Below are positions 1 to 64,000 of a stretch of 64,000 nucleotides of DNA, in pieces. A program made the position numbers and the translations under genes. The stretch spans positions 18,400 through 82,399 of the IMG/VR virus record IMGVR_UViG_3300021479_000013. One strand, 5' to 3'. This stretch comes from a virus. How positions within the stretch are numbered: the stretch's first letter is position 1; every line of letters starts with the position of its first letter. The notes under the pieces are model-generated. The model searched no databases and was not told the origin of the DNA. It worked only from the letters and a program-made list of their open reading frames with translations.

Positions 1-1
1 C

Positions 2-1192
2 CTCGTTATCCTCTTCCGCGAAGATGTCGATATCCTCGTCGGACTTTGTGAAGTTCGTTTCCTTGTATCCTTGCTCTTTCAACACGAACGCGCGGAAGTA
101 AGGGTCGCTCCGGTCGTCGTGCGGGTATCGGACGCTAAACGTGTCCGGGTAGCTCTGAGACTTCCACGCGTTTACGATGCTGACGATCTGTCTTCCCGCG
201 ACCTTGCCAGCGTCTTCCGCCGATTCTACGGTGACGAATCCTGCGTTGAACTGCAGCCGCTGCTTCGTGACCACGCTCTCATCGCAAAAGGTTCCGTTCT
301 CGTTGAGCCAGACTTGCTTGCGTTCCTTTGCCACCTTGGTCTGCTCCGTCTTTCCGTTCTTCTGGCCCTGGACTCGCTCCATCTCTTCGACCAGGAAGTC
401 GTTCGCTAACAGCCAGATTCCGTCGTCCTCTACCATCGCGACCACGGCCTCCTGGCCAGCCTTCATGAATCCGGCGTCTTCGAGGAGGGTGACCGAGTAT
501 CCCTTTTGAATCGTCAGTCCCTTCTTAACGAACCAACACATCGCGACATCGCGAATTCCGCTGACCCACGAATACAGTCGTAGCTGTATATCGTACGCCG
601 CAATCCCGTACTGCTCCGGGAAGTCTGCTCCTGCTGTCTTGATGTCGACGATAATTGGTCGGAAGGCCCCGTACTCGGGCTTCCAGTCAAGCTTTGGCAG
701 CATGGGGTGCTGAGGCTCAACGAAGGCGACGACGTCGAGCCTTCCTTCGAATTCGATCTCTCCATAGTTGGCGTCTCCTGGGAATACTTCCTTCCCGTAG
801 ATTCTTTGGAACACCGACTGCCCGCCGAGCGGGATAGGAAGACTCGGCTGGCGAATCGCGTACAGCTTCAGCCAGTCGGTACCGATGCGTAGACACTGAG
901 CCCAATCTTTCTCCACGCGAGTATAGATGAGTTCTTTGTTTTCTCTGAATGCTCCCCACTGAGTTTCAAAATACTTCAACGAGCCTACGAGATCACCTCG
1001 ATTTTCGTGATAGTATTGAAAAGATGATTCAAATGCCTTTCCTAGCTCAAATCTAGCTAAGCAGTTCTTCTCACGCCATCCAAGGACTTTCTGAAGATAG
1101 TATTTATAATTACAGTGGTCCCACGTACTTCCCGCGCTGTAAGAGTGCTTACGATGTGGTTTTCCAGAGGTTCCGATATATAAAAAAGCCAT
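2..1192 (-). CDS. PD-(D/E)XK nuclease (RecB/AddB/Cas4-like), truncated by the window edge
   Basis: Missing from the ORF track because no stop lies in the window. Manual translation from ATG 1192: MAFLYIGTSGKPHRKHSYSAGSTWDHCNYKYYLQKVLG...FEGRLDVV...IIVDIKTAG...YDIQLRLYSW, with S-x-S..C..KY, GxxD, D-x-K and QLxxY motifs. Confidence 0.85.
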   Translation of the reverse strand, partial: MAFLYIGTSGKPHRKHSYSAGSTWDHCNYKYYLQKVLGWREKNCLARFELGKAFESSFQYYHENRGDLVGSLKYFETQWGAFRENKELIYTRVEKDWAQCLRIGTDWLKLYAIRQPSLPIPLGGQSVFQRIYGKEVFPGDANYGEIEFEGRLDVVAFVEPQHPMLPKLDWKPEYGAFRPIIVDIKTAGADFPEQYGIAAYDIQLRLYSWVSGIRDVAMCWFVKKGLTIQKGYSVTLLEDAGFMKAGQEAVVAMVEDDGIWLLANDFLVEEMERVQGQKNGKTEQTKVAKERKQVWLNENGTFCDESVVTKQRLQFNAGFVTVESAEDAGKVAGRQIVSIVNAWKSQSYPDTFSVRYPHDDRSDPYFRAFVLKEQGYKETNFTKSDEDIDIFAEEDNE

Positions 1193-1193
1193 A

Positions 1194-1691
1194 TTATTTT
1201 TCTCCGAGAATAAATCTCATAAACTTTTTCTTTGCCTCTGGTGAAAGAGACTTCAAATGCCCCTCTGCTGCATTGCATGATGGGTGTAAAAAGCCAAACC
1301 CTTCTCCCGTTTCGTGGCTGTGGTGATAGTTTGCTTTTAAAAAATCAAGAAGACTGCCACACGCTGCGCACAAATTATTTTGTTTCTTCCATTGCTCGAT
1401 CATGCATTCTGGTGTTTCTCTTATAGGAGAGTGGTTAAATCTCTCACTATTATGCCTAGCGGAGGTAATCAATTTTCTCATTCTCCCGAGCATCCCTGAT
1501 TTTGACCCGTCTCCTGCTCCCCATACTTTGGTACGAGCATAGGCGTATTGTCTTGGTGCCCAGCTTTTTCGGTATTTATTCCAAACAACCAAGTCATTGG
1601 TAACACCATAATCAGGCAAAATGACCTCGATATTTGCGAACTTTTTGGATTTGAAAGTATACAACTCATTAGCTATCTGCAGTCGCTTCAT
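1194..1691 (-). CDS. Endonuclease VII-like HNH protein, putative homing endonuclease
   Basis: Q..CAAC...HHSHETGEGFGFLHPSCNAAEG motif; AT-rich; inserted between helicase and nuclease. Confidence 0.75.
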   Translation of the reverse strand: MKRLQIANELYTFKSKKFANIEVILPDYGVTNDLVVWNKYRKSWAPRQYAYARTKVWGAGDGSKSGMLGRMRKLITSARHNSERFNHSPIRETPECMIEQWKKQNNLCAACGSLLDFLKANYHHSHETGEGFGFLHPSCNAAEGHLKSLSPEAKKKFMRFILGEK

Positions 1692-3313
1692 TCAATTTCT
1701 CCAAAAATCTCGATATTGTCCAAAAATTCATTCAAAAATTGGCTGCGATTTTTCGAGAAGCTTATCTGTAGCTCATCAGCCGCTCTGCTCGCGGCCACGA
1801 AAAAGATGCGGCTCTCTTCCATCAGCTCGCCGTCTTTGTGTGGCATAGTTCCCTGGTTGCAGCCGACGATAAATACGTGCTTGAATTCCCTGCCCTTCGC
1901 CTGATGGACCGTACTGAGAGTAAGGATAGGCTCAGTCTTGCTGCGGCGCATGAAGGTGATCTTGCGGAGCCAGTCTAAGAACTGCGGGACGGTTAGCGGC
2001 AGGCCTGTTTCCTTGCTCTTCCTTCCACCCATCCGGACGATATCGTTCAAGTTTTCAACTGGGTCCTTGTCCATAGCTCCCTTGGTATTGGTGTAACGGT
2101 AGACCAGGTTGTGTTCCTTGATTAGAGCTGTCATTACCACGGCGGCTGGCCTCGGGTCGCCTGCCTTTTCCTTGGTCAGGTCGATCAGGTGCTTGACCTC
2201 GTTCTCCTGCCAGACGTTCTTCTTGCCGAGAATTTCGGCCTTGATGTTTCTAGACATCGCGCGCCGTTGGATGAGCTGCAGCTGGCGGTTGGTGCGGGCC
2301 AGGACGGCTGACTCGTCGGTAATTCCGCGCTCGTTTATCTCGCTTAATACCTCGTTGGCCTCTTCGTCCTCGGAGCCGTAGCTGATAAATCGTAGCTCGT
2401 CTCGGATGTCGGCGGCTGACGGGCGCATCGAGACCATGTGACTCGCTAGGCCGTTGTCGACCGGCAGAATCTTCTTCAAGAAGTCTACCAGTCTAATAGT
2501 TGAGCGATAATTTTGGCCAAGATAAAGCGTTCTTGCTCCCGGGAATGACTTTGCAAAGTTAGAGAGATTTCCAGACTGCGCTGATCGCCATTCGTAGATA
2601 AGCTGATTTTCATCTCCGACCACGAAGATGTTTCCTCCGTAGAGGAGATTGAGGAGCCGGAACTGGGTCGTATCAGTGTCTTGACACTCGTCGACGGCGA
2701 TATACTTCCTAGTGTTTCTTGATCGAACTGCATCGTTATCCTCCAAAAGTTTTACGGTCTCTTTAATAAGCGAATCGAAGTCGAGCCAGCCTTGGAGCCG
2801 ACTTTTAATTTCATAGTCTCGGTAGGCCAGCGCGTAAAAGTAAGTTATCCCGCCGCTGAATTCCTGTTCCATAGCCTGCTCCGGACTGACGTTCCCGGCC
2901 TTCCACTCGCTGATGCGGTCAGAGAGCGCGCGGTACGAGGTGATAGGAGGGTAGACCTTTAAAAGTTCCTTAATTAATAAAAAAGATTCGCCTCTAACAG
3001 GTATGATACTTTGGCAGGTTGAGAACGGAAGAAACTGCCTCTCTCTCTTGAGCAAATCTAAACAGAAACTGTGGAAAGTTCTAAAAACGTCGGCGGAATT
3101 AAAAAGACCTACCCTATCGATCATCTCTTTTGCGGCTCCGCTAGTAAAAGTTAAATTCAGTATATCCTTATCGGGTATACCCCGATCTCGCATCCTTCTA
3201 TACCGCTCTACCATGACACGCGTTTTTCCGCTCCCAGGCCCACTTATGACAACGAAGTCGCCGTCAATTGAGTCAACCGCTGTCCGTTGTTCTAAATTGA
3301 GAGTTAAGGTCAC
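1688..3313 (-). CDS. UvrD/Rep/PcrA-like SF1 helicase
   Basis: LNLEQ, SGPGSGKT, LTFT, TFHSF, VDECQD, VGDENQLIYEWR, NYRS, LARTN, STVHQAKGREF, EESRIFFVAASRA motifs. Confidence 0.95.
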   Translation of the reverse strand: MTLTLNLEQRTAVDSIDGDFVVISGPGSGKTRVMVERYRRMRDRGIPDKDILNLTFTSGAAKEMIDRVGLFNSADVFRTFHSFCLDLLKRERQFLPFSTCQSIIPVRGESFLLIKELLKVYPPITSYRALSDRISEWKAGNVSPEQAMEQEFSGGITYFYALAYRDYEIKSRLQGWLDFDSLIKETVKLLEDNDAVRSRNTRKYIAVDECQDTDTTQFRLLNLLYGGNIFVVGDENQLIYEWRSAQSGNLSNFAKSFPGARTLYLGQNYRSTIRLVDFLKKILPVDNGLASHMVSMRPSAADIRDELRFISYGSEDEEANEVLSEINERGITDESAVLARTNRQLQLIQRRAMSRNIKAEILGKKNVWQENEVKHLIDLTKEKAGDPRPAAVVMTALIKEHNLVYRYTNTKGAMDKDPVENLNDIVRMGGRKSKETGLPLTVPQFLDWLRKITFMRRSKTEPILTLSTVHQAKGREFKHVFIVGCNQGTMPHKDGELMEESRIFFVAASRAADELQISFSKNRSQFLNEFLDNIEIFGEIE

Positions 3314-3320
3314 AGGTATT

Positions 3321-3569
3321 TTACATCCTCTCCCAGGCTAGCCTTCGGCTCGTCTGCGGGGTGAAGTTTTCCCGCCTCCCCGCCTCACGGTCTGTGTAGT
3401 AATCCGCGTCTTCCACAGCGGTGACGATGATCTCGTCGGTGCACGGGTACTTCGGATGCGCGATGTCGCGCTTCACTAGAGTGCACCGAGTGAACTCGCA
3501 TTCTTCCTTGCGGTCCAGCTTAGAAATTAGAGAGAGCAGATTGCGTCTGGTTAGGTATACGTGTTGCAT
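3321..3569 (-). CDS. Hypothetical protein
   Basis: Tightly packed ORF between the SSAP and helicase genes. Confidence 0.6.
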   Translation of the reverse strand: MQHVYLTRRNLLSLISKLDRKEECEFTRCTLVKRDIAHPKYPCTDEIIVTAVEDADYYTDREAGRRENFTPQTSRRLAWERM

Positions 3570-4831
3570 TACTTCACCCCCAGGCTGTCATTGATGTACT
3601 TGACCAGGCCCTTAACTGTGTTCTGACTTACGAATCCGTCGAACCAGGAGAGAGTATCTTCCCACTGGTCTGTGGACATGAACTGAGGCGCTATGCCAGA
3701 TGTCTTGGTGATGAACGCGCGCATCTTTTGAACGCTTCCAAGATTCTCGCTAGAAGGAAGCTGCGAGGTAAACACCGAAACCCGCTTCCGGTAATCGGCC
3801 ATCTGTGCGTCGGTAGGCTTTCCTGGGAACTCTGTACCCATTAAGGCCGCTGGGGTAGCTACTGGCGGCACAGGGGCGGGCTGAGGCGCGACATCTGGGG
3901 CTTGTGGCGGTGCAGCAACAACCGCTTGCGTTGGCACGGTAGGAAAGAGAAACTTGTTGACGGCACCTTGGCGGACCTCTTGCGGGTCGGGTGTCGAGAC
4001 AGTCTCGGGCTCCACGTCCATGCTCACGGTATTCTTTTGACGACGGGCGCGGCGGGGGCGCGTAGGTTCCTCTGGAGTGCTCTCAAATGCCTCTGGCTGC
4101 TCCACAGCGGCCTGTACAGCGCCTTCGTCCCTAGCGTTGAGGAAAGCGGCTGCATTCTTGCGAAGGGCCTCCTGCTGGGCTACAAATTCGTTCTGGGCGG
4201 CTTGTACAGACGTCACAGTCGCGAAATCTCTCAATTCTGGTGCGAACCTGTCCTCGTGCGTCACTTTGCCTGTCTCTACGAGTTTCCCCGGCGCATTATT
4301 TGCGACCGCAGGAGTCGGAGGGATGACCATCGGACTGCCAGAAAGTGTCGCCTGGGACGCGGGGTTCGAAAGGTCGCCCACTGTCGCGCGGACTTCGCTT
4401 TCATCCAAGATTCCGAGAGAGGTGAACTGCATGGTGAGTCGACGGGTCGACCGCGTGGAGGCAGTCATAATGCCGTCATCAAGTGATTTACCTGAAAGGT
4501 TATCGATGAACTTGGAGCCTGTCGCGATCTCCTGACGCCCTTCTTTATTCTTGCCTGTGGCGGTGAAGACGATACTGCCCTTGACCATCTTGTCTGTTAG
4601 GGAGTCGACGTTAATGCCCAAATTTTTTCGAAGGATTTCGGCGGTGCCACGGCGCGCGTAAATGACCAGCGACTTGCCGGGTCCGGATTCGTTGTCCATC
4701 CAGATTGTGTCCAGCGCCGACAAGTCTGGGTCTAGGCCGATGAACTCGCTGACGTCGCGGAGGTACTGCGTGAGCTGTTCCGCGCTCATCTTGGAAAGGT
4801 CGTGCTGAATGACAAGTTTCTGTTTGCTCAT
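3569..4831 (-). CDS. Putative ssDNA-annealing recombinase (RecT/Red-beta/Rad52-like) with Pro/Ala-rich linker
   Basis: DLSKMS..Q...Y......GLDP...IYARRG..E.LR...GR.E...G...MTA.TR..RR......LGILDESEV pattern of phage SSAPs; ATG 4831 with GAGG RBS; context next to helicase and nuclease. Confidence 0.7.
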   Translation of the reverse strand: MSKQKLVIQHDLSKMSAEQLTQYLRDVSEFIGLDPDLSALDTIWMDNESGPGKSLVIYARRGTAEILRKNLGINVDSLTDKMVKGSIVFTATGKNKEGRQEIATGSKFIDNLSGKSLDDGIMTASTRSTRRLTMQFTSLGILDESEVRATVGDLSNPASQATLSGSPMVIPPTPAVANNAPGKLVETGKVTHEDRFAPELRDFATVTSVQAAQNEFVAQQEALRKNAAAFLNARDEGAVQAAVEQPEAFESTPEEPTRPRRARRQKNTVSMDVEPETVSTPDPQEVRQGAVNKFLFPTVPTQAVVAAPPQAPDVAPQPAPVPPVATPAALMGTEFPGKPTDAQMADYRKRVSVFTSQLPSSENLGSVQKMRAFITKTSGIAPQFMSTDQWEDTLSWFDGFVSQNTVKGLVKYINDSLGVK

Positions 4832-4849
4832 ATTTTCCTCACTTTCGAG

Positions 4850-4878
4850 ATAATAGCACAATAATTCTAAATTGTCAA
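4850..4878 (-). promoter_or_regulatory. Sigma70-type promoter for the recombination genes
   Basis: TTGACA-N17-TATTAT with extended TG. Confidence 0.75.
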
Positions 4879-5123
4879 GGTATTTGTAACGTGTCTTCCA
4901 CGATCTCTACCAGAAGCTGGTCCAGAGACTTCGAGGACATCCTAATGTTAAGCTTGGCGCTCGCTTGGACCCTTCCGCCGATCTTTTGAAGACACGCGAA
5001 TCCTGACCGGTAGGCGAATTCGAGCGCGTCCTCTATCGTTTCCGCTTCCGATAGGAAGGTGAACTCGGTCGTGTAAACCATATCCTTCTTGCGACTCCAA
5101 CACCTCAGCGTCCACCGTCTCAT
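4875..5123 (-). CDS. Hypothetical protein
   Basis: ATGA overlap with the upstream gene. Confidence 0.55.
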   Translation of the reverse strand: MRRWTLRCWSRKKDMVYTTEFTFLSEAETIEDALEFAYRSGFACLQKIGGRVQASAKLNIRMSSKSLDQLLVEIVEDTLQIP

Positions 5124-5425
5124 TGCGGGGTGTCCAAGTGGTTGTGCGGCGCTGTGGTAACGCTGATATCTGAGTTATCGTTGCCGAGGCCGAGGAGGAT
5201 GAGCACACGTGCGTCCGGCGCGCGGACTACCTGCCAGTCGTGCGTTCCGGCGATGTCTCGAAGAATAGACTGCGTTTCCGCCCAAGTCTTACCTGGCTGG
5301 TAGCCGTGGGACAAAAGTGCGGATTGAATCTGCTTGACGCGTTTGGCGTCCGGCTGCGTTTGGGCCGCGTGTAACATGCCCGTGATAATTAACACGGCCA
5401 AGGTAGCTAAAATTGCTCGTCTCAT
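5120..5425 (-). CDS. Secreted protein with a peptidoglycan-binding-like domain
   Basis: Signal peptide MRRAILATLAVLIITGMLHA; R.KQIQ.AL...GY...WQ....PDARVL..LGLG pattern; adjacent to the SLT gene. Confidence 0.6.
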   Translation of the reverse strand: MRRAILATLAVLIITGMLHAAQTQPDAKRVKQIQSALLSHGYQPGKTWAETQSILRDIAGTHDWQVVRAPDARVLILLGLGNDNSDISVTTAPHNHLDTPQ

Positions 5426-5967
5426 TGGTACCTCGCTGCCGTCAGAACTTTAGTCGAGTACGTATTGGTGTGATCTCCGAAACCGTTGTACGCGTGAAGG
5501 CCTTCTTCCACGCCGTACCGCTTGATATAGCCTTTCAAGATTCCGCATCCGACCGCCAGGTTCACAGCCGGGTCTAGAAGCTGTCGTTTGGAGTACCGCT
5601 TGTAAAGCGGGTAGTGTACCTGCATCAGTCCGATATCCTTCGTGCTGGACTCCGCGTCCGGCTTGCAGGACGATTCCACGAAGATGAGTGCGGCGAGAAT
5701 CCTGGGAGAGATTCCCATCTCGACCGCAAACTTCCCCGTCAGAAGAGAGTAGTTGTCGCCGCACCCGTTGTAACGGTAGATGTCGCGCGCGATCACCGCC
5801 GCCCTGGCGTACCGCTTCTCTAACAGCTCTTGCTTAAAGGATTCCTTCGCCTGGTCAACCGTGAGCGGTCTTGCCAGGACAGGTTTAACGTCCGGAGTTC
5901 CGTACTTGTCGTAGAATAAACAACCGAACATGCCTGTTATAAACATCAGAGACAGTAGTTTGTTCAT
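5422..5967 (-). CDS. Lytic transglycosylase (SLT domain) with N-terminal hydrophobic anchor
   Basis: ILAALIFVESS, IGLMQV, LLDPAVNL..G..IL and AYNG motifs. Confidence 0.9.
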   Translation of the reverse strand: MNKLLSLMFITGMFGCLFYDKYGTPDVKPVLARPLTVDQAKESFKQELLEKRYARAAVIARDIYRYNGCGDNYSLLTGKFAVEMGISPRILAALIFVESSCKPDAESSTKDIGLMQVHYPLYKRYSKRQLLDPAVNLAVGCGILKGYIKRYGVEEGLHAYNGFGDHTNTYSTKVLTAARYQ

Positions 5968-5973
5968 GGTCAA

Positions 5974-6003
5974 ATCGTATCACATCCCGTCTTTGTTTGT
6001 CAA
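5974..6003 (-). promoter_or_regulatory. Sigma70-type promoter, probably giving a leaderless SLT mRNA
   Basis: TTGACA-N18-TACGAT with extended TG; ATG begins 7 nt after the -10; no RBS. Confidence 0.65.
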
Positions 6004-6177
6004 GTCCTTTTTACATCGGCATGTCTTGATAGGGACCCGGTCGCCCGCCTTTAAATTGCAGGGCATGCAGTCAGAAATACCGAAGGCGCTGTGCGTCAGT
6101 TTTTCTATTTCCCAGTTGTATTCTTTGCCGCATACGCAGACCCAGATGAACATCGGAACAAATTTAATTTCTTCCAT
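5980..6177 (-). CDS. Small Cys-rich hypothetical protein
   Basis: CxC..., CxxC, CxC motifs; GAGG RBS. Confidence 0.5.
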   Translation of the reverse strand: MEEIKFVPMFIWVCVCGKEYNWEIEKLTHSAFGISDCMPCNLKAGDRVPIKTCRCKKDLTNKDGM

Positions 6178-6263
6178 TATGTCCTCTCAGATAAAAATAA
6201 GCCCTTCGTATCAGTTTTATAGAATCCTTCAACAAGCCCAACGTGTTCGCTAATCATTTTTCC

Positions 6264-7409
6264 TCATTTGTGGTAATAGGGGTCGGAATAGCCATCTGCA
6301 CCCAGAAGAAGGCCATCTGCCCAAGATATTGGTTGACTCATTATAGAAATCATGGTCTCCACTGCCGGGCTTAGAATATCATTCTCAACTACACATATCT
6401 GCTCATCGTGGACATGACCTATCGTGCTACCCGGCTCAAGGGCCTCTATCTCGATTAATTTGCAGGCCAAAATATCTCTGGCGATTCCCTGGACCAAGTT
6501 CTCGAATAGTTTTCCGCCGTGTGTGCTTATGTGGGGGTGCCACTTCTTTGTCTTCTGATTCGTCCCCCCGTAGATTAGAGAGTCGCGATACACGTCAATC
6601 TCGTTACCGTCGTCGTCCTGAGTTTTCCACGGCATCAGCGTCGGCTCTAGTCTGGCGTCTAGATAGTGGAGCATCCGTCCGCTAGGAAGCCTCATACGCA
6701 TCATTGGCTCTCGTTCTTTATTGCCTTGTGCGTCTATGAAGTTCACGCGGTCGATTACGACGCACCCGTTCGGGCCTATCTTACGAATTGTGGCCGGGTG
6801 GTCTGGATGCATCACATCCGCTACCGCTAGCTCTAGCATCTTCCAGATACCATTTTTGGGGTCGCATATTTCTGGATAAGAGTTACGGAAGACATCGCTG
6901 GCTTCGCCTGCCTGCTCTTGGGACATCTCTACGTTCATCGCATCCCCGTATCCCCACAAACCGGTCTTGATGCGGTCGCGAATCTCTTCGCAGTGACAGT
7001 ACTTCTTACCGACCTTCTTTACCTTGCCGTTCTGCTGAGTGTAAGTGTCCTTTGCGTTGCAATCGTCCCCGTGGTTTTTGTATGAGTCTGGGGACTTTCC
7101 CCATCCGCCGCCTGCCATTCTATAAATAGAGGCCAGCACAGGAACCTTCGCAATTTGACGCCTACGCTTAGCTATGCCTTGGCGCTCTTTGCCGTTCTTG
7201 CCTTTATAGTCCGCGTAAATATTGTCGTATTCTAGGCCCCATATCTTGCATGAGAACGAGAGATACGGGCATCGTCCAACCGGATGATATTCTCCAAACT
7301 GATCTGTGTACGGTTCGAAGACTTTCATCAGGTCTACGCAGTTTGCTAGCCATGCTCCGACCCTGGTTTCGATGGCATTTAGGTCTACCACTTGAAGGCG
7401 CTGGCTCAT
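6264..7409 (-). CDS. Family A DNA polymerase, C-terminal part (motifs A, B, C)
   Basis: VVDLNAIETRV (A), RQIAKVPVLASIY (B), LPSGR, GGKLFENLVQGIARD, HVHDE (C). Confidence 0.92.
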   Translation of the reverse strand: MSQRLQVVDLNAIETRVGAWLANCVDLMKVFEPYTDQFGEYHPVGRCPYLSFSCKIWGLEYDNIYADYKGKNGKERQGIAKRRRQIAKVPVLASIYRMAGGGWGKSPDSYKNHGDDCNAKDTYTQQNGKVKKVGKKYCHCEEIRDRIKTGLWGYGDAMNVEMSQEQAGEASDVFRNSYPEICDPKNGIWKMLELAVADVMHPDHPATIRKIGPNGCVVIDRVNFIDAQGNKEREPMMRMRLPSGRMLHYLDARLEPTLMPWKTQDDDGNEIDVYRDSLIYGGTNQKTKKWHPHISTHGGKLFENLVQGIARDILACKLIEIEALEPGSTIGHVHDEQICVVENDILSPAVETMISIMSQPISWADGLLLGADGYSDPYYHK

Positions 7410-8602
7410 ATAGAGAACACCGTTCGAATCAGAGATTTTATCGTAAGCAAAACGCTTCCATACTTCGACTTGATTCCCTCGTAATCTTCCGCGTAAATCA
7501 TCGCACGAGCCTCTTTCACGGTGCTCTGATCTTCGAAGTCGAACCCGTTTAATTTATCTGGAGGCAGCGGCCTGGCCATATTTTGAAGCTGAACCGAGCT
7601 ACCGCTCCAACGACCACAGCGACTAGCTCCCATAAATATAAACTGACCGCGCAATCTTCCGTCAGGCGATACGCACTCGATAATCTTGCCCAGCTTCTGA
7701 TAGCTAGTGCTGGCTGCCTCTGCGCGCATCTTCAAAGCCGTCCTGCAAGCGTCGGTCAGCTTGATGTCTGGGTCCTTCAAGACCGATGTGACTGTGTCCT
7801 TACGCAAGGTGCCGTAAGGGTAGCCTTGGGTCTTGGCCCACTTCTTGACATGGTCCGGTGAGTTGGCGTTCAATACGCCTGTCATCTTCTCGAAGTTTAG
7901 CTTGGCCTCTTCCTTCGCGCGGACGGCCAGCTTGTACATCTTGCGTACGAATTCTACGTCGACGGGCATCCCTCTGTCGTTAATTTTCTGGTCCAGTATC
8001 CACAGCTTCTGCTCAAACTCTGGCAGCGGGAGGGCCTTCAAGATTCGTATCCGACGGAGTAGCTCGCCTTCAGCGACAACGTCTTGCCTGCCGTAAGCGA
8101 GGAATTCTTCCCACTCCTTCGGGTGTGAATTCCAGTCGTTGTAATATTCCTTCGCGGGATTTTTCTTGGTGGCCTTGGTGATGACCTTGTCGCAGAACAG
8201 CTTAATCAGCGCGTCGCCGCGCGGGTCCTTAGATAGGTGCGGGGGGACTCCCAGGACTTCGCACTGCACGTCCAAGCTGGCGGGTAGAGACAGATAACGC
8301 CCGCCGACCTGGGGGTCGATGAACCGGCTGGCGGGGATGTCGTATCCCAGCTTTTTAAGACCGTACCTCTCGAACGCGGAATTGAATGCCACTAAATACA
8401 CGTCCGGATGATTGATAGCTTGCCATAGTTCGTTGTGAATTTGCTCGCCTTCCCAGATGCGCCAGCATTTATATTCGCCGCTTCCGATCTTGAACCACAG
8501 GAATAAAAGCTCCGTGTCCGGGTGAAAGATGTAATTGTGTAGCCCTCGGTCACTGGGACCGAAGGTGCTGCGGCTCTCGAAGTCGATGTGAAGTTCGATC
8601 AC
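7406..8602 (-). CDS. Family A DNA polymerase, N-terminal part (3'-5' exonuclease plus thumb)
   Basis: IDFESRS, AFNSAFER, YGRQDV, DQKINDRG..VD, GRWSG..VQLQN; ends IKSLIRTVFSI. Confidence 0.92.
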   Translation of the reverse strand: MIELHIDFESRSTFGPSDRGLHNYIFHPDTELLFLWFKIGSGEYKCWRIWEGEQIHNELWQAINHPDVYLVAFNSAFERYGLKKLGYDIPASRFIDPQVGGRYLSLPASLDVQCEVLGVPPHLSKDPRGDALIKLFCDKVITKATKKNPAKEYYNDWNSHPKEWEEFLAYGRQDVVAEGELLRRIRILKALPLPEFEQKLWILDQKINDRGMPVDVEFVRKMYKLAVRAKEEAKLNFEKMTGVLNANSPDHVKKWAKTQGYPYGTLRKDTVTSVLKDPDIKLTDACRTALKMRAEAASTSYQKLGKIIECVSPDGRLRGQFIFMGASRCGRWSGSSVQLQNMARPLPPDKLNGFDFEDQSTVKEARAMIYAEDYEGIKSKYGSVLLTIKSLIRTVFSI

Positions 8603-10641
8603 TCATCACCTCCGAAGTTCATATCTCGGAGCATCCTAACCATCTTCGGGTCGCCCTTGCAGCCCCGGCCCTCTTCTACGATGTAGTGCTCTTGCACCAG
8701 TGAGTAAAAAGACTTCCGCCAAACCGTCAGACCGAATTTCCAGGCGTTCAGCGCGCGCTCCACGTCTCGTTTTTCCATCGTGCCGCCGTTCTTTCTGAGC
8801 AGCCGGATGACGCCTTGTTGAATAGCGGACTCGTCGTTCTTGGCCTCGAAGGTCATGAGGTAGTCTTTGACAGACTCCTCGTACTTGACCATCTCGATGC
8901 CGCGAGCTACACAGTCTTCGTCTATTTCTTCAAGACCCAAATCAATGCTAAAATACAAACTCCATTTTTCCGCTCGCGCTGCGGTACGGTTGCCGTAGAC
9001 TTCCAAGATACGTTGTAGCGGGGTCTTGTCGAAGAACTGGTACGTGCCCTTCGTAACCGCCGCGTCGATCACCTTGCGGGTCGCCAGAGCTGCCTCTTGG
9101 TAGTTTACAGCGTGCTCCAGCTTCAGCGGCGGAAGTGTCTTCGGTTCCAGAACCCAGGTGAATCGGTCGTTCAGTCCTGTGTCTTCCCCGGCCAGCTGAG
9201 ACCACAGTTCCGAAAACTTCTTATCAGTGGTCGCTGTAATGAGAGACGCGCAGTAAGTATTCGGGTCGATATTGAACGTGTCCTTCTTGCTCTTGATGGA
9301 GTTTGCGAAGTTGCCCGAGTCGTACAGCTTCAGCAACGCGCTGCTCATCCCGCTGCCCTCGATGCGGGCCTTCCCGACCAGGGATGACAGCTCATCGTAA
9401 AAGAGGACCGCGTTCTTGCAGTTGGTCCGCATCATGTCCGTACCCAAACCTTCCGGACTGCCCGCCTCCCACACGAGAGACTTACCGTCCGCGTTCTTAA
9501 TGTTCTTGGAGTACATCGAGAGCACGCTGGCGTAATCGAGAAACTTCATCGCGTCCTTGATCGAAGACGACTTGTTCGCGCGGCCCTTCTTGCCGATCAT
9601 TACCAGATAGAAGCTGGGCTTCCAAGACGCGTAAGGGACGTTGACCTTGGTAGCAAGGTAGTTCATCATCATCACCGCTGTCGGCATCCACATAAAGTAG
9701 TCGATGCGCGAGTTGCTCTCGCAGTAAGGCTTCACAAAACCCTCATATATGCTTGTTCCAAAAAGAACGTGACGAGGGAAAACTGGATATTCAATCGGGT
9801 CGAAGTTTAACGTCTCCTCGGGCTCTACTACTTCCAGCGGTGCTTGTTCCTGATTCAGCACAAGGCTCTTGTCTTCACCTGGGGGGAAGCTGGTGCAGAT
9901 AGACTTAGACATCTGAATAACTTTGCTGTCGTCAATCGGCTCTTCGCACTGCTCGTGAACTATGCGTAACAGCGCGACCTTGATCTCTTCTTGTGTTAAA
10001 CCTGCGTGCCGCAGCCGTCCGGCCTGGGATAGCATGAATCCGTGTATGCCGCCGTGCGCTACCTTGCCGCGCTCGTTGCGTGGTGCGTCTATTACCGTGG
10101 CCGTGCTCTGCTTTTGAATCTTCTGTGATATCAGCCACTGCACCAGCCACTCGGGGGCCTCAGCAATCGGCGTGTTCCAGTTCATCGCGGTGTAAGGCTG
10201 CCCGGTGTCCGGATGAATAGAGCCAGGGCCGACTACGTATTCTCTGTTTGTGCGGACAGACCAGTCCTGACCTATAACATACGTTTGAGAAAGATTGGGT
10301 AAATTCTTTGACGCATTGTTGTGTCTGAAATAATAATGACCCCGGCCAGGTCGGGAGCGCACACTGAAAGTTAGGGGCATTGTCTGCCCTGTATCTTTCT
10401 GCATTCGAGGGAGTACGTCCTTGGAGTCTGTTTCGAAGAACCAGATACCGTTCTCTTCTGCGCGCGCAACGCAAGCGACGTTGCAGTTGGGGTGTTGGTG
10501 GTCCCAGACGGCGATTTGATCTAAGTCGGTTGTTGCTGTGGTAGGAAAGTCTGGTAAGAATGCTGCCTTTGTTCCGGGGCGCACTGGTGTGACGGGTACA
10601 CCAAGCTTTGCAAGCGGTTCGGCTATCTCTCTAAAACCCAT
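8599..10641 (-). CDS. Bifunctional primase/polymerase (Prim-Pol plus PriCT) fused to a helicase-like NTPase domain
   Basis: PVRPGTK, NVA, GRGHYYF, YVVGPGSIHP, P.WL; C-terminal GKKGRANKSS, SPEGL, FYDEL, GLNDRF. Confidence 0.85.
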   Translation of the reverse strand: MGFREIAEPLAKLGVPVTPVRPGTKAAFLPDFPTTATTDLDQIAVWDHQHPNCNVACVARAEENGIWFFETDSKDVLPRMQKDTGQTMPLTFSVRSRPGRGHYYFRHNNASKNLPNLSQTYVIGQDWSVRTNREYVVGPGSIHPDTGQPYTAMNWNTPIAEAPEWLVQWLISQKIQKQSTATVIDAPRNERGKVAHGGIHGFMLSQAGRLRHAGLTQEEIKVALLRIVHEQCEEPIDDSKVIQMSKSICTSFPPGEDKSLVLNQEQAPLEVVEPEETLNFDPIEYPVFPRHVLFGTSIYEGFVKPYCESNSRIDYFMWMPTAVMMMNYLATKVNVPYASWKPSFYLVMIGKKGRANKSSSIKDAMKFLDYASVLSMYSKNIKNADGKSLVWEAGSPEGLGTDMMRTNCKNAVLFYDELSSLVGKARIEGSGMSSALLKLYDSGNFANSIKSKKDTFNIDPNTYCASLITATTDKKFSELWSQLAGEDTGLNDRFTWVLEPKTLPPLKLEHAVNYQEAALATRKVIDAAVTKGTYQFFDKTPLQRILEVYGNRTAARAEKWSLYFSIDLGLEEIDEDCVARGIEMVKYEESVKDYLMTFEAKNDESAIQQGVIRLLRKNGGTMEKRDVERALNAWKFGLTVWRKSFYSLVQEHYIVEEGRGCKGDPKMVRMLRDMNFGGDE

Positions 10642-10658
10642 GTGCCCTCGATTCGAAT

Positions 10659-10689
10659 ATTATACCACGCGCTCTGGCGTGGGCGTCAA
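10659..10689 (-). promoter_or_regulatory. Promoter upstream of the primase with an inverted repeat in the spacer
   Basis: TTGACG-N19-TATAAT with extended TG; the spacer contains CCACGC-N6-GCGTGG. Confidence 0.6.
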
Positions 10690-10732
10690 GCCTTATTTTC
10701 GGTTGGCTTTCACCGTTTCGAGGAGGAAACTC

Positions 10733-11362
10733 TTAGAACGCTTCGTTAGAAGCGGGCGGCTGGTTGAAAGACACGGTATTCGGCTGTCCAGGCTGTTGCT
10801 GCTGCTGAGGCTGGAACTGTTGGGGCTGTTGGGGAATCGCGTACGTCTGTACGGGGCGGCCCTGGGGTCCAGCTTGGGTCTTTACTCGGTCCTTGGCGCG
10901 AACGAAGCCCTGAGGCGTTCCTGGCGCGATCTGGCCTGGTGCTAGCGGCATCAGCCCGACGACGTTAGAGAAGAAGTCGCCCGGTTTGGCTGGGTTCGGT
11001 TCTTTGGTGAGGAGCAGCCCGTTGGAGCGGCCCATCAGAAGCTTTTCCAAGTCCTGTGTGGACGAGATGAGCGGCGGTGCGCCGTTCAACACGCTGTATA
11101 CGATCTTGAACAGATTGCGAAAGAGAGGCTGAGAAGACTTCTCGCTCATCGATGCCGTCGGGAATACCGTGGCTTCGAGCTGCTTTCCTTCCGGGTCCAA
11201 CGCGGGCGCGCCGTTCGGGAGGTTGAGAGCCCAGACGATGCGAACCTTGTCCTTGGGACCGAATGAGGTTTGGACCTTCGGCATGTCAACGACGTCGATA
11301 ATCGTGCCGATGTACATACCCGGTTCCGGTTTGAAAAATACCCTGCCTTGCGTGATTTCCAT
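10733..11362 (-). CDS. Putative single-stranded DNA-binding protein
   Basis: Beta-rich N-terminus (PEPGMYIGTIIDVVD), Gln/Pro-rich tail ending EAF, replication context. Confidence 0.55.
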   Translation of the reverse strand: MEITQGRVFFKPEPGMYIGTIIDVVDMPKVQTSFGPKDKVRIVWALNLPNGAPALDPEGKQLEATVFPTASMSEKSSQPLFRNLFKIVYSVLNGAPPLISSTQDLEKLLMGRSNGLLLTKEPNPAKPGDFFSNVVGLMPLAPGQIAPGTPQGFVRAKDRVKTQAGPQGRPVQTYAIPQQPQQFQPQQQQQPGQPNTVSFNQPPASNEAF

Positions 11363-11393
11363 GTTCCATCCTTGTGCGCTGTGCGCGTCTATT

Positions 11394-12116
11394 TTACTGC
11401 TGGTCTTCCAGTTCCTCCGGTAGGAGGTCTAGAACTTGTAATGAAAACTCGTTGTTGACCTTGGTCGCCAGGTCGTTAAGGTCGATCTCTTTTACGGCCT
11501 TCCACCAGATGCGATGGTCGTTGTTCCAGCGAAACTTGTGCCTCTTAGCCGCCTTGTTATTGCTGAAGTCTTGTTTCGATTGTACAACAAGCATCGGGCT
11601 CTTCGCGCGCTCTAATACTACTTCGAAGGAAAACTTTGCCACCAGCCGAAGCATTGCGCCGACGTCCGCGCCTGCCTCGTGCGCGTCATAATAAATCCCG
11701 AGCTTTGCACACATCGTAATTAATTCTTGGCCTTTCATAGGCACGTCGGTGAAGGGATCGATAAGCAGCTTATCTGGAAAATCTTTCTTGACTCGTTTGG
11801 CCCAAGCCTGGCACATAGGCACGTCAAAACGGTGGCCGTTGAAGGCTACGATAGCCTCTGCCTTGTCCATGAAGTACATCATCTCGTCGAACGCTTCGCT
11901 GGGCTCGTATCCGAAGTTGTCGACCATGCTCTGGGTGATGCCTGTAATTTCTGTAATCTCATCTGTAACGGGGACGCCGTCGGACTTGATTAAGAGAGCG
12001 CGGGTATCTAGACTGCGGTTATATTTTGTCGTCCACAAGGCGATGCCGACTTCTATTGGGCGGTCTTGCACCTTGTCGAGTCCCGTGCTCTCTATGTCGA
12101 AACCTGCTAGAATCAT
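11394..12116 (-). CDS. DnaQ-like DEDDh 3'-5' exonuclease
   Basis: FDIESTGLD, ITGIT, AFNGHRFD, AHEAGADV motifs. Confidence 0.92.
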   Translation of the reverse strand: MILAGFDIESTGLDKVQDRPIEVGIALWTTKYNRSLDTRALLIKSDGVPVTDEITEITGITQSMVDNFGYEPSEAFDEMMYFMDKAEAIVAFNGHRFDVPMCQAWAKRVKKDFPDKLLIDPFTDVPMKGQELITMCAKLGIYYDAHEAGADVGAMLRLVAKFSFEVVLERAKSPMLVVQSKQDFSNNKAAKRHKFRWNNDHRIWWKAVKEIDLNDLATKVNNEFSLQVLDLLPEELEDQQ

Positions 12117-12151
12117 TTTGTCCCTTTCATTGGCTCACCGAGCAGTGGCAT

Positions 12152-12502
12152 CTATTGTTTCACCGGCTCGTCGCCGTTTTCCAAGCGCTCGACGCCGTCT
12201 GTGTCGGGCATGGTCATCTCGCCTGTCATCGGAAAAATCGAGACGTCCATCTTGACAATCCACTTCATCGGAACGATCATGCGGTCGGCTGGCATCTTCA
12301 TTATATCGATCAAAGCGCCCTGGTCCCGCTGGCATATCATCGCCTGCATTCTCACGAACGCGCCAGCTTGGGCCTCGATAGCCTCGTCGTACATCTTGGC
12401 GTCGTAGCCTTTCATTAAGAGGAAGGCGTAAATCACCGGGGGCAGGCCGTTCGCCTGCCCGTCCGTTGATATGTGTCCGTTGAACCTGATTGCGTGGTCC
12501 AT
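12152..12502 (-). CDS. Hypothetical protein
   Basis: Packed ORF with stop/start overlap. Confidence 0.65.
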   Translation of the reverse strand: MDHAIRFNGHISTDGQANGLPPVIYAFLLMKGYDAKMYDEAIEAQAGAFVRMQAMICQRDQGALIDIMKMPADRMIVPMKWIVKMDVSIFPMTGEMTMPDTDGVERLENGDEPVKQ

Positions 12503-12852
12503 TAGCTCAGTTGGACTTTCGCGGGATGCCCGCTCTTGATTGCTTCGTTAGTCTGGCGCGCGTGCGCGGCTGCTTGTGCGGCCTGGGCGATAGCTGCCTG
12601 GTTGCCTGCTACGAGCTTGGGCTGTTCCAGAATGTTGTGAACGCCCGTGCTGATTGCCTTGACTTCGCATACGTCCGAGCAGTACACCAAATTTCGTCCG
12701 TCGGCAGTCTGTGTCACGCGGGTCGCGCGCAGCCAGACGTTCTCGGGTAGCTCAAACGTTTCCTTCTCTGCCTTACGGTCGTACATGATTCCTTTGGTGC
12801 ACTCGGGGCCGTCACAAGAGATTGCCCTGATCTGACTGTCTACGATTCCCAT
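12502..12852 (-). CDS. Hypothetical Cys-containing protein
   Basis: CDGPEC and YCSDVC motifs; AGGAG RBS. Confidence 0.65.
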   Translation of the reverse strand: MGIVDSQIRAISCDGPECTKGIMYDRKAEKETFELPENVWLRATRVTQTADGRNLVYCSDVCEVKAISTGVHNILEQPKLVAGNQAAIAQAAQAAAHARQTNEAIKSGHPAKVQLS

Positions 12853-12865
12853 TTTTATTTCTCCT

Positions 12866-13417
12866 TTAAAGCTGCTGCCCGCCGTCGAAAAGTATGTCGT
12901 AGAATCTTTCTAGGAACAATTGCTTGTTCACCCGGAAGGATGTCTCCACGATATTTACGTCGGCTGCTAGCTTGTCCTTGCTCCACGAATTCTTCCACTC
13001 GGTCGTCGGCATGATCTGCGCTTTCTCAGCGTAAAGCATTTGATTGTCGATCTCGTGGATTATCTCCGGGTCCTTCTCGTCCAACCCGAATCTGTTATAA
13101 ATCATCCCTTGAATTGGGGCCTCGATCTTTCGGTACTCGACGCCTGCGGGGGTGAAGTGTTTCAAAGGCCTATTTACATCTCCTATGTATGTTTCGCTCG
13201 CGTCATGAAGGAGGAATCGGAGAGCGTACCACTTCGGCACGAGGTAGCTGCCGAGTCGGCTGTGCTGCGATACCGGGTACGGAAAGCGGCAGTGGCCTGT
13301 AAACCTGTTGCACTGGCTAGACGAGTGCGCGATATCCTCGATGCACACCATCTCCGGAGTCGGCTCCAGTATGTCGAAGTACAATCCGGTCGAGGTGACT
13401 ATCGTCGCTTGGCTCAA
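12866..13417 (-). CDS. HD-domain nucleotide phosphohydrolase (YfbR-like)
   Basis: IEDIAHS...RFTGH...VSQHS...LLHDASETYIGD..RPLK...IDNQML..E. Confidence 0.9.
   Translation of the reverse strand: MSQATIVTSTGLYFDILEPTPEMVCIEDIAHSSSQCNRFTGHCRFPYPVSQHSRLGSYLVPKWYALRFLLHDASETYIGDVNRPLKHFTPAGVEYRKIEAPIQGMIYNRFGLDEKDPEIIHEIDNQMLYAEKAQIMPTTEWKNSWSKDKLAADVNIVETSFRVNKQLFLERFYDILFDGGQQL
13196..13416. repeat. Copy 1 of a ~221 bp direct repeat (partner 14015-14235)
   Basis: Manual alignment gives about 12 mismatches, mostly synonymous; the 5' ~110 bp of the two genes are identical. Confidence 0.95.
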
Positions 13418-13418
13418 C

Positions 13419-13631
13419 TTACCGTCCTCGTTCCTTTGCGTTTAATGGACGAAGTTCACCCGCGTAAAAGAACGGAGACAAAAACTCATCTCTCTTATTC
13501 TTGCCCGGCAAGTATCCGTCAGTGAAATAGTATTCTATGGTATGAATACGCCTTACGGCGCTGATGTACCGATAGTCTTTGTTGCCAGTTTTTCTAAGGG
13601 CTACAACTTGTCCTACCTTGAATGTCGTCAT
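13419..13631 (-). CDS. Hypothetical protein
   Basis: AAGGA RBS; FKVGQVV start typical of small phage SH3-like proteins. Confidence 0.6.
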   Translation of the reverse strand: MTTFKVGQVVALRKTGNKDYRYISAVRRIHTIEYYFTDGYLPGKNKRDEFLSPFFYAGELRPLNAKERGR

Positions 13632-13642
13632 TATTTATCCTT

Positions 13643-14236
13643 TTAATTCTCTGAGTTTAACTTCCCTGCGTACTCCAAACTTACCAGGTCCCAGTAAAGA
13701 GATAGCGTTTTAATTTTCAATTGCTCCAAAGTTCCATTGTTGTCGATAACGTAGTTCGCCATCTCTTTCGTTACAGAGCATGACGTTGAAGGCTCCGGTG
13801 ATACGTGCTTGCTGCGGTCGACCCATATGCTGTAGTCGAATAGGCGCTCGTCGCGCACTGCGTTTAGTTCCACCTCGCTGCGCATGCCGACGTAGATGTC
13901 GTTATCCGCGTAAATCTCCCTGGCGAGCCGAGCCGCGTCCGGCGTATTGAAGGCCTTGATCTGCTCGTACCAGTCTTGACGGTGGTTAACACGGTCGGCG
14001 TAGCACTCGTCCAGGCTCGCGTCGTGCAGGAGGAAGCGGAGAGCGTACTTCATCGGCACGAGAAAGCTTCCGAGTCGGCTGTGCTGCGATACAGGGTACG
14101 GAAAGCGGCAGTGGCCCGTAAATCTGTTGCACTGGCTAGACGAGTGCGCGATATCCTCGATGCACACCATCTCCGGAGTCGGCTCCAGTATGTCGAAGTA
14201 CAATCCGGTCGAGGTGACTATCGTCGCTTGGCTCAC
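13643..14236 (-). CDS. Chimera: HD-hydrolase N-terminus fused to a P-loop kinase-like C-terminus
   Basis: The first 74 aa nearly match 12866..13417. The rest (ECYADR.NHR..WY...DIYVGMR..E...IWVD...VIDNNGTLEQL) resembles phage dNMP-kinase-like proteins. Confidence 0.75.
   Translation of the reverse strand: MSQATIVTSTGLYFDILEPTPEMVCIEDIAHSSSQCNRFTGHCRFPYPVSQHSRLGSFLVPMKYALRFLLHDASLDECYADRVNHRQDWYEQIKAFNTPDAARLAREIYADNDIYVGMRSEVELNAVRDERLFDYSIWVDRSKHVSPEPSTSCSVTKEMANYVIDNNGTLEQLKIKTLSLYWDLVSLEYAGKLNSEN
14015..14235. repeat. Copy 2 of the ~221 bp direct repeat
   Basis: See 13196-13416. Confidence 0.95.
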
Positions 14237-14802
14237 TTGGTTCCCATAGTTTTCAGGTAGTGGACCAACGTAATCGCTTGCTCTTCGAAGAGCGCTACGT
14301 GCCCGTGCATGTTGCAGAGGATGGAGTCGAACGCGTAACTGTCTAGCTCGATCTCGCTTTGATGATTGCTAGGACGGTCTGACGCTATAAGCCGTCTGCC
14401 GAGTTCGTCGTATCTTTTAATGTCCACGATGTGCGCGCCTAGTTTCTTCAGTCCGTCAGCCTCGTTGAGGTAGCGAACGTCGGAGAATATTACAACGCCT
14501 GCAGTTGGGTCGATCTTTTTAATGCCCTGGTCGAACCAAAAGTTTTCGCCGTTCTGATACCGCTTGGTAGCGCCGACGTCCTGCAGAAGAGGCGCGTCCT
14601 TCCCTATCATGCCATATTCCTTCCTGCACACATCATACAGAGAGTCCGCGAAGCCTATGCCTTGCACTGTAGGCGAAGCGGTCTTGAGACCGTGTTTACG
14701 CTGCATCTCTCTCATCGCGTCGTAGTAGTTCTTAACCGCGTCGACGAACGTTCCCTTGCCCTGACGTGCCTTGTGGCCGAGTCCGATTATGATCTGTGTC
14801 AT
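14233..14802 (-). CDS. Deoxynucleoside monophosphate kinase
   Basis: IIGLGHKARQGKGT P-loop, FADSL, LLQDVG, SDVRYLNE, HQSE. Confidence 0.85.
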   Translation of the reverse strand: MTQIIIGLGHKARQGKGTFVDAVKNYYDAMREMQRKHGLKTASPTVQGIGFADSLYDVCRKEYGMIGKDAPLLQDVGATKRYQNGENFWFDQGIKKIDPTAGVVIFSDVRYLNEADGLKKLGAHIVDIKRYDELGRRLIASDRPSNHQSEIELDSYAFDSILCNMHGHVALFEEQAITLVHYLKTMGTK

Positions 14803-14803
14803 G

Positions 14804-15061
14804 TTATTCTCCCGATTCCATTTCCTGCCGACGTTTCAGTCTGGCGTGGTAGAACAAGTCTAACATATGTGTGCCGACTTCGATAGCCTTATTTTCTTTC
14901 ATCTGGTGCTGCTTCGCTAGGTGCCCGATCAGCGAGAGCGCGAAGCCTGTGCCTAAATACTTGTGGCAGTCCTTGCAATCGATCACGCCGTACTCGGGCA
15001 GCTCGATCTGAATAGGCTGGACCTTGGGTCCGAATATCCAGCGGTGAACCATTGATAGCAT
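14804..15061 (-). CDS. Hypothetical protein with C2H2-like motif
   Basis: CKDC...HLAKQH. Confidence 0.55.
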   Translation of the reverse strand: MLSMVHRWIFGPKVQPIQIELPEYGVIDCKDCHKYLGTGFALSLIGHLAKQHQMKENKAIEVGTHMLDLFYHARLKRRQEMESGE

Positions 15062-15249
15062 TAAAGCGCCTCCACTGCCTGGTAGATTACAACGTACCGT
15101 TCCGATATCCAGTTGCCTTGTGCCATTACTGCCATCTGTACAGTCACATTTATTACTTCAAAATGCTGTTCGCTGCCGTGTTGATAAACAAACGCGTTCA
15201 CCTGCTCCGCGCTGTTAAAAACCTTGGCGTAAGTTGCTGGGTTCTTCAT
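15061..15249 (-). CDS. Hypothetical protein
   Basis: ATG 15249 with GAGGGG RBS, overlapping the upstream stop. Confidence 0.55.
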   Translation of the reverse strand: MKNPATYAKVFNSAEQVNAFVYQHGSEQHFEVINVTVQMAVMAQGNWISERYVVIYQAVEAL

Positions 15250-15434
15250 GCTCCCCTCTTTGTTGCTTCCCTGATATCGTTCGGCTCCGAGCAGATGGAG
15301 CACGGTACTACCTTGCGCTCCGGGTTCAGGTCTGTGACCATCCAGAAGCCTGAGCACCGTTGACATCCCAGCTTGCCGTTGAAGTAGATCACGTTCTTCG
15401 GCTTCATATCTCGTTTCGGTTTACGTTCTTCCAT
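15246..15434 (-). CDS. Small zinc-ribbon protein
   Basis: CQRC...CSIC. Confidence 0.6.
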   Translation of the reverse strand: MEERKPKRDMKPKNVIYFNGKLGCQRCSGFWMVTDLNPERKVVPCSICSEPNDIREATKRGA

Positions 15435-16300
15435 TACAGCCTCTTTCCACGCGCGTGCACGTTGACATCAATACGCCCGTCTTCTTGCAAGATTGCTACG
15501 CTGATTCCACGGTTGCCTGGTCCCATGCGCATCTTCGCCGCGTATCCGCCGAAGTACCTCAAGTACGAGGGGCTGATAATGGCTACGGTGTTGCGCTCGT
15601 ATGCGGAGCCGTCCGGCGCATACTCGATCTGATAGATGATGTCGACCATAGGCTGGTGAAGGTGCCCGGTCCAGAGGAGGTCTGCGCGCGCCCAGGTCAG
15701 TTCTTTCCTGGCGCTGTTACGCTGCGCGCCCGGTGTCTGCGCGCCGCCTGCGCCGTGGTGCGCGACCAAGCGAAACCGATTGCCGCGCCACTTAAGCTGA
15801 GCGAAGCAGTAGTCGGAGAAGTACGGCACTTGCAGATTATCTGCTAGCCGGTGGCCGCTGGAAACGCCGCACGCCTTGCTGCTTCGGTCTTCGTGATTAC
15901 CCGGAAGGGAGAAAAGCATCTTGTGCTGGATTGGCGCGAGCATCTTCGTTGCGGAGAGAATCTGCTCCTCATTCGACATAGGCGTGTGGCCCATCTTCGG
16001 GTCTGTCACGTTCTCGATCATGTCGCCGCCGTTCCACGTTAGAACGTTCGGAGTCTTGGCAATCCAATCTCGGTGCTTCAAGAAGAGCTTCTCGTCGAAT
16101 TCCCTGCTACCGATATGGACGTCGTAGAGGGGCGCGAGCTGAACGCAGTCCCAGCTATCCGGGATGTTGACAACCAATTCGGGAAACTCGCTTTCCGGTC
16201 GGACGATTCGGAAGGGGCGCTTGCCGAAGGTCTCTTGAATCTCCTCAATCTCGGTGAGGTAGTCCTTCTCGATAATCTCAACTGTCTTGGTTGCCTTCAT
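15434..16300 (-). CDS. Calcineurin-like metallophosphoesterase
   Basis: DVHIG, GGDMIE, GNHE, HHG, GHLH motifs. Confidence 0.9.
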   Translation of the reverse strand: MKATKTVEIIEKDYLTEIEEIQETFGKRPFRIVRPESEFPELVVNIPDSWDCVQLAPLYDVHIGSREFDEKLFLKHRDWIAKTPNVLTWNGGDMIENVTDPKMGHTPMSNEEQILSATKMLAPIQHKMLFSLPGNHEDRSSKACGVSSGHRLADNLQVPYFSDYCFAQLKWRGNRFRLVAHHGAGGAQTPGAQRNSARKELTWARADLLWTGHLHQPMVDIIYQIEYAPDGSAYERNTVAIISPSYLRYFGGYAAKMRMGPGNRGISVAILQEDGRIDVNVHARGKRL

Positions 16301-16308
16301 CTTTTCTC

Positions 16309-16725
16309 CTATCTGATTCCAAGTCTCATTCTTAAAATTTCTGAAATGCTCTTTCGTCGGGTCGGGTTCTTGGCGTAACGGGCCATTCTCTTCCTATCCC
16401 TGACTTTTTCTCCGTATTTATGATAACTTCTTCTGGTCGACGGACTTACGGCTCCATCGGACCTTCTATTACAGCAAGAAGAGCATTTCTTAGCGCCACC
16501 GTATACATAAGCGCTGCGGTTACACCGACGACCAGGGTGGAAAGTACAACAAATAATTTCTTTGTCCCATCTTAGTGATCTTCTCTTTTTTGATTTTGGG
16601 CCCTTGTGATACCCAGTACAACATGTGGAGCACATAGTTGTACGATTTCCTGCCCGCCACCTGCTTGGCACAATAGGCTTCCCGTGAATTCTGCAAGGCC
16701 TTTTTTCTGGTGGTGGAATATCCAT
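16309..16725 (-). CDS. Basic Cys/His-rich protein with two CxxH...CSxC repeats; AT-rich insertion with its own promoter
   Basis: CRIHG...CSTC and CTFHP...CSSC; upstream TTGACA-N17-TAGGCT (about 16752-16780) and AGGA RBS. Confidence 0.6.
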   Translation of the reverse strand: MDIPPPEKRPCRIHGKPIVPSRWRAGNRTTMCSTCCTGYHKGPKSKKRRSLRWDKEIICCTFHPGRRCNRSAYVYGGAKKCSSCCNRRSDGAVSPSTRRSYHKYGEKVRDRKRMARYAKNPTRRKSISEILRMRLGIR

Positions 16726-16788
16726 TAACTTCCTTTCCTGAATTCTTAAGAAGCCTACCATGTTCGCCTTGTTTTGTCAAGACTTATT

Positions 16789-17481
16789 TTACGGCTTCAA
16801 AAGTGTGCGACCGATAAACCCTACGACCACGCCCGCGCCAAACCATTTAAGCTTGCTCTTGCGGCACTCGTCCTTCGCTGCCTTCAGTACCTCGCCGTCT
16901 GTCTTGATTTGTCCCGCGAGTACGACCGCGTCTTGCTTAATGATTCCAGCCTGGTCCGCGATAGTTCCGGCCTGGTTCTTAATCACTCCAGCTTGCTGAA
17001 CAACCGTCTGCGAATCCGCGAGGCCTTGGTCCAATTTTGCAACGATCTCTTGCCCGAGCGGCAGAGGTACAATCAAATCCTGCGACGCGTCGAGGGTGAT
17101 AGCGCCTTGCTTGAATCCTGTCAGCGTCTCGATGCGGTGGCCCAGGTCAGGTGCTGGCAGAGCCTGGTCGTGGACGATCTGAACCTTAGTCTGTGATTGA
17201 ATCTGCGCGATGGACGCGAGGAATGTCGCGTTCTCTTTCTGGCGCTCGATCTCGTTTGCGGCATAAGCTGCTGCCAGCTGTGACGAGTGGTCTTTCTCGA
17301 CCGCGAGCGCTTGCTCAGCTGCCGTGGCCCGCGCCTCTTGGATAGACGCGACCTTTCCTTCGATCTCGTAGATACCGAAACCGAGAGCGCACGCCAGAGC
17401 TACGTAGAGCACGATATGATGTGCCGTCAAAAAGACAACCGCGTTAGACTCGAAAGATTTAATTTCACCTGGAACTGTCAT
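16789..17481 (-). CDS. Membrane-anchored coiled-coil protein, possibly spanin-like
   Basis: N-terminal TM segment, Ala/Gln coiled coil, C-terminal hydrophobic WFGAGVVVGFIG. Confidence 0.55.
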   Translation of the reverse strand: MTVPGEIKSFESNAVVFLTAHHIVLYVALACALGFGIYEIEGKVASIQEARATAAEQALAVEKDHSSQLAAAYAANEIERQKENATFLASIAQIQSQTKVQIVHDQALPAPDLGHRIETLTGFKQGAITLDASQDLIVPLPLGQEIVAKLDQGLADSQTVVQQAGVIKNQAGTIADQAGIIKQDAVVLAGQIKTDGEVLKAAKDECRKSKLKWFGAGVVVGFIGRTLLKP

Positions 17482-17926
17482 TTTCCCTCGCTTCCTTCTT
17501 CAATCTCTTCCTGTGCGCCTTCGTTCCTGTCCTGCCTGGGTATCCGATGTGTGTGAAACCTAAGGCTAGCCAGGCTGGTGATAAATTCAAGTACTGCCCT
17601 ATTCTGCACACGAACTTCGCCACAGTCAGCGTTGTAACCTTGCCGAGCCCGTAACGCTTATACGCGTTCTCGATCTTCCCGAGTAACGGGTTGCAACGAC
17701 TGCACAGAAGGCCACGAATTTCTCCCGTGGTGTGGTCGTGGTCTACGGATAGCCGACGACCTTTCACAGGTTCTGGCTGACCGCACGCGTAACAAACGCC
17801 GTCTTGAAAAGCCCAGATAATGTCGTACATCTCGGGCGTCAGCTTGTAACAATCCATCAGCCGCTTGGCCCTAGCTTTCGCCTTTGTTTTATCTTCCACA
17901 AAGGCAATACCACGGGTGGCATCCAA
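17465..17926 (-). CDS. Endonuclease VII family protein (resolvase or homing endonuclease)
   Basis: Y.LT...Y.....QDGVCYAC...LSVDHDHTTGEIRGLLCSRCN..LG. Confidence 0.9.
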   Translation of the reverse strand: MDATRGIAFVEDKTKAKARAKRLMDCYKLTPEMYDIIWAFQDGVCYACGQPEPVKGRRLSVDHDHTTGEIRGLLCSRCNPLLGKIENAYKRYGLGKVTTLTVAKFVCRIGQYLNLSPAWLALGFTHIGYPGRTGTKAHRKRLKKEARENDSSR

Positions 17927-17981
17927 TTACCCAATACTCCCTCCCCCGATTGTCCTGCCTCGTTGAAAATTAGTAAAACTT

Positions 17982-18290
17982 TTACAAATCCTGTAAGATT
18001 TCCGGCCTGATCTCTGCGCCGGTGACGTCGCTGTAAAACTGGCTGACAGAACGGGTCGGGTCTTGCTCTACGAGTTTGGCAGAGCATTCCGCGCAATAAG
18101 GCGGGGTGTCAATCTGCAGCATGATTGCCTCGATATTCATGGACGGTACCAGCTCGTGGTACCAGCATTCTGGCGCGCGCGTCTCGCCTGTCGACGCTAC
18201 CGTGTAATCTTCTGTGCCTCCCGCGCCAGTGTGTCCGCATCCTGTGCATGTCAAAGTTAGGGCGGGGCCGACAATAAGTGTCATTTTCAC
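17982..18290 (-). CDS. Hypothetical zinc-binding protein
   Basis: CTGC...CAEC. Confidence 0.55.
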   Translation of the reverse strand: MKMTLIVGPALTLTCTGCGHTGAGGTEDYTVASTGETRAPECWYHELVPSMNIEAIMLQIDTPPYCAECSAKLVEQDPTRSVSQFYSDVTGAEIRPEILQDL

Positions 18291-18568
18291 AGTGCTGCCT
18301 CCGAGTACGCGTAATCTTCGTTATTTCCGAAGTCAATACGGTCCAGGGGGTCATCGTCTGTTCTCTCGTATGACAGAAGACAGATGGAGTGAAATACGGA
18401 AATAGTTCTAATTATGCCCGATTCGGGACCGTCGTCTGTCGGGTCGTAAAACGAGTTAGGGCGTTCGCAGTAGTCGAAGTGTACGCTTGTTCCCGTCTCA
18501 GCGGCATCAAGCTCGAGGTTGATCAGCGTAATGTACCTGTCCAAGTCTTGTCTCTGTCTAGCGTCCAC
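18287..18568 (-). CDS. Acidic hypothetical protein
   Basis: GGAGG RBS; packed ORF. Confidence 0.55.
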   Translation of the reverse strand: MDARQRQDLDRYITLINLELDAAETGTSVHFDYCERPNSFYDPTDDGPESGIIRTISVFHSICLLSYERTDDDPLDRIDFGNNEDYAYSEAAL

Positions 18569-19039
18569 TTGTGGCCTCCTGGGGGGCTGTCAGGGCTTCG
18601 CGAATCTCGTGCTTAGCCTCGGACATCCGGATGCGGTTTAACGCGTCCTGGGGCGTCCTGTCTTCTCTCTTGGGCTGCTCTTTCCATGTCTTGCTCATGA
18701 TACGATATCCTCCCTGTTGATTACCATCTGCTGGCCGTCGATCTCGACTAAAACCTCTCCGTTGCCCAGGATGCCGAGCACGATAGCGTTAGCGTACGTG
18801 TTGCGCTCTCTTACAATTCGAATGACTTGATACTTTTTGAATTCGTCTCTAAACATCGGCTTCCTCTTTCTTGAAGACTACTTCCTTGGCACACTTCTCG
18901 CACGCGTCGAAAACTTGCCCTCGCTCGATGCGCCCGAATCCTGCAACATTGCGAGAGTCTTGTGTAGGGTGAGTCTTCTCACTCTTGCCGCAGAATCCGC
19001 ACTTATCGCGGTCGTACGGGCCGACAAACTGTAGTTCGC

Positions 19040-19129
19040 TCATTCGTTCCTGTCTCTCTTTCGGCCCATGTCGATCATGTTTATGGCTATAAGGCCGATG
19101 ATAATGTAAACTACAATCCAACCGCCCAT
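19040..19129 (-). CDS. 29-aa hydrophobic peptide
   Basis: MGGWIVVYIIIGLIAINMIDMGRKRDRNE; AGGAGG RBS; its stop overlaps the next ATG. Confidence 0.6.
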   Translation of the reverse strand: MGGWIVVYIIIGLIAINMIDMGRKRDRNE

Positions 19130-19138
19130 GTATCCTCC

Positions 19139-19320
19139 TGATGTGCCTAGCAGAAGGGCCTTGGACCTTTGGCCGTTCCCGGGTGTAGCCTAGTTACGAT
19201 ACCCGTCTTGATGGGTCGGGGTGTCCCCTTACATCGACGGACGTAGCATTGGTCGTGCCCTTCTGCGAGAAACATCTAACCTGGGTGAGGCGGGTTTCTC
19301 AGGTCCGCCTCTCTCTCACT
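19139..19320 (-). ncRNA. Putative structured leader or ncRNA (~180 nt)
   Basis: Non-coding stretch right after a promoter; stems GAGGCGG/CCGCCUC and GCAGAAGGGC/GCCCUUCUGC plus internal hairpins. Confidence 0.55.
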
Positions 19321-19326
19321 GAAAAC

Positions 19327-19384
19327 ATCTTACCACCGATCCAGTTTTCTGTCCATAGTACGGAAGTACTTTTCTGACTAGTAC
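19327..19384 (-). promoter_or_regulatory. GTAC-box promoter 1
   Basis: GTAC-N11-GTAC-TTCC-GTAC-TA-TGGACA-N17-TAAGAT. Confidence 0.8.
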
Positions 19385-19833
19385 TACCGCGCGACCGAAG
19401 CGCCGTAACGTCCGACCTGGGCCCGCACGAAGTGCAAATGTTTGCAGTTCAGTTTCTTGGCGAACTTGCTGAGGAGGAAGTTTTCGCAGGAGCAAATCCA
19501 GCCGCGAAAGTTAGGACGGCGGAAGTACGCGAACTTGTAAACCTTTCCCGACTCGCCCAAGACTTCGCCGTACACCTTCAAACTCGTGTCGGCGTTCTTG
19601 GGACGGGTCACTTTCAAAATTTCCATCACGCTGTCGGTGACGGTGGAGTGTTGAACCTCGTCGAGGGTAAAAGCGCCTTGATGGCCTTTCGCAGCGCCTG
19701 TTAGCATTTTCACGCTTACGGCTTCTCCGAAGTTCTCGTCAGCTTCAAAAACTTGGTCAACTGTCCCAGTGCCAGTCCAGTAGCTATTCGCAGAAGCAGG
19801 GATAAAAACCTTCTCTCCAATTGTATATGCCAT
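19384..19833 (-). CDS. SWIM zinc-finger protein
   Basis: GESGKVY...WICSC..F......CKHL. Confidence 0.75.
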   Translation of the reverse strand: MAYTIGEKVFIPASANSYWTGTGTVDQVFEADENFGEAVSVKMLTGAAKGHQGAFTLDEVQHSTVTDSVMEILKVTRPKNADTSLKVYGEVLGESGKVYKFAYFRRPNFRGWICSCENFLLSKFAKKLNCKHLHFVRAQVGRYGASVAR

Positions 19834-19909
19834 ATTAACTTCCTCCTTCGACCTAGAGTCGAACTAGAGAGGCAAGCCCTCGCTTGCCCCCTTGATTCGC
19901 TTCTAAGAG

Positions 19910-20104
19910 TCACGATCTTGTAATTTCAAAATCTCGTACAAGATAAACACCATCAGGTGTAACAGTGGAATCGTCCAGGTGAACGGTGATAAGTAATTCG
20001 TTGCGGTCATCGTATGTAATGCTCCGAATGCATCCGATATAATTTCCGAGAATTATTCGAACACGATCTCCGACCACCCAAAATTTATCATCCCAGATTG
20101 ACAT
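19910..20104 (-). CDS. Small SH3/KOW-like hypothetical protein
   Basis: VGDRVRII.G.Y.G; GGAGG RBS. Confidence 0.55.
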   Translation of the reverse strand: MSIWDDKFWVVGDRVRIILGNYIGCIRSITYDDRNELLITVHLDDSTVTPDGVYLVRDFEITRS

Positions 20105-20131
20105 GTTACCTCCTCTAGAAAGATTCTCGTC

Positions 20132-20410
20132 TTACTCGTAATACGTGCCGCCGAGAGCACCTTTAACTCGAACCAGCCCGCAGTCCAACATCATCCGGTG
20201 ACGTTCACGGCGTGATGAATTAACTTTTTCGAGTTTCTTAGCCTGGTAAAAAACGGAAACTGCGTTGTTGTAACCGACCGAATAAGGATTGCCCTCGGAA
20301 AAGTGTACAAAGTTTTCTCCAACGGGAACACCGTCGAAGGCGCACATCAGGGACCAAAGAAGCTTGACTTCCTTCCGGGCTGCTATAACTGCCTGCTGGC
20401 TCTTTGTCAT
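20132..20410 (-). CDS. Hypothetical protein sharing a domain with 22455..22760
   Basis: Start reassigned to ATG 20410 after GGAGG; LW..MCA.D......FV.FS..NP...YNNA. Confidence 0.7.
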   Translation of the reverse strand: MTKSQQAVIAARKEVKLLWSLMCAFDGVPVGENFVHFSEGNPYSVGYNNAVSVFYQAKKLEKVNSSRRERHRMMLDCGLVRVKGALGGTYYE

Positions 20411-20418
20411 CGGTGTTT

Positions 20419-20475
20419 CCTCCACTGAATGAAGTGTCTCATACTTCTCGAAATACGTCAATGGTACCAAAGTAC
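20419..20475 (-). promoter_or_regulatory. GTAC-box promoter 2
   Basis: GTAC-TTTG-GTAC-CA-TTGACG-N17-GACACT-N6-AGTGGAGG. Confidence 0.8.
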
Positions 20476-20687
20476 TACTTTAATCTGTTTCGATAGCGTC
20501 GCCTTAGACGAACTGGTAACACCGAAGTGGACTCTGAATTACCACCGATGCATTCTGCGATGGCATCTGCGATTGTTGAATCGTCGTCGAGAATTAGAGC
20601 GTGCCCAGATAGAGCATGCTGGTTGCCTTCGTTGTAAAAATTGTTGATCGCTTCCAGGATTTCAATCGCCCTTGCGAGTTTGCTCAT
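20475..20687 (-). CDS. Hypothetical protein
   Basis: GGAGG RBS. Confidence 0.55.
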   Translation of the reverse strand: MSKLARAIEILEAINNFYNEGNQHALSGHALILDDDSTIADAIAECIGGNSESTSVLPVRLRRRYRNRLK

Positions 20688-21201
20688 TTTCTGCCTCCGT
20701 CTTCCTAATCTGTGTGTACGTGATATCGAGAATTCGTTTTAAGGTCCCGTTGCCGCGAGCGCGAGCCCGCCTGTCGGGCTTTGTAGAGCAGTGTCCAGTG
20801 CAATATTTCTGGCCGCACGGTAATCGTGGAGTGCAAAAGTCGCTCATGGTCTCCTCCAGGTGTAAGTGTGTGATGGCAGAGAGAGCAACATACTGCCGAG
20901 ATAACTTTGCTTGCAGTATCCCCACAAAGTGACATGTCCTGTCCTGATGGCTTCTAGCGTTTGATATCTCCTGAGGCCGAGCCCGAATAGATACCACGCG
21001 TTGCCTGCAGCTTGCGTTGGGTTGGCGCTGGCAATCTCCCTGACTTCGAACGGCGCTTTAATTTTCATTCTCTCCACCCGTGTTCTTTCATTCGCTCGAT
21101 ACACTGGTCGTATCTGGCCATCCTCGCGGCGTGCTTGCGGTCGGTGTGCTGTTGCCTTACGATGTAGGCCAGGAGGGCTACAATCGCGGTGAGTAAGTAT
21201 A

Positions 21202-21387
21202 TCACGACTGCCTCCTGGTTGCTTTCCAGGTGTAGAAAATTTTTGCGTGGGACTCGTATCCGTCCGGGTAGTTATCGGCGTACCAGACGGCGTACAACGT
21301 GGCGTTGCCTTCTGACAGCCCCTGCCTATCCACCGCGTATGCCGCCGCGTGCCGTAGAATAAATTCGCGAAGGTCTCTCTTACTCAC
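21202..21387 (-). CDS. Hypothetical protein
   Basis: GTGA overlap with the upstream ORF. Confidence 0.55.
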   Translation of the reverse strand: MSKRDLREFILRHAAAYAVDRQGLSEGNATLYAVWYADNYPDGYESHAKIFYTWKATRRQS

Positions 21388-21551
21388 GACTTCTCCAATA
21401 TAGCGTTTGTGTTAATCGGCGTTGTGGGCGGCAAAAGAATAAGGCCTTTGTTTATAGAGAACGCGATAGCATAGCGCTGCTCTTGAGTTAATCCCGCATC
21501 CCCTAAGTTGAGAAGTTCGTCCAGGATTCTAATTGCTTTCTCTTTGTACAT
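21384..21551 (-). CDS. 55-aa hypothetical protein (not in the ORF track)
   Basis: MYKEKAIRILDELLNLGD...; directly after promoter 3 and a GGAGG RBS. Confidence 0.65.
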   Translation of the reverse strand: MYKEKAIRILDELLNLGDAGLTQEQRYAIAFSINKGLILLPPTTPINTNAILEKS

Positions 21552-21556
21552 GTCTT

Positions 21557-21629
21557 CCTCCACTGTTAGAAGTGTACCGCGAACCCGAGTTTAATGCAAT
21601 AGTACGGAAGTACCGATCTTTGATAGTAC
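21557..21629 (-). promoter_or_regulatory. GTAC-box promoter 3
   Basis: GTAC-N12-GTAC-TTCC-GTAC-TA-TTGCAT-N17-TACACT-N6-AGTGGAGG. Confidence 0.8.
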
Positions 21630-22177
21630 TAAAGCTGCGCCAGCTTGGCTGCGACCGCGCGCCTCTGGTATTCCTCCGCGTCAAACCTAGGACGGGTCTC
21701 GGCTGGCGCGACTACAGGTGTCCACACGTTGGGCGGCGGCATCAAGGACGCGGCTGGGACCTGTTTAGACGTCATCTTGACCTGGATAGCCACCCGCATC
21801 CTGGCGCGCGTCTTACTGCCTTGTACGTTGTCGTACACCACACCGTCAGTTAAGGCAAACGCGTGAGTCGTGCAGCAGAGGAAGAAACGGCCTTCCTTAG
21901 GTAGTCTATACATAAAGTGTTGGACCGTGGGACGCATATGCGAGTTTGTGAAAACCGATTTGTATTCTGAGACGATGCCCTCGGCCTTCAGGTCAGAGAG
22001 AACCTGGTCGATCAGGATTATCTTAGTACCCTTACGGGAACGACGGCCTTTCGCCTTAAGTCTGGAGTGAATGTCCGCATAAGGCAGGCCGGTGGTATTG
22101 GCCAGTGCGATGACCGCGCAGTCGTTCGTCTCGCCTAGTATGCGGTCCTTGGTGACGCCGAGAGATGTCTTGAACAC
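21629..22177 (-). CDS. Conserved phage protein with a possible papain-like Cys/His/Asp arrangement
   Basis: NDCAVIALA...Y...GR....GT...HAFALTDGVVYD; GTG start after GGAGG. Confidence 0.6.
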   Translation of the reverse strand: MFKTSLGVTKDRILGETNDCAVIALANTTGLPYADIHSRLKAKGRRSRKGTKIILIDQVLSDLKAEGIVSEYKSVFTNSHMRPTVQHFMYRLPKEGRFFLCCTTHAFALTDGVVYDNVQGSKTRARMRVAIQVKMTSKQVPAASLMPPPNVWTPVVAPAETRPRFDAEEYQRRAVAAKLAQL

Positions 22178-22185
22178 TTGGTGTT

Positions 22186-22242
22186 CCTCCACTGGATACA
22201 TGGTCTCATGGAACCGAAATTGGTGCAATGGTACTAGTAGAC
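22186..22242 (-). promoter_or_regulatory. GTAC-box promoter 4 (distal box degenerate)
   Basis: GTCT-ACTA-GTAC-CA-TTGCAC-N17-GACCAT-N6-AGTGGAGG. Confidence 0.75.
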
Positions 22243-22263
22243 AATTCTTTGGCGACCGAATTG

Positions 22264-22455
22264 CTAGCGCCCTCGTGCCAGTGTAATCAGTCCGGCCTGG
22301 TCTAACATCTTGGCCGCGAAGTGCGGGTTAGCGCCCTGGGGATTCTCGACGCCGTCTATCTCGCCGTTCTCGCACGCGTCTGAGAACCAGCCTAGAATAT
22401 TGTCGGCTGAGACCACGCGGTTATCGGGGTACAGGATGTGGAATGTCTCGGACAT
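22264..22455 (-). CDS. Hypothetical protein
   Basis: Stop/start overlap with the upstream gene. Confidence 0.6.
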   Translation of the reverse strand: MSETFHILYPDNRVVSADNILGWFSDACENGEIDGVENPQGANPHFAAKMLDQAGLITLARGR

Positions 22456-22760
22456 TACCGACCTCCTGCTAGCTTAGCCATCGCGTTGTTGTAGTCTACG
22501 GTCCAAGGATTCGAGTCGGAGAAGACCACGAAATTACTCCTGGGGTCTATCTTGTCGTGGGCGCACATCTTGTTCCAGAGATTCTTTACCACGAATTTCT
22601 GGGGGTTGGCCAATTCTGCCTTGCCAGTCTCAGGGTTAACGGGGAGAATTGATGTCTCGCCGTTTGACGCGCGCAAGACTCGAAACTCAACGCCCACGTA
22701 TGTCTTGGCCATATTGTTTAGGTGCCGCCTGATTACCTGCTGCGATGCTCGTGCTCCCAT
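22455..22760 (-). CDS. Hypothetical protein sharing a domain with 20132..20410
   Basis: Start reassigned to ATG 22760 after GGAGG. Confidence 0.7.
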   Translation of the reverse strand: MGARASQQVIRRHLNNMAKTYVGVEFRVLRASNGETSILPVNPETGKAELANPQKFVVKNLWNKMCAHDKIDPRSNFVVFSDSNPWTVDYNNAMAKLAGGR

Positions 22761-22768
22761 TGTCGTTT

Positions 22769-22841
22769 CCTCCACTGGATGCATTCTCTCACAACCCCGG
22801 AAAGCGTGCAATAGTACTTTGGTACCTATTTTCGGTAGTAC
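22769..22841 (-). promoter_or_regulatory. GTAC-box promoter 5
   Basis: GTAC-N12-GTAC-CAAA-GTAC-TA-TTGCAC-N17-GAGAAT-N6-AGTGGAGG. Confidence 0.8.
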
Positions 22842-23007
22842 TACTTGCGCTCTTCCTCGACCTGCATTATGCAGCAAGGTCCGTACGTGTATCTTGTGAC
22901 CGTGAAGACTTCCTGGCCTTCGATAGGCCTGGTGCAGCGAGCGCAACACTTCGCGAGGACACCTCTCAGGCCTTGGATGGTCTCGTGAACTAGCTTCGTT
23001 AGAGGTT

Positions 23008-23232
23008 TCACAGTCCCAACCCCGCGTTCAAGATTACTATCTCGGGGTCTGATAGGACGCGCGATGTGGGGATGCGGTCGGTTAACTTTTTGATTGCTCG
23101 ACGTGTGCGAATGTCGTGGAACAGCATATTTGATTCTGTGCGCAGCTGGTCGTTCTCGTGCATCCTGCTGAATGCCGCGTGAATCAAATTAACTTCAGCT
23201 TGAGATAGTTCTACGATGAATACGTCATTCAT
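23008..23232 (-). CDS. Hypothetical protein
   Basis: Packed ORF. Confidence 0.55.
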   Translation of the reverse strand: MNDVFIVELSQAEVNLIHAAFSRMHENDQLRTESNMLFHDIRTRRAIKKLTDRIPTSRVLSDPEIVILNAGLGL

Positions 23233-23491
23233 ATGTCACCGCCGACAGTTCAACATTGTACACCTTGCTGCCGTCGGACAGTGTCTCCTCTACAAGGTTA
23301 AGGCGGACGCTGTCAGAATTAATTGTGACGTAAGTCAAGTACTCGTTAACGGGGTGGTCCCGAAACTCTTTTAACATTCTGATAAGTTCATTAAGATTCA
23401 CAGCTGTTTCGGTATCGAGAATTTTCTTGCTCATCTGGTTATCCCTTTCCATATAACGATTGTCGCGAACTTGACCGCGAGTAATACGCAC
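23225..23491 (-). CDS. Hypothetical protein (start probably internal, at MSKK)
   Basis: Packed ORF. Confidence 0.55.
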   Translation of the reverse strand: MRITRGQVRDNRYMERDNQMSKKILDTETAVNLNELIRMLKEFRDHPVNEYLTYVTINSDSVRLNLVEETLSDGSKVYNVELSAVTYE

Positions 23492-23497
23492 ACCAGC

Positions 23498-23794
23498 TTA
23501 GCCGTTGACATAAGCCACCACTTCCCAGCGTCCGGACTCCATGCGGTAGAATGATGCGGACAGCCAGAGACCCTCGCCAATCTCCTCGTGCAGGCGAGAA
23601 GTGTGATAATCGACGTAGTGAGTAAAGTGATTCTCGCCGACCTCGAAGCCGTGGTCGTGTAAAATCAGTTCTATGGTGAGCATAGGAACTGCCTGGTGGT
23701 AGATGAGACCGAGCTTGTGCAGGTCGGCGTTGACCGCTTGCTTCCTGGCTCGCAGGCTTGGAATCTTTGACTGGCAGTTGGTGCAGAGTGTCAT
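23498..23794 (-). CDS. Hypothetical protein
   Basis: ATG 23794 after GAGG; ends YRMESGRWEVVAYV. Confidence 0.65.
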   Translation of the reverse strand: MTLCTNCQSKIPSLRARKQAVNADLHKLGLIYHQAVPMLTIELILHDHGFEVGENHFTHYVDYHTSRLHEEIGEGLWLSASFYRMESGRWEVVAYVNG

Positions 23795-23802
23795 GTTCGT
23801 GT

Positions 23803-23859
23803 CCTCACTGTTTTGGATTCTCTCACAACCTAGGAATATAGTCAATGGTACTTTAGTTT
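23803..23859 (-). promoter_or_regulatory. GTAC-box promoter 6 (distal box degenerate)
   Basis: AAAC-TAAA-GTAC-CA-TTGACT-N17-GAGAAT-N7-AGTGAGG. Confidence 0.75.
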
Positions 23860-24319
23860 AGCCCCACGCTATCGTCTTGTACCAGGCTGGTTCCGCTCCA
23901 GACTTGGTCAGGATGCTCTGGTATGAGAGAGCGATATCAAGGACGGAGCGCTTCACGTCTACCGTGTAAGCGAATCGTACCTGGGACCTGGAGTCCATTC
24001 CGGCGAAGGTGCACTTGTCTGTAATGACCTGGGTGCTGCCGTCTTCATTCACGTGGATCGATTGAACTTTGAGCCACGAGTATCCGAAGTTTCCGCCGTT
24101 TGTCATAAGCAGGTCTTTGAACTTGTCACCGACCGCCAGCTGGCTAACTGACTTGCTCAGAAGACGTGTGAATAAACTTTGTGCTGCGGTGCCTCGCTTG
24201 GTTAGCGTTTCCTTCTGGCCGCGACACCGGAAACAGGTAGTGCCGTAAGACTGGCAGTATGAGTACTGGCCGGAACCGTCGCAACGTGAGCAGGTCTCGG
24301 ATTCGAATAGCAGGGACAT
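23858..24319 (-). CDS. Protein with a DnaJ-like CxxCxGxG zinc finger
   Basis: CSRCDGSG...CFRCRG. Confidence 0.7.
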   Translation of the reverse strand: MSLLFESETCSRCDGSGQYSYCQSYGTTCFRCRGQKETLTKRGTAAQSLFTRLLSKSVSQLAVGDKFKDLLMTNGGNFGYSWLKVQSIHVNEDGSTQVITDKCTFAGMDSRSQVRFAYTVDVKRSVLDIALSYQSILTKSGAEPAWYKTIAWG

Positions 24320-24531
24320 TACTTGCCTCCATATAAGGATACCAACCCGATTGCAACCATATCGCTGAATACCTGGGTCATCACGTTGACCTTAAGATCT
24401 TGGACGGCCAGGTCCAGCTGGCGCTGCATTTCGTGGATGGACGCGGGGTGGGCGAGGGTACGAATATCCTTCGCGAGTAACTCCGCGTAAAGTGCGACTC
24501 GGACGACGCTGCTGATCTTTGTGTTTTCCAT
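24319..24531 (-). CDS. Hypothetical protein, probably leaderless
   Basis: ATG begins 7 nt after the -10 of promoter 7. Confidence 0.65.
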   Translation of the reverse strand: MENTKISSVVRVALYAELLAKDIRTLAHPASIHEMQRQLDLAVQDLKVNVMTQVFSDMVAIGLVSLYGGK

Positions 24532-24537
24532 GTTTGT

Positions 24538-24596
24538 ATTCTCTCACCGATCTAGATTTGTGTCCATAGTACTTCGGTACCGAATTTGTCTAGTAC
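24538..24596 (-). promoter_or_regulatory. GTAC-box promoter 7
   Basis: GTAC-N12-GTAC-CGAA-GTAC-TA-TGGACA-N17-GAGAAT-N6-ATG. Confidence 0.8.
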
Positions 24597-24838
24597 TTCG
24601 TTGCCTTCATGAATTCCTCGGCTGAGAGCATCCACGCCTCGCTGCCTGTGTCGTACCGTACGCTGATCGCTGGGACTGTGAAACGGCCCGATGTGACCGT
24701 GCCGGTTTGAAAGCATACGCCTAGGTCTTGGGTGACACGGTGTCGGACGCGGTCGTTTACCTTAATCTTGGTCGAGAGCGTTTGGTTGAACTGCGCGCCC
24801 TGGTTTGGTTCACCGAATAAAAGTGTGAATAGACTCAT
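24590..24838 (-). CDS. Hypothetical protein
   Basis: GAGG RBS; ATGA overlap. Confidence 0.6.
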   Translation of the reverse strand: MSLFTLLFGEPNQGAQFNQTLSTKIKVNDRVRHRVTQDLGVCFQTGTVTSGRFTVPAISVRYDTGSEAWMLSAEEFMKATKY

Positions 24839-25047
24839 GACTTCCTCGCTTTCATATCTTGTGCTATCTTGCCTTCGTCGAGTCGCTTGCTCACTTCGAG
24901 CCTTAATACCGTTGTGACCAGTTTGCCGTCTTGCCAGCTCTCCTCGAATTCGCGGCAGGTGCGGCCTTGTTTGATCGCGTGTGTGACCAGCTGGGCTCGC
25001 AGTTCGTGGCCTCTAGGGCTGTTGGGGAATGTGAATGAGTCTGTCAT
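24835..25047 (-). CDS. Hypothetical protein
   Basis: GGAG RBS; ATGA overlap. Confidence 0.6.
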   Translation of the reverse strand: MTDSFTFPNSPRGHELRAQLVTHAIKQGRTCREFEESWQDGKLVTTVLRLEVSKRLDEGKIAQDMKARKS

Positions 25048-25259
25048 TCTATCTCTCCTAGATTTACTGGCGTAAAGCTCTTATCGACCTTATAAAATTT
25101 CTCTCCGTTGCAAACCATGTCACGACGGCCTAGAAAACCGAGGTGCTGCCATGTCTTGCGATCACAGCAGGAACATTCAAATAGGCCCTTATAGCTCTTT
25201 CCTACGTAATGGGTCATTCGAACGTTTCGATTGCAGACCGTTGGTTCATGTGGTGTCAT
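25044..25259 (-). CDS. Small Cys-containing hypothetical protein
   Basis: ATG 25259 after GAGG, downstream of promoter 8. Confidence 0.6.
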   Translation of the reverse strand: MTPHEPTVCNRNVRMTHYVGKSYKGLFECSCCDRKTWQHLGFLGRRDMVCNGEKFYKVDKSFTPVNLGEIE

Positions 25260-25265
25260 GGTGTT

Positions 25266-25321
25266 CCTCACTGGTTGCATCGTCTCATGCCTTGGGATTG
25301 GAGTCAATAGTACGAAAGTAC
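25266..25321 (-). promoter_or_regulatory. GTAC-box promoter 8
   Basis: GTAC-TTTC-GTAC-TA-TTGACT-N17-GACGAT-N6-AGTGAGG. Confidence 0.8.
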
Positions 25322-25431
25322 TGTTCTATGATCGAGCGGACGATACAGGCAAGGGAGACCTGGCGCTGGGTTGCTAAGGACTGGAGTCTGACCAGCATGT
25401 CGGGCTTGAATTGGAGAAGGACTCGTTTCAT
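25285..25431 (-). CDS. Ribbon-helix-helix (CopG/Arc-like) regulator
   Basis: MKRVLLQFKPDMLVRLQSLATQRQVSLACIVRSIIEQY; GAGG RBS. Confidence 0.8.
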   Translation of the reverse strand: MKRVLLQFKPDMLVRLQSLATQRQVSLACIVRSIIEQYFRTIDSNPKA

Positions 25432-25450
25432 AGTTCTCACCTCGGGGAGG

Positions 25451-25480
25451 AGCTTAGCACAGAGTGATATCACTTGTCAA
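25451..25480 (-). promoter_or_regulatory. RHH gene promoter with a palindromic operator in the spacer
   Basis: TTGACA-N18-TAAGCT with extended TG; the spacer contains AGTGATATCACT. Confidence 0.7.
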
Positions 25481-25757
25481 GAGCTAATTTGAAGTGATAT
25501 CAGTCCGTTTGACCAAGTGATATCACTTGTCAGGCCAAGTACGCGATAGGATTGTGTCATAGGTGTCATAAAACAGCCTTTTTCCTCTTAACTTGTTTAC
25601 TATGAACATATTAGAAGCATTTTTAGGCTAAAATCGCAATGCCCTACCTCTGCATCGAGAAATTGAAGTGATATCACTCTCGTGTGGGTCAGGCTTCTAG
25701 TATCTTATTAGACACAAAAAATGGTTCATAGATAGATACAAGAGCAAGTGATATCAC
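25464..25757. repeat. Five copies of the palindrome GTGATATCAC
   Basis: At 25464, 25494 (one mismatch), 25517, 25668 and 25748. Confidence 0.9.
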
Positions 25758-26343
25758 TCTGTTTTCGCGAGCCTGAGGCCGCCCCGCATTTTCGTATGAC
25801 ACCATTCTGTTAAGAGCTTTGTTATCTAAGGCCCCAAGCCAAAAAAAGGTGTCATACAGGTAAAATGACACCACCGCGTGACAGCGCTTCGACCAAAGTG
25901 TCCGAAATATACGACACTCTTCGGACATAGACAATAAGTGTCAACTCACTGATGTCCTCGGGCTCGCAATTAGGCCGATGCCACCGCTTGTACATCCAAT
26001 GACCCAAAGTTCGTGACCTCGCCTGGTGACAGTTCAATAAGAACTAACCCAAAACAAACGCCTGGCAGCACCTTCAAGGTCAACAAAGCAAATGATTTAC
26101 AAGCACTGCCAACATATGGGCAGTAAGCCGAGATTGTCAGAAAATTCCTTTAAGCTCGATTTTCGCGCGATAAGCGCAATGTTTTCAACGATTTTCAGGT
26201 TCGGCCACACAAAAGCTTGCCCCAGCAAGCAAATGGCCAACATAAAAGGCTGTATTATCAACGAGTTAGCGATTCAAGCGCCACAATAGCGGTTTGGCGG
26301 ATAATAAACTATTAATGGCCACGTTGCAACGAAAGGACTTACA

Positions 26344-26616
26344 ATGTTCAAATGGTGGAATTTGTATTTCGTGCAGGAAGCCTCGACTGGCAACATAAAG
26401 ATCGGCATAGCGCGCAACCTGAAGCAACGATTGTACGAGCTTCAGACAGACAACTCTAACAAACTAAACCTGTTAGGGTCTGCAAGATTCAGCAGCGAGG
26501 TCGCCGTCCGCAAGACCGAGAAGCGATTGCACGCAACGTTTGCAACGCAACGAGTCAGAGGCGAATGGTTCAAGACCAGCGAGAGCCTGACGCTCATCGC
26601 GTGCTCAGCTTGCTAA
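26344..26616 (+). CDS. GIY-YIG / T5orf172-like protein
   Basis: LYFVQ...IKIGIA....RL..LQT.N...E..LH..F...R.RGEWF. Confidence 0.85.
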   Translation: MFKWWNLYFVQEASTGNIKIGIARNLKQRLYELQTDNSNKLNLLGSARFSSEVAVRKTEKRLHATFATQRVRGEWFKTSESLTLIACSAC

Positions 26617-26846
26617 CTCGAAGAAAATAAAAGACTTAGGTATTTTCTGTGTGCTGAGCATTTGTAGGACCCCCCGGGGACCTGGCATGCCGCAGTCGCC
26701 CCTAAGCCCCCTCGACTCACCGAATACGTATTCGTGGCAATACCCCGCGTACCATACGGATGTCACATGTTCTTTATACTCAATCACTTACGCCTACCGG
26801 GGGAGTCCGCCAGGGGGCTATCACCAGACCCACCCGTCGATTCTAC

Positions 26847-26875
26847 TTGACATGTGACATGGTATGTGATATGAT
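26847..26875 (+). promoter_or_regulatory. Strong rightward sigma70 promoter
   Basis: TTGACA-N17-TATGAT with extended TG. Confidence 0.8.
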
Positions 26876-26975
26876 CTTTGAAGTTTCATAAGTCTAGGAA
26901 CACTCTGGCCTGATCTCCGGAGTGCGTTGGGCGGTACTCGTAATACCGCCCGACCCCTTTTACGAGGAGGAAGTC

Positions 26976-27293
26976 ATGAGCATTCAAAAAGCAGGGGCCC
27001 CCGTCAATCCGTTCGACGTGCTGCTCCCAGGCGATATCGGTTACGTGGACCCCACAAAAAGCAGGGGCCCCCTAGTTGATGAAGAGGAGCCCGGCACTAA
27101 GGGGCCCCTTAGTCCAGAACACAAGCGGCGGCACAACGCCCGAGTCAAGATTGAACTAGGGGGCCCCCGTCGAGCCCGACTAGAGAAGCTGGCGAATTAC
27201 AAGGGATGCACCCTGACGGCGCTTATACGACTTTGCATCGACGAGCAGATTTCAGTAATGGAGTCTCTCTGGTTTAAAACACAATCCCCGTAG
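26976..27293 (+). CDS. Protein with a C-terminal RHH-like domain
   Basis: ATG 26976 with GAGGAGG RBS; RVKIEL....ARLEKLANYKGCTLTALIRLCIDE. Confidence 0.7.
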   Translation: MSIQKAGAPVNPFDVLLPGDIGYVDPTKSRGPLVDEEEPGTKGPLSPEHKRRHNARVKIELGGPRRARLEKLANYKGCTLTALIRLCIDEQISVMESLWFKTQSP

Positions 27294-27318
27294 AAAGTAC
27301 GGGACAAGGACACACCCA

Positions 27319-28032
27319 ATGGAAGTCAAACCACAATCGGTCGAGCAGTTCCTCGTCGAGCAGCTAGAGAAGGTCGCTCCGGGGAAGTATTCGTTCGCGA
27401 GCGCATTACAGTTTTTCAAGACTAGGCTCCGGTTTCCTTGTAACCACATCAAGGGCGGCGGTAGGCGCTCCTCCCTCATATCCGGAGGGAAAGACTACAA
27501 CATCAGCATCTTCACGTTCCCCACGGGCGTCACCGAGGTGAAGTGCCTTTACAACTGTGGTTTGAAGATTCGCACAGACGAGCCCTTGCTGGTCCACGCG
27601 TACAACGAGCTATACGACCTCCCGAGCACCAATAGCAAGGCGTCGGCAGAAGTAATTAAGCACACTAAGAACGGAAAAGTTATTCCTGTTGACCCAGGAC
27701 CAACGCCTGTGTACACAGATGAGTATCGTAAACGTATAAGGGAATCGAACGACCGTTTCTTAGATTACCTCGACCGAAGCAGACTGCGAGGGCGTATCAA
27801 GCCTGATGAAAAGATTCTCGGAGGAACATTTCCTCATCCGGACCCGGTTGAAGCACCTGACTCGATTATTAAACGAACCGTGCTTCAAGCGTTTAAGAAG
27901 GCGAAAAGAAATCCGCCGATACACACCGCTCTGGCCGTTTTCCAAGACAGCATCCCGGCGCTAGAGCCAGTTAAAGTGAAAACCAAGATTCGCAAGGCCC
28001 GTAAGACCCAATCCCGCAAACGCGGAAAGTAA
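27319..28032 (+). CDS. Hypothetical protein with a CxH.KGG...C..C zinc motif
   Basis: Long ORF with AAGGA RBS; motif shared with 46306..46863. Confidence 0.7.
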   Translation: MEVKPQSVEQFLVEQLEKVAPGKYSFASALQFFKTRLRFPCNHIKGGGRRSSLISGGKDYNISIFTFPTGVTEVKCLYNCGLKIRTDEPLLVHAYNELYDLPSTNSKASAEVIKHTKNGKVIPVDPGPTPVYTDEYRKRIRESNDRFLDYLDRSRLRGRIKPDEKILGGTFPHPDPVEAPDSIIKRTVLQAFKKAKRNPPIHTALAVFQDSIPALEPVKVKTKIRKARKTQSRKRGK

Positions 28033-28043
28033 AGGACTACCCA

Positions 28044-28820
28044 ATGAAAACGAAAAAGCACACAGATAACATGCCAGGACTGACATCCTCCGAGCAGGCC
28101 GACTTGAACAGCGACCTCCTGCGCCGTACCGAGAAGTCCTTAGACCTCCTGGCGAATCTCCAAGACAGAATCAGCCTGGTCTCATCCGAAACAGCTGACC
28201 TCGTCGAGAACTCTCGCCTCGAAGCATACGCTAACGTCTCGAACCTCCAAGAGATGACGCAGCAAGCGTTCGCCGCCGTCTCGAAAGACGTCGACACCAT
28301 TTCAGAGCGTCTCACCGCATTAGAGAACGCGCCTGTCGCGACCAGCCCGGCCCCCGAGTTCGACCACACATGGGTCAACCGTAAGCTGTCCGGCGTCTAC
28401 GAGTACATCGAAGAGTTGGAAGAGAAGATCGCAAGGCTCACCGACCACGTTAACCGCGAAATCGGCGTGGCCCAAGAAGTTCCTTTGTGCCAACGCATAG
28501 ACTTCGATTACGGAATCCAAGACCCTAAGGTTGACAAGGAATTTAAATTTAAATTTCTGAGTGAGCCATCACGGCCTAAGAATCCGCCGACCACCAGCTA
28601 CATGGGATTCAACGTCCGCTTCAAAGACAACCGCCTGCTGCTAGAGAACGCTGACGAGTTCGAGTTCTTCGTGATCGGAGACCCTTATACCCGTATCACC
28701 GAGCTGGAGAACAAGTGCTTCGGCCTGGTGATATACACGGAAAACAAAGACCAGTACGTCTTGTGCGGCGGCCCCCAGCTTGTCACCATGTTCGTTCAGT
28801 TCTTGGGACCCTGCTCGTGA
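28044..28820 (+). CDS. Coiled-coil hypothetical protein
   Basis: Heptad-rich N-terminal half; AAGGA RBS. Confidence 0.7.
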   Translation: MKTKKHTDNMPGLTSSEQADLNSDLLRRTEKSLDLLANLQDRISLVSSETADLVENSRLEAYANVSNLQEMTQQAFAAVSKDVDTISERLTALENAPVATSPAPEFDHTWVNRKLSGVYEYIEELEEKIARLTDHVNREIGVAQEVPLCQRIDFDYGIQDPKVDKEFKFKFLSEPSRPKNPPTTSYMGFNVRFKDNRLLLENADEFEFFVIGDPYTRITELENKCFGLVIYTENKDQYVLCGGPQLVTMFVQFLGPCS

Positions 28821-29137
28821 GCCGCAAGTCCGTCACGATTCTCGGCGTCAAGATTCCTTTGGCCAATATCATCTCGACACCAAAGTTGACAGAAGCTTGG
28901 ATAGGGTCGCCCTTTCTTCGCCGTCGCAACGACTGGGTGGCGGTCGCCCCATCCACCCCTTCGAAAGAGTACGGGTCATCGTCTGGCACTTATCTAGGCG
29001 GCTATTATGATTATTGCACCTTCTCCACGTTCGCAGTCGATAACAAGTTCGACGACAGGATTTTAACGGCAGCAAAAGAACAAGCCGATGAATACGTTCG
29101 ACGACTCAACAAGTTAGTTCAGGGCGAGTATGTCTAA
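28817..29137 (+). CDS. Hypothetical protein
   Basis: GTGA overlap start. Confidence 0.55.
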   Translation: MSRKSVTILGVKIPLANIISTPKLTEAWIGSPFLRRRNDWVAVAPSTPSKEYGSSSGTYLGGYYDYCTFSTFAVDNKFDDRILTAAKEQADEYVRRLNKLVQGEYV

Positions 29138-29312
29138 GAAAAATATTACGTCGAAAGAGAAAATCGATAACAACACGATTCACGTGACATTCGAGAACCC
29201 AGACGGCACACGCAAGTATGAATTTCGTGGAGCCTCAATGCGCGCCATCCAGCGCGGCAAAGACCCGGCCACTCTAAGTGGTGGTAGATTAGTGGAGCAC
29301 AAAAAGTCATGA
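29130..29312 (+). CDS. Hypothetical protein
   Basis: Packed ORF. Confidence 0.6.
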   Translation: MSKKNITSKEKIDNNTIHVTFENPDGTRKYEFRGASMRAIQRGKDPATLSGGRLVEHKKS

Positions 29313-29665
29313 GCAAAAGCATAGCCCCAGGCGGCAGCGACACGTTCGAGCACGGTGCGGACGGAGACCCGGAAGACTACACCCCCACGTATTACGGCAA
29401 AAAGAAACTGGAGAAGCACAGCCCCTCGTACTCGGTTTATTACAAGCCAGCGACAGAGGCCGCAGCAGGCGGCTCCGGTGAGAACCAGAACGAAGTAGGC
29501 GGACAGAGCTACCCCGGGCGCAAGACCCCTCAGGCCCAAGCGGTTACTACGGCCACAGAACAGTCCGGCTCCACGGTGCGCCAAGGCCAGAAACAGACCG
29601 GCCTGAACCGTTACCCGATAAACGAACACGAAGAGAAAGCGAAACACACAGGTCCGAACAACTAG
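29309..29665 (+). CDS. Hydrophilic, probably disordered protein
   Basis: Shares YPGRxTPxAxxVT with 29884..30171. Confidence 0.65.
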   Translation: MSKSIAPGGSDTFEHGADGDPEDYTPTYYGKKKLEKHSPSYSVYYKPATEAAAGGSGENQNEVGGQSYPGRKTPQAQAVTTATEQSGSTVRQGQKQTGLNRYPINEHEEKAKHTGPNN

Positions 29666-29680
29666 TTCAAAGGAATAACA

Positions 29681-29866
29681 ATGTTCACATTCTCCGCAAT
29701 CACAATCGTAGTCTCCGCTCTGCTAGGCTTTGCAGGCGGGCGAGTTCATCACCCAGCAAATTTGAAGGTCGCGGCCATCAAGGCCGAGATCGCAAAGATC
29801 GAAACAGAAGTTAAGGCATACGTGATCGCCAGCGCGATTGTCGTTCGCCTTAAAAAACTCCTTTAA
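29681..29866 (+). CDS. Small membrane protein
   Basis: N-terminal TM segment; AAGGA RBS. Confidence 0.6.
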   Translation: MFTFSAITIVVSALLGFAGGRVHHPANLKVAAIKAEIAKIETEVKAYVIASAIVVRLKKLL

Positions 29867-29883
29867 TTCACGAGGTAACTTTC

Positions 29884-30171
29884 ATGTCGTCAGCAAACAC
29901 CACAGCAGCATCTAGCGCGCACGCGCCAGAGAAGTGCATGTCCAGCGAACAGCCGCACGCCCACAAGTACCCGGGCCGCGCGACACCGAAGGCCGAGAAG
30001 GTCACCGACGCGTCTCACGACGCAGCGGCGCTTAAGACAGGTCGGTCCTTATCGATGGGCGTCTCGGCAGACGGCTCACACAAGGGCATCCCGACGAGCA
30101 TGGAAGAGGTTGGCCGTCACACGACGCAGCCCGCCACGCCCAAGTTCGCGCACAAGTACCCCGGAGTCTAG
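29884..30171 (+). CDS. Hydrophilic, probably disordered protein with two AHKYPG repeats
   Basis: GAGGT RBS. Confidence 0.65.
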   Translation: MSSANTTAASSAHAPEKCMSSEQPHAHKYPGRATPKAEKVTDASHDAAALKTGRSLSMGVSADGSHKGIPTSMEEVGRHTTQPATPKFAHKYPGV

Positions 30172-30235
30172 GGCTTAAAAGAGTTTAAAGATTTCCCTTG
30201 ACAACAAGGGGAAACTGTGGTAGGATGGTATCACG

Positions 30236-30421
30236 ATGAAGACATACGAAAGAGAGATGTGGATTCCGTCTAAAAACGGCGTCGGTATCCCTCCGAAGTT
30301 TTTATCATGTCCAGAGTGCGGGGGCACTATGCGACCACGCCCAGGCCACAGATATGTTTGCCAAGAATGTGAAACAGAAACAACGTTAGACATGACACCG
30401 CTCGATCACAAAAAGAGGTGA
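30236..30421 (+). CDS. Zinc-ribbon protein with its own promoter
   Basis: CPECGG...CQEC; upstream TTGACA-N17-TAGGAT. Confidence 0.6.
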   Translation: MKTYEREMWIPSKNGVGIPPKFLSCPECGGTMRPRPGHRYVCQECETETTLDMTPLDHKKR

Positions 30422-30798
30422 CTATGACCACGTATCAGCAATCTAACTTGCCTTTTGTCGGTAACGCAGCACAGAGATACCCCATTAAAGACCTCTCGCA
30501 GTTCGTTTGCAGGGGGCTGTACTTCAACGATGACAACATCGAGTTCTTCATGCAAGGCGCTGGCAAGGTTCTGTTTTCACAAAGCACCCCGGCGCTGGTA
30601 GCTCCCGGAACACTGACTGTCACAGGCTTCACCCTGCCACAGCAGTCGACTCCCGGAACGTTCGCGTTCGACTGGTCTGTTAAGGACTCAGACGGCGTAG
30701 TGCTGGCCACCGGTTCGTGTGCAGGCACCTGGATGCAGTTCGCCTTCGGCGGATACTATCATCCTAAGCTGTTGACGAACTCTTTGACCGTCAACTAA
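30418..30798 (+). CDS. Beta-rich hypothetical protein
   Basis: GAGGTG RBS (likely start ATG 30424). Confidence 0.65.
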   Translation: MTMTTYQQSNLPFVGNAAQRYPIKDLSQFVCRGLYFNDDNIEFFMQGAGKVLFSQSTPALVAPGTLTVTGFTLPQQSTPGTFAFDWSVKDSDGVVLATGSCAGTWMQFAFGGYYHPKLLTNSLTVN

Positions 30799-30806
30799 AT
30801 CAATCC

Positions 30807-31021
30807 CGCCTGTCAGGGCAGTCGTCTAGGACGCAGTACTGACCATCTGCCCCGTATGGCCGTGAGGCGACGGGCGCAAATTTACAGGGCGGCAGGAGCA
30901 TCACTGTGCCGTCCTCAATTTTCTAACCGAGCCGACTTGTCTGTCGGATAAGACACTCGGGGCAGAGCACCCACGGGCCTAGTCGCCGCAAGGCGGGTAA
31001 AGGTTGCTCTTCGAAAGGCCC
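30807..31021 (+). ncRNA. Putative structured small RNAs upstream of tRNA-Asn
   Basis: Three-way junction, hairpin and two pseudoknot-capable units separated by AAUUU-type linkers. Confidence 0.5.
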
Positions 31022-31039
31022 AAACTTTCTGCCCATCGC

Positions 31040-31124
31040 TGGGCTGTGGCTCAACTGGTACAGCAGGTGACTGTTAATCACCCAGTGCGAAAGCACATTA
31101 CAGGTTCGAATCCTGTTGGCCCAG
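31040..31124 (+). tRNA. tRNA-Asn(GUU) with an atypical long variable arm
   Basis: Acceptor TGGGCTG/TGGCCCA with G73; anticodon arm GGTGA-CTGTTAA-TCACC; V-arm GTGC-GAAA-GCAC; T-arm ACAGG-TTCGAAT-CCTGT; followed by CAA, not CCA. Confidence 0.85.
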
Positions 31125-31126
31125 CA

Positions 31127-31521
31127 ATGAGCAGAACAATTTTAGAGACTGGTGCTGCCGGACTAGAAGGACGTTATCCGGGCGAGTCTCTGAAGGCGTT
31201 GTACAACAGAGAGAACAAAAAATCCCAGGGTAGCTCCCGTGGGCCTGTATCCTCGCTAGGATAAGTTCTCTCGCTCATCAAAAATGAGCCAAGCGCGTAG
31301 GGACCGCGCGCTGATTAAATAGTCCCTCAATTTTGTAGTTTGGGAAGTAGGCGTCAGGTATAAAGGCATAACCCGAGCGCCCTCGACAACCCAAACGTGT
31401 CTACGATTTCGGGGCCAGTGTGCAGCGTAAGCTGGCAGCGTGAGCCGATTAGCGACTCGTAGCCCCGACCTCTTTACCCTTATAGTACCCGTTAACCAGC
31501 TTAACGACCACTATAAGGGTA
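31127..31521 (+). ncRNA. Putative structured small RNAs downstream of tRNA-Asn
   Basis: Several closed multi-stem units, an H-type pseudoknot and a 12-bp perfect hairpin. Confidence 0.5.
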
Positions 31522-31540
31522 CATAAGTTCAGGAGCAACG

Positions 31541-31627
31541 ATGTCAATCATATTTGAATTGATCGGAGGCGTGCTGTTTTTTATCTTGCTCGCCTCGTGG
31601 CTCTTCAAGTCGCCTAAGGGCGAATAA
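31541..31627 (+). CDS. 28-aa membrane peptide
   Basis: MSIIFELIGGVLFFILLASWLFKSPKGE with AGGAG RBS. Confidence 0.6.
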   Translation: MSIIFELIGGVLFFILLASWLFKSPKGE

Positions 31628-31810
31628 ATTTTTCACTCCCGGTAAATCTATAAGTCGGAACTGAGAAGCCGAGCCGGGACAATTTTTACCGTTCTCTGGA
31701 TAGTCCCGACTTCACAGTCTGCTGGAATACCAGTCATGAGGGAGAACAATTGAACACCCACGGCGGGTCTAGAAAACCTGTTTAACGTGGTGGAGTTCTT
31801 TAAAATTTCT

Positions 31811-31884
31811 GGGCTGTTAGTTAAGCGGGATAACGGTTGCCTTGCACGCATCAGTCAGGAGTTCGATTCTCCTACGGTCCACCA
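31811..31884 (+). tRNA. tRNA-Ala(UGC)
   Basis: GGGCTGT/ACGGTCC acceptor with G3:U70, anticodon loop CTTGCAC, TTCGATT T-loop, ACCA end. Confidence 0.92.
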
Positions 31885-31901
31885 ATTTGACTCGGTGACA
31901 T

Positions 31902-32144
31902 ATGACGATATCAGACGCAGCCTCAATCGCAGCACTGGTAGTCGATCTAGTCGCCTTGTATTTTCTAATCGGCATTTGGAAGGACGACAGGGCTATGCGG
32001 GTCGCAGCAGAGGAATCCCTGCAAGTACAAAAAGATTATCTAGGAATGCGGCGTAAGTGGTATGAAGGCCGCACAAAGAAAAAGGACGAAAAGAATGTCG
32101 CTCAGCTTAGACCAACGGATGGCGTTGACGCGGACAATCTGTAA
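31902..32144 (+). CDS. Small membrane protein
   Basis: N-terminal TM segment followed by a charged tail. Confidence 0.55.
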   Translation: MTISDAASIAALVVDLVALYFLIGIWKDDRAMRVAAEESLQVQKDYLGMRRKWYEGRTKKKDEKNVAQLRPTDGVDADNL

Positions 32145-32234
32145 TATCGTCGGGGTCATCATCTCAATCGTGTACGTGATATGGGTGATGAGCAAGTAAA
32201 ATTTAAACGACTTTAAACGAGTTTAGGAGAACAA

Positions 32235-32582
32235 ATGTTTACACCTCCAGCAGGCACATGGACCACGGGACAGACGGCTATCCTGGCAGCACTAGTTCTC
32301 ACCACGCTCGTAGCAGTGTTAGGCGACGCGTATACCACGATGGCAGGATTGGCTAAAGGCCTCGCGGAAGGTAACCCGGTCATGAAGTTTTTCTTCTCTA
32401 AGATCGGTCAGTCGCTGACGGCATTCCTCTCAGCGGTCGCGGTACTGGCATTCGGAACTGTCGTCGCGGCGCACAGCCTCGGCGCGGCTTACGTGTTCTT
32501 CGGCGGCGTCACAATCGCAGAAGGCATCGTAACCCTTCGCAACTATTTGAAGCTGAAGGCAGCAAAGATTTCTTTGAAATAA
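32235..32582 (+). CDS. Multi-TM membrane protein (DUF5658-like)
   Basis: D..TT..GL..G..E.NP motif; three TM segments. Confidence 0.65.
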   Translation: MFTPPAGTWTTGQTAILAALVLTTLVAVLGDAYTTMAGLAKGLAEGNPVMKFFFSKIGQSLTAFLSAVAVLAFGTVVAAHSLGAAYVFFGGVTIAEGIVTLRNYLKLKAAKISLK

Positions 32583-32591
32583 ATTTTCTAA

Positions 32592-32666
32592 GCCTTGATG
32601 ATCTAGCGGTCATGATGTCGCACTTGTAATGCGAACGCCGAGGTTCGACTCCTCGTCGAGGCCCCA
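32592..32666 (+). tRNA. tRNA-Thr(UGU)
   Basis: GCCTTGA/TCGAGGC acceptor, TCGCA-CTTGTAA-TGCGA anticodon arm, TTCGACT T-loop, CCA end. Confidence 0.92.
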
Positions 32667-32700
32667 AATATTATACGCACCTTAGATTCACGGAGATTTC

Positions 32701-33096
32701 ATGTCAGCACCAACACCTACAGCAATGTATTCGACGAACAGTTCGCAGTCCGGTCTAACCGTCGCGGCTGCGTTCCCCCAGAACACGACACAAGGCGTCG
32801 GCGGGCAGAACCTCGACCTCATCCAGATCGTCGGCCTCGGCGGCAGCATCCTCTTGAACGTAGACTTCAACGGCACCGTGCACAACCCGGCTGTCGCAGC
32901 TACCACTTCTGCAGGCGGAATCGGCCAGACGCGCGTCGGGCAGTTCCAGACCAATCTTTCCAGCACCGCGACGACAGCTCAGCTGTTCGCGAGCGCCTTT
33001 GCTAACCCGTCATTGCTTGACGTACTCCAGATCGTCAATGAAGGTGGTAATATACATTACAACCTGAATTACCTCGGAGTCGCGTCCGGGTCCTAA
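32701..33096 (+). CDS. Putative virion protein with an internal duplication
   Basis: Two copies of T.A..F......LD..QIV..GG.I..N....G. Confidence 0.65.
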   Translation: MSAPTPTAMYSTNSSQSGLTVAAAFPQNTTQGVGGQNLDLIQIVGLGGSILLNVDFNGTVHNPAVAATTSAGGIGQTRVGQFQTNLSSTATTAQLFASAFANPSLLDVLQIVNEGGNIHYNLNYLGVASGS

Positions 33097-33220
33097 TTTT
33101 TATCGGAGGCTTCATGTGGCAGCGTCTATGTTTTGGATGCCGCCGACTTCTTGAAAAGAAGAAGCCAGACGACATCGTAGTTTGCACCTGTGGTTGGATT
33201 TGGCATCTAGGAGATAGTAT

Positions 33221-33517
33221 ATGGCAGGTTCTACCATAAATGGGAATGTTGGGGGAGCAGCAGCATCAGGTGCGCAAGTACAGTGCCTGAACATCCTGAC
33301 CAACGTAACCGTATTCGGCGCTGGCGACGGCTCCGGTAACTACACGATTCCCAGTCTCGCTGCGGGCACTTACGTCATCCGCGCGTTCCTCAATGCCAAC
33401 GTTTACTACCACCCGGTCCAAGTGATCGTCGACGGCGCGGCAACATTCGCGGCTATCAACTTGAATCCTGTAGCGTTGACCGCATCGAACGTTCCCGCGT
33501 GGACTAGCAACTTCTAA
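33221..33517 (+). CDS. Carboxypeptidase-regulatory-like / Ig-like beta-sandwich protein
   Basis: TING.V...GAQV...DGSGNYTIPSLAAGTYVIRA. Confidence 0.7.
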   Translation: MAGSTINGNVGGAAASGAQVQCLNILTNVTVFGAGDGSGNYTIPSLAAGTYVIRAFLNANVYYHPVQVIVDGAATFAAINLNPVALTASNVPAWTSNF

Positions 33518-33606
33518 ATTTAACAACATCCCGAGGCTTAGCGGCCTCGGTCTAGACTGGGGAAGAGCCGATACTCTTCCCTGGTCGATCTTTATCGGAG
33601 GATAAG

Positions 33607-34215
33607 ATGGCAAACGGAAAGTGCAAGTGCGGTGTCGACTATACGTTAGAGAATTCGACTTCAACTGTTTTCAAAAGACAGCAAGGATTCTGTCGCTCGT
33701 GTGACGAGACCTATCAGAAGCAGTATTATTTAGACAGGTCTGAAAGAATTAAAGAAAGGTCTTGCAAATGGGCACGAAAGAATAAAAAGAAGCGACTAGT
33801 GATTGCCATGAAATACTGGGACACTCAGTCAGTTGAGACGCGGGCATCACACAACAAAAAGGTCGTTGCTCAGTATCGCTTAAAGAAATTTGGTATCTCT
33901 CAAGAAGAGTTTGATGCCAAGTTTGAAAGTCAGAAAGGTCTTTGTAGCATATGTGAACAACCTATGCTAGCTGGCGTTCGTAAAAAGATTCCGTGCCAAG
34001 ACCACAATCATGACACTGGTGAACTTCGAGATTTGTTATGCAGCAGTTGTAACCTATTGATAGGTAATTGCTGTGAAGATGAAAAAATTTTGGTAGGTGC
34101 TATTAAGTACTTACGAAAGCACAAAAGCGGTAGTTCGATCAAAACTGCTCTGTGCGGATTGACAGAACTTAATTCTGTACTCTCCGAAAGCGTTTTGTCA
34201 GCGGCTTCCCGTTGA
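33607..34215 (+). CDS. Endonuclease VII family homing endonuclease
   Basis: FGIS..EF.....QKGLCSIC...DHNHDTGELRDLLCSSCN..IG; AT-rich. Confidence 0.88.
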   Translation: MANGKCKCGVDYTLENSTSTVFKRQQGFCRSCDETYQKQYYLDRSERIKERSCKWARKNKKKRLVIAMKYWDTQSVETRASHNKKVVAQYRLKKFGISQEEFDAKFESQKGLCSICEQPMLAGVRKKIPCQDHNHDTGELRDLLCSSCNLLIGNCCEDEKILVGAIKYLRKHKSGSSIKTALCGLTELNSVLSESVLSAASR

Positions 34216-34243
34216 TAAGGCGTATATTAAGAGGTATAATTCC

Positions 34244-34849
34244 TTGAGCAATGTCTTAGACTTTCAAGTTTCAGGCGCGTTTCCGTCTAAAGTTGGCGGA
34301 ACGGGCACCCTTGTCAAGTACTTTCCCCGTCCTATCGGCCCGTCAATCGGCGTAGCACCATCCACGCCGTCTTCGACGAGCGCAGTGGGCGCACTATTCC
34401 TCCCCGCTCAGAACACTCTGAACGGCCAACAGATTTCTGTTCTCGCAACCGGCTCTTTCGGTTCAGACACAGGCGACCCGTCAGGAACAGTAACCGTGAA
34501 ATTGTACGCGGTAACTGGTACCTTGGTTGCTCCGATTTACACCGCACTGGCTTCCACGACCGCATTCGCGCCGACGTTCAACGCTGCTGAGTCTTGGGCT
34601 CTCGCGGGTAACTTCTACGGAGACACCAACTCTGGTGTGTTCGGCGGCGAGTATTCCGCTTATATCCAGGGCGCACTGAACAACACCACCCCGAAGACCT
34701 CGGATAACATCATCTCCGGTTTGAACTTCAACACCGGCAACCCGGCTTTGTCACAGGGCGCAGTTCTGGGCCTCGTGGTCGGCGTGACGTTCGGAACGAG
34801 CGATTCGAGCAACACCGCATCCATGTTCCAATTCACAATCGAAAGCTAG
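34244..34849 (+). CDS. Putative structural beta-sandwich protein
   Basis: Ser/Thr/Gly-rich; TTG start with GAGGT RBS; followed by a terminator. Confidence 0.65.
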   Translation: MSNVLDFQVSGAFPSKVGGTGTLVKYFPRPIGPSIGVAPSTPSSTSAVGALFLPAQNTLNGQQISVLATGSFGSDTGDPSGTVTVKLYAVTGTLVAPIYTALASTTAFAPTFNAAESWALAGNFYGDTNSGVFGGEYSAYIQGALNNTTPKTSDNIISGLNFNTGNPALSQGAVLGLVVGVTFGTSDSSNTASMFQFTIES

Positions 34850-34856
34850 AAACATC

Positions 34857-34883
34857 GGGGCGACTAAATATCGCCCCACTTTT
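34857..34883 (+). terminator. Rho-independent terminator
   Basis: GGGGCGA-loop-TCGCCCC followed by a T run. Confidence 0.7.
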
Positions 34884-35047
34884 TCCCTGTTGGCTGGGAC
34901 GCAAACAAAAGAGCGACCACCACGGGCAATGTGTGGAAATCACGGCACAGGTAGTATAGCCTACCTTTATTTCTTGATATACGAGTAATGTTTGATTGCG
35001 ACCCCCAGCTTCCCCTCCCGTATATCAGATGTTTCCAAAGGTGAAAC

Positions 35048-35314
35048 ATGTTTGACCCAGCGAGTTTAACACTGGGACAGATTTCTTCTGTCGCCAGAGA
35101 TTTTACGATTGTCGGAGTACTTCTCACGAGCGCTTGGAAAATTAGAGGCGTGTATGAGAACGTCAAGAGTTTCTTTTCAAGATTGACGGCCCACATGGAT
35201 ATTATGGAAAATGGGATGAGGACGTTGCTCTCTAATCACCTCCATCATATTGAGAAAGACCTGAAGATACTTTCAGGCCGCAGAGATAACGACGAAACAA
35301 ACTCCACAGAATAA
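35048..35314 (+). CDS. Small membrane protein (holin/antiholin-like)
   Basis: One TM segment plus NHLHHIEKDL tail. Confidence 0.55.
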   Translation: MFDPASLTLGQISSVARDFTIVGVLLTSAWKIRGVYENVKSFFSRLTAHMDIMENGMRTLLSNHLHHIEKDLKILSGRRDNDETNSTE

Positions 35315-35325
35315 GAAGGTGTATC

Positions 35326-35511
35326 ATTTCAGCTGTGTCGAAAGCGCAAAGAATTGCTATGGCAATCGCTGAGCATCATCCTGAGGACCTGAACAAGAAG
35401 AACAAAGGCCTGGCTGATATGACGCACAAGCAACTGCACGAGTTCGCTTCGACTCCTGAGAAAGGCCTACCCTCATATAAGCACGCTCGTAAGGCGCGCA
35501 GAGATGAGTAA
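35326..35511 (+). CDS. DUF3008-like small protein, possible ATT start
   Basis: (M)SAVSKAQRIAMAIAEHHP...MTHKQLHEFAST..KGLP; not in the ORF track. Confidence 0.7.
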   Translation: MSAVSKAQRIAMAIAEHHPEDLNKKNKGLADMTHKQLHEFASTPEKGLPSYKHARKARRDE

Positions 35512-36409
35512 GAACTGGCCCGTAATCATAGATGGACTCAACAGCCTAATCTCCCGGGTCGGCCCTATCTGGCCCAAGAGCACCAAGCTGGCCGGGTTCG
35601 CTTCCGACGGCCCGTATCACTGTGCGGACTGTGAGTATCTGAATGAAGCTGGCAATAGGTGCAAACAAGAAGTTATGATGGCCGACCCCGAAGTCCAGCA
35701 CGATGAGAAAGGCCTGGCAATCATCACCGACGCGGCACACCAGTGCTGTGAGTTCGTAGAGCCCGAAGGCGAGACGGAGCATGAACCGCAGGGCGACAAG
35801 CTGGTCGCGATGTTCATGCGCCACGGTCAAACAGAGTTCAACAAAGAGAAGAGATTTCGCGGGCAGATGGAAATTCCCCTTGACCGCACAGGCGTGCAGC
35901 AGGCATTAGACGCGCGCCGATTCCTGGCAGGCTTCTTAGGCGACAAGCCGTTAGGCAAGTCATACCGAAGCAGCAAGGACCGCACCAGGCAAACCGCCGA
36001 GCTAGTCTTAGGCGACCATACTCAGGTCATTAAAAATTTTGACGCGCTTAACGTCGGCAAGTTCTCAGGTCAGTTGAAGAACGACGAGAACATGAAAGAG
36101 ATCATGCACTACCAGAAGTACCCCGACCAGAAGATTCCAGGTGGGGAGCGCATCAATGACTTTCGCTCCCGAGTGAATCCGGAACTCAAAAAAGTTATCG
36201 AGGAAGGCGAGAAGTCGGGCCATCCCACAATTTCATTTGTTCACAGCTCTACAATTCATCAACTGAGTCACTTGCTCCACGGAGACCATAACTTAATTAA
36301 GGTCCAACCGGGCGGCATCGTCGGGGTGTACAAGCGTCCTAGCGGAAGCTATTACGTGAGGCCACTTCTCAGCGAGAGCACAGGCAAGCAAGACAATTTG
36401 ATGAGTTAA
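35504..36409 (+). CDS. Histidine phosphatase (PGM family) with an N-terminal Cys-rich domain
   Basis: MRHGQT..N...RGQ.EIPL...G..QA, SS..RT.QTA, PGGE, VHS; N-terminal CADC...C...CC. Confidence 0.85.
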   Translation: MSKNWPVIIDGLNSLISRVGPIWPKSTKLAGFASDGPYHCADCEYLNEAGNRCKQEVMMADPEVQHDEKGLAIITDAAHQCCEFVEPEGETEHEPQGDKLVAMFMRHGQTEFNKEKRFRGQMEIPLDRTGVQQALDARRFLAGFLGDKPLGKSYRSSKDRTRQTAELVLGDHTQVIKNFDALNVGKFSGQLKNDENMKEIMHYQKYPDQKIPGGERINDFRSRVNPELKKVIEEGEKSGHPTISFVHSSTIHQLSHLLHGDHNLIKVQPGGIVGVYKRPSGSYYVRPLLSESTGKQDNLMS

Positions 36410-36418
36410 GGATTAGTC

Positions 36419-36682
36419 ATGAAAAAACATCACAAATTTACCCATACCCACGTTGAGCACCACGCAGACGGTTCTCACACAGTTCATCACGTTCACGTCG
36501 AAGGCCCGCACAAAGATGTTAAAGGTGCGACAGCCGATCACGACGGCATGATGGACCACATGATGGACCACACATCTGCCCCCAATCCAGGAGAAGGCAT
36601 GGATGAAGCCAACGCTCCGATGGCAGCACCAGCAGGCGCAGCAGCACCGGGAATCCCGGGCGGCGCACCTCAGGCGGCTTAA
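36419..36682 (+). CDS. His-rich small protein
   Basis: HTHVEHHADGSHTVHHVH. Confidence 0.7.
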   Translation: MKKHHKFTHTHVEHHADGSHTVHHVHVEGPHKDVKGATADHDGMMDHMMDHTSAPNPGEGMDEANAPMAAPAGAAAPGIPGGAPQAA

Positions 36683-36683
36683 G

Positions 36684-36869
36684 ATGGCGGCCAAGACTTC
36701 ATTCTATCGCTCGATGCACAAACTCAGAAAGGGTGGCCTGCACGAGGCATTGAACATTCCTAAGGACCAAAAAATTCCAGCAGACCGTCTAGCGGCTGCT
36801 AAGAACTCTCCCAACGCTCATGTGAAGAAGATGGCCGTGATGGCTGATAACATGAAGCACTGGGGCTAA
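36684..36869 (+). CDS. Small basic phage protein
   Basis: KGGLHEALNIP...KIP..RL motif; ATG 36684. Confidence 0.65.
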   Translation: MAAKTSFYRSMHKLRKGGLHEALNIPKDQKIPADRLAAAKNSPNAHVKKMAVMADNMKHWG

Positions 36870-36870
36870 G

Positions 36871-37149
36871 ATGAACTTTCGTCCAGCCCTCGGTTATCTC
36901 AAGGCCGCTTTCAGTGACAACGGCACGCCAAGTTCGTCTCGGTTGTTGACGCTGCTTCACAGCAGTGTCGCCACGGGCGTACTGATTTTCTACGTCGCGA
37001 AGACTCACCTGATTCCTGACGGGACAGTACTCGCAGGCCTCGGGGCATTCACGACCGCTCACTATCTCGTCAACCGCGCCACCACAGCGTTCGGTAAAGA
37101 CCAGACCACACCAGCACCGGACCCTGCAGTACCAGACGCAAAAATTTAG
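36871..37149 (+). CDS. Putative holin (two TM segments)
   Basis: FSDNG.PSSSRL followed by two hydrophobic helices. Confidence 0.55.
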   Translation: MNFRPALGYLKAAFSDNGTPSSSRLLTLLHSSVATGVLIFYVAKTHLIPDGTVLAGLGAFTTAHYLVNRATTAFGKDQTTPAPDPAVPDAKI

Positions 37150-37210
37150 TAGTCGGCAACAGGGGACAAACAAGGCTCCATTCCTCTCGCCGGATTCCCA
37201 GGTAGCACCC

Positions 37211-37621
37211 ATGAAAATTCTCCAAAAGCTCCCGTACTGGTATCTTCTCGTCGTACCCGTCCTGCTGTTCTGCTTGGGCGTCGTATCAAACCAGGCCGTC
37301 TTGATCGCCAACCACGGGAAGTTCCCCGTGATGTTGAATGCGATTCAGTACGAAAGACACTGCTCCTTGCAGGGGCTAGAGCCAGATGATATCGCTCTTA
37401 TGCCAGCTGACGCGTGTGCGAAGGGCGGTCAGATGATAGACCCAGTTCACAGCGTCATGGGGCCTAATTCGAACCTGAAACTTCTCTCGGACATCTTCCC
37501 AATCGGGCGCAATATTTATAGCCTCGGAGACGGTCTCCTTTATCTGGGTGATTGGCTGCTCTCTTTCACTCCGTACATGTGGCTGGCACTGGTTATCAGA
37601 AAATTATACGCAACCGAATAA
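37211..37621 (+). CDS. DUF5317-like membrane protein
   Basis: N..V.IANHGKFPV...H......L..LSDI......SLGD. Confidence 0.65.
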   Translation: MKILQKLPYWYLLVVPVLLFCLGVVSNQAVLIANHGKFPVMLNAIQYERHCSLQGLEPDDIALMPADACAKGGQMIDPVHSVMGPNSNLKLLSDIFPIGRNIYSLGDGLLYLGDWLLSFTPYMWLALVIRKLYATE

Positions 37622-37628
37622 GGACAAT

Positions 37629-37916
37629 ATGGCAACGACACCTAACGGAATCACGATGGCAAACGACGCGCTCGCTAGCGCGAAGAAGGCTCTGGCAGAC
37701 GCAGGCAGTTCGAGCGTCGGAACGAGGTCGGGACACTCCGGTCTTACACCGTCGAAGCCCGCGACACCCGCAGCATCACCCAGCGATTACTCTCACGCGA
37801 GAGAAGCTAGAAAGTCAGACGACCGCGAGTTCATGGGCGTCAAGGCCGACTCTGGCGCAGAACTAAAGGCAGCTCAAGAGAACCGGGAAGCAGCCAAAAA
37901 AGTACTCAACCAATAA
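37629..37916 (+). CDS. Hypothetical protein
   Basis: AAGGA RBS; directly upstream of the terminase. Confidence 0.6.
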   Translation: MATTPNGITMANDALASAKKALADAGSSSVGTRSGHSGLTPSKPATPAASPSDYSHAREARKSDDREFMGVKADSGAELKAAQENREAAKKVLNQ

Positions 37917-37939
37917 AAACAAAATTTTCGGAGCACCCA

Positions 37940-40165
37940 ATGTCAGAGGAATTTGAACTAGATAAAAAGCCGAAGTCCACCAGCACCGAACGAATGAGAG
38001 CCTTACGCGCCCGCGAAAAGGCGGCAAAGGTCTCAGAGATCGACAAGGCTGATAGGGAGTCGGCGGTCCAAAGGCTCCTCGACGAAGTTGCATCCCTCGA
38101 CAAAGAGGGCAAGAGATTCAAAAGCGAGGCCCGCAGCTACACTCAACTTGTGCGTCTGTATTTCGGCCAGCCCGAAACAGGAGACGCAGATGATGAGGCA
38201 GGCGAGAGCACGGACAAAAAGGGTAAGAAGGACAAACGTCCCAACCCTTCCGAAACTAGGATTCGCATACAGGATTCCAACGTTGACCCCACTAACCGTG
38301 GCAAGGGAAGACGCCGTCGTTCAATCGAAGATATAACCTTCGAGGTCGATGACGTTGTCAGCTTCTGGCGTTGGCTAGACCTCCGAGATCGGTCTCGTAA
38401 AGATTTGTTCTGGCTAGGTCGACTGCTTGGCAAGGGACTATATCGCTCCGTCCACCAGATTACCTGCGACCAGTTCGTAACGAAAAATTTCGGTGGACCG
38501 TGGCTTAACTTAGACGGCACCGTTGACAAGTCTCGTGAGCCTATCGAGTCGATGTATTTTGACGGGTATACACTCGATGACTTTCATGACATGATCGAAG
38601 ACCATCACGCTCACAGAGATCGCGAGATGATGCTTCTTGATAGTCGTGGATTCTACAAGTCAACGATTGACGGGATTGATTCGGTGCAGTGGATGCTCAA
38701 CTGCCCCGACGTTCGCATCCTCATTATCACGGGTGAGTACAAACTCGCCGTAGCGTTCGCACTAGAAATTAAAGGCTACTTCAACCTTTCAGAAGGCCAG
38801 GAGCCAACCGCTTTTCATTTACTGTTTCCAGAATACGTCCTCAGAGGCGTAGACGGAACCTCAAAGGAACCTCTGTTCTGTCCCGCCCGACTTCTAGATC
38901 AGAAGGAGGGTTCGGTCTGGGTTAACTCGATTGTCGCTAACCTCTCAGGTTGGCACTGCGATGTCAAGAAGGGTGATGATATCGTCACCGACGAGAACTC
39001 GAACAGCGAAGAGGCCCGCGAAAAGATTAAGGTCAAGTACGACGGTACCGATGACCTGTTAGACCCTCACGGGTTTATGGACCACATCGGCACCCGGTAC
39101 TTCACAGACGATTGGTATGGCACCCGGCTAGCTCCTAACGCGGAGACAGGCGAGGTTGCACCGATAAAGTATCACAAGCGCGGTTGCTGGACTGTTAAGC
39201 CAGAATATGCCGAGGTACCCATCCTCCTATTGAAGGAAGAGATGGTCACCCTGAATTTCCCCCAACGTTGGGGATTCAATAAACTACGCTCACTGCTTCT
39301 CAAAAAGGGCGAACGATTTTTCCGAAACCAGCAGCTCAACGAGCCATCCGATGCCGCAGAAGACAGCGGCTTCAAGATCAGCTTCACCGAGGCCGACCTT
39401 CGCGCGCACATGTACCAGCGCGAGGCAGCGCCAAAGTCAGGCGACATCTATATCGTTTGGGACTGGGCTCTTTCGGACAAGAAGACATCAGACTATTCAG
39501 TAGGAGTAGTAGCACGACTTTACAAGAACGACGCGAACGAGTGGGCCTTCGTTATCCTAGAGATCGTCTACGATAAGTGGAAGTACACAGAACTCGCATT
39601 TCAAATCGTCGCACTATCAAAGCGTTACGGCCCGAAAGTTACGATGATCGAGGCATCAAACGCATACGACCAACTAAGAGATGAGATCACCCGAGTCGGT
39701 CAACGACAGGGCTATCAACCTTACATCTACTGGAAACAGCCGTCGCGAGAAGAGAACGCGAAGCGCAACCGAATCAAGAGCATTGAAATTCTGCTGGCAC
39801 AACACCGCTTGCACTTTATACTTGGCTCTTGGATAGACGAAACCTTTAAGCAGTTCACGCAGTACACAGGCGAGAAAAAGAACAAAGGCCGAAAGGATGA
39901 TATCCCTGACAGCATTTCTTACCTACTGTACATCCTTCCTTCAGAGGCACGACCGCTAATCGATAAGGTCGACCCAGAAGAAGAAAAGAGATTGGCAGAA
40001 GAGCAGCTGAAACATCAGCGCAAGTCGCAGCAATACGACAGATACTTCGGCCAGCAACTACAGACAAAGACAGAAGCGGGACCGACTATAGTTGAGGTCG
40101 CTCCTCCCAAGCCGCAAGACCCGAGGATGCGAATCTTCGGCAATAAGGGACCGTGGAGATTATGA
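37940..40165 (+). CDS. terL: Terminase large subunit
   Basis: SRGFYKST Walker A, SGWHCD...DDIV Walker B, IGTRY..DD.YG, WDWA......DYS, IEA, KDDIPDS nuclease motifs. Confidence 0.92.
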   Translation: MSEEFELDKKPKSTSTERMRALRAREKAAKVSEIDKADRESAVQRLLDEVASLDKEGKRFKSEARSYTQLVRLYFGQPETGDADDEAGESTDKKGKKDKRPNPSETRIRIQDSNVDPTNRGKGRRRRSIEDITFEVDDVVSFWRWLDLRDRSRKDLFWLGRLLGKGLYRSVHQITCDQFVTKNFGGPWLNLDGTVDKSREPIESMYFDGYTLDDFHDMIEDHHAHRDREMMLLDSRGFYKSTIDGIDSVQWMLNCPDVRILIITGEYKLAVAFALEIKGYFNLSEGQEPTAFHLLFPEYVLRGVDGTSKEPLFCPARLLDQKEGSVWVNSIVANLSGWHCDVKKGDDIVTDENSNSEEAREKIKVKYDGTDDLLDPHGFMDHIGTRYFTDDWYGTRLAPNAETGEVAPIKYHKRGCWTVKPEYAEVPILLLKEEMVTLNFPQRWGFNKLRSLLLKKGERFFRNQQLNEPSDAAEDSGFKISFTEADLRAHMYQREAAPKSGDIYIVWDWALSDKKTSDYSVGVVARLYKNDANEWAFVILEIVYDKWKYTELAFQIVALSKRYGPKVTMIEASNAYDQLRDEITRVGQRQGYQPYIYWKQPSREENAKRNRIKSIEILLAQHRLHFILGSWIDETFKQFTQYTGEKKNKGRKDDIPDSISYLLYILPSEARPLIDKVDPEEEKRLAEEQLKHQRKSQQYDRYFGQQLQTKTEAGPTIVEVAPPKPQDPRMRIFGNKGPWRL

Positions 40166-42267
40166 GCGATATCGATCAGCAGATAGCGGGATTAGAAACG
40201 GAAAAGGCCAACGAGATCACTACGGAAAATACGTACATCGACTCGCAGACTGGGACCGTTCAGTTTAACGACACTGCTGCGATTAACCTCGTTCTCAGTA
40301 ATACGGAACTGGCAGACAATTTCATCAACATCAACCAGTGGGCGAGCGGTTGGACCATGTCCGACCTGTTGTATCAATCGCCCATCTCGACCAGCAACTA
40401 CGACACCGGAACCGACGTAGCAAATTCGGCGGTACCGAAGTTCATGGTCTCAAATCACATCAGCTCCATCGTCCCGAAGCTGATGGGCGGAATCTTCTAC
40501 GAAGACCCGTGCTTCCTCCTTCGCGGAAGTCCAGGCACCACGCCTGAGGTCATCCAAGCTAAGACCGCGATGTTCACGTTCCAACTCAAGGCCATGCGCT
40601 TCGAGGAAGAGATCGAACGCGGGCTAGAGCAGATGGCCCTCCTCGGAACGGCTATCTGGAAGTGGGGATACACCGAGTACAATACGAAAGAAAAGAAGTA
40701 CAAGCGTTACGCGCCGAAGGTACCAGCACCGGACGGAATCGAGACGACCCCGATTGACACGCCGGACTCAGACGACTTCGAGATCGAGTTCTACCCCAAG
40801 ACCGTATCACACCCTTGGATTAAGTTTTGCGATATCCGCACGGTCCTTGTGGACCCAGGCTGTCGCTTCGGAGACATCCGTACAGCGAAGTGGGTTGTCT
40901 ATCGCGACTACGCGACCTACCAAGATTTGAACCGTCTTCGAGGCATCGAAGGCTACAACATCCCGAGCGAAGAAGTCCTCCGCAGGATGTTCGAGAAGGC
41001 AACGTCACCAGGGCCTGACAACATTTCTATGACCATCCCGGAAGGGATGATGGGCTACCTGCAGCACGCGAAGCCCCGTAGCTACAAGACTTCGGCGGAC
41101 CCGAACAGGGCACCCCTGGAACTCTTGGAGCATTGGGATGACGAGAAGGTTATCGTTGTCCTGATTTACAACGGCCACAACATTCTAATTCGCAACGAAG
41201 CCAACCCTTACTCGAAGATTCCTTTCTACTCGGCTAACTGGCGCAATATCCCTGACAGCTTTTACGGACAGGGCCTCGGCATGCTAATCGGCAGCGAGCA
41301 AATCGTGGAGCAGGGTGTAACCAACCTCGCGCTAGATTTGCTGGCTTACTGCTTGCAACCAGTGGCACTACGCAAGAAGGGCTTCAACGCGCTCACACAA
41401 AATACGCGGTGGGAACAAGGCGGCATCATCGACGTCGAAGAAGACGTTGATAAGGCCTTCAAGTTCCTCCAGATGCCTCCAGTTCCAGCGGAAGCGTTCT
41501 CGTTCATCCAGCAGTCACAGTCCGCTGGCGCGGCAACATCAGGCGCTAACGAGCAGGTGGTTCAGGGCGCGGGTCACGCGGGCATCAGCACAACGGGCAT
41601 GAGATCGGGCACGGGCGCGGCGGCGGTTGTCCAAGCCAACGCGAGCCGTCTCGACGGACCAACCGGAAGATTCGTACGCCAAGTATTCGAACCCTGGATG
41701 CACCAGATGGACGAACTCGACAACGATTTGTTGCCGACGTCGGTCATCAAGGAAGTCCTGGGCGAGAAGATCGGCAACGACTTCAAGATGGACCACATCC
41801 TTTACCGCAACGCGAAGATGGAGTACGAAGTTCTCGCGGGAGCAAATCTAGGCGCTAAGAAAGAAATGGCCCAGGCCCTCCCAATCATGATTCAACTTTT
41901 GAACAACCCCACGTTCGTGGCAAACGCCAACGACGCGGGATATCAGTTCGACGCCGTTGCTATCTTCCAAGCGTTCACCGACGCGGCAGGCTGGAAATTC
42001 TCCCAAGCCTTCCTCCGTATTATGACGCCGGAACAGAAACAGAAGCACGACGCGAACAGCCCTGCAGCAATGCAAGCAGCGCAGCAGAAGAACGCGACTG
42101 TAATGCAGCAGCAGAAGTTCGAACAAGAACAGACGATGGAAAACCAGAAGCAACTCGGCAAGGCTGGCAATGAGGCCTTCCGTTCGTCCATAGAAAAATC
42201 AACATCGCCTGAACTATCAGGCGGGCCCGAACAGACACAAGGTTTCGGAGCCACAACCGCATTATAA
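40162..42267 (+). CDS. Portal protein (P22/podovirus-like)
   Basis: About 700 aa right after TerL; GTAIWKWG, VDP, P..FYGQG, helical Gln-rich C-terminal barrel. Confidence 0.88.
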   Translation: MSDIDQQIAGLETEKANEITTENTYIDSQTGTVQFNDTAAINLVLSNTELADNFININQWASGWTMSDLLYQSPISTSNYDTGTDVANSAVPKFMVSNHISSIVPKLMGGIFYEDPCFLLRGSPGTTPEVIQAKTAMFTFQLKAMRFEEEIERGLEQMALLGTAIWKWGYTEYNTKEKKYKRYAPKVPAPDGIETTPIDTPDSDDFEIEFYPKTVSHPWIKFCDIRTVLVDPGCRFGDIRTAKWVVYRDYATYQDLNRLRGIEGYNIPSEEVLRRMFEKATSPGPDNISMTIPEGMMGYLQHAKPRSYKTSADPNRAPLELLEHWDDEKVIVVLIYNGHNILIRNEANPYSKIPFYSANWRNIPDSFYGQGLGMLIGSEQIVEQGVTNLALDLLAYCLQPVALRKKGFNALTQNTRWEQGGIIDVEEDVDKAFKFLQMPPVPAEAFSFIQQSQSAGAATSGANEQVVQGAGHAGISTTGMRSGTGAAAVVQANASRLDGPTGRFVRQVFEPWMHQMDELDNDLLPTSVIKEVLGEKIGNDFKMDHILYRNAKMEYEVLAGANLGAKKEMAQALPIMIQLLNNPTFVANANDAGYQFDAVAIFQAFTDAAGWKFSQAFLRIMTPEQKQKHDANSPAAMQAAQQKNATVMQQQKFEQEQTMENQKQLGKAGNEAFRSSIEKSTSPELSGGPEQTQGFGATTAL

Positions 42268-42311
42268 CAATACGGGGCCGGGGAAACTCGGCCACCGACT
42301 AGGATGGCCCA

Positions 42312-42677
42312 ATGTCAGAAGAATCTAGGAAAGTGTTAGGGGAAACCCTGACGTTCGAAGAGCGCTTGTCGCTCGCGCAGCTCGTGAATCAACCCGGATG
42401 GAAAATCTTGGTACGTCTGATGGCAGAGTCTTGTCGAAAGGCGACCGAGGAAGTCATCAGGTTGAACCCGAGCGTTGAACGCTACCCGGAACAACTAGCC
42501 GGGCTGCAGACAACGGCGCGCGCTATGAACAAGTTCTCCGCAGAGGTGCTTGACTCGGTCAAGCTACACCAGCGCACGGCAGTAGCAGAAGCACAGCAAA
42601 GAGAGACGCCGGAACTGTCTATACAGCAGAAGCCGCGATTTCAAATGCCGAAATCTCCCGTAGAGGGAACGAAGTAA
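42312..42677 (+). CDS. Small helical head-associated protein
   Basis: L..L...PGWKIL motif; lies between portal and scaffold. Confidence 0.65.
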   Translation: MSEESRKVLGETLTFEERLSLAQLVNQPGWKILVRLMAESCRKATEEVIRLNPSVERYPEQLAGLQTTARAMNKFSAEVLDSVKLHQRTAVAEAQQRETPELSIQQKPRFQMPKSPVEGTK

Positions 42678-42698
42678 AATCAATATAAGGAACTCCCA

Positions 42699-43994
42699 AT
42701 GAGTCTTACTAAAGAACAAGTCCTTCTAATGGACTGGAAGTCCGTTCAGGTCGCAGTGAAAGACCCCGCAACCAAAGCAGAGATGCAGCATCTTCTCAGA
42801 GATCGTCAGGTAGTATCGTACGTCTCTAAACTGATGTTGGAAGCTCAAGAGCGAGAGGTCGCGGTCGACGCGCAGTTGAGCGTTACCGTTCCTCCATCTA
42901 CGGAGCAACTCGCAGCAGAAGCTACCGCGATGGCAGCAGAAGTGCCCGTGGTGCCAGACGTGGTTGTGGCCGAAGTTCCTGTCGTAACAGCACCAGTTAT
43001 CTCCCCCTTCGAAGCAGATGACGCGGCGTGGAAGGCAGCAGGCGTGACAGTTGTTCGCGATGCGAACGGCAAAGCAACACGCTACATCGAAGAGTATCAG
43101 GTCAGCAACGAAGACGGAACGACTATCGGTCGCCCGACTCACTTGGAAGCCAGCACGCTACAAGAACTCACCGCCAAGAAGCGGGAAGTTCACACCCAAG
43201 CAACCAGAGCATTTCACCGTTTGAAACAGCAGAAGCTGACGTTCAAAAACGAAAGAACAATCTTATCTCCAGAGGCAATCGCGGAAGCCGCGCGCCAGGC
43301 CCTGGAGTCTAAGGACTCAGCCAAGATCACGGACGTGATCGAAGAAGTTATCGAGTCCAAGTACCAGAAGCGCGAAAATGATTTGAAGCAGAAGGAAGCC
43401 TACGAAGCGGGCCGCTCGATCTCAAATGAGTTCATGCGCCGCCACCTCCACGACTACAACCCGTGCGAGGCCAACCAGAAAGCAATAGGCGAATACTTCT
43501 CGCAACACAAACTTGAATTTACCCTGGACAACCTCGAAGTCGCTTTTCAAGACCTCTTGGAACAGGGTGACAAAATTGCCAAGGTAGAAACCTCGGCAAC
43601 AAGACAAGCCGCTGTAGTCGCTAATCCGACGCCAGAGGCTACTGTGGTAACGCCCGCTCCCCCGGCAATCCCGGTCGCGGAAACGCCAGCCGCAGTAACC
43701 GTACCAGTAGCAGTAGCCCAACCCGTGTCTAGTCAGCCCGCGGTTGAAGCAACGGTAACGATGCCTGCCGCCGCACCCAATGTGCAACCAGCGGCCCGTC
43801 GTCCGGGAGTGAATGGAGGCTTGCCTCCGGGTTCGTTGAGCGCACAACGTCCTGGAACGCCAGACCCAGCACTCGCGAGGAAGGAATTCCTATTGACTGT
43901 GAAGAACATGAAGCCGGAAGTAATGAAGAACAAGTTGAAAACCGACCCTCAGTTCGTTAAGCAGCTTGAGTCTTACGGTATTCGCGTTCGATAA
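42699..43994 (+). CDS. Capsid scaffolding protein
   Basis: Helical, Pro/Ala-rich linker, directly upstream of the capsid gene. Confidence 0.7.
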   Translation: MSLTKEQVLLMDWKSVQVAVKDPATKAEMQHLLRDRQVVSYVSKLMLEAQEREVAVDAQLSVTVPPSTEQLAAEATAMAAEVPVVPDVVVAEVPVVTAPVISPFEADDAAWKAAGVTVVRDANGKATRYIEEYQVSNEDGTTIGRPTHLEASTLQELTAKKREVHTQATRAFHRLKQQKLTFKNERTILSPEAIAEAARQALESKDSAKITDVIEEVIESKYQKRENDLKQKEAYEAGRSISNEFMRRHLHDYNPCEANQKAIGEYFSQHKLEFTLDNLEVAFQDLLEQGDKIAKVETSATRQAAVVANPTPEATVVTPAPPAIPVAETPAAVTVPVAVAQPVSSQPAVEATVTMPAAAPNVQPAARRPGVNGGLPPGSLSAQRPGTPDPALARKEFLLTVKNMKPEVMKNKLKTDPQFVKQLESYGIRVR

Positions 43995-44034
43995 CGGTCA
44001 CCCCGTTTACGGGAGTCCAGACCAGAAGTGATAT

Positions 44035-45060
44035 ATGAGTGGACCAAACCCCTCAGCATCAAACGTAGCAAACGTCCTGACGGCACAAGCGATCATTTTC
44101 GATAAGGAACTGATTCCTAACCTCAAGGGCAACACCAATGCATTCGTCGGCGCAGCAGAACGGCGCGTGCAGGGTCTTCACATGGGCGTCAACCGTACGT
44201 TTTTCCAGTACAACACGCTCAGCGGCGACATCGTCCAAAATTCGGACGGCACCGTTGGAAACCCGGAAGTCATCAGCCAGTTGTCCTCACCCGCACAAAT
44301 CGGGGAATGGAACAACTACAGCAACTTCTCTTCGTTCGCCATCGCGGCAGCGATTGATGAGTTGGTTGGCAACTCCGCAGTCGAACTCGGCTATCAAGCC
44401 GGGCAGTCGATCAGCGAACTGTATTCCGCAGTGGCAGACAGCGCAAACGGCGTTGACTCTAACGTCAACCAGTCGGCGTTGCTTGCTTCGCCCTACACCC
44501 TCGACCTCGGCACAATCCGTGAACTGAAACAGCAGCTTGTTTCGAAGAACGTGTTGCCTTGCAAGCGCGGGATGTTCCTCGGCGCAATCAGCCCCAACGT
44601 GTTGGGCGACATCTACAACGCAACGACGGTCAACAACTCCATCGCTGACTTGTGGAAGTACGAGAACATGGACAAGTTCGACGCTATGGCAGGCTCCGAC
44701 CAGAACAAGGTCATCGTCCTCCCCGGCACGAACATTGGTTTCATGCAGACTCCGTTCGTCACCACCACCGCGAACTACAACGCATCCGGCAAAATCGGAT
44801 ACAGAACGTACGTGTTCGGTAACTACGCAATGATCGGCGTTTGGCTCCAAGTTCCTGGAGACACAGACCTCGACGACGGCGATTGGAAGACGATTGACTG
44901 CCGCGTTGTGACTGACGCCCCGGCATCGAGCTTCGATCCAGTTTCGACAATCGGTGGATGGTGCTCTTACAAATTCCACCAGACTGTGACCCTTCCGCCA
45001 GCCACGGGTTTGAATACCCAGCGTGTGCGGTTCATCGACAGCGTCCCGGCAATTCAGTAG
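44035..45060 (+). CDS. Major capsid protein (HK97 fold, N4-gp56-like)
   Basis: 341 aa; G....FFQY, DG..G, LGYQAG, ISP....DI, DP....G...YK motifs. Confidence 0.85.
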   Translation: MSGPNPSASNVANVLTAQAIIFDKELIPNLKGNTNAFVGAAERRVQGLHMGVNRTFFQYNTLSGDIVQNSDGTVGNPEVISQLSSPAQIGEWNNYSNFSSFAIAAAIDELVGNSAVELGYQAGQSISELYSAVADSANGVDSNVNQSALLASPYTLDLGTIRELKQQLVSKNVLPCKRGMFLGAISPNVLGDIYNATTVNNSIADLWKYENMDKFDAMAGSDQNKVIVLPGTNIGFMQTPFVTTTANYNASGKIGYRTYVFGNYAMIGVWLQVPGDTDLDDGDWKTIDCRVVTDAPASSFDPVSTIGGWCSYKFHQTVTLPPATGLNTQRVRFIDSVPAIQ

Positions 45061-45156
45061 AATTGTTAAACAATATTCCCACGGACTAATTACCTGTGGT
45101 ATACTAATCAGGGGAGTGCCAAGAACATTCCCCAGATTATCTTTCTTGGAGATTAC

Positions 45157-45552
45157 ATGACACAGGCAGAAAGCAACAAAAAGTACTACGATACCAACAG
45201 ATTGAAACTTCTAGAAGAGTTGAAAAAGAAAAGAGCAACCTTCAGCAAAAAGAAGTGGGCGCGCATAAAAGAATTGGGGCGCTTAGCAAATAGAAAAAGG
45301 CTCTATAATTTGAGTGAAGAGCAGTATCAAAAGAAGCTGTCTAATCAGGGAAACAAGTGTGCCATCTGCAGAATTAAGATGAGCAAACCAGGGGTTGACC
45401 ACAACCGAGCTTGTTGCAATAGGGAAGGAAGTTGTGGCAAATGTGTACGCGGCATTCTTTGCTCGAACTGCAATTCAATTCTAGGTTTTGCCAAAGACAG
45501 TATTAAAAATCTTCGTAATGCAATCGAATATCTCAAAGGATACAAACAATGA
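45157..45552 (+). CDS. Endonuclease VII family homing endonuclease
   Basis: YNLS...Y.....QGNKCAIC...VDHN.ACC....SCGKCVRGILCSNCN..LG..KD; AT-rich; own extended -10 (TGG-TATACT, about 45097-45105). Confidence 0.88.
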   Translation: MTQAESNKKYYDTNRLKLLEELKKKRATFSKKKWARIKELGRLANRKRLYNLSEEQYQKKLSNQGNKCAICRIKMSKPGVDHNRACCNREGSCGKCVRGILCSNCNSILGFAKDSIKNLRNAIEYLKGYKQ

Positions 45553-46223
45553 GCATCATCACACAGCCAGACCAGCCCTTCATCAAGGGGCCAGACGTTG
45601 AGAACCCTTTCAACGAGCACCACGACGTCAACGCCACGCACGAAGCCATCCAGACGATGCTCGCGGGCGGGACGCCGAATTGGGTAAAGTTCCCCAACGA
45701 CTATAAGCAGTACGCTAAGGAAGGCTACTTGGCCGAGAAAGAAATCTCGAATAAGATGGCGTCGGCTTACAAGTGGGACGACCAGGAAGACCTGACCAAC
45801 GAGCTGGCCCGCAAGGTCAACAAGATCACCACCCGCGAATTTATGAAGAAGTTGAGCGACAACGATATCAAGGCCGTCGTCATGGACAACGGCATGAAGG
45901 GCACGGTCGGGCTGTGGGCAACGCCTCCGAACCGCACCAACAAGCTTCGTTACGTCTGCTTCCTGCAGGTCCCAGCGATGTACGAGTGGAGCGTCCTCAG
46001 ACTAGACGACCACGGCATCCCGAGCGGCGAGTCCTTCAGAGGATGGCGCACGGTAGCAATCCAGCTGGTAGAGAAAGAGATTATCACAGAAGCGCAGTGC
46101 CACAAAATTTTCGGGGTACCGTCCCCGAACGCGATCTCCGCAAGATACTTCCGCAGTCTTTGGGAAAAGCGTAACGGCAAACGTTACAGCGATATCGAAG
46201 ACCAGGAAGCACTCGGACAGTAG
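45549..46223 (+). CDS. Conserved hypothetical protein
   Basis: PEWS-like motif and RGWRTV..QL....IIT......FG. Confidence 0.75.
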   Translation: MSIITQPDQPFIKGPDVENPFNEHHDVNATHEAIQTMLAGGTPNWVKFPNDYKQYAKEGYLAEKEISNKMASAYKWDDQEDLTNELARKVNKITTREFMKKLSDNDIKAVVMDNGMKGTVGLWATPPNRTNKLRYVCFLQVPAMYEWSVLRLDDHGIPSGESFRGWRTVAIQLVEKEIITEAQCHKIFGVPSPNAISARYFRSLWEKRNGKRYSDIEDQEALGQ

Positions 46224-46305
46224 TTAGTAACAAACGCAGTTCAATCAGGCCTGACCCTTAGCCAATAAGGGCGGTTGAAGATTTTTAGCCAACCTCAAGG
46301 AAGTT

Positions 46306-46863
46306 ATGACGAAACCAACAGAAGTTGACGTTAAGGCAGTCCTCGACGAGGCCCAGAAGACGGGGAACTTGTCGGAAGCAAAGTTCATGGCGCTACTCAG
46401 CATCATGATGGCGAAAGAAGCCAGAATCGCAGAGAAGGAAGCCGCCTTAGAAGTGGCGCTCCAGGCTCGTGATTTACAGCGCAGGAAAGAGTCAGAGAAC
46501 TACACAGTCGCAAAGATCGAGAGCCAAAAGAATTGCAAGCATCTGAAGGGCGGCAAGGGACGCACCCGTGGTCAGCAGCGCGACCCGTCGGTTTTCCCCC
46601 ACACCTTTACGGACGGCGCGATAGTCATCAAGTGCCAACTGTGCTCAGCACGCTGGCTTCCAGGCGACACAGACGAGTACCTCACCCGCAACGGCTCCAA
46701 GATTCCGAACTGGACAGGCATCGGCTGGCGACGGGCGCAAGAGATGGCAGAAGACTCCTCCAACAAGGCGTCATCTTCCGAGCGCTTCGGCGGTCAACAG
46801 ATTTCGTCCTCCAGCACAGCAGCTGGCAAGGCCCTGACGTTAACACCTAACCTTCAACTGTAA
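46306..46863 (+). CDS. Coiled-coil plus zinc-finger protein
   Basis: CKHLKGG...HTF..G...IKCQLC...W. Confidence 0.7.
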   Translation: MTKPTEVDVKAVLDEAQKTGNLSEAKFMALLSIMMAKEARIAEKEAALEVALQARDLQRRKESENYTVAKIESQKNCKHLKGGKGRTRGQQRDPSVFPHTFTDGAIVIKCQLCSARWLPGDTDEYLTRNGSKIPNWTGIGWRRAQEMAEDSSNKASSSERFGGQQISSSSTAAGKALTLTPNLQL

Positions 46864-47003
46864 TCGATACACAGTCACCGGCATTACAACCCGAGGGGCG
46901 GCGGACCCGCCCCGATTTCTCCAAGGAAAAATGACACTCACCTCGATTCAATCCCCGACAAACTCCCTCCGTACAGCGCAACCACTTGCGCGAGGACTAT
47001 AAT

Positions 47004-47225
47004 ATGGCACTACCTTACAGCGTTCCCGACGACCGCGTATCGCCCGAGATTCCTAACACCTCTCGCACAGTCCAAGGCACACAAATTTTTGACGTTGAAA
47101 CCAGCAGCAACGCGGCCGTCCCAGCGGTAGACTCGCGCGCAACAGGCGCACCCGTCGACAGCCGAGTTGCGGCGATCATCCCGCAAAATTCTCGGACCCC
47201 TGGAACATTTGGACCGGGCGAGTAA
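47004..47225 (+). CDS. Small protein with repeated D/N-S-R motifs
   Basis: GAGG RBS; PVDSR, AVDSR, PQNSR. Confidence 0.65.
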   Translation: MALPYSVPDDRVSPEIPNTSRTVQGTQIFDVETSSNAAVPAVDSRATGAPVDSRVAAIIPQNSRTPGTFGPGE

Positions 47226-47228
47226 ACT

Positions 47229-48116
47229 ATGACGCCTCCCAAGAGCGGTCCCAACAGCGCAGCGCCGACGACAGCAGAGGTCGTAGGCGGCGTATACAAC
47301 GCTGCGGGAGAAACGCTCGTAGACGGACAGGCTACCCCCCTTCAAACAGATATCCACGGAAATCTTCTCGTCAGCGTCTCTAGCGGCGGCGGTGGATTAA
47401 CCAACGTAAACATCGCGGACGTAAACGGCAATCCACCGGCACTGGCCAACCCGCTCCCGGTTGAGCTATCAGACGGCACGAACGCGGTCGGCACGGCAGG
47501 CAATCCTTTATCGGTTAACGTAATCTCAGGCGGCGGTTCGAACGCGTCGGTCGGGCTCACGGGCACGACAGCGCCGACGTCAGCCACCGAAATTGGTATC
47601 ATCGTCTCGGGTAATCTTCAAGGCGTATCGGCGGCAAACCCGCTACCGGTTAGCGGAACGGTCACTTCGGATATCGTAGGACACGCGGGCGCGATCTTAG
47701 ACGGCACCGCAGGCGTTCCCTCCGTCGGAGTCGTAACGGTTCAAGGCGTCAGTGGCGGCACCGCTATACCTGTTTCAGGAACGGTCACGGTTATAGACCC
47801 AGCTGTCGGACTGAATAATACGACGGCCCCAACATCTTCCATAGAGATTGGCAGCATAGACGTCACAGGGAAGCTACAGGGCGCGTCGTCATCCAATCCT
47901 ATCCCTGTTACAATCGCGGGCGCATCTGGCTCTGGCGGAAATGTCCTCACGCAGGACAACACGCCGGGAACGATGTTCGTTTTTCAAGAAATTTTGATGG
48001 AACTTAGGGCTATCAGAAAGACATTAATGGCTGTTTACGAGGAATCGGGGCAAGGGAATTTGGCTCCGGACCTAGTAGATGACGTGAATAGACCTTCTTC
48101 GGTGGACTACAATTAA
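47229..48116 (+). CDS. Putative head fibre or spike protein
   Basis: Repeated NPLPV and TAPTS.EIG units; Gly/Thr/Ser-rich. Confidence 0.65.
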   Translation: MTPPKSGPNSAAPTTAEVVGGVYNAAGETLVDGQATPLQTDIHGNLLVSVSSGGGGLTNVNIADVNGNPPALANPLPVELSDGTNAVGTAGNPLSVNVISGGGSNASVGLTGTTAPTSATEIGIIVSGNLQGVSAANPLPVSGTVTSDIVGHAGAILDGTAGVPSVGVVTVQGVSGGTAIPVSGTVTVIDPAVGLNNTTAPTSSIEIGSIDVTGKLQGASSSNPIPVTIAGASGSGGNVLTQDNTPGTMFVFQEILMELRAIRKTLMAVYEESGQGNLAPDLVDDVNRPSSVDYN

Positions 48117-48128
48117 GGAGATTTAAAT

Positions 48129-48803
48129 ATGTTGTTTCAAACTTTAACGGGTCCGTCGAAGAACTCGAACGGCACCTTGGCAGGAAGTCGCGGTGGGAAC
48201 TCGGGCGACGTAGTGGTCTCGGAACTGCACGGTCGCTTTTACGAGCAGAACTTCCAAGGCAACGTGTATTCGAACGGCAGCACGGTCACGGCTCTAACGG
48301 CCAACACCATCTCGCTGACTGCGACCACCACGCCGATTCTAGGAATTTGGAATCCTGCAACATCCACTGTGAACGCGGTTATTTCTCAAGCAGCTCTCAC
48401 CGTGGTCGCGAACAACCTGACGTCAGGCGCGGGACCGGGTGTATTCGTCTGGGCCGTATCCATCGGCAACGCAGCTATTTCGACAGGCAGCGCACCGTGG
48501 AACAGAAAGTCCTTGGCGCAAAACGGCTCTCAGGTTAAGGGCATGTCTTTCGTCGCCCTCACCGGCTTGACAAACAACCTCGTGATTATGGAAGGCTCCG
48601 AATTTGCAACGCCTGCCGGACTCACCTACACGACTCTCGCCAGCACTCAGCTGATGCCAGAATTTTCTAACACACAGAACTTCGACGGCAGCTTGATCGT
48701 TCCCCCGGGCGGCGTCCTAGCGCTCCTGAACACCACCTCCTCGACCACGTTCTCTGTTTCCGGTCGTCTGTTGTGGGAAGAAGTCGGCGTAGCTGGATTC
48801 TAA
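48129..48803 (+). CDS. Putative virion structural protein
   Basis: HGRFYEQ, DGSLIVPPGG, WEE motifs. Confidence 0.7.
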   Translation: MLFQTLTGPSKNSNGTLAGSRGGNSGDVVVSELHGRFYEQNFQGNVYSNGSTVTALTANTISLTATTTPILGIWNPATSTVNAVISQAALTVVANNLTSGAGPGVFVWAVSIGNAAISTGSAPWNRKSLAQNGSQVKGMSFVALTGLTNNLVIMEGSEFATPAGLTYTTLASTQLMPEFSNTQNFDGSLIVPPGGVLALLNTTSSTTFSVSGRLLWEEVGVAGF

Positions 48804-48841
48804 GCTATACGCTATTTGTAGTGATAGTTCTGGAGCTTTGA

Positions 48842-50638
48842 ATGCCGTTTTCAATGGTTGACAATATCATGCAGTGGGCGGGGTCCCTTTTAAGCCCCGC
48901 CTCCTCCTCTGCGGGTGACGGCACACAGGTTGGGCCTACAGTTAGACCGATTCAAAGAAAGTACGCGTCTGTTTTTACGAACACGCCCTTGCTAGCTAAC
49001 GTCACGTATCTCTCTTCTTGGATAGACACGCAAGGTACGGGTGGCGTTTTTCTTTTTGGTCAAGTTCTGTCCAACCAAGCCAGCGCTGCGATAGGATTTA
49101 TTATACAAGGCTCCAATGATATATCAAATCCAGGACTTACAGCGCAAATCGGAACTACTGCAGCAGGGCTATTTGTGTCGGCTAACGTTATTGGAAACGT
49201 CGTAGCTTTCTGTCCCTACAGATATTGGCGCGTGCAATATACTAATGGGGCATCCACGCAGGGAACCTTTGAGATAGTCGTAACTGAGAGCAACATACCC
49301 CCTGGAATAACAATGGGAGGTACCAATTTCGTTAACGGCTGGCCCACAGCTTGGAACATTCCGTACGTAGGTGGAACAGGCGGCACTTCCCCTAATAACG
49401 TCAGCATCGGCCCGATAGCAACTCTGTCTACGAACGGTACCGGAGGTTCTACATTTGACAACGGAACCACGTTTGAGGCACTAACAAGTCAACAAGGTGC
49501 TAACATATCAATCGGCGTTACCCCCCTTCTTCAGACAAGCGCCCTGGTTACCAACGGCGCTGTAGCCCAACGCACCCCGAACGTGTTTCGTGGTTCTCAG
49601 TTCAGCGGCACAGGCGCGAACAATATTTGGATGCCCCCCAGCACCAAGAAAGCCCGCCTGATGAAGTACAAGATTGAAGTTTCTGCGGACGCTACTATTG
49701 CTGGCGGCGCGGCTCCGATCAATTTGCAATTTGCCCAACAGGTAGCTACCGTATTTAGCGGAGACCCACTTCCTCTTGGCACCTTGATACCATACACTCA
49801 TCGTTTAGTTATACCTGGCTCAACGGCGAGTTCTTTCCTTGGTTACGACTCAGGCTGGATTGACTTAGGCAACGGAGTTCTCGGACCTACCGCAGGAAAA
49901 GCACTTCAGATGGGAATACAGGTCCCTCAGACGACCGCTGCGATCAGCAGCCCGACGTGGACCATAGCTTCAAACCAGTGGGAAGCAGCGACGGTAGGCT
50001 TCAAAACCAACAGCAACACCGGAGCCTTTAAGTTGGTTCAGCAGGCGTCTGGGACAGGATTAGCAGCATCTTCCATAACGGTGTCCTTGACTACTTTAAC
50101 CGGAAACTCTTACTTTATATTTTTTAGAACGACAAATCCAGCAGGAGGAGCGCCCACAGTTGTGGTTACAGATACTGCGCTCAACGCTTATACCACAGGA
50201 ACTTTGGTAACGAATGCGTCAGATGGAACGAATGGCAGTTCTATGGGCGTGGCCTATATTATAAATGCCGTAGGTCTTGCGGCTAACGTCATAACTCTAA
50301 CAACCTCCGTAAATCTAGCAGCTGCAATCGAGGTAGTTGTTATGGAGTATGCAGGAATAAACTCAGGCGGCGGCATTGACGCAACCCAAGTAAGTGCAAC
50401 TGGCAATAGCGCGTCACCCGCTTCTGGTGCTTATACCCCGTCCACAGTCGGTGACTTGGTTTTCACTTTCATGGCAACTGCAGCTGTTCTGGCAGCCGTG
50501 CCAACCACCCCGGCAGCTTTTGTACTCAAGGGAATATCTGGGTCCGCAAACGGGACATTAGCCGTAGCAGACAATTTCGGCAACGGCACTCTAGCCACAG
50601 GCCAGATCAACGTCATAGCGATTGGCACGGAAGAGTGA
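48842..50638 (+). CDS. Putative virion structural or fibre protein
   Basis: Beta-rich; contains a split copy of the 50673 domain; ends IGTEE. Confidence 0.7.
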   Translation: MPFSMVDNIMQWAGSLLSPASSSAGDGTQVGPTVRPIQRKYASVFTNTPLLANVTYLSSWIDTQGTGGVFLFGQVLSNQASAAIGFIIQGSNDISNPGLTAQIGTTAAGLFVSANVIGNVVAFCPYRYWRVQYTNGASTQGTFEIVVTESNIPPGITMGGTNFVNGWPTAWNIPYVGGTGGTSPNNVSIGPIATLSTNGTGGSTFDNGTTFEALTSQQGANISIGVTPLLQTSALVTNGAVAQRTPNVFRGSQFSGTGANNIWMPPSTKKARLMKYKIEVSADATIAGGAAPINLQFAQQVATVFSGDPLPLGTLIPYTHRLVIPGSTASSFLGYDSGWIDLGNGVLGPTAGKALQMGIQVPQTTAAISSPTWTIASNQWEAATVGFKTNSNTGAFKLVQQASGTGLAASSITVSLTTLTGNSYFIFFRTTNPAGGAPTVVVTDTALNAYTTGTLVTNASDGTNGSSMGVAYIINAVGLAANVITLTTSVNLAAAIEVVVMEYAGINSGGGIDATQVSATGNSASPASGAYTPSTVGDLVFTFMATAAVLAAVPTTPAAFVLKGISGSANGTLAVADNFGNGTLATGQINVIAIGTEE

Positions 50639-50672
50639 TGAGAGATAGATATCTTCAAGGGACGAAATAACA

Positions 50673-51062
50673 ATGTACATTATATCGCCGGACACATTCA
50701 AAACGGTTCAAGTTACTGCGACAGGCAACACCGCTCTCTGGACCCCGACATCGGGTAAGAAATTCCGCCTGATGAGATACAACATCCAGCTGACAGCTAA
50801 CGCCACCTTGGCGGCAGCGGGCACTTTAACGGTAACGTTCCAAGACGCGGCGGTAGGCATCCCGGTCTCACAAGACTTCTTCATAGGACAGGTAGCCTTG
50901 ACGGCAGCGACAGCGCTCTTCACGGCGGGCGAAGAGACGGGCTGGATCGACTTAGGCAACGGAATTCTTTCGTCCACAGTCAACAACGTTTTAAACGTAA
51001 ACCTTTCGGCAACACTGGCTTCAGGAAACATCCGTTGCACAGCAATAGGCACAGAAGAATAG
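50673..51062 (+). CDS. Putative virion structural protein, paralogue of a domain in the preceding gene
   Basis: W.P..KK.RLM.Y.I, GWIDLGNG.L, IGTEE. Confidence 0.7.
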   Translation: MYIISPDTFKTVQVTATGNTALWTPTSGKKFRLMRYNIQLTANATLAAAGTLTVTFQDAAVGIPVSQDFFIGQVALTAATALFTAGEETGWIDLGNGILSSTVNNVLNVNLSATLASGNIRCTAIGTEE

Positions 51063-51171
51063 AATCGGAACGGGAGAGTAAAATCTCCGGGTACCAACGC
51101 TAATGGGGCACCAGCGAATCCTCGACCCTCTGGCCAGTCAAGGCTGGCCAGTACTCTGCAAGGAAAATTAA

Positions 51172-51972
51172 ATGGCTAATACAATTGTCAGCGCACTCCC
51201 TTACCTAATTCAAGGTGATGGCGTATCAACGACGGTAGCGATTCAGCTGGGATACACGCCGACCTCCGTAAGCTTCGTGAACGCGTTCAACAACAATACC
51301 GGAGCAAACGTGTCGTCAAACGTCGCATCTGTTACCGCGAGCGCTTCGATAATGACGATAAATTTCAACGCCGCATTCTCTTACTTGGTGTCGGTTTTCG
51401 TGAACGTGCTGCCTGCTCTTCCCGTTCTTACCGCAGGCACCACTTCAGTCGTGGACGGCATCAAGTTCACGTATCGTACCGCGTCCGGAACTGTTGCCTC
51501 GAACATCGTCACCCCAGCGTTCACGCCGTTCGTAGGGCAGATTTTTCAATTGAAGGGAAGCGCGTCCAAGGTAGTCAGGGTCATAAATTTCGAAATAGCA
51601 GGACGGTGCACTACGGCGGGGCAGGTGGATTTTACCGTCGCCCGTCGCTCAACAGCCGCAACAGGCGGAACAGCTGTTACGCCTAATATAGATTCAGCCG
51701 ACCCGGTTGACCCGGCAGCAACGAGTGTCGCGACCTACTGGACAGCCGCACCGACCGTGGGCACGATTATCGGAGGCCCGTTTCAGTCCGTGACGATCAG
51801 CTTACCGGACGGCAAGACAGCAGTGCCGCCGTACATACTTGACTTCGGAGACGAGCCGGGTTCTAAGGCGTTCGTACTTCGAGGCGTGAACGATTACTTT
51901 ACGGTGAGCATCGCGACGATCACGGCAGCCGCGCCCCTTATCAGCTTTTGGTGCGAGTTCACCGAAGAATAG
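51172..51972 (+). CDS. Putative virion structural protein
   Basis: GSASKVVRV, RRSTA.TGGT; ends EFTEE. Confidence 0.7.
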   Translation: MANTIVSALPYLIQGDGVSTTVAIQLGYTPTSVSFVNAFNNNTGANVSSNVASVTASASIMTINFNAAFSYLVSVFVNVLPALPVLTAGTTSVVDGIKFTYRTASGTVASNIVTPAFTPFVGQIFQLKGSASKVVRVINFEIAGRCTTAGQVDFTVARRSTAATGGTAVTPNIDSADPVDPAATSVATYWTAAPTVGTIIGGPFQSVTISLPDGKTAVPPYILDFGDEPGSKAFVLRGVNDYFTVSIATITAAAPLISFWCEFTEE

Positions 51973-51985
51973 GAAGGATAAAATC

Positions 51986-52243
51986 TTGGCACACACTTAC
52001 GTCGTAACATCCAACAGCTTTGTTCCCGGACCAGCTGACCCCCAAGTTACAATCGTGGGCACCGTGGACGGAATTGCTGTCACAATCACCATGTGGAAGA
52101 GCGCATACGACCAGCACAGGGCTATCAGCTTGGCCTCTCTGGAAGCGGTCGTGGCTCAGCTGATGCTAACCGCAGCTAACGCGGTCGCACCCCCGGCAGC
52201 CGTAGCTCCCGTGAACCAGATAACAGGAACGTTCAGCCTTTAA
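51986..52243 (+). CDS. Hypothetical protein
   Basis: TTG start with AAGGA RBS. Confidence 0.6.
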   Translation: MAHTYVVTSNSFVPGPADPQVTIVGTVDGIAVTITMWKSAYDQHRAISLASLEAVVAQLMLTAANAVAPPAAVAPVNQITGTFSL

Positions 52244-52256
52244 TTTAAGGAATAAT

Positions 52257-52943
52257 ATGGCAACCTTGGAACAGCTTCAATCAGAAATTCAAGCGCTCAC
52301 TCTGCGCATCAGCCAGTTTGAAAAAGAGCACGCGGAGCACCGCAGCGTTCACGTCTCCAGACGCGGAACGGAAGGTCCTCGCGGAGCAACAGGCACATCG
52401 GGACGCGACGGGCAAAATGGCACTAACGGAAAAGATGGGTTGCCTGGTAGGGACGGGGTTTCTAATATCCCTGGACCTGCGGGGCGAGACGGAAAGAACG
52501 GCGTGGACGGGCAATCAATTATTGGTCCGGCTGGAAAAGACGGGCGAAACGGGATTGATGGAAAGAATGGAGTATCTGGAAAGAACGGCATAGACGGCCA
52601 ATCAATCGTTGGACCGTCCGGAAAAGATGGAATCAACGGAGTCGACGGTAAAGATGGCGCGGCTGGAAAAGACGGCAAAGACGGGCAGTCAGTTGTCGGC
52701 TCAGCTGGAAAAGACGGGCGAAACGGCGTCGACGGTGTGAACGGCCATAACGGCGGTGATGGAAAATCAGTCACAGGTCCCCAAGGTATCCAAGGACCAG
52801 CCGGACCCGCAGGACAAAACGGGGCCGACTCAGTGGTTACTCAGTCCGACATCGCACACATGGAAGTACGTTTTAGGAATCTATGGAAGAGCGACATGCA
52901 AATCGCGCTAGGTACACACTTCCGAGAGAGCCACAAAAACTAA
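52257..52943 (+). CDS. Collagen-like (Gly-X-Y) fibre protein
   Basis: GKDG/GRDG/GIDG triplet runs with GQSIIGP interruptions. Confidence 0.85.
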   Translation: MATLEQLQSEIQALTLRISQFEKEHAEHRSVHVSRRGTEGPRGATGTSGRDGQNGTNGKDGLPGRDGVSNIPGPAGRDGKNGVDGQSIIGPAGKDGRNGIDGKNGVSGKNGIDGQSIVGPSGKDGINGVDGKDGAAGKDGKDGQSVVGSAGKDGRNGVDGVNGHNGGDGKSVTGPQGIQGPAGPAGQNGADSVVTQSDIAHMEVRFRNLWKSDMQIALGTHFRESHKN

Positions 52944-53389
52944 AGCCAAGAGAACTTGACTTCTACTCCCATTAATTTCATTTTCTCAGCAAAGAGGTAT
53001 TGCTCCTTTCTAATACCGTCTCCTGGTCCCTTGACTTCTTCAAGAACAAGTTCAAGATTTCCTTGCTCATTCTTTCTAATCAAAATCAAGTCAGGTGCCC
53101 CAGCACGGTAGTTTGGTATTACGGTCCAGCCCTCTCTTTCTCGAACAGCCATCTGTACGTCGGCGGCGTTTTTAATAATGCTTTTTACAGGCGCTTCAAA
53201 TTCGCCTGACCGAATATTTTTAAGCTGATTCAATTCGTCTTCGGTGATTGAGTAGAATAGTTTGGTTACGTTTCCGATTGTGAGCATCCGCCTCTTTGGC
53301 ACGATTCCTCGCAGTCGAATGTTTCGAGCCGCGTGGTGGGCCTTGTACCCAACGGCTAATGCTGCCTCTCTTACTGGTATAAATTTCAT
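52940..53389 (-). CDS. HTH plus VRR-NUC (PD-(D/E)XK) nuclease, inverted insertion with its own promoter
   Basis: GAPDLIL...EEVKGPGD.IRKEQ; AT-rich; upstream TTGACA-N17-TATCCT and GGAGG RBS. Confidence 0.8.
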   Translation of the reverse strand: MKFIPVREAALAVGYKAHHAARNIRLRGIVPKRRMLTIGNVTKLFYSITEDELNQLKNIRSGEFEAPVKSIIKNAADVQMAVREREGWTVIPNYRAGAPDLILIRKNEQGNLELVLEEVKGPGDGIRKEQYLFAEKMKLMGVEVKFSWL

Positions 53390-53450
53390 GGAAATCCTCC
53401 CAACTTAAGAGGATACCACATCCCGAGTTATTTGTCAAGGACTATTTTTC

Positions 53451-55028
53451 ATGGCATTCGGATACTTCACAAGTCTTTCGAGCGTCCCGCTTCAGCAGAT
53501 TGTCGACATTGCCGAGACCTACGGTAACCTCGAACCTGTTTTGAACGTGGGCGGTTTCACACAAACGATTGCGCTCTCTATCGCCAACACGGTGATGAAC
53601 GCGATCTGTTCGGTGGCGTTCCCACACAAGTGGAACGAGTTCAACATCCCGCCGATTTATTCTAACAGCAACCAGCAAGACTACGCGGTCGTTAACGCTC
53701 CCGGGGCAACCGGCAACTTGACACTGACTGCGGTCAACCAAGTCTCGGCCTCCCAAGGCACCACGTCATACGTGGGCAATATGCCCGACGGCGCGTTCGG
53801 CGGATACGTCGGCGTGCCCTTCGTAATCACCGGCTTCACTAACGCGGGCAACAACGGAACATTTATGTGCGTCGCGTCTTCTGCGGCGACTCTCGTCCTA
53901 CAGAACTCTGGCGGCGTACTAGAGACTCACGCTGCAAACGCGATCTCGGCAGCTGGCCCGCTTCTCAATATGTCGTGGCTGGAACGCGGCGTCGCGTTCG
54001 ACATCAACAACTCTGCAATTCCGAAACCGTTCGTCCGCATCGAGTGCGGGCGTCAACTTCCCCAAGTCACCGCGTCTTACACGGGCGCGGCAGGACTTGG
54101 CGACCCAGGATTTTATGCGTGCTGGTTTCCTAACCGCACGTTGTATTATGGAACGTGGGGACAGCCCAACGTCGGTACAGCAACTCTCGGCGGCAACCCA
54201 GGACCGCTTTCTGTTTACCTAGCGCCTCTCGGTTCTTCGGTGACTGCGGCGTCGTGGACACTCGGTCAAGCGACGTTCACTCTGACCAGCCTTCTGCCGA
54301 CCGTTACCGTCGGAAATACTCTCAACATCACGGGCGCGTTTCCCGCAGCGTATAACGGCAACTGGACTATCGTCAGCATCAACACCACCGTTTTATCTGC
54401 ACCGACCGTAACCGTCACGATGGCCGTTAATCCCGGAACGTTCGCGGCAGGCGGCGACGTGGATAACTCAAACGCCACAAGCCAGCCGAACAATCCTATC
54501 ACCCAGATTGTCGACGCAAACGGCAACTTTCTATTACTCACCACGTACGGCACCGAGGGCATCACGCCTCCCACAGCCGTACGCAACGCGGTCCCTGGCG
54601 TACTAGTGTCTGGCAGCGGCGCAACATCGCAGTGGACCGTGCTAGACCCGAACGGCTGGGGCTTCCGATTCACGCCCGTGCCGACTTCGACAGGAACAGA
54701 GTGGCAGTTTAACCTGACAGCGCAGATGAAGCCTGTACGATTCGTCAGCCTGGCGCAGACACTCGGCCCGCTGCCCGATGAGTTCGAGACATTCTTCCGC
54801 GAAGGCTTTATCGCGCAGTGCTACCGCCGCTCACCAGAAAAGACCGTCTACGCAAAGTTCCCAGCGGAGTGGGCGATCTGGAAGCAGACCCTTACAGAAC
54901 TGCGTGTGAAAGAAGATCGTGAACTAGAAGAGAATAAGTTCATCCCGTCGCGCACCGTATTCGGCGCAGCACGCAGCAGAAACAACTTCCAGGGTGCCGC
55001 CTGGCCATATAATTACCCTCGCCCTTAA
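53451..55028 (+). CDS. Putative head-tail adaptor/tail protein with inserted beta modules
   Basis: AN.VM..I....FP.KWN N-terminus, FRF.PVP, PLPDEF and helical C-terminus typical of adaptor proteins. Confidence 0.6.
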   Translation: MAFGYFTSLSSVPLQQIVDIAETYGNLEPVLNVGGFTQTIALSIANTVMNAICSVAFPHKWNEFNIPPIYSNSNQQDYAVVNAPGATGNLTLTAVNQVSASQGTTSYVGNMPDGAFGGYVGVPFVITGFTNAGNNGTFMCVASSAATLVLQNSGGVLETHAANAISAAGPLLNMSWLERGVAFDINNSAIPKPFVRIECGRQLPQVTASYTGAAGLGDPGFYACWFPNRTLYYGTWGQPNVGTATLGGNPGPLSVYLAPLGSSVTAASWTLGQATFTLTSLLPTVTVGNTLNITGAFPAAYNGNWTIVSINTTVLSAPTVTVTMAVNPGTFAAGGDVDNSNATSQPNNPITQIVDANGNFLLLTTYGTEGITPPTAVRNAVPGVLVSGSGATSQWTVLDPNGWGFRFTPVPTSTGTEWQFNLTAQMKPVRFVSLAQTLGPLPDEFETFFREGFIAQCYRRSPEKTVYAKFPAEWAIWKQTLTELRVKEDRELEENKFIPSRTVFGAARSRNNFQGAAWPYNYPRP

Positions 55029-55072
55029 TTGGTTAAGTAGTAAACTTTTAAAATTATTTCAAGGACAAAATA

Positions 55073-56008
55073 GTGTCGCTTAACCTACAAAATACCCTCA
55101 ATTGGACCGCCCCTTATATCCAGTACAGTCCACTAACTGCGGGTCTGGGTTTAGAACCCGCCGTATCGATTGCCTCGATGATTCGCAATTCTATTTTGAA
55201 CCCGCCTCTAACGTGGTACTTCAACCGCGCGGAGACAACGTTCACAACCGTTGTCGGCCAACAAGATTACACCGAAGCAATCCCAGACCTAGCGTTTATG
55301 GAAAAGGCTGCGCTCACAGACGACCAGGGTAATACGGTAGAAATCGATGACGTGTATAACAACGCGGCGTTATCCATCTCTGCGTTCCAACAGCGTCCCA
55401 CAGCCGTATCTGTCGAGAGTTCTTCCATCATCGCGGGCGCGTTGAACTTCAAGTTCAGATTCCTCGGCGTCCCCGACAAGATTTACCTGGTCACCATCGT
55501 GTACCAGAAGATGGCAAACCAGTTCGGCCCCTTCTTCATATCCTCTGCGGCTAACGCCAGCGCGGGAAATACGACATACACCGGAACCTTCGACGCCAAC
55601 TCGTTCCCCGCTGGCTCGATTGCTATCGTCACAGGCTTCGTTGCGCACACCGTGAACAACGGCTCGTTCGCGGTAGTCAGCGCTACCTCGACGTCTCTTG
55701 TCCTCGCTAACGCGGCGGGCGTTGCGGAAACGATTCCCGCTTACGTGAGCAACTTCAGCTGGGACCCGATTCCGGACCAGTACTCAGACATTTACAACAA
55801 CCTATTCTTATCGGAAGCTCTCGCGATGGTAGATGACCCTCGCGCGCAAACTTATCGCCAGCGCGGCGTGGCCGCATTCTTATCCAAGGCCAGCGGTCTT
55901 ACTGAGATGCAGAAGAACGCGTTCGCCCAACAGTGGATAGCACGTGATATCCAACGCCAGTCGGCAACAGGAATGGTACAGCTAGGTCACACTGGTCGAG
56001 GAGTATAA
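55073..56008 (+). CDS. Putative head-tail adaptor (tail tubular protein A-like)
   Basis: W.FNR....F.TVVGQQDY, RP, F..VPD..Y...I.YQK, IPDQY. Confidence 0.65.
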   Translation: MSLNLQNTLNWTAPYIQYSPLTAGLGLEPAVSIASMIRNSILNPPLTWYFNRAETTFTTVVGQQDYTEAIPDLAFMEKAALTDDQGNTVEIDDVYNNAALSISAFQQRPTAVSVESSSIIAGALNFKFRFLGVPDKIYLVTIVYQKMANQFGPFFISSAANASAGNTTYTGTFDANSFPAGSIAIVTGFVAHTVNNGSFAVVSATSTSLVLANAAGVAETIPAYVSNFSWDPIPDQYSDIYNNLFLSEALAMVDDPRAQTYRQRGVAAFLSKASGLTEMQKNAFAQQWIARDIQRQSATGMVQLGHTGRGV

Positions 56009-59000
56009 TGCCCGGTTCATTCGAGTTAAGCGGCGTACAGTCTAAAAAGCCGAGCGCTTGGGGCTCTCTATTCGTAGAGACCTTCTTCGAAGGCTTGAAC
56101 ACGAACCGTGCGCAGTTTCACCCGGGCGGAACGCAGGTGGAGAATAAATTCTACGGCGGAAGACCCGGACAGTTACTCGGCGGCAAGAACGTCGAGCTAA
56201 CAAACTTTCTCTCCCTCCAACGCCGTTTCGGACTCACTGCATTTTCAACCGCGACTTATCCGACGCCCCCTCTTTATGCGTTCGCCTTCCCTCAGCTCGA
56301 CGGCAGCATCCGCGACATCATCGACACAGGTTCTTCTGGAACTTTAGCTGTAGCCTCGGCTGCGGCAGCTAGCGGCTCTCCCGCTACCACCGTTTACACG
56401 GGAACGTTTCCTCTCGGCGCGTCCAACGCTTACGTTGGGATGATATTTACAATATCAGGTTTCGCGAACGCGGGCAATAACGGCTCCTTCGTCGTCACCG
56501 CCAGCACCACAACCACTCTCACTTTACTAAACCCGAACGGCATCGCGGAGACACTCTCTGCGTCGGCTATTACTGCGGGCGCTGTCTGGTGGGACGAGCA
56601 GAACGGCGTCAAATTTTTCTTATTCGCTAAGACCGCTGGCGCAGGACAGACCAGCTTCGTGGCCGTCGCGGGAATACTTTACGCGGGCGACGGGGTAGAT
56701 ACGTGGATTTGGAACCCGGCCAACACAGGAGCTAACGGGCAGGTTTTTGGTTTCGGCATCCCAACACCCACAGTAGCGCCTACGGTTATTATCACAGAGA
56801 GCGGCGTCGCGTCCGTAGCCTGGACCGCGTCGACAGAATTCTCTACTATGGGATTGATCTTTGATTCCGGCACCGGAGATATGTGGCAGCTTCAGTCGGT
56901 CAACGCGTCGACCGCCAACACCACCCAATTTGGAACATCGGGCAGCGGACAGCCAGCGTGGAACCAGAGTCCTGGCGGAACGACCTCAGATACAACAGGC
57001 GGCGGCTCGATCACCTGGACCAACAAAGGCCCTATCGTTCCTTGGACAGCTAACAGCGTATTCAACAACGGCACAGTCGGCGGAACGCTGGCCCAGCCGT
57101 GCGTCGTATACGACCCGCTCACGAAAGCGGTTTATATTCAGTCATCGTCAGCAGGCAGCGGAACAAGCGGACACACGGTCCCTGCATTCAAGAAGGCCCT
57201 CGGTCAACATACCAACGACGGAAGCTGCGTCTGGATTTGGATCGGTCCCGGCATCGCGAACGCGGGGCTGGCCCCTTGGGTTGCGAGCACGACGTACCCC
57301 GCAATAGGCACGGTCACCAACAACGACGCGGCGACGGCCATCGTAGAATTATCAGGATTACAAAACGGATTACCGCCCGCTCCACAGCTTCTGTACCTAC
57401 AAGCATCTGGCGGCGGAACGTCCGGCTCCGGTTATACCCCGTTCGGCACCACCCCTGTAGTTGCGGGAAACTTGGTCGACGACGGCGATCTAATCTGGAT
57501 GAGCCTCGGTCTTTATACGTGGGCCGCGACGACTCAGTACAACGCGTGGTCTGCAAACAATACGGTATTCTCCGCGATCTACGACGCTCTCACGCACGCG
57601 TTTTACGTCTGCACCGTGAGCGGAATTTCTAACGGCTCTGTTCCCGTGTTCAATCCTGGGTACGGGGTAACGACCGTCGAGACCAGCGGTCTGACTTGGA
57701 CCAACGTGGGCGACGGCGTAACGTGGGCAACCGCGACGAAGTGGTACCTTCCCGTGCAGGGATTCTTCCCGCCCAGCGGTTCAACGCCTTACGGCGGCGC
57801 TAGCATTATCGATACCAACCTCGTACCGGACGTAGAGTTCGTTGTTAACAGCGGACTGAGCGGAACGGTTCAACCGACGTGGCCCGCAGTAGGAAAGTAT
57901 ACCGACGACAACGGCACGTCGTTCACGCTGAGCCAGGTGGCTGTTGTTGGTCCGACCACAACTTACACCGGCACCGGACTGAGCACTCTAGCAGGCCAGC
58001 AGCTTATCATCACAGGATTCACGAACGCCGGGAACAACGGCTACGTGGTAGCGCTGACAGCGAACAGCACAACGTTCACTGTTAAGACCACGTCACAGGT
58101 AAACGAGACCCACGCGGCTGCGGCTGCGAACGGGCTGATATGGTTCAACGAAGAGCCCTTCAGTACTCAGTCCCTTGCCTTCACGAAGGGATACGCTTAC
58201 GCGTACTCTTACAAGTCGCGCTCGCTCACTGACTTTTATACGGTAGATGTCCCGGGCACGTCTCTGCCTCCGATTCCTCCCGGACTATCTGCACCTCTTC
58301 CGTTCCCGACAGGAAGCTTGACGGGCGACGTATCAAGCGCGTCCCCCGCAACGACAACGCCGACGGGTGTAAACCCCGGTGCGGTTCTTACGATCTCGGG
58401 TCCTATATCGACGAATCCGGCAGTAGACACAATCGTCATCTGGCGTTCCGCTGACGGCGGCGGAAGCGGGGAGATGTTTGAGCTAACAGAAATCCCTAAC
58501 CTCCCCAACGGCGGAAACGGCCAGTGGTCTTTTAGAGACTTCCTCCCAGACATCCCTTCGACAATCGCGGGCGTGACATATCCGGGACTCAACATCCTGG
58601 AGCCTGCGCCTATAGACGGCGTCAATAATCCCGCGCCTTCAAACTTCCGCCCCCAAGAGTATAACTTTGATCGCATCTGGGGCATCAGCGGAAACGAGGT
58701 CGTATTCAGCGGCGGTCCAGACACCCGCGTGGGGAATCCTAACACGGCGTTCAACGCTGCGGACGAGTTCACCTTCCTAGCGAACCCGGTTCGCGCGGTC
58801 AAGGTCGGCTCGATACTTGTCGTCTTTACTCCGTCGGCCATCGAAGTTATTGCGGGAGGTCCGTCAACCGGCTCCTTCTTCACTTACACTCTGGTGCGCG
58901 GCGTGGGCATGCTCAGCTGGAACGCTCTAGACGTCTTCGCTGGAGAGATATTCTTCTTCGGCTCCGACAACGTTCTCCGTGTTCTGTCTCCTAACTTAAC

Positions 59001-59733
59001 GCTCACGAACGCGGGCTTCCCAATCGAAGACGAGTTATCGAACGCTGCCATCTCGGGCGTTCAAGACGCCTCGTGGAATCCGTCGCTCGTTTACCTTTCC
59101 GTGCTTCAAAGCGGAAACGATAACATGATCGCTTTAGCAGACGGCTCGACCGGGTGGTATCGGTTGAATCCTCGCCAGCAGAACGGCTCCGTCAACGGGA
59201 CCGAACCGATCTGGTCCCCGTTCACAGCTATCACCAACGGCTGCAGGATGGTTACGACCGTTGAAACGTCGCCCGGTATCAAGAAGCTTCTGGTAGGCGC
59301 GACGACAGGCGGGCACACGATCTCGAAGCGAGACACGTCTGTCTACACAGACAACGGAACGTCGTTCGACGCGAACTTCATCCAAGGCACACTGGCTCTC
59401 GCGCGACGAGGCGAGCTTGCAATCCTCCGATTCTTGGAAGCAGACTTCTCCGGAGTCAACTATCAGCCTACGGTCTCGTACCTTATTAATGAGGCCTTTA
59501 ACTCGACCAGCGTATTCACGCCGTTCACCTTGGCACCGCAGTTCGACCCGCCGAGTCTATACGGGGCAACGTTGTCACCTGTTTCATATTCACCCAACCG
59601 GTATTATTTTGCTGGCGTGGGTTCCCTGGCTCGATGCATATTCATAACGCTCAAGGTGGATTTTGGCGTAACCTCGAATAGTGATACGATATACAATTTG
59701 ACAATTAACGGATCAGTACTCAAAGGTCAGTAA
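56008..59733 (+). CDS. Putative tail nozzle/stabilisation protein (P22 gp10/T7 gp12-like) with inserted repeat modules
   Basis: 1241 aa after the adaptor; NVELT....L.RR.G, YAYAYSY, I.IWRS..GG; repeated W.A.T.Y...SG...P.W/F......DG...W units. Confidence 0.65.
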   Translation: MPGSFELSGVQSKKPSAWGSLFVETFFEGLNTNRAQFHPGGTQVENKFYGGRPGQLLGGKNVELTNFLSLQRRFGLTAFSTATYPTPPLYAFAFPQLDGSIRDIIDTGSSGTLAVASAAAASGSPATTVYTGTFPLGASNAYVGMIFTISGFANAGNNGSFVVTASTTTTLTLLNPNGIAETLSASAITAGAVWWDEQNGVKFFLFAKTAGAGQTSFVAVAGILYAGDGVDTWIWNPANTGANGQVFGFGIPTPTVAPTVIITESGVASVAWTASTEFSTMGLIFDSGTGDMWQLQSVNASTANTTQFGTSGSGQPAWNQSPGGTTSDTTGGGSITWTNKGPIVPWTANSVFNNGTVGGTLAQPCVVYDPLTKAVYIQSSSAGSGTSGHTVPAFKKALGQHTNDGSCVWIWIGPGIANAGLAPWVASTTYPAIGTVTNNDAATAIVELSGLQNGLPPAPQLLYLQASGGGTSGSGYTPFGTTPVVAGNLVDDGDLIWMSLGLYTWAATTQYNAWSANNTVFSAIYDALTHAFYVCTVSGISNGSVPVFNPGYGVTTVETSGLTWTNVGDGVTWATATKWYLPVQGFFPPSGSTPYGGASIIDTNLVPDVEFVVNSGLSGTVQPTWPAVGKYTDDNGTSFTLSQVAVVGPTTTYTGTGLSTLAGQQLIITGFTNAGNNGYVVALTANSTTFTVKTTSQVNETHAAAAANGLIWFNEEPFSTQSLAFTKGYAYAYSYKSRSLTDFYTVDVPGTSLPPIPPGLSAPLPFPTGSLTGDVSSASPATTTPTGVNPGAVLTISGPISTNPAVDTIVIWRSADGGGSGEMFELTEIPNLPNGGNGQWSFRDFLPDIPSTIAGVTYPGLNILEPAPIDGVNNPAPSNFRPQEYNFDRIWGISGNEVVFSGGPDTRVGNPNTAFNAADEFTFLANPVRAVKVGSILVVFTPSAIEVIAGGPSTGSFFTYTLVRGVGMLSWNALDVFAGEIFFFGSDNVLRVLSPNLTLTNAGFPIEDELSNAAISGVQDASWNPSLVYLSVLQSGNDNMIALADGSTGWYRLNPRQQNGSVNGTEPIWSPFTAITNGCRMVTTVETSPGIKKLLVGATTGGHTISKRDTSVYTDNGTSFDANFIQGTLALARRGELAILRFLEADFSGVNYQPTVSYLINEAFNSTSVFTPFTLAPQFDPPSLYGATLSPVSYSPNRYYFAGVGSLARCIFITLKVDFGVTSNSDTIYNLTINGSVLKGQ

Positions 59734-61496
59734 TGCCCAATAGTGACTTCATAACAAACGAGAAAGATTTTACTATCCCGGAAGGGTGGTCTGAGGTAGG
59801 CGTTCGTCCGGAAACTGCGGGCGGCGGGGCTCCTGTCCCGCAAGTTCCTGTAGACCGGTTCGCGTCAGGCGCTATCAGCACGATGACGCTGGGTCTTCAC
59901 ACAGACATCCAGGCCTCCGCTACGTCAGGAAATTGCCCGTCGTTTCGAATTCAACCTCCGCAGCCGTCCGCTATCGCTGCGATAAACTCTGCAACCCAGA
60001 GCATAATTACGGAGACCGTAGCCACCGCAGTCGCCGCAATCGTTCCACCCGATGCCGATGTCCCGGTCATCAACGAGAACGTTCAAAGCGGGACGGCTTA
60101 CACGGTTGTTTTAACAGACCGAGATACCCTGGTCTCGATGACCAATAGTTCCGGAGGCACTGTTACGCTCCCCGGGACGGCACAGGCGTTCGGGTTCGTT
60201 CAGACGGCCCAAGGCGGCAGCGGCACTACCACGAACTGCACGGTCTCTTTAACGAACCGTCTCGGTAACGGGATGATCGCTACTTATTTTGGTAACAACG
60301 GTGCGGGTGGTCCTCTCGCCATCAGCGACACTAACGGGAACATCTGGACCGTTGTAAGCCTTCACTCAACTTCTGGCGCTCAACGTGTTGGAGTCTGGTA
60401 CTCGACAAATGTAAAAGCCGGATTTAATACGGTCGGTGTCACCGGTTTTACAGGCGGCACATTTTGCAATTTAATCGTAGAGGAATTCTCTGGCATGGTT
60501 GTTGGTGGACTAGACCAGCATAGCACAGGCTTAGCAAGCGCTACGATTACTCCTTCTGTTGCAAACACGTTTGCCTTTACTGCCGGCAGATTAACACAAG
60601 GCAGCGCAGGTCAGTCTGACACGGCCTTGGCTGGCTGGACCAATATACCTTGGACAACTTTTCCTGCCACCTCTATCAGTCAGTTTATAGCTGGAGTAGA
60701 TGAGTACATACTTAATCCGCCTCCCGCAGTGATCTTATCTGGTGCGACTTCGGGGCCTGCTTCCTCTAGCATGGACATTACCATTGCTAACTTCAAGACC
60801 TTCTCTGCGGCAAGCACTATCATGCCAGCTGGCTGGTACTGTTACATCGAGAATACGGGAACTGGTACGTTCACTGTCCAGTCAATCGCAAACATAGACG
60901 GCGCGTCTTCGACTATCACACTGCTCCCAAACACAGGAGTCTTGGTGGTCTCGGACGGCACCCAGTACTGGAGTGAGCGCGGGGTTGCACCTAGTATCAC
61001 ATTTGAAACAGGCGGCGTGCCCAATCACTCTCAGAATATTTTAAACCTAGTTGCTGGGACTAACATATCTCTCACCAACACCACCTTCGGCAACGTCCAG
61101 ATAAACGCGACAGGCGGCGGCGCACTGCCTTACGTTATGGGCGGTTTTATTGCTGGCACTTACGTATCTTCTCAAGACCTGATGGCAATTCCTGTTGATC
61201 GCACGGTTAATTTTGTGGCGAACTTCGGAGTGAACACAGACGGCAGCACTTCGGAAGCCACGTTGCAGGTCGCGGCTACGGCGTCGACGGTCTTTATCAT
61301 CAACCAGATTGTATCAGGCACCCCGACACAAATCGGAACGATCACGTTCGCTGCGGCAGGTACCGTGGGCACATTTGCTTCGACCGGTGGTCTAGGTCAC
61401 GCATTTAACGCGGGCGACGTGATGCAAGTCCTTGCCCCGTCTTCACCGGACGCTACCGCAGCATATCTAGGATTCACCTTGTCGGGTACAAGGTAA
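59733..61496 (+). CDS. Putative tail fibre or receptor-binding protein
   Basis: QSGT.YTV...D, VTLP, IENTGTGT.TV...IDG, VSDGTQY; Gly/Thr/Ser-rich. Confidence 0.65.
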   Translation: MPNSDFITNEKDFTIPEGWSEVGVRPETAGGGAPVPQVPVDRFASGAISTMTLGLHTDIQASATSGNCPSFRIQPPQPSAIAAINSATQSIITETVATAVAAIVPPDADVPVINENVQSGTAYTVVLTDRDTLVSMTNSSGGTVTLPGTAQAFGFVQTAQGGSGTTTNCTVSLTNRLGNGMIATYFGNNGAGGPLAISDTNGNIWTVVSLHSTSGAQRVGVWYSTNVKAGFNTVGVTGFTGGTFCNLIVEEFSGMVVGGLDQHSTGLASATITPSVANTFAFTAGRLTQGSAGQSDTALAGWTNIPWTTFPATSISQFIAGVDEYILNPPPAVILSGATSGPASSSMDITIANFKTFSAASTIMPAGWYCYIENTGTGTFTVQSIANIDGASSTITLLPNTGVLVVSDGTQYWSERGVAPSITFETGGVPNHSQNILNLVAGTNISLTNTTFGNVQINATGGGALPYVMGGFIAGTYVSSQDLMAIPVDRTVNFVANFGVNTDGSTSEATLQVAATASTVFIINQIVSGTPTQIGTITFAAAGTVGTFASTGGLGHAFNAGDVMQVLAPSSPDATAAYLGFTLSGTR

Positions 61497-62050
61497 TGGC
61501 AACAGATTCATTCACACGGCCCGATGGAGCGCTGGGAGCTAACTGGACCGTCGAAGCAGGGTCCGTCGTTATAGCCTCGCACGCCGCGACGTCAGGAACT
61601 CTCAACGTCTCGTGCCAGGCTATCTGGACCGCGAACTCTTTCACAAACGACCAGTCTTCTGAAGTAACGTTCGTGTCTATAGGTTCCGGATCATTTGCTG
61701 GACCTCTTATTCGATACACAACAGGGGGCGGGGGAAATTTCTACTTCGTCTCTTACGGGCAGGGCGCGGGAAACCTCAACTTATTTAAGGTCATCGCGGG
61801 CTCACAGTCAGCACTTGCCACAACGGCCTTCACCGTGAACAACGGCGATAAACTTGGAATCGAGGCCACGGGAACTACGATTACCGTAAAAGTTAACGGA
61901 GTTGTTAAACAGTCGGTTTCAGATTCTTCTCTGGCAACTGGCTCTCCCGGAATGATCTTCTTTGACCCGAGCGTGCACACGTCTATCTCACCTTGGACGG
62001 GCACTAGCTTATCGGTATCGACGAAAGCCAGTTTCTTCATAATGACATAG
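61496..62050 (+). CDS. Putative lectin-like beta-sandwich virion protein
   Basis: DSFTR.DG.LGANW...G..I...VNG.......DS....G.PG. Confidence 0.6.
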   Translation: MATDSFTRPDGALGANWTVEAGSVVIASHAATSGTLNVSCQAIWTANSFTNDQSSEVTFVSIGSGSFAGPLIRYTTGGGGNFYFVSYGQGAGNLNLFKVIAGSQSALATTAFTVNNGDKLGIEATGTTITVKVNGVVKQSVSDSSLATGSPGMIFFDPSVHTSISPWTGTSLSVSTKASFFIMT

Positions 62051-62056
62051 GATAAA

Positions 62057-62515
62057 ATGCTCACTCCTTCAACCGAACAAGACTTGGAACAGCTCAACGA
62101 GTGGATACTCCACGACCCGTATCACTTCCACCAGGGGCAACCCGAGTGGTGGCTTACGGGGAACGATAACCTTCTCGCGTTCTGTTTGTCCGATGACACA
62201 GGGCCGCTTTGTTACGTCCGCCTTGATTCAGAAGACGGATACGTTCGCATCCACACCCAGTTCGCTCCCGAGTCAGTCGTCTCGAAGAAGCGGCTCGTGG
62301 TCGGGATGATCGGGTGCATGAGTAAGCTGATCGAGTTTTACAAAGAGAGCGCGAAGGGAATGATCTTCAATTCCGTCAGCCCCAGCCTTGTTGCCTTTAT
62401 GGACACACGGTTTGGTTTTAAGGCTTGCGGAAATGATGATTACGTGATACAGTTTGAAGCAGGAGAACTACGTTCAAATGATAGGACATCTGTATCGCTA
62501 TCCGCATCCGAATGA
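62057..62515 (+). CDS. Putative GNAT-like virion assembly protein
   Basis: DL..L..W, F....GF pattern; position before ejection proteins as in podoviruses. Confidence 0.5.
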   Translation: MLTPSTEQDLEQLNEWILHDPYHFHQGQPEWWLTGNDNLLAFCLSDDTGPLCYVRLDSEDGYVRIHTQFAPESVVSKKRLVVGMIGCMSKLIEFYKESAKGMIFNSVSPSLVAFMDTRFGFKACGNDDYVIQFEAGELRSNDRTSVSLSASE

Positions 62516-63257
62516 CCTGACAAAATTCATTTACGTTGGGCAGGGACTAAAAAGAGACAGATCACATAGAATTGGTCAAGGCTCGTTCGGTAGAAGATTC
62601 AGAGATAAGTTTCCTGGCGTCGAACTCCCGCAGCCCGTTAGAGAGATCGTTGAAGTTGAAAATAGGCTCGAATTAAACGGGCTTGAAACTATTCACATGT
62701 TTCAATATCGCACCTGGCACGGATACGAAGGTGGTATGAACTACTCCCTTCCTGGCTCGATAGATTACGGAAATTTCTCAACCGCTCATAGAGAATCTCT
62801 TCGAGCGAGAATGAAGAAGCAGAGGAAAGACCCAATATTCGAAGCCAAACTTAAGGCTAGCTATAATGAGCCCAGTGTTCGGGCTAATAGGTCAAAAATA
62901 ACCAAGAAAAGGTTCCTAGATAACCCTGCTTACAAAGCCAAGTGGATAGCAGCTATAAGAGCAGGAGCAGAAAAACCTGAAAGTAAAAAAGCTGTCATCG
63001 ATGCTCTTCGAAGACGAAACGCTATTATGAATCACACCCCAGAACACTCAGAACGGGGTAAGGTAGCTATGTCAAAGCTACGAGAAAAGCCAGAATTTTT
63101 AAAGTGGGTAGAATCCCACGCTCCAAAACTTACGCATATTCGTTGGCACGAGAATCGCGGAATCACAAAACCAAGTTGTAGATTCTGCATACCGAGGAAG
63201 CATGAAGATTATCACAAAAGCAGTCCTAGACATGGAGACAATGCTGTGGGTCTCTGA
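62478..63257 (+). CDS. GIY-YIG-like homing endonuclease with basic helical repeats
   Basis: HLY...IYVGQG..R..H...LE.......GG.N; AT-rich; C-terminal H.RWH......C.FC. Confidence 0.7.
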   Translation: MIGHLYRYPHPNDLTKFIYVGQGLKRDRSHRIGQGSFGRRFRDKFPGVELPQPVREIVEVENRLELNGLETIHMFQYRTWHGYEGGMNYSLPGSIDYGNFSTAHRESLRARMKKQRKDPIFEAKLKASYNEPSVRANRSKITKKRFLDNPAYKAKWIAAIRAGAEKPESKKAVIDALRRRNAIMNHTPEHSERGKVAMSKLREKPEFLKWVESHAPKLTHIRWHENRGITKPSCRFCIPRKHEDYHKSSPRHGDNAVGL

Positions 63258-64000
63258 AGAGTCTTATGATTATCAGGGTCCGGTTGAGAAATGCTGCGGG
63301 CCTACTTCCCAAGAAAAACAGCTTCAAGGCCAGAGTCAAAGCTTCGCTACAATGCTGCAGGGAAACTACGGGACATTATTCGGACAGCAGCAAGGCGTCT
63401 TGAATTCTATCAACCGTTCTTTGTCTCCAATCCTCTCGGCTGGACCTAGCCAACAGGGATTCTCGGCCCCGGAACGCGCGGCCTTGAATACCCAGGCCAT
63501 CAACAACGCAGGCGCGGCTAGCAGGAACGCCCAGCAGGCGGCGGCTAACTTCGGTGCGGGGCAGGGTTCTGGTGGAAGTAGCGGAATCACCAGCGGCGTG
63601 CAGCAGCAGATTCAAGGCTCGATTGCGTCATCGTCGGCCAACCAGCTAGCAGGCGCGCAGAATCAAATCACACAAGCCGATTACGCGCAAGGCAATCAGA
63701 ATTATTGGAAAGCCTCGGAAGGTATGAGACAACTAGCCCAAGGCTATAGCCCCAACGAAGCGGCAAGCGGCACGATAGGCGAGAACCAGAACTCGTTCGG
63801 CCAAGCGAAGGACATCCAGGCACAGCAGCAACAAGAGGACCAAGCTATCGCGGGCGGCATCGCAGGCCTAGCTATGGATGTGGCTTTGCCTGGCATTGGC
63901 GGCGCTATTACGGGCGGCAGCATGGGCGGCGGATTTCTAGGCGGTCTACAAGGTGCCGCACAATCTATCTCAGGTACCACCCCCAAGAGCCAGGGATATT
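63202..64000 (+). CDS. Putative DNA ejection/internal virion protein (P22 gp7-like), truncated by the window edge
   Basis: Missing from the ORF track. MKIITKAVLDMETMLWVSEESYDYQGPVEKCCG leader followed by Gln/Gly/Ala-rich sequence, open to the window end; GAGG RBS. Confidence 0.7.
   Translation, partial: MKIITKAVLDMETMLWVSEESYDYQGPVEKCCGPTSQEKQLQGQSQSFATMLQGNYGTLFGQQQGVLNSINRSLSPILSAGPSQQGFSAPERAALNTQAINNAGAASRNAQQAAANFGAGQGSGGSSGITSGVQQQIQGSIASSSANQLAGAQNQITQADYAQGNQNYWKASEGMRQLAQGYSPNEAASGTIGENQNSFGQAKDIQAQQQQEDQAIAGGIAGLAMDVALPGIGGAITGGSMGGGFLGGLQGAAQSISGTTPKSQGY

Follow-up and report, generated by a model that had tools for sequence, protein, structure and literature searches.

Conserved non-tRNA RNA structures in a putatively shrunken tRNA operon of an uncultured soil phage

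The window analysed here is a stretch of 64,000 nucleotides from an uncultured soil phage (IMG/VR record IMGVR_UViG_3300021479_000013, positions 18,400 to 82,399), in which about 1 kb (30800-31810) upstream of a tRNA-Ala gene is filled with stem-loop structures and a single tRNA gene (Table 1). Related phages carry 26-31 tRNA genes at the equivalent place, in conserved order and with an RNase P RNA-like gene in their arrays, and the phage of the window is left with three tRNAs (Asn, Ala and Thr). The tRNA-Asn has homologues of 83-90% identity in G004, G009, G011, G012, G013 and G016. In up to 15 related phages, conserved non-tRNA RNA structures occupy "tRNA slots" between the tRNA genes. Conservation of elements A and B and of hairpin U2 exceeds that of the coding flanks (~78%) and of the tRNA-Asn. 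Among the three closest relatives, in genomes from which most tRNAs and the RNase P RNA-like gene have gone, A and B have stayed at 94-99% identity. Unit content varies even between the closest relatives (L003, L096). A preliminary description had seen in the stretch almost no coding capacity and roughly ten independent structured RNAs in a tRNA-operon-like layout; the low coding capacity and the layout hold for the stretch, but a conserved 28-codon ORF had been overlooked, the tRNA-Asn is the only tRNA inside, several of the proposed units belong to one RNA and five occur in the window only.

Table 1. Features of the stretch and its promoter, with positions in the window (z, folding relative to shuffled sequence)
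Feature	Position	Strand	Remarks
Sigma-70-like promoter	30198..30226	+	TTGACA-17 nt-TAGGAT, TG before -10; 10/12 matches; would head the operon
Module U1	30807..30876	+	5' two-level hairpin and small GNRA-loop hairpin; homologues L096, G016; z -1.77
Hairpin U2	30886..30915	+	9-bp stem; z -2.94
Element A	30925..31029	+	~100 nt; two pseudoknotted domains, linker at end
A, domain 1	outer stem 30927-31/30956-60; inner hairpin 30932-36/30943-47; pseudoknot 30938-42/30951-55		Loop-to-junction pseudoknot
A, domain 2	Pb 30964-71/31002-10; Pc 30975-79/31017-21; Pd 30984-87/30992-95		Crossed pseudoknot; Pd with GNRA loop
tRNA-Asn (GUU)	31040..31125	+	17-nt variable arm; only tRNA within the stretch
Hairpin H	31144..31191	+	Outer stem 31144-49/31186-91; inner stem 31158-62/31177-81; 14-nt loop
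Element B	31195..31335	+	~140 nt; four helices, 3' H-type pseudoknot, then linker
B, 5' palindrome	31198-31207		
B, helices	P2 31209-16/31265-72; P3 31224-30/31236-43; P4 31249-53/31258-62; P5 31273-78/31284-89		
B, 3' H-type pseudoknot	S1 31293-97/31305-09; S2 31300-04/31322-26		
Stem-closed unit	31338-31404	+	Window only; z -2.41
Stem-closed unit	31409-31468	+	Window only; z -0.92
Long hairpin	31475..31521	+	12 bp, 3x3 internal loop, 6 bp; just upstream of the ribosome-binding site of the small ORF
Small ORF	31541..31627	+	28 codons, conserved; predicted small membrane protein
Module E	31637..31679	+	43-nt two-level hairpin; z -2.13
Stem-closed unit	31691-31747	+	Window only; z -0.64
Stem-closed unit	31752-31798	+	Window only; z -1.73
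tRNA-Ala (UGC)	31811..31884	+	Closes the stretch

An A/U-rich linker of one type follows every unit, tRNA and small ORF. The AATTT linkers pointed out in the preliminary description proved to be a real feature of the region, the motif occurring 10 times in 30800-32700 and 81 times in the other 62 kb (a 4.0-fold enrichment), with all ten copies at unit or ORF boundaries, and 5 of the 19 copies of CAATTT also lie there (11.7-fold). The arrays of G004 and G016 are preceded by the same type of promoter as that of the window. No strong terminator was found between the promoter and 33555; intrinsic terminators, sought as a G+C-rich stem followed by a T run, are represented in the stretch by one weak 5-bp candidate (31610-31623), and terminator-like sites in 29000-34500 number 9, compared with 6.1 in shuffles. 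The promoter together with the lack of a strong terminator fits one long transcript.

Element A had been described as two units (30927-30960 and 30964-31021), which turned out to be the two domains of one RNA, and the outer stem GGGCAG/CTGCCC that had been proposed is missing in G016 and G002. A covariance model of A (R2) has matches in 4 of 31 records; 96.8% of the alignment cells are paired, compared with 29-44% in slid controls, and 14 of 32 pairs have changed on both sides, a covariation that rests on 4 sequences. All helices of domain 2 are kept with compensatory changes in these 4 sequences, and their strand order (Pb, Pc, Pd, Pb', Pc') is that of an HDV-like nested double pseudoknot. 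Since alignments A3 and A6 had been made to fit the nested helices of the models, the pair counts of these helices are inflated; S1 of B, along with Pc and the loop pseudoknot of A, lies outside the models. Neither A nor B has a 5'-3' closing stem.

The model of element B (R1) finds a single copy in each of 15 of the 31 related records, including 5 of the 6 that are at least 90% complete. Paired cells amount to 87.8%, compared with 71.8% in shuffles (none of 500 as good) and 27-60% in slid controls, and 20 of 30 pairs have changed on both sides. Helix P4 contains U-G pairs in 12 of 14 sequences, which identifies the plus strand as the RNA strand. Here, too, earlier boundaries had to be redrawn: 31127-31278, proposed as a single unit, combines the tRNA trailer with hairpin H (31144-31191) and with the 5' portion of B, and 31292-31327 is the 3' pseudoknot of B. 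A long-range pairing of ATGAGC (31127) with GCTCAT (31273) was rejected, since L003 has changes at 2 of the 6 positions of its 5' strand; GCTCAT pairs locally instead, in P5, which covaries in 15 sequences.

All 14 distinct B sequences contain a perfect palindrome of 8-12 nt within positions 4-18, in four core forms, and a 6-nt palindrome lies in the P4 loop of 11 of them, as four different hexamers; a twelfth sequence, that of G003, has an 8-nt palindrome near the P4-loop site. The two palindromes are unlike in sequence, each varying from phage to phage independently of the other, and in both the sequence changes between phages while the self-complementarity stays. The P4-loop palindrome is absent from the B of the window and of L003, so that the kissing-loop part of the idea developed below does not apply to the window. 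For the 5' palindrome, a weak hairpin of 3-4 bp or a site acting at the level of DNA is an alternative. A two-motif pattern for B retrieved only five relatives, all already known. A looser pseudoknot pattern was unspecific (at least 120 bacterial and 81 viral loci); model R1 matched 0 of 120 of its bacterial loci, among the matches listed, and only two known relatives among 78 viral loci, so that this route revealed no B beyond the present group of phages. In IMG/VR, exact 21-base scans for A and B returned the L003 contig only.

Several smaller units recur as well. The model of hairpin H (R3) has matches in 6 of 31 records, L003 and L096 not among them; a MAFFT alignment of 4 distinct sequences shows two-sided changes for 6 of 11 pairs, and the loop is near-invariant (identical in 3 of 4 distinct copies). 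It contains a GGA motif that we take to be of the type bound by CsrA-type proteins, with one copy per genome. In four records H also stands between structural genes, and it is therefore not specific to the arrays. The exact core of the loop was also met in two large unrelated viral contigs, which is taken as chance because the flanking stems are lacking there. Module U1, said to be closed by its own stem, does recur in L096 and G016, but 2 of the 8 pairs of the closing stem are lost in L096; its GNRA hairpin persists in the forms GCC-GUGA-GGC, ACC-GCAA-GGU and CCC-GCGA-GGG. U2 is 97% identical in L003 and has one loop change in L096, with no covariation available. Module E has a copy in L096, which lies in a different slot, between U1 and U2, and whose 3 differences are all unpaired in the predicted fold.

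The remaining units are of a different standing. No homologue of 31338-31404, 31409-31468, 31475-31521, 31691-31747 or 31752-31798 was found in 30 related records, so that the per-unit homologue search supports A, B, H, U1, U2 and 31637-31679 but leaves these five as unproven RNA modules. In L003, unrelated sequence replaces 31338..31468, the long hairpin is not present and the whole of 31632-31803 is missing. The long hairpin, a 47-bp near-palindrome, has the lowest z of all units (-6.34; 0 of 200 shuffles fold as well) and may be a candidate double-strand-specific (RNase III-type) processing site. Folding beyond shuffled sequence was found for the 451-nt core (30880-31330), which beats 100 of 100 shuffles (z -3.55), but for single units it was less general: z ranged from -0.64 to -6.34 among 11 units, at most 2 of 200 shuffles folded as well for 3 of the 11, and 4 to 48 did so for the remainder. 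The 28-codon ORF has 76-78% nucleotide identity in L003 and L008, the translations of both being read by eye. Small ORFs were also noticed inside the arrays of relatives on reading their sequences.

The family identity of the structures was assessed with covariance-model searches against the 4227 models of Rfam 15. The gathering scan of the whole window returned the 3 tRNAs and nothing else, a scan of 30000-33000 at E<=10 gave no credible match beyond tRNAs, and a scan of five relatives at E<=5 gave nothing on element B. Decayed tRNAs, an identification that would have counted against the preliminary reading, were not recognised among the units either. With a cloverleaf at or near the 29-bit gathering score of RF00005, or an ARAGORN call, as the criterion for a tRNA, RF00005 found only 3 tRNAs over the whole 82-kb record at E<=10, and ARAGORN at 60-80% thresholds added no plus-strand call inside the units; its mitochondrial mode made 22 calls, scattered over coding sequence too and thus uninformative. 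No T-loop-like motif was seen outside the true tRNAs on reading the stretch. A distant blastn search of 30700-32700 against 50,697 phage records gave no match, and the upstream ORF 30418-30798 had no relative in IMG/VR. A list of 10,006 candidate viral RNAs from 2023 (PMC10690425) may include A, B or H. Sequence comparison supports the view that at least A, B and H are RNA structures with conservation and covariation and without a matching Rfam family.

The phage is present in the soil metatranscriptome runs X5, X6 and X8. Contigs assembled from soil metatranscriptomes contain the region: those of run X5 cover 30210-30961, 31007-31192 and 31207-31496 with 0-1 differences, and in those of run X8 A, H and B occur in L003-like and G001-like versions. 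This evidence consists of assembled contigs of depth 2-13, with DNA carry-over uncontrolled and no RNA ends visible. The breaks between the X5 contigs (30961-31007, 31192-31207 and 31496) are not read as RNA ends, and their lack of cover of 31544-32215 is not taken as absence.

We suggest, with a probability of about 0.58, that the stretch represents the front of a shrunken phage tRNA operon that encodes conserved, stable, trans-acting small RNAs, self-pairing in the case of B. The operon would be transcribed from the promoter at 30198 as a single precursor, which the tRNA-maturation and AU-site endonucleases of the host would cleave at the linkers; compact pseudoknotted modules, their 3' ends locked in pseudoknot helices, would persist as small stable trans-acting RNAs, and B would pair with itself via its 5' self-complementary stretch and, in most relatives, via a self-complementary hairpin loop.

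The structures might instead be cis-acting parts of the precursor, discarded after processing, which could position the cuts of RNase P or endonucleases, protect nearby tRNAs or the small mRNA against exonucleases, or fix the ratio in which the products of the operon are made. Their placement speaks for such a role: A lies directly before tRNA-Asn or tRNA-Asp, with a gap of 3-10 nt to tRNA-Asn in the window and in L003, L096 and G002, and with tRNA-Asp as its direct downstream neighbour in G016; the next tRNA after B in larger arrays is tRNA-Leu(UAG), which begins 0-7 nt from the end of B in G001, G002, G003, G004, G007 and G010; RNAs and ORFs alike have identical linkers behind them; and H directly follows a stop codon in the four records mentioned. 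Nevertheless, the distance from B to tRNA-Leu(UAG) is 55-357 nt in seven other records, B is nearly unchanged in the window, L003 and L096, from which this tRNA has gone, and the conserved loop sequences and self-complementary motifs exceed the needs of a spacer fold. We therefore regard a purely cis-acting role as rather unlikely. Since the RNAs outlived the neighbouring tRNAs, a role independent of these tRNAs is likelier than one confined to local processing.

Decay of a larger tRNA array, leaving eroded tRNA genes and junk spacer with functionless hairpins, would account for the drop from 26-31 tRNAs to 3, for the five window-only units, for units that fold no better than many shuffles and for the unequal unit content of the closest relatives. 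It is improbable for the stretch as a whole, in which no unit scores as a tRNA and no T-loop-like motif occurs outside true tRNAs; A, B and H are present as non-tRNA modules, with compensatory changes, in the intact arrays of relatives, and the flanking genes are less conserved than A and B. Decay may be the correct reading for the five window-only units.

The palindromes and inverted repeats might also act at the DNA level, as sites for dimeric proteins, as homing or recombination sites that shuffle cassettes, or as replication or packaging signals, with the apparent RNA structure as a by-product. The perfect 8-12-bp and 6-bp palindromes of B, the 47-bp near-palindrome of the long hairpin, the different module slots between phages and the small ORFs in the arrays of relatives are consistent with this, but the non-palindromic helices of B and A covary via G-U intermediates that are sensible only on one RNA strand, pseudoknot pairings are meaningless as DNA, and the two palindromes of B are unlike each other and vary independently. 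Such an origin of the structures is very improbable.

HDV-like self-cleaving ribozymes are reported beside phage tRNAs, and the preliminary description had raised a ribozyme as one option; the other roles raised there, as nuclease decoys, protein sponges or anti-defence RNAs, gained no support from the analysis. That A (or B) is such a ribozyme trimming the neighbouring tRNA is scarcely credible, although A, which a tRNA follows directly, shows in its 3' domain the succession helix 1, helix 2, hairpin, helix 1', helix 2': no Rfam ribozyme family matched at E<=10, A has no P4, its hairpin has a 4-nt GNRA loop (7 nt in G002) followed by six unpaired bases before helix 1' (Pb'), unlike HDV-type cores, the sole C in the junction before helix 2', the candidate for the catalytic C, is a U in L003, and an HDV-type ribozyme cleaves at its own 5' end and would not release a downstream tRNA.

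The preferred reading, a shrunken operon with stable small RNAs, has its closest parallel in RNA C and RNA D of phage T4, which, like A and B, are non-tRNA small RNAs inside a phage tRNA cluster and are presumed to survive as stable small RNAs, as is proposed by analogy for the modules here. The likeness is one of location; the RNAs of the present array are pseudoknot-rich, B has covarying self-complementary motifs, and the hosts of the array are uncultured soil phages with relatives that contain an RNase P RNA-like gene. YrlA and other bacterial Y RNAs are small, have tRNA-like features recognised by tRNA enzymes and also occur in phage genomes (PMC4201824). In contrast to these, A and B lack a 5'-3' closing stem, YrlA had no match in the window (30000-33000) at E<=10, and weak YrlA matches in two relatives (32.7 and 23.9 bits, cut-off 69) adjoin B and are not on it.

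GOLLD and ROOL are large, ornate RNAs of phages and prophages, of unknown function and often near tRNA islands, which form homo-oligomers via kissing loops, and the switching of palindromes in loops is regarded as evolutionary evidence that OLE and GOLLD form symmetric kissing loops (PMC12286853). B has the same type of palindrome signal and, judged from its sequence, might self-associate. It is much smaller, at ~140 nt (A, ~100 nt), many GOLLD RNAs exceeding 800 nt (PMC12286853), and the GOLLD and ROOL models of Rfam gave no match in the window, nor at B in five relatives. It is tempting, but tentative, to regard B as a miniature self-assembling RNA, comparable on a small scale to the cages of ROOL and GOLLD, that has together with A a task independent of tRNAs. 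If so, two independent self-complementary sites would join B monomers into symmetric dimers or longer assemblies, and the task of A and B would be important enough to outlast nearly all tRNAs and the phage's own RNase P RNA. As an object of study, B is a tractable and small test case for self-pairing in natural RNAs, a behaviour whose documented examples so far are the long OLE, ROOL and GOLLD (PMC12286853).

Phage tRNA clusters are usually read as a codon supply or as anti-defence. The retention of A and B after the loss of most tRNAs points to an own function for the RNA passengers of tRNA arrays. Literature on phage-encoded RNase P RNA was not found, judged by title or abstract, and the RNase P RNA-like gene of the relatives suggests that some phages may supply their own catalytic RNA for tRNA maturation.

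The stretch appears to be a genuine and unusual RNA locus: a tRNA operon that has collapsed yet retains conserved passengers with predicted pseudoknots. The IMG/VR virus record containing the window spans 82.4 kb (completeness estimate 81%), with replication genes (primase, helicase) on the minus strand of its left arm and small genes, endonuclease VII, large terminase and portal on the plus strand of its right arm. A search with the large terminase matched 49 loci in IMG/VR, and phages whose terminases are 70-78% identical have 26-31 tRNAs immediately upstream of the same structural genes, counts that are lower bounds because ARAGORN misses some in the related record G001; apparent Glu(CUC) and Ser(UGA) tRNAs of this phage, recognized by eye at L008:1208-1283 and L008:4152-4240, were not called. 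The tRNA order is kept among the relatives: His, Pro, Pro, Asp, Asn, Leu(UAG), Arg, Arg, Leu, Leu, Cys, Lys, Lys, Val, Ile, Glu, and then Glu, Ala, Ile, Met, Gly, Thr, Thr, Gly, Thr, Tyr, Trp, Ser, Ser, Phe, Gln, Gln. Compared with this conserved order, ARAGORN and Rfam concur on three genes in the window, Asn, Ala and Thr(UGU), indicating that the stretch is a reduced tRNA operon. The same reduced set occurs in L003, a 75-kb contig with ~78% nucleotide identity to the window in neighbouring genes, and in the metagenome contig L096 as far as it extends.

Features of the RNA locus and of related phages
Feature	Coordinates	Description
tRNA-Asn(GUU)	31040-31125	ARAGORN and Rfam in agreement
tRNA-Ala(UGC)	31811-31884	ARAGORN and Rfam in agreement
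tRNA-Thr(UGU)	32592-32666	ARAGORN and Rfam in agreement
Element A	30925-31029	two domains
Hairpin H	31144-31191	covariance model R3
Element B	31195-31335	four helices and a 3' H-type pseudoknot
RNase P RNA-like gene	G001:C1:7128-7454
RNase P RNA-like gene	G012:C1:24428-24717 (L098:1501-1790)
RNase P RNA-like gene	G016:C1:20703-21025

The window tRNA-Asn(GUU) has a 17-nt variable arm and is class II-like. This long-arm form is 83-90% conserved in G004, G009, G011, G012, G013 and G016 and is found too in L003 and L096, with compensatory changes in the variable-arm stem (GUGC/GCAC to GUCC/GGAC); G004 and G016 encode CCA where the window has CAA, and the tRNA-Asn of other relatives has a normal length of 74-76 nt. 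A tRNA-like 3' half (T arm plus acceptor strand) at L003:5390-5480, without an ARAGORN call, forms part of the sequence that stands in L003 in place of the window's 31338-31525 units; it could represent a tRNA that has been eroded or interrupted.

Decay of tRNAs as the origin of the non-tRNA units received no support. At E<=10 the Rfam tRNA model returned only the three known tRNAs in the whole record and no further match in 30000-33000, and ARAGORN, with thresholds lowered to 80% and 60%, added no plus-strand call inside the units. Nor did any other Rfam family fit in the stretch, or on element B in five relatives. The closest described things are two small RNAs encoded in the tRNA region of T4, RNA C and RNA D, whose role is given as unknown in the account cited (PMC3014915), and GOLLD and ROOL, described as large RNAs near phage tRNA islands that form homo-oligomers (PMC12286853). 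The stretch appears to hold RNA families that are new, of a general kind already described.

The preliminary description of about ten structured non-tRNA units is partly borne out, by homologues and covariation, for elements A and B and hairpin H. BLAST first revealed homologues of element B upstream of tRNA-Leu(UAG) in G001 and G002, and a covariance model (R1) derived from seven sequences located exactly one copy each in 15 of the 31 related records, and in five of the six that are >=90% complete, with E-values of 1e-15 to 1e-30. Across the 15 aligned sequences (14 distinct), 87.8% of cells were paired vs 71.8% in shuffles (0/500 as high), slid controls reached 27-60%, and both sides had changed in 20 of 30 pairs, counts that favour the nested helices, since these were built into the alignment-making model. 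Helix S1 of the pseudoknot, which is absent from the model, is 96% paired and hardly variable. The next downstream tRNA is Leu(UAG) in 13/15 records, at a distance of 0-357 nt. This tRNA is lost in the window and L003, despite which the L003 copy of element B keeps ~99% identity over the first 100 nt; that of L096 is identical to the window's as far as the contig extends. In two relatives, weak Y RNA-like (YrlA, RF02553) matches, below the cut-off of 69, lie directly 3' of element B and before tRNA-Leu(UAG), at L078:1665-1765 (32.7 bits) and L076:1382-1481 (minus strand, 23.9 bits).

Covarying palindromes are the most distinctive feature of element B. All 14 distinct sequences carry a perfect 8-12-nt palindrome at positions 4-18, with four core forms (GTTGTACAAC, GTTGCAAC, GTTCTAGAAC and TGTCGCGACA), and the centre of this motif is palindromic in every case, beyond the needs of an ordinary small hairpin. 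A 6-nt palindrome occupies the P4 loop in 11/14 (GTCGAC x4, GTGCAC x3, GCTAGC x2, GCATGC x2), and G003 adds a twelfth case with an 8-nt palindrome near this loop; in the copies of the window and L003, P4 is short and carries no palindrome. Kretsch et al. used palindrome switching in loops to argue that OLE and GOLLD form symmetric intermolecular kissing loops (PMC12286853), and by the same argument we infer that element B could pair with itself.

Element A occurs in 4/31 records, including G016, where BLAST placed it between tRNA-Pro and tRNA-Asp, and G002, where model R2 placed it directly upstream of tRNA-Asn. In these four sequences 96.8% of cells are paired (slid controls, 29-44%) and 14 of 32 pairs have changed on both sides. 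In domain 1 a stem surrounds a hairpin, and the hairpin loop pairs with the junction that follows; in domain 2 a GNRA hairpin lies within a crossed pseudoknot. Neither G016 nor G002 keeps the outer stem GGGCAG/CTGCCC proposed earlier. The order of the strands is similar to that of HDV-type ribozymes, an assignment rejected because the junction C is U in L003, P4 is missing and there is no match to any ribozyme family. Between element A and the non-tRNA module U2, L003 carries an additional hairpin unit of 40 nt (L003:4918-4957) that the window does not have; the same insertion forms a loose end of one RNA-library contig from soil metatranscriptome run X8.

Hairpin H was found in 6/31 records as four distinct sequences. 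Its outer stem differs wholly in sequence and is paired in each distinct copy, its inner stem has one compensatory change, and its 14-nt loop is the same in three sequences and partly altered in G012/G013. The window and G001 have it within the tRNA array, but in G008/G022 and G012/G013 a structural-region gene ends with its stop codon just ahead of it, which makes it a portable element, not an array-specific one. Another module, U1, recurs in L096 and G016 with its 5' hairpin conserved; the GNRA loop and stem of its small hairpin change compatibly among copies, and its closing stem has lost two pairs in L096. The 31637-31679 unit recurs in L096 in a different slot, between U1 and U2, with three changes, all at positions unpaired in the predicted fold, and L003 and L096 conserve U2, their copies offering no informative changes. 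For five members of the proposed panel (31338-31404, 31409-31468, 31475-31521, 31691-31747 and 31752-31798), searches of 30 related records gave no homologue, and in L003 they are replaced or absent; about half of the listed units are best regarded as candidates only. The L003 sequence is unlike the window where the latter has its 31338-31525 units.

In folding tests the core 30880-31330 outfolds 100/100 shuffles (z -3.55), but single units are weaker, with z from -0.64 to -6.34 and only 3/11 matched by <=2/200 shuffles. The exceptionally stable hairpin at 31475-31521 (z -6.34) directly precedes the ribosome-binding site of a small ORF and could, as a guess, be an RNase III-type site. This 28-codon ORF (31541-31627) is the sole credible one in 30800-31810, so the claim of almost no coding capacity needs only this exception; its DNA is 76-78% conserved in L003 and L008, its product, from DNA read by eye, stays a small hydrophobic protein in relatives, and where it occurs, in L003 and G001, an AATTTT linker follows in every case. 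The proposed common linkers held up, as AATTT is enriched 4.0-fold and CAATTT 11.7-fold in 30800-32700, with 10/10 AATTT copies at unit or ORF boundaries. The window's non-tRNA units have CAATTTT at the end, and each tRNA of the relatives ends in CCA and then an ATTTT-type linker.

A good sigma-70-like promoter match lies at 30198-30226, with no strong terminator found before 33555, and the arrays of G004 and G016 are headed by the same promoter type. Parts of the stretch are present in six soil metatranscriptome runs, four of which were compared; contigs of run X5 cover 30210-30961, 31007-31192 and 31207-31496 with 0-1 differences, and those of X8 hold L003-like and G001-like versions of element A, hairpin H and element B. 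These low-depth assembled contigs, lacking a DNA control, represent presence in RNA libraries rather than transcription or RNA ends.

A gene of 260-330 nt that resembles bacterial type-A RNase P RNA is also found in relatives, in 16/31 related records and in 6/6 of those >=90% complete; none was found at E<=1 in the records of the window or L003, and literature searches found no paper on a phage-encoded RNase P RNA. The gene lies inside the tRNA array, right after tRNA-Cys, in G001 (where tRNA-Lys follows) and G016. Scores range from 66 to 102 bits, two being above the 100-bit cut-off, and the one alignment inspected retains recognisable core motifs and lacks part of the middle region.
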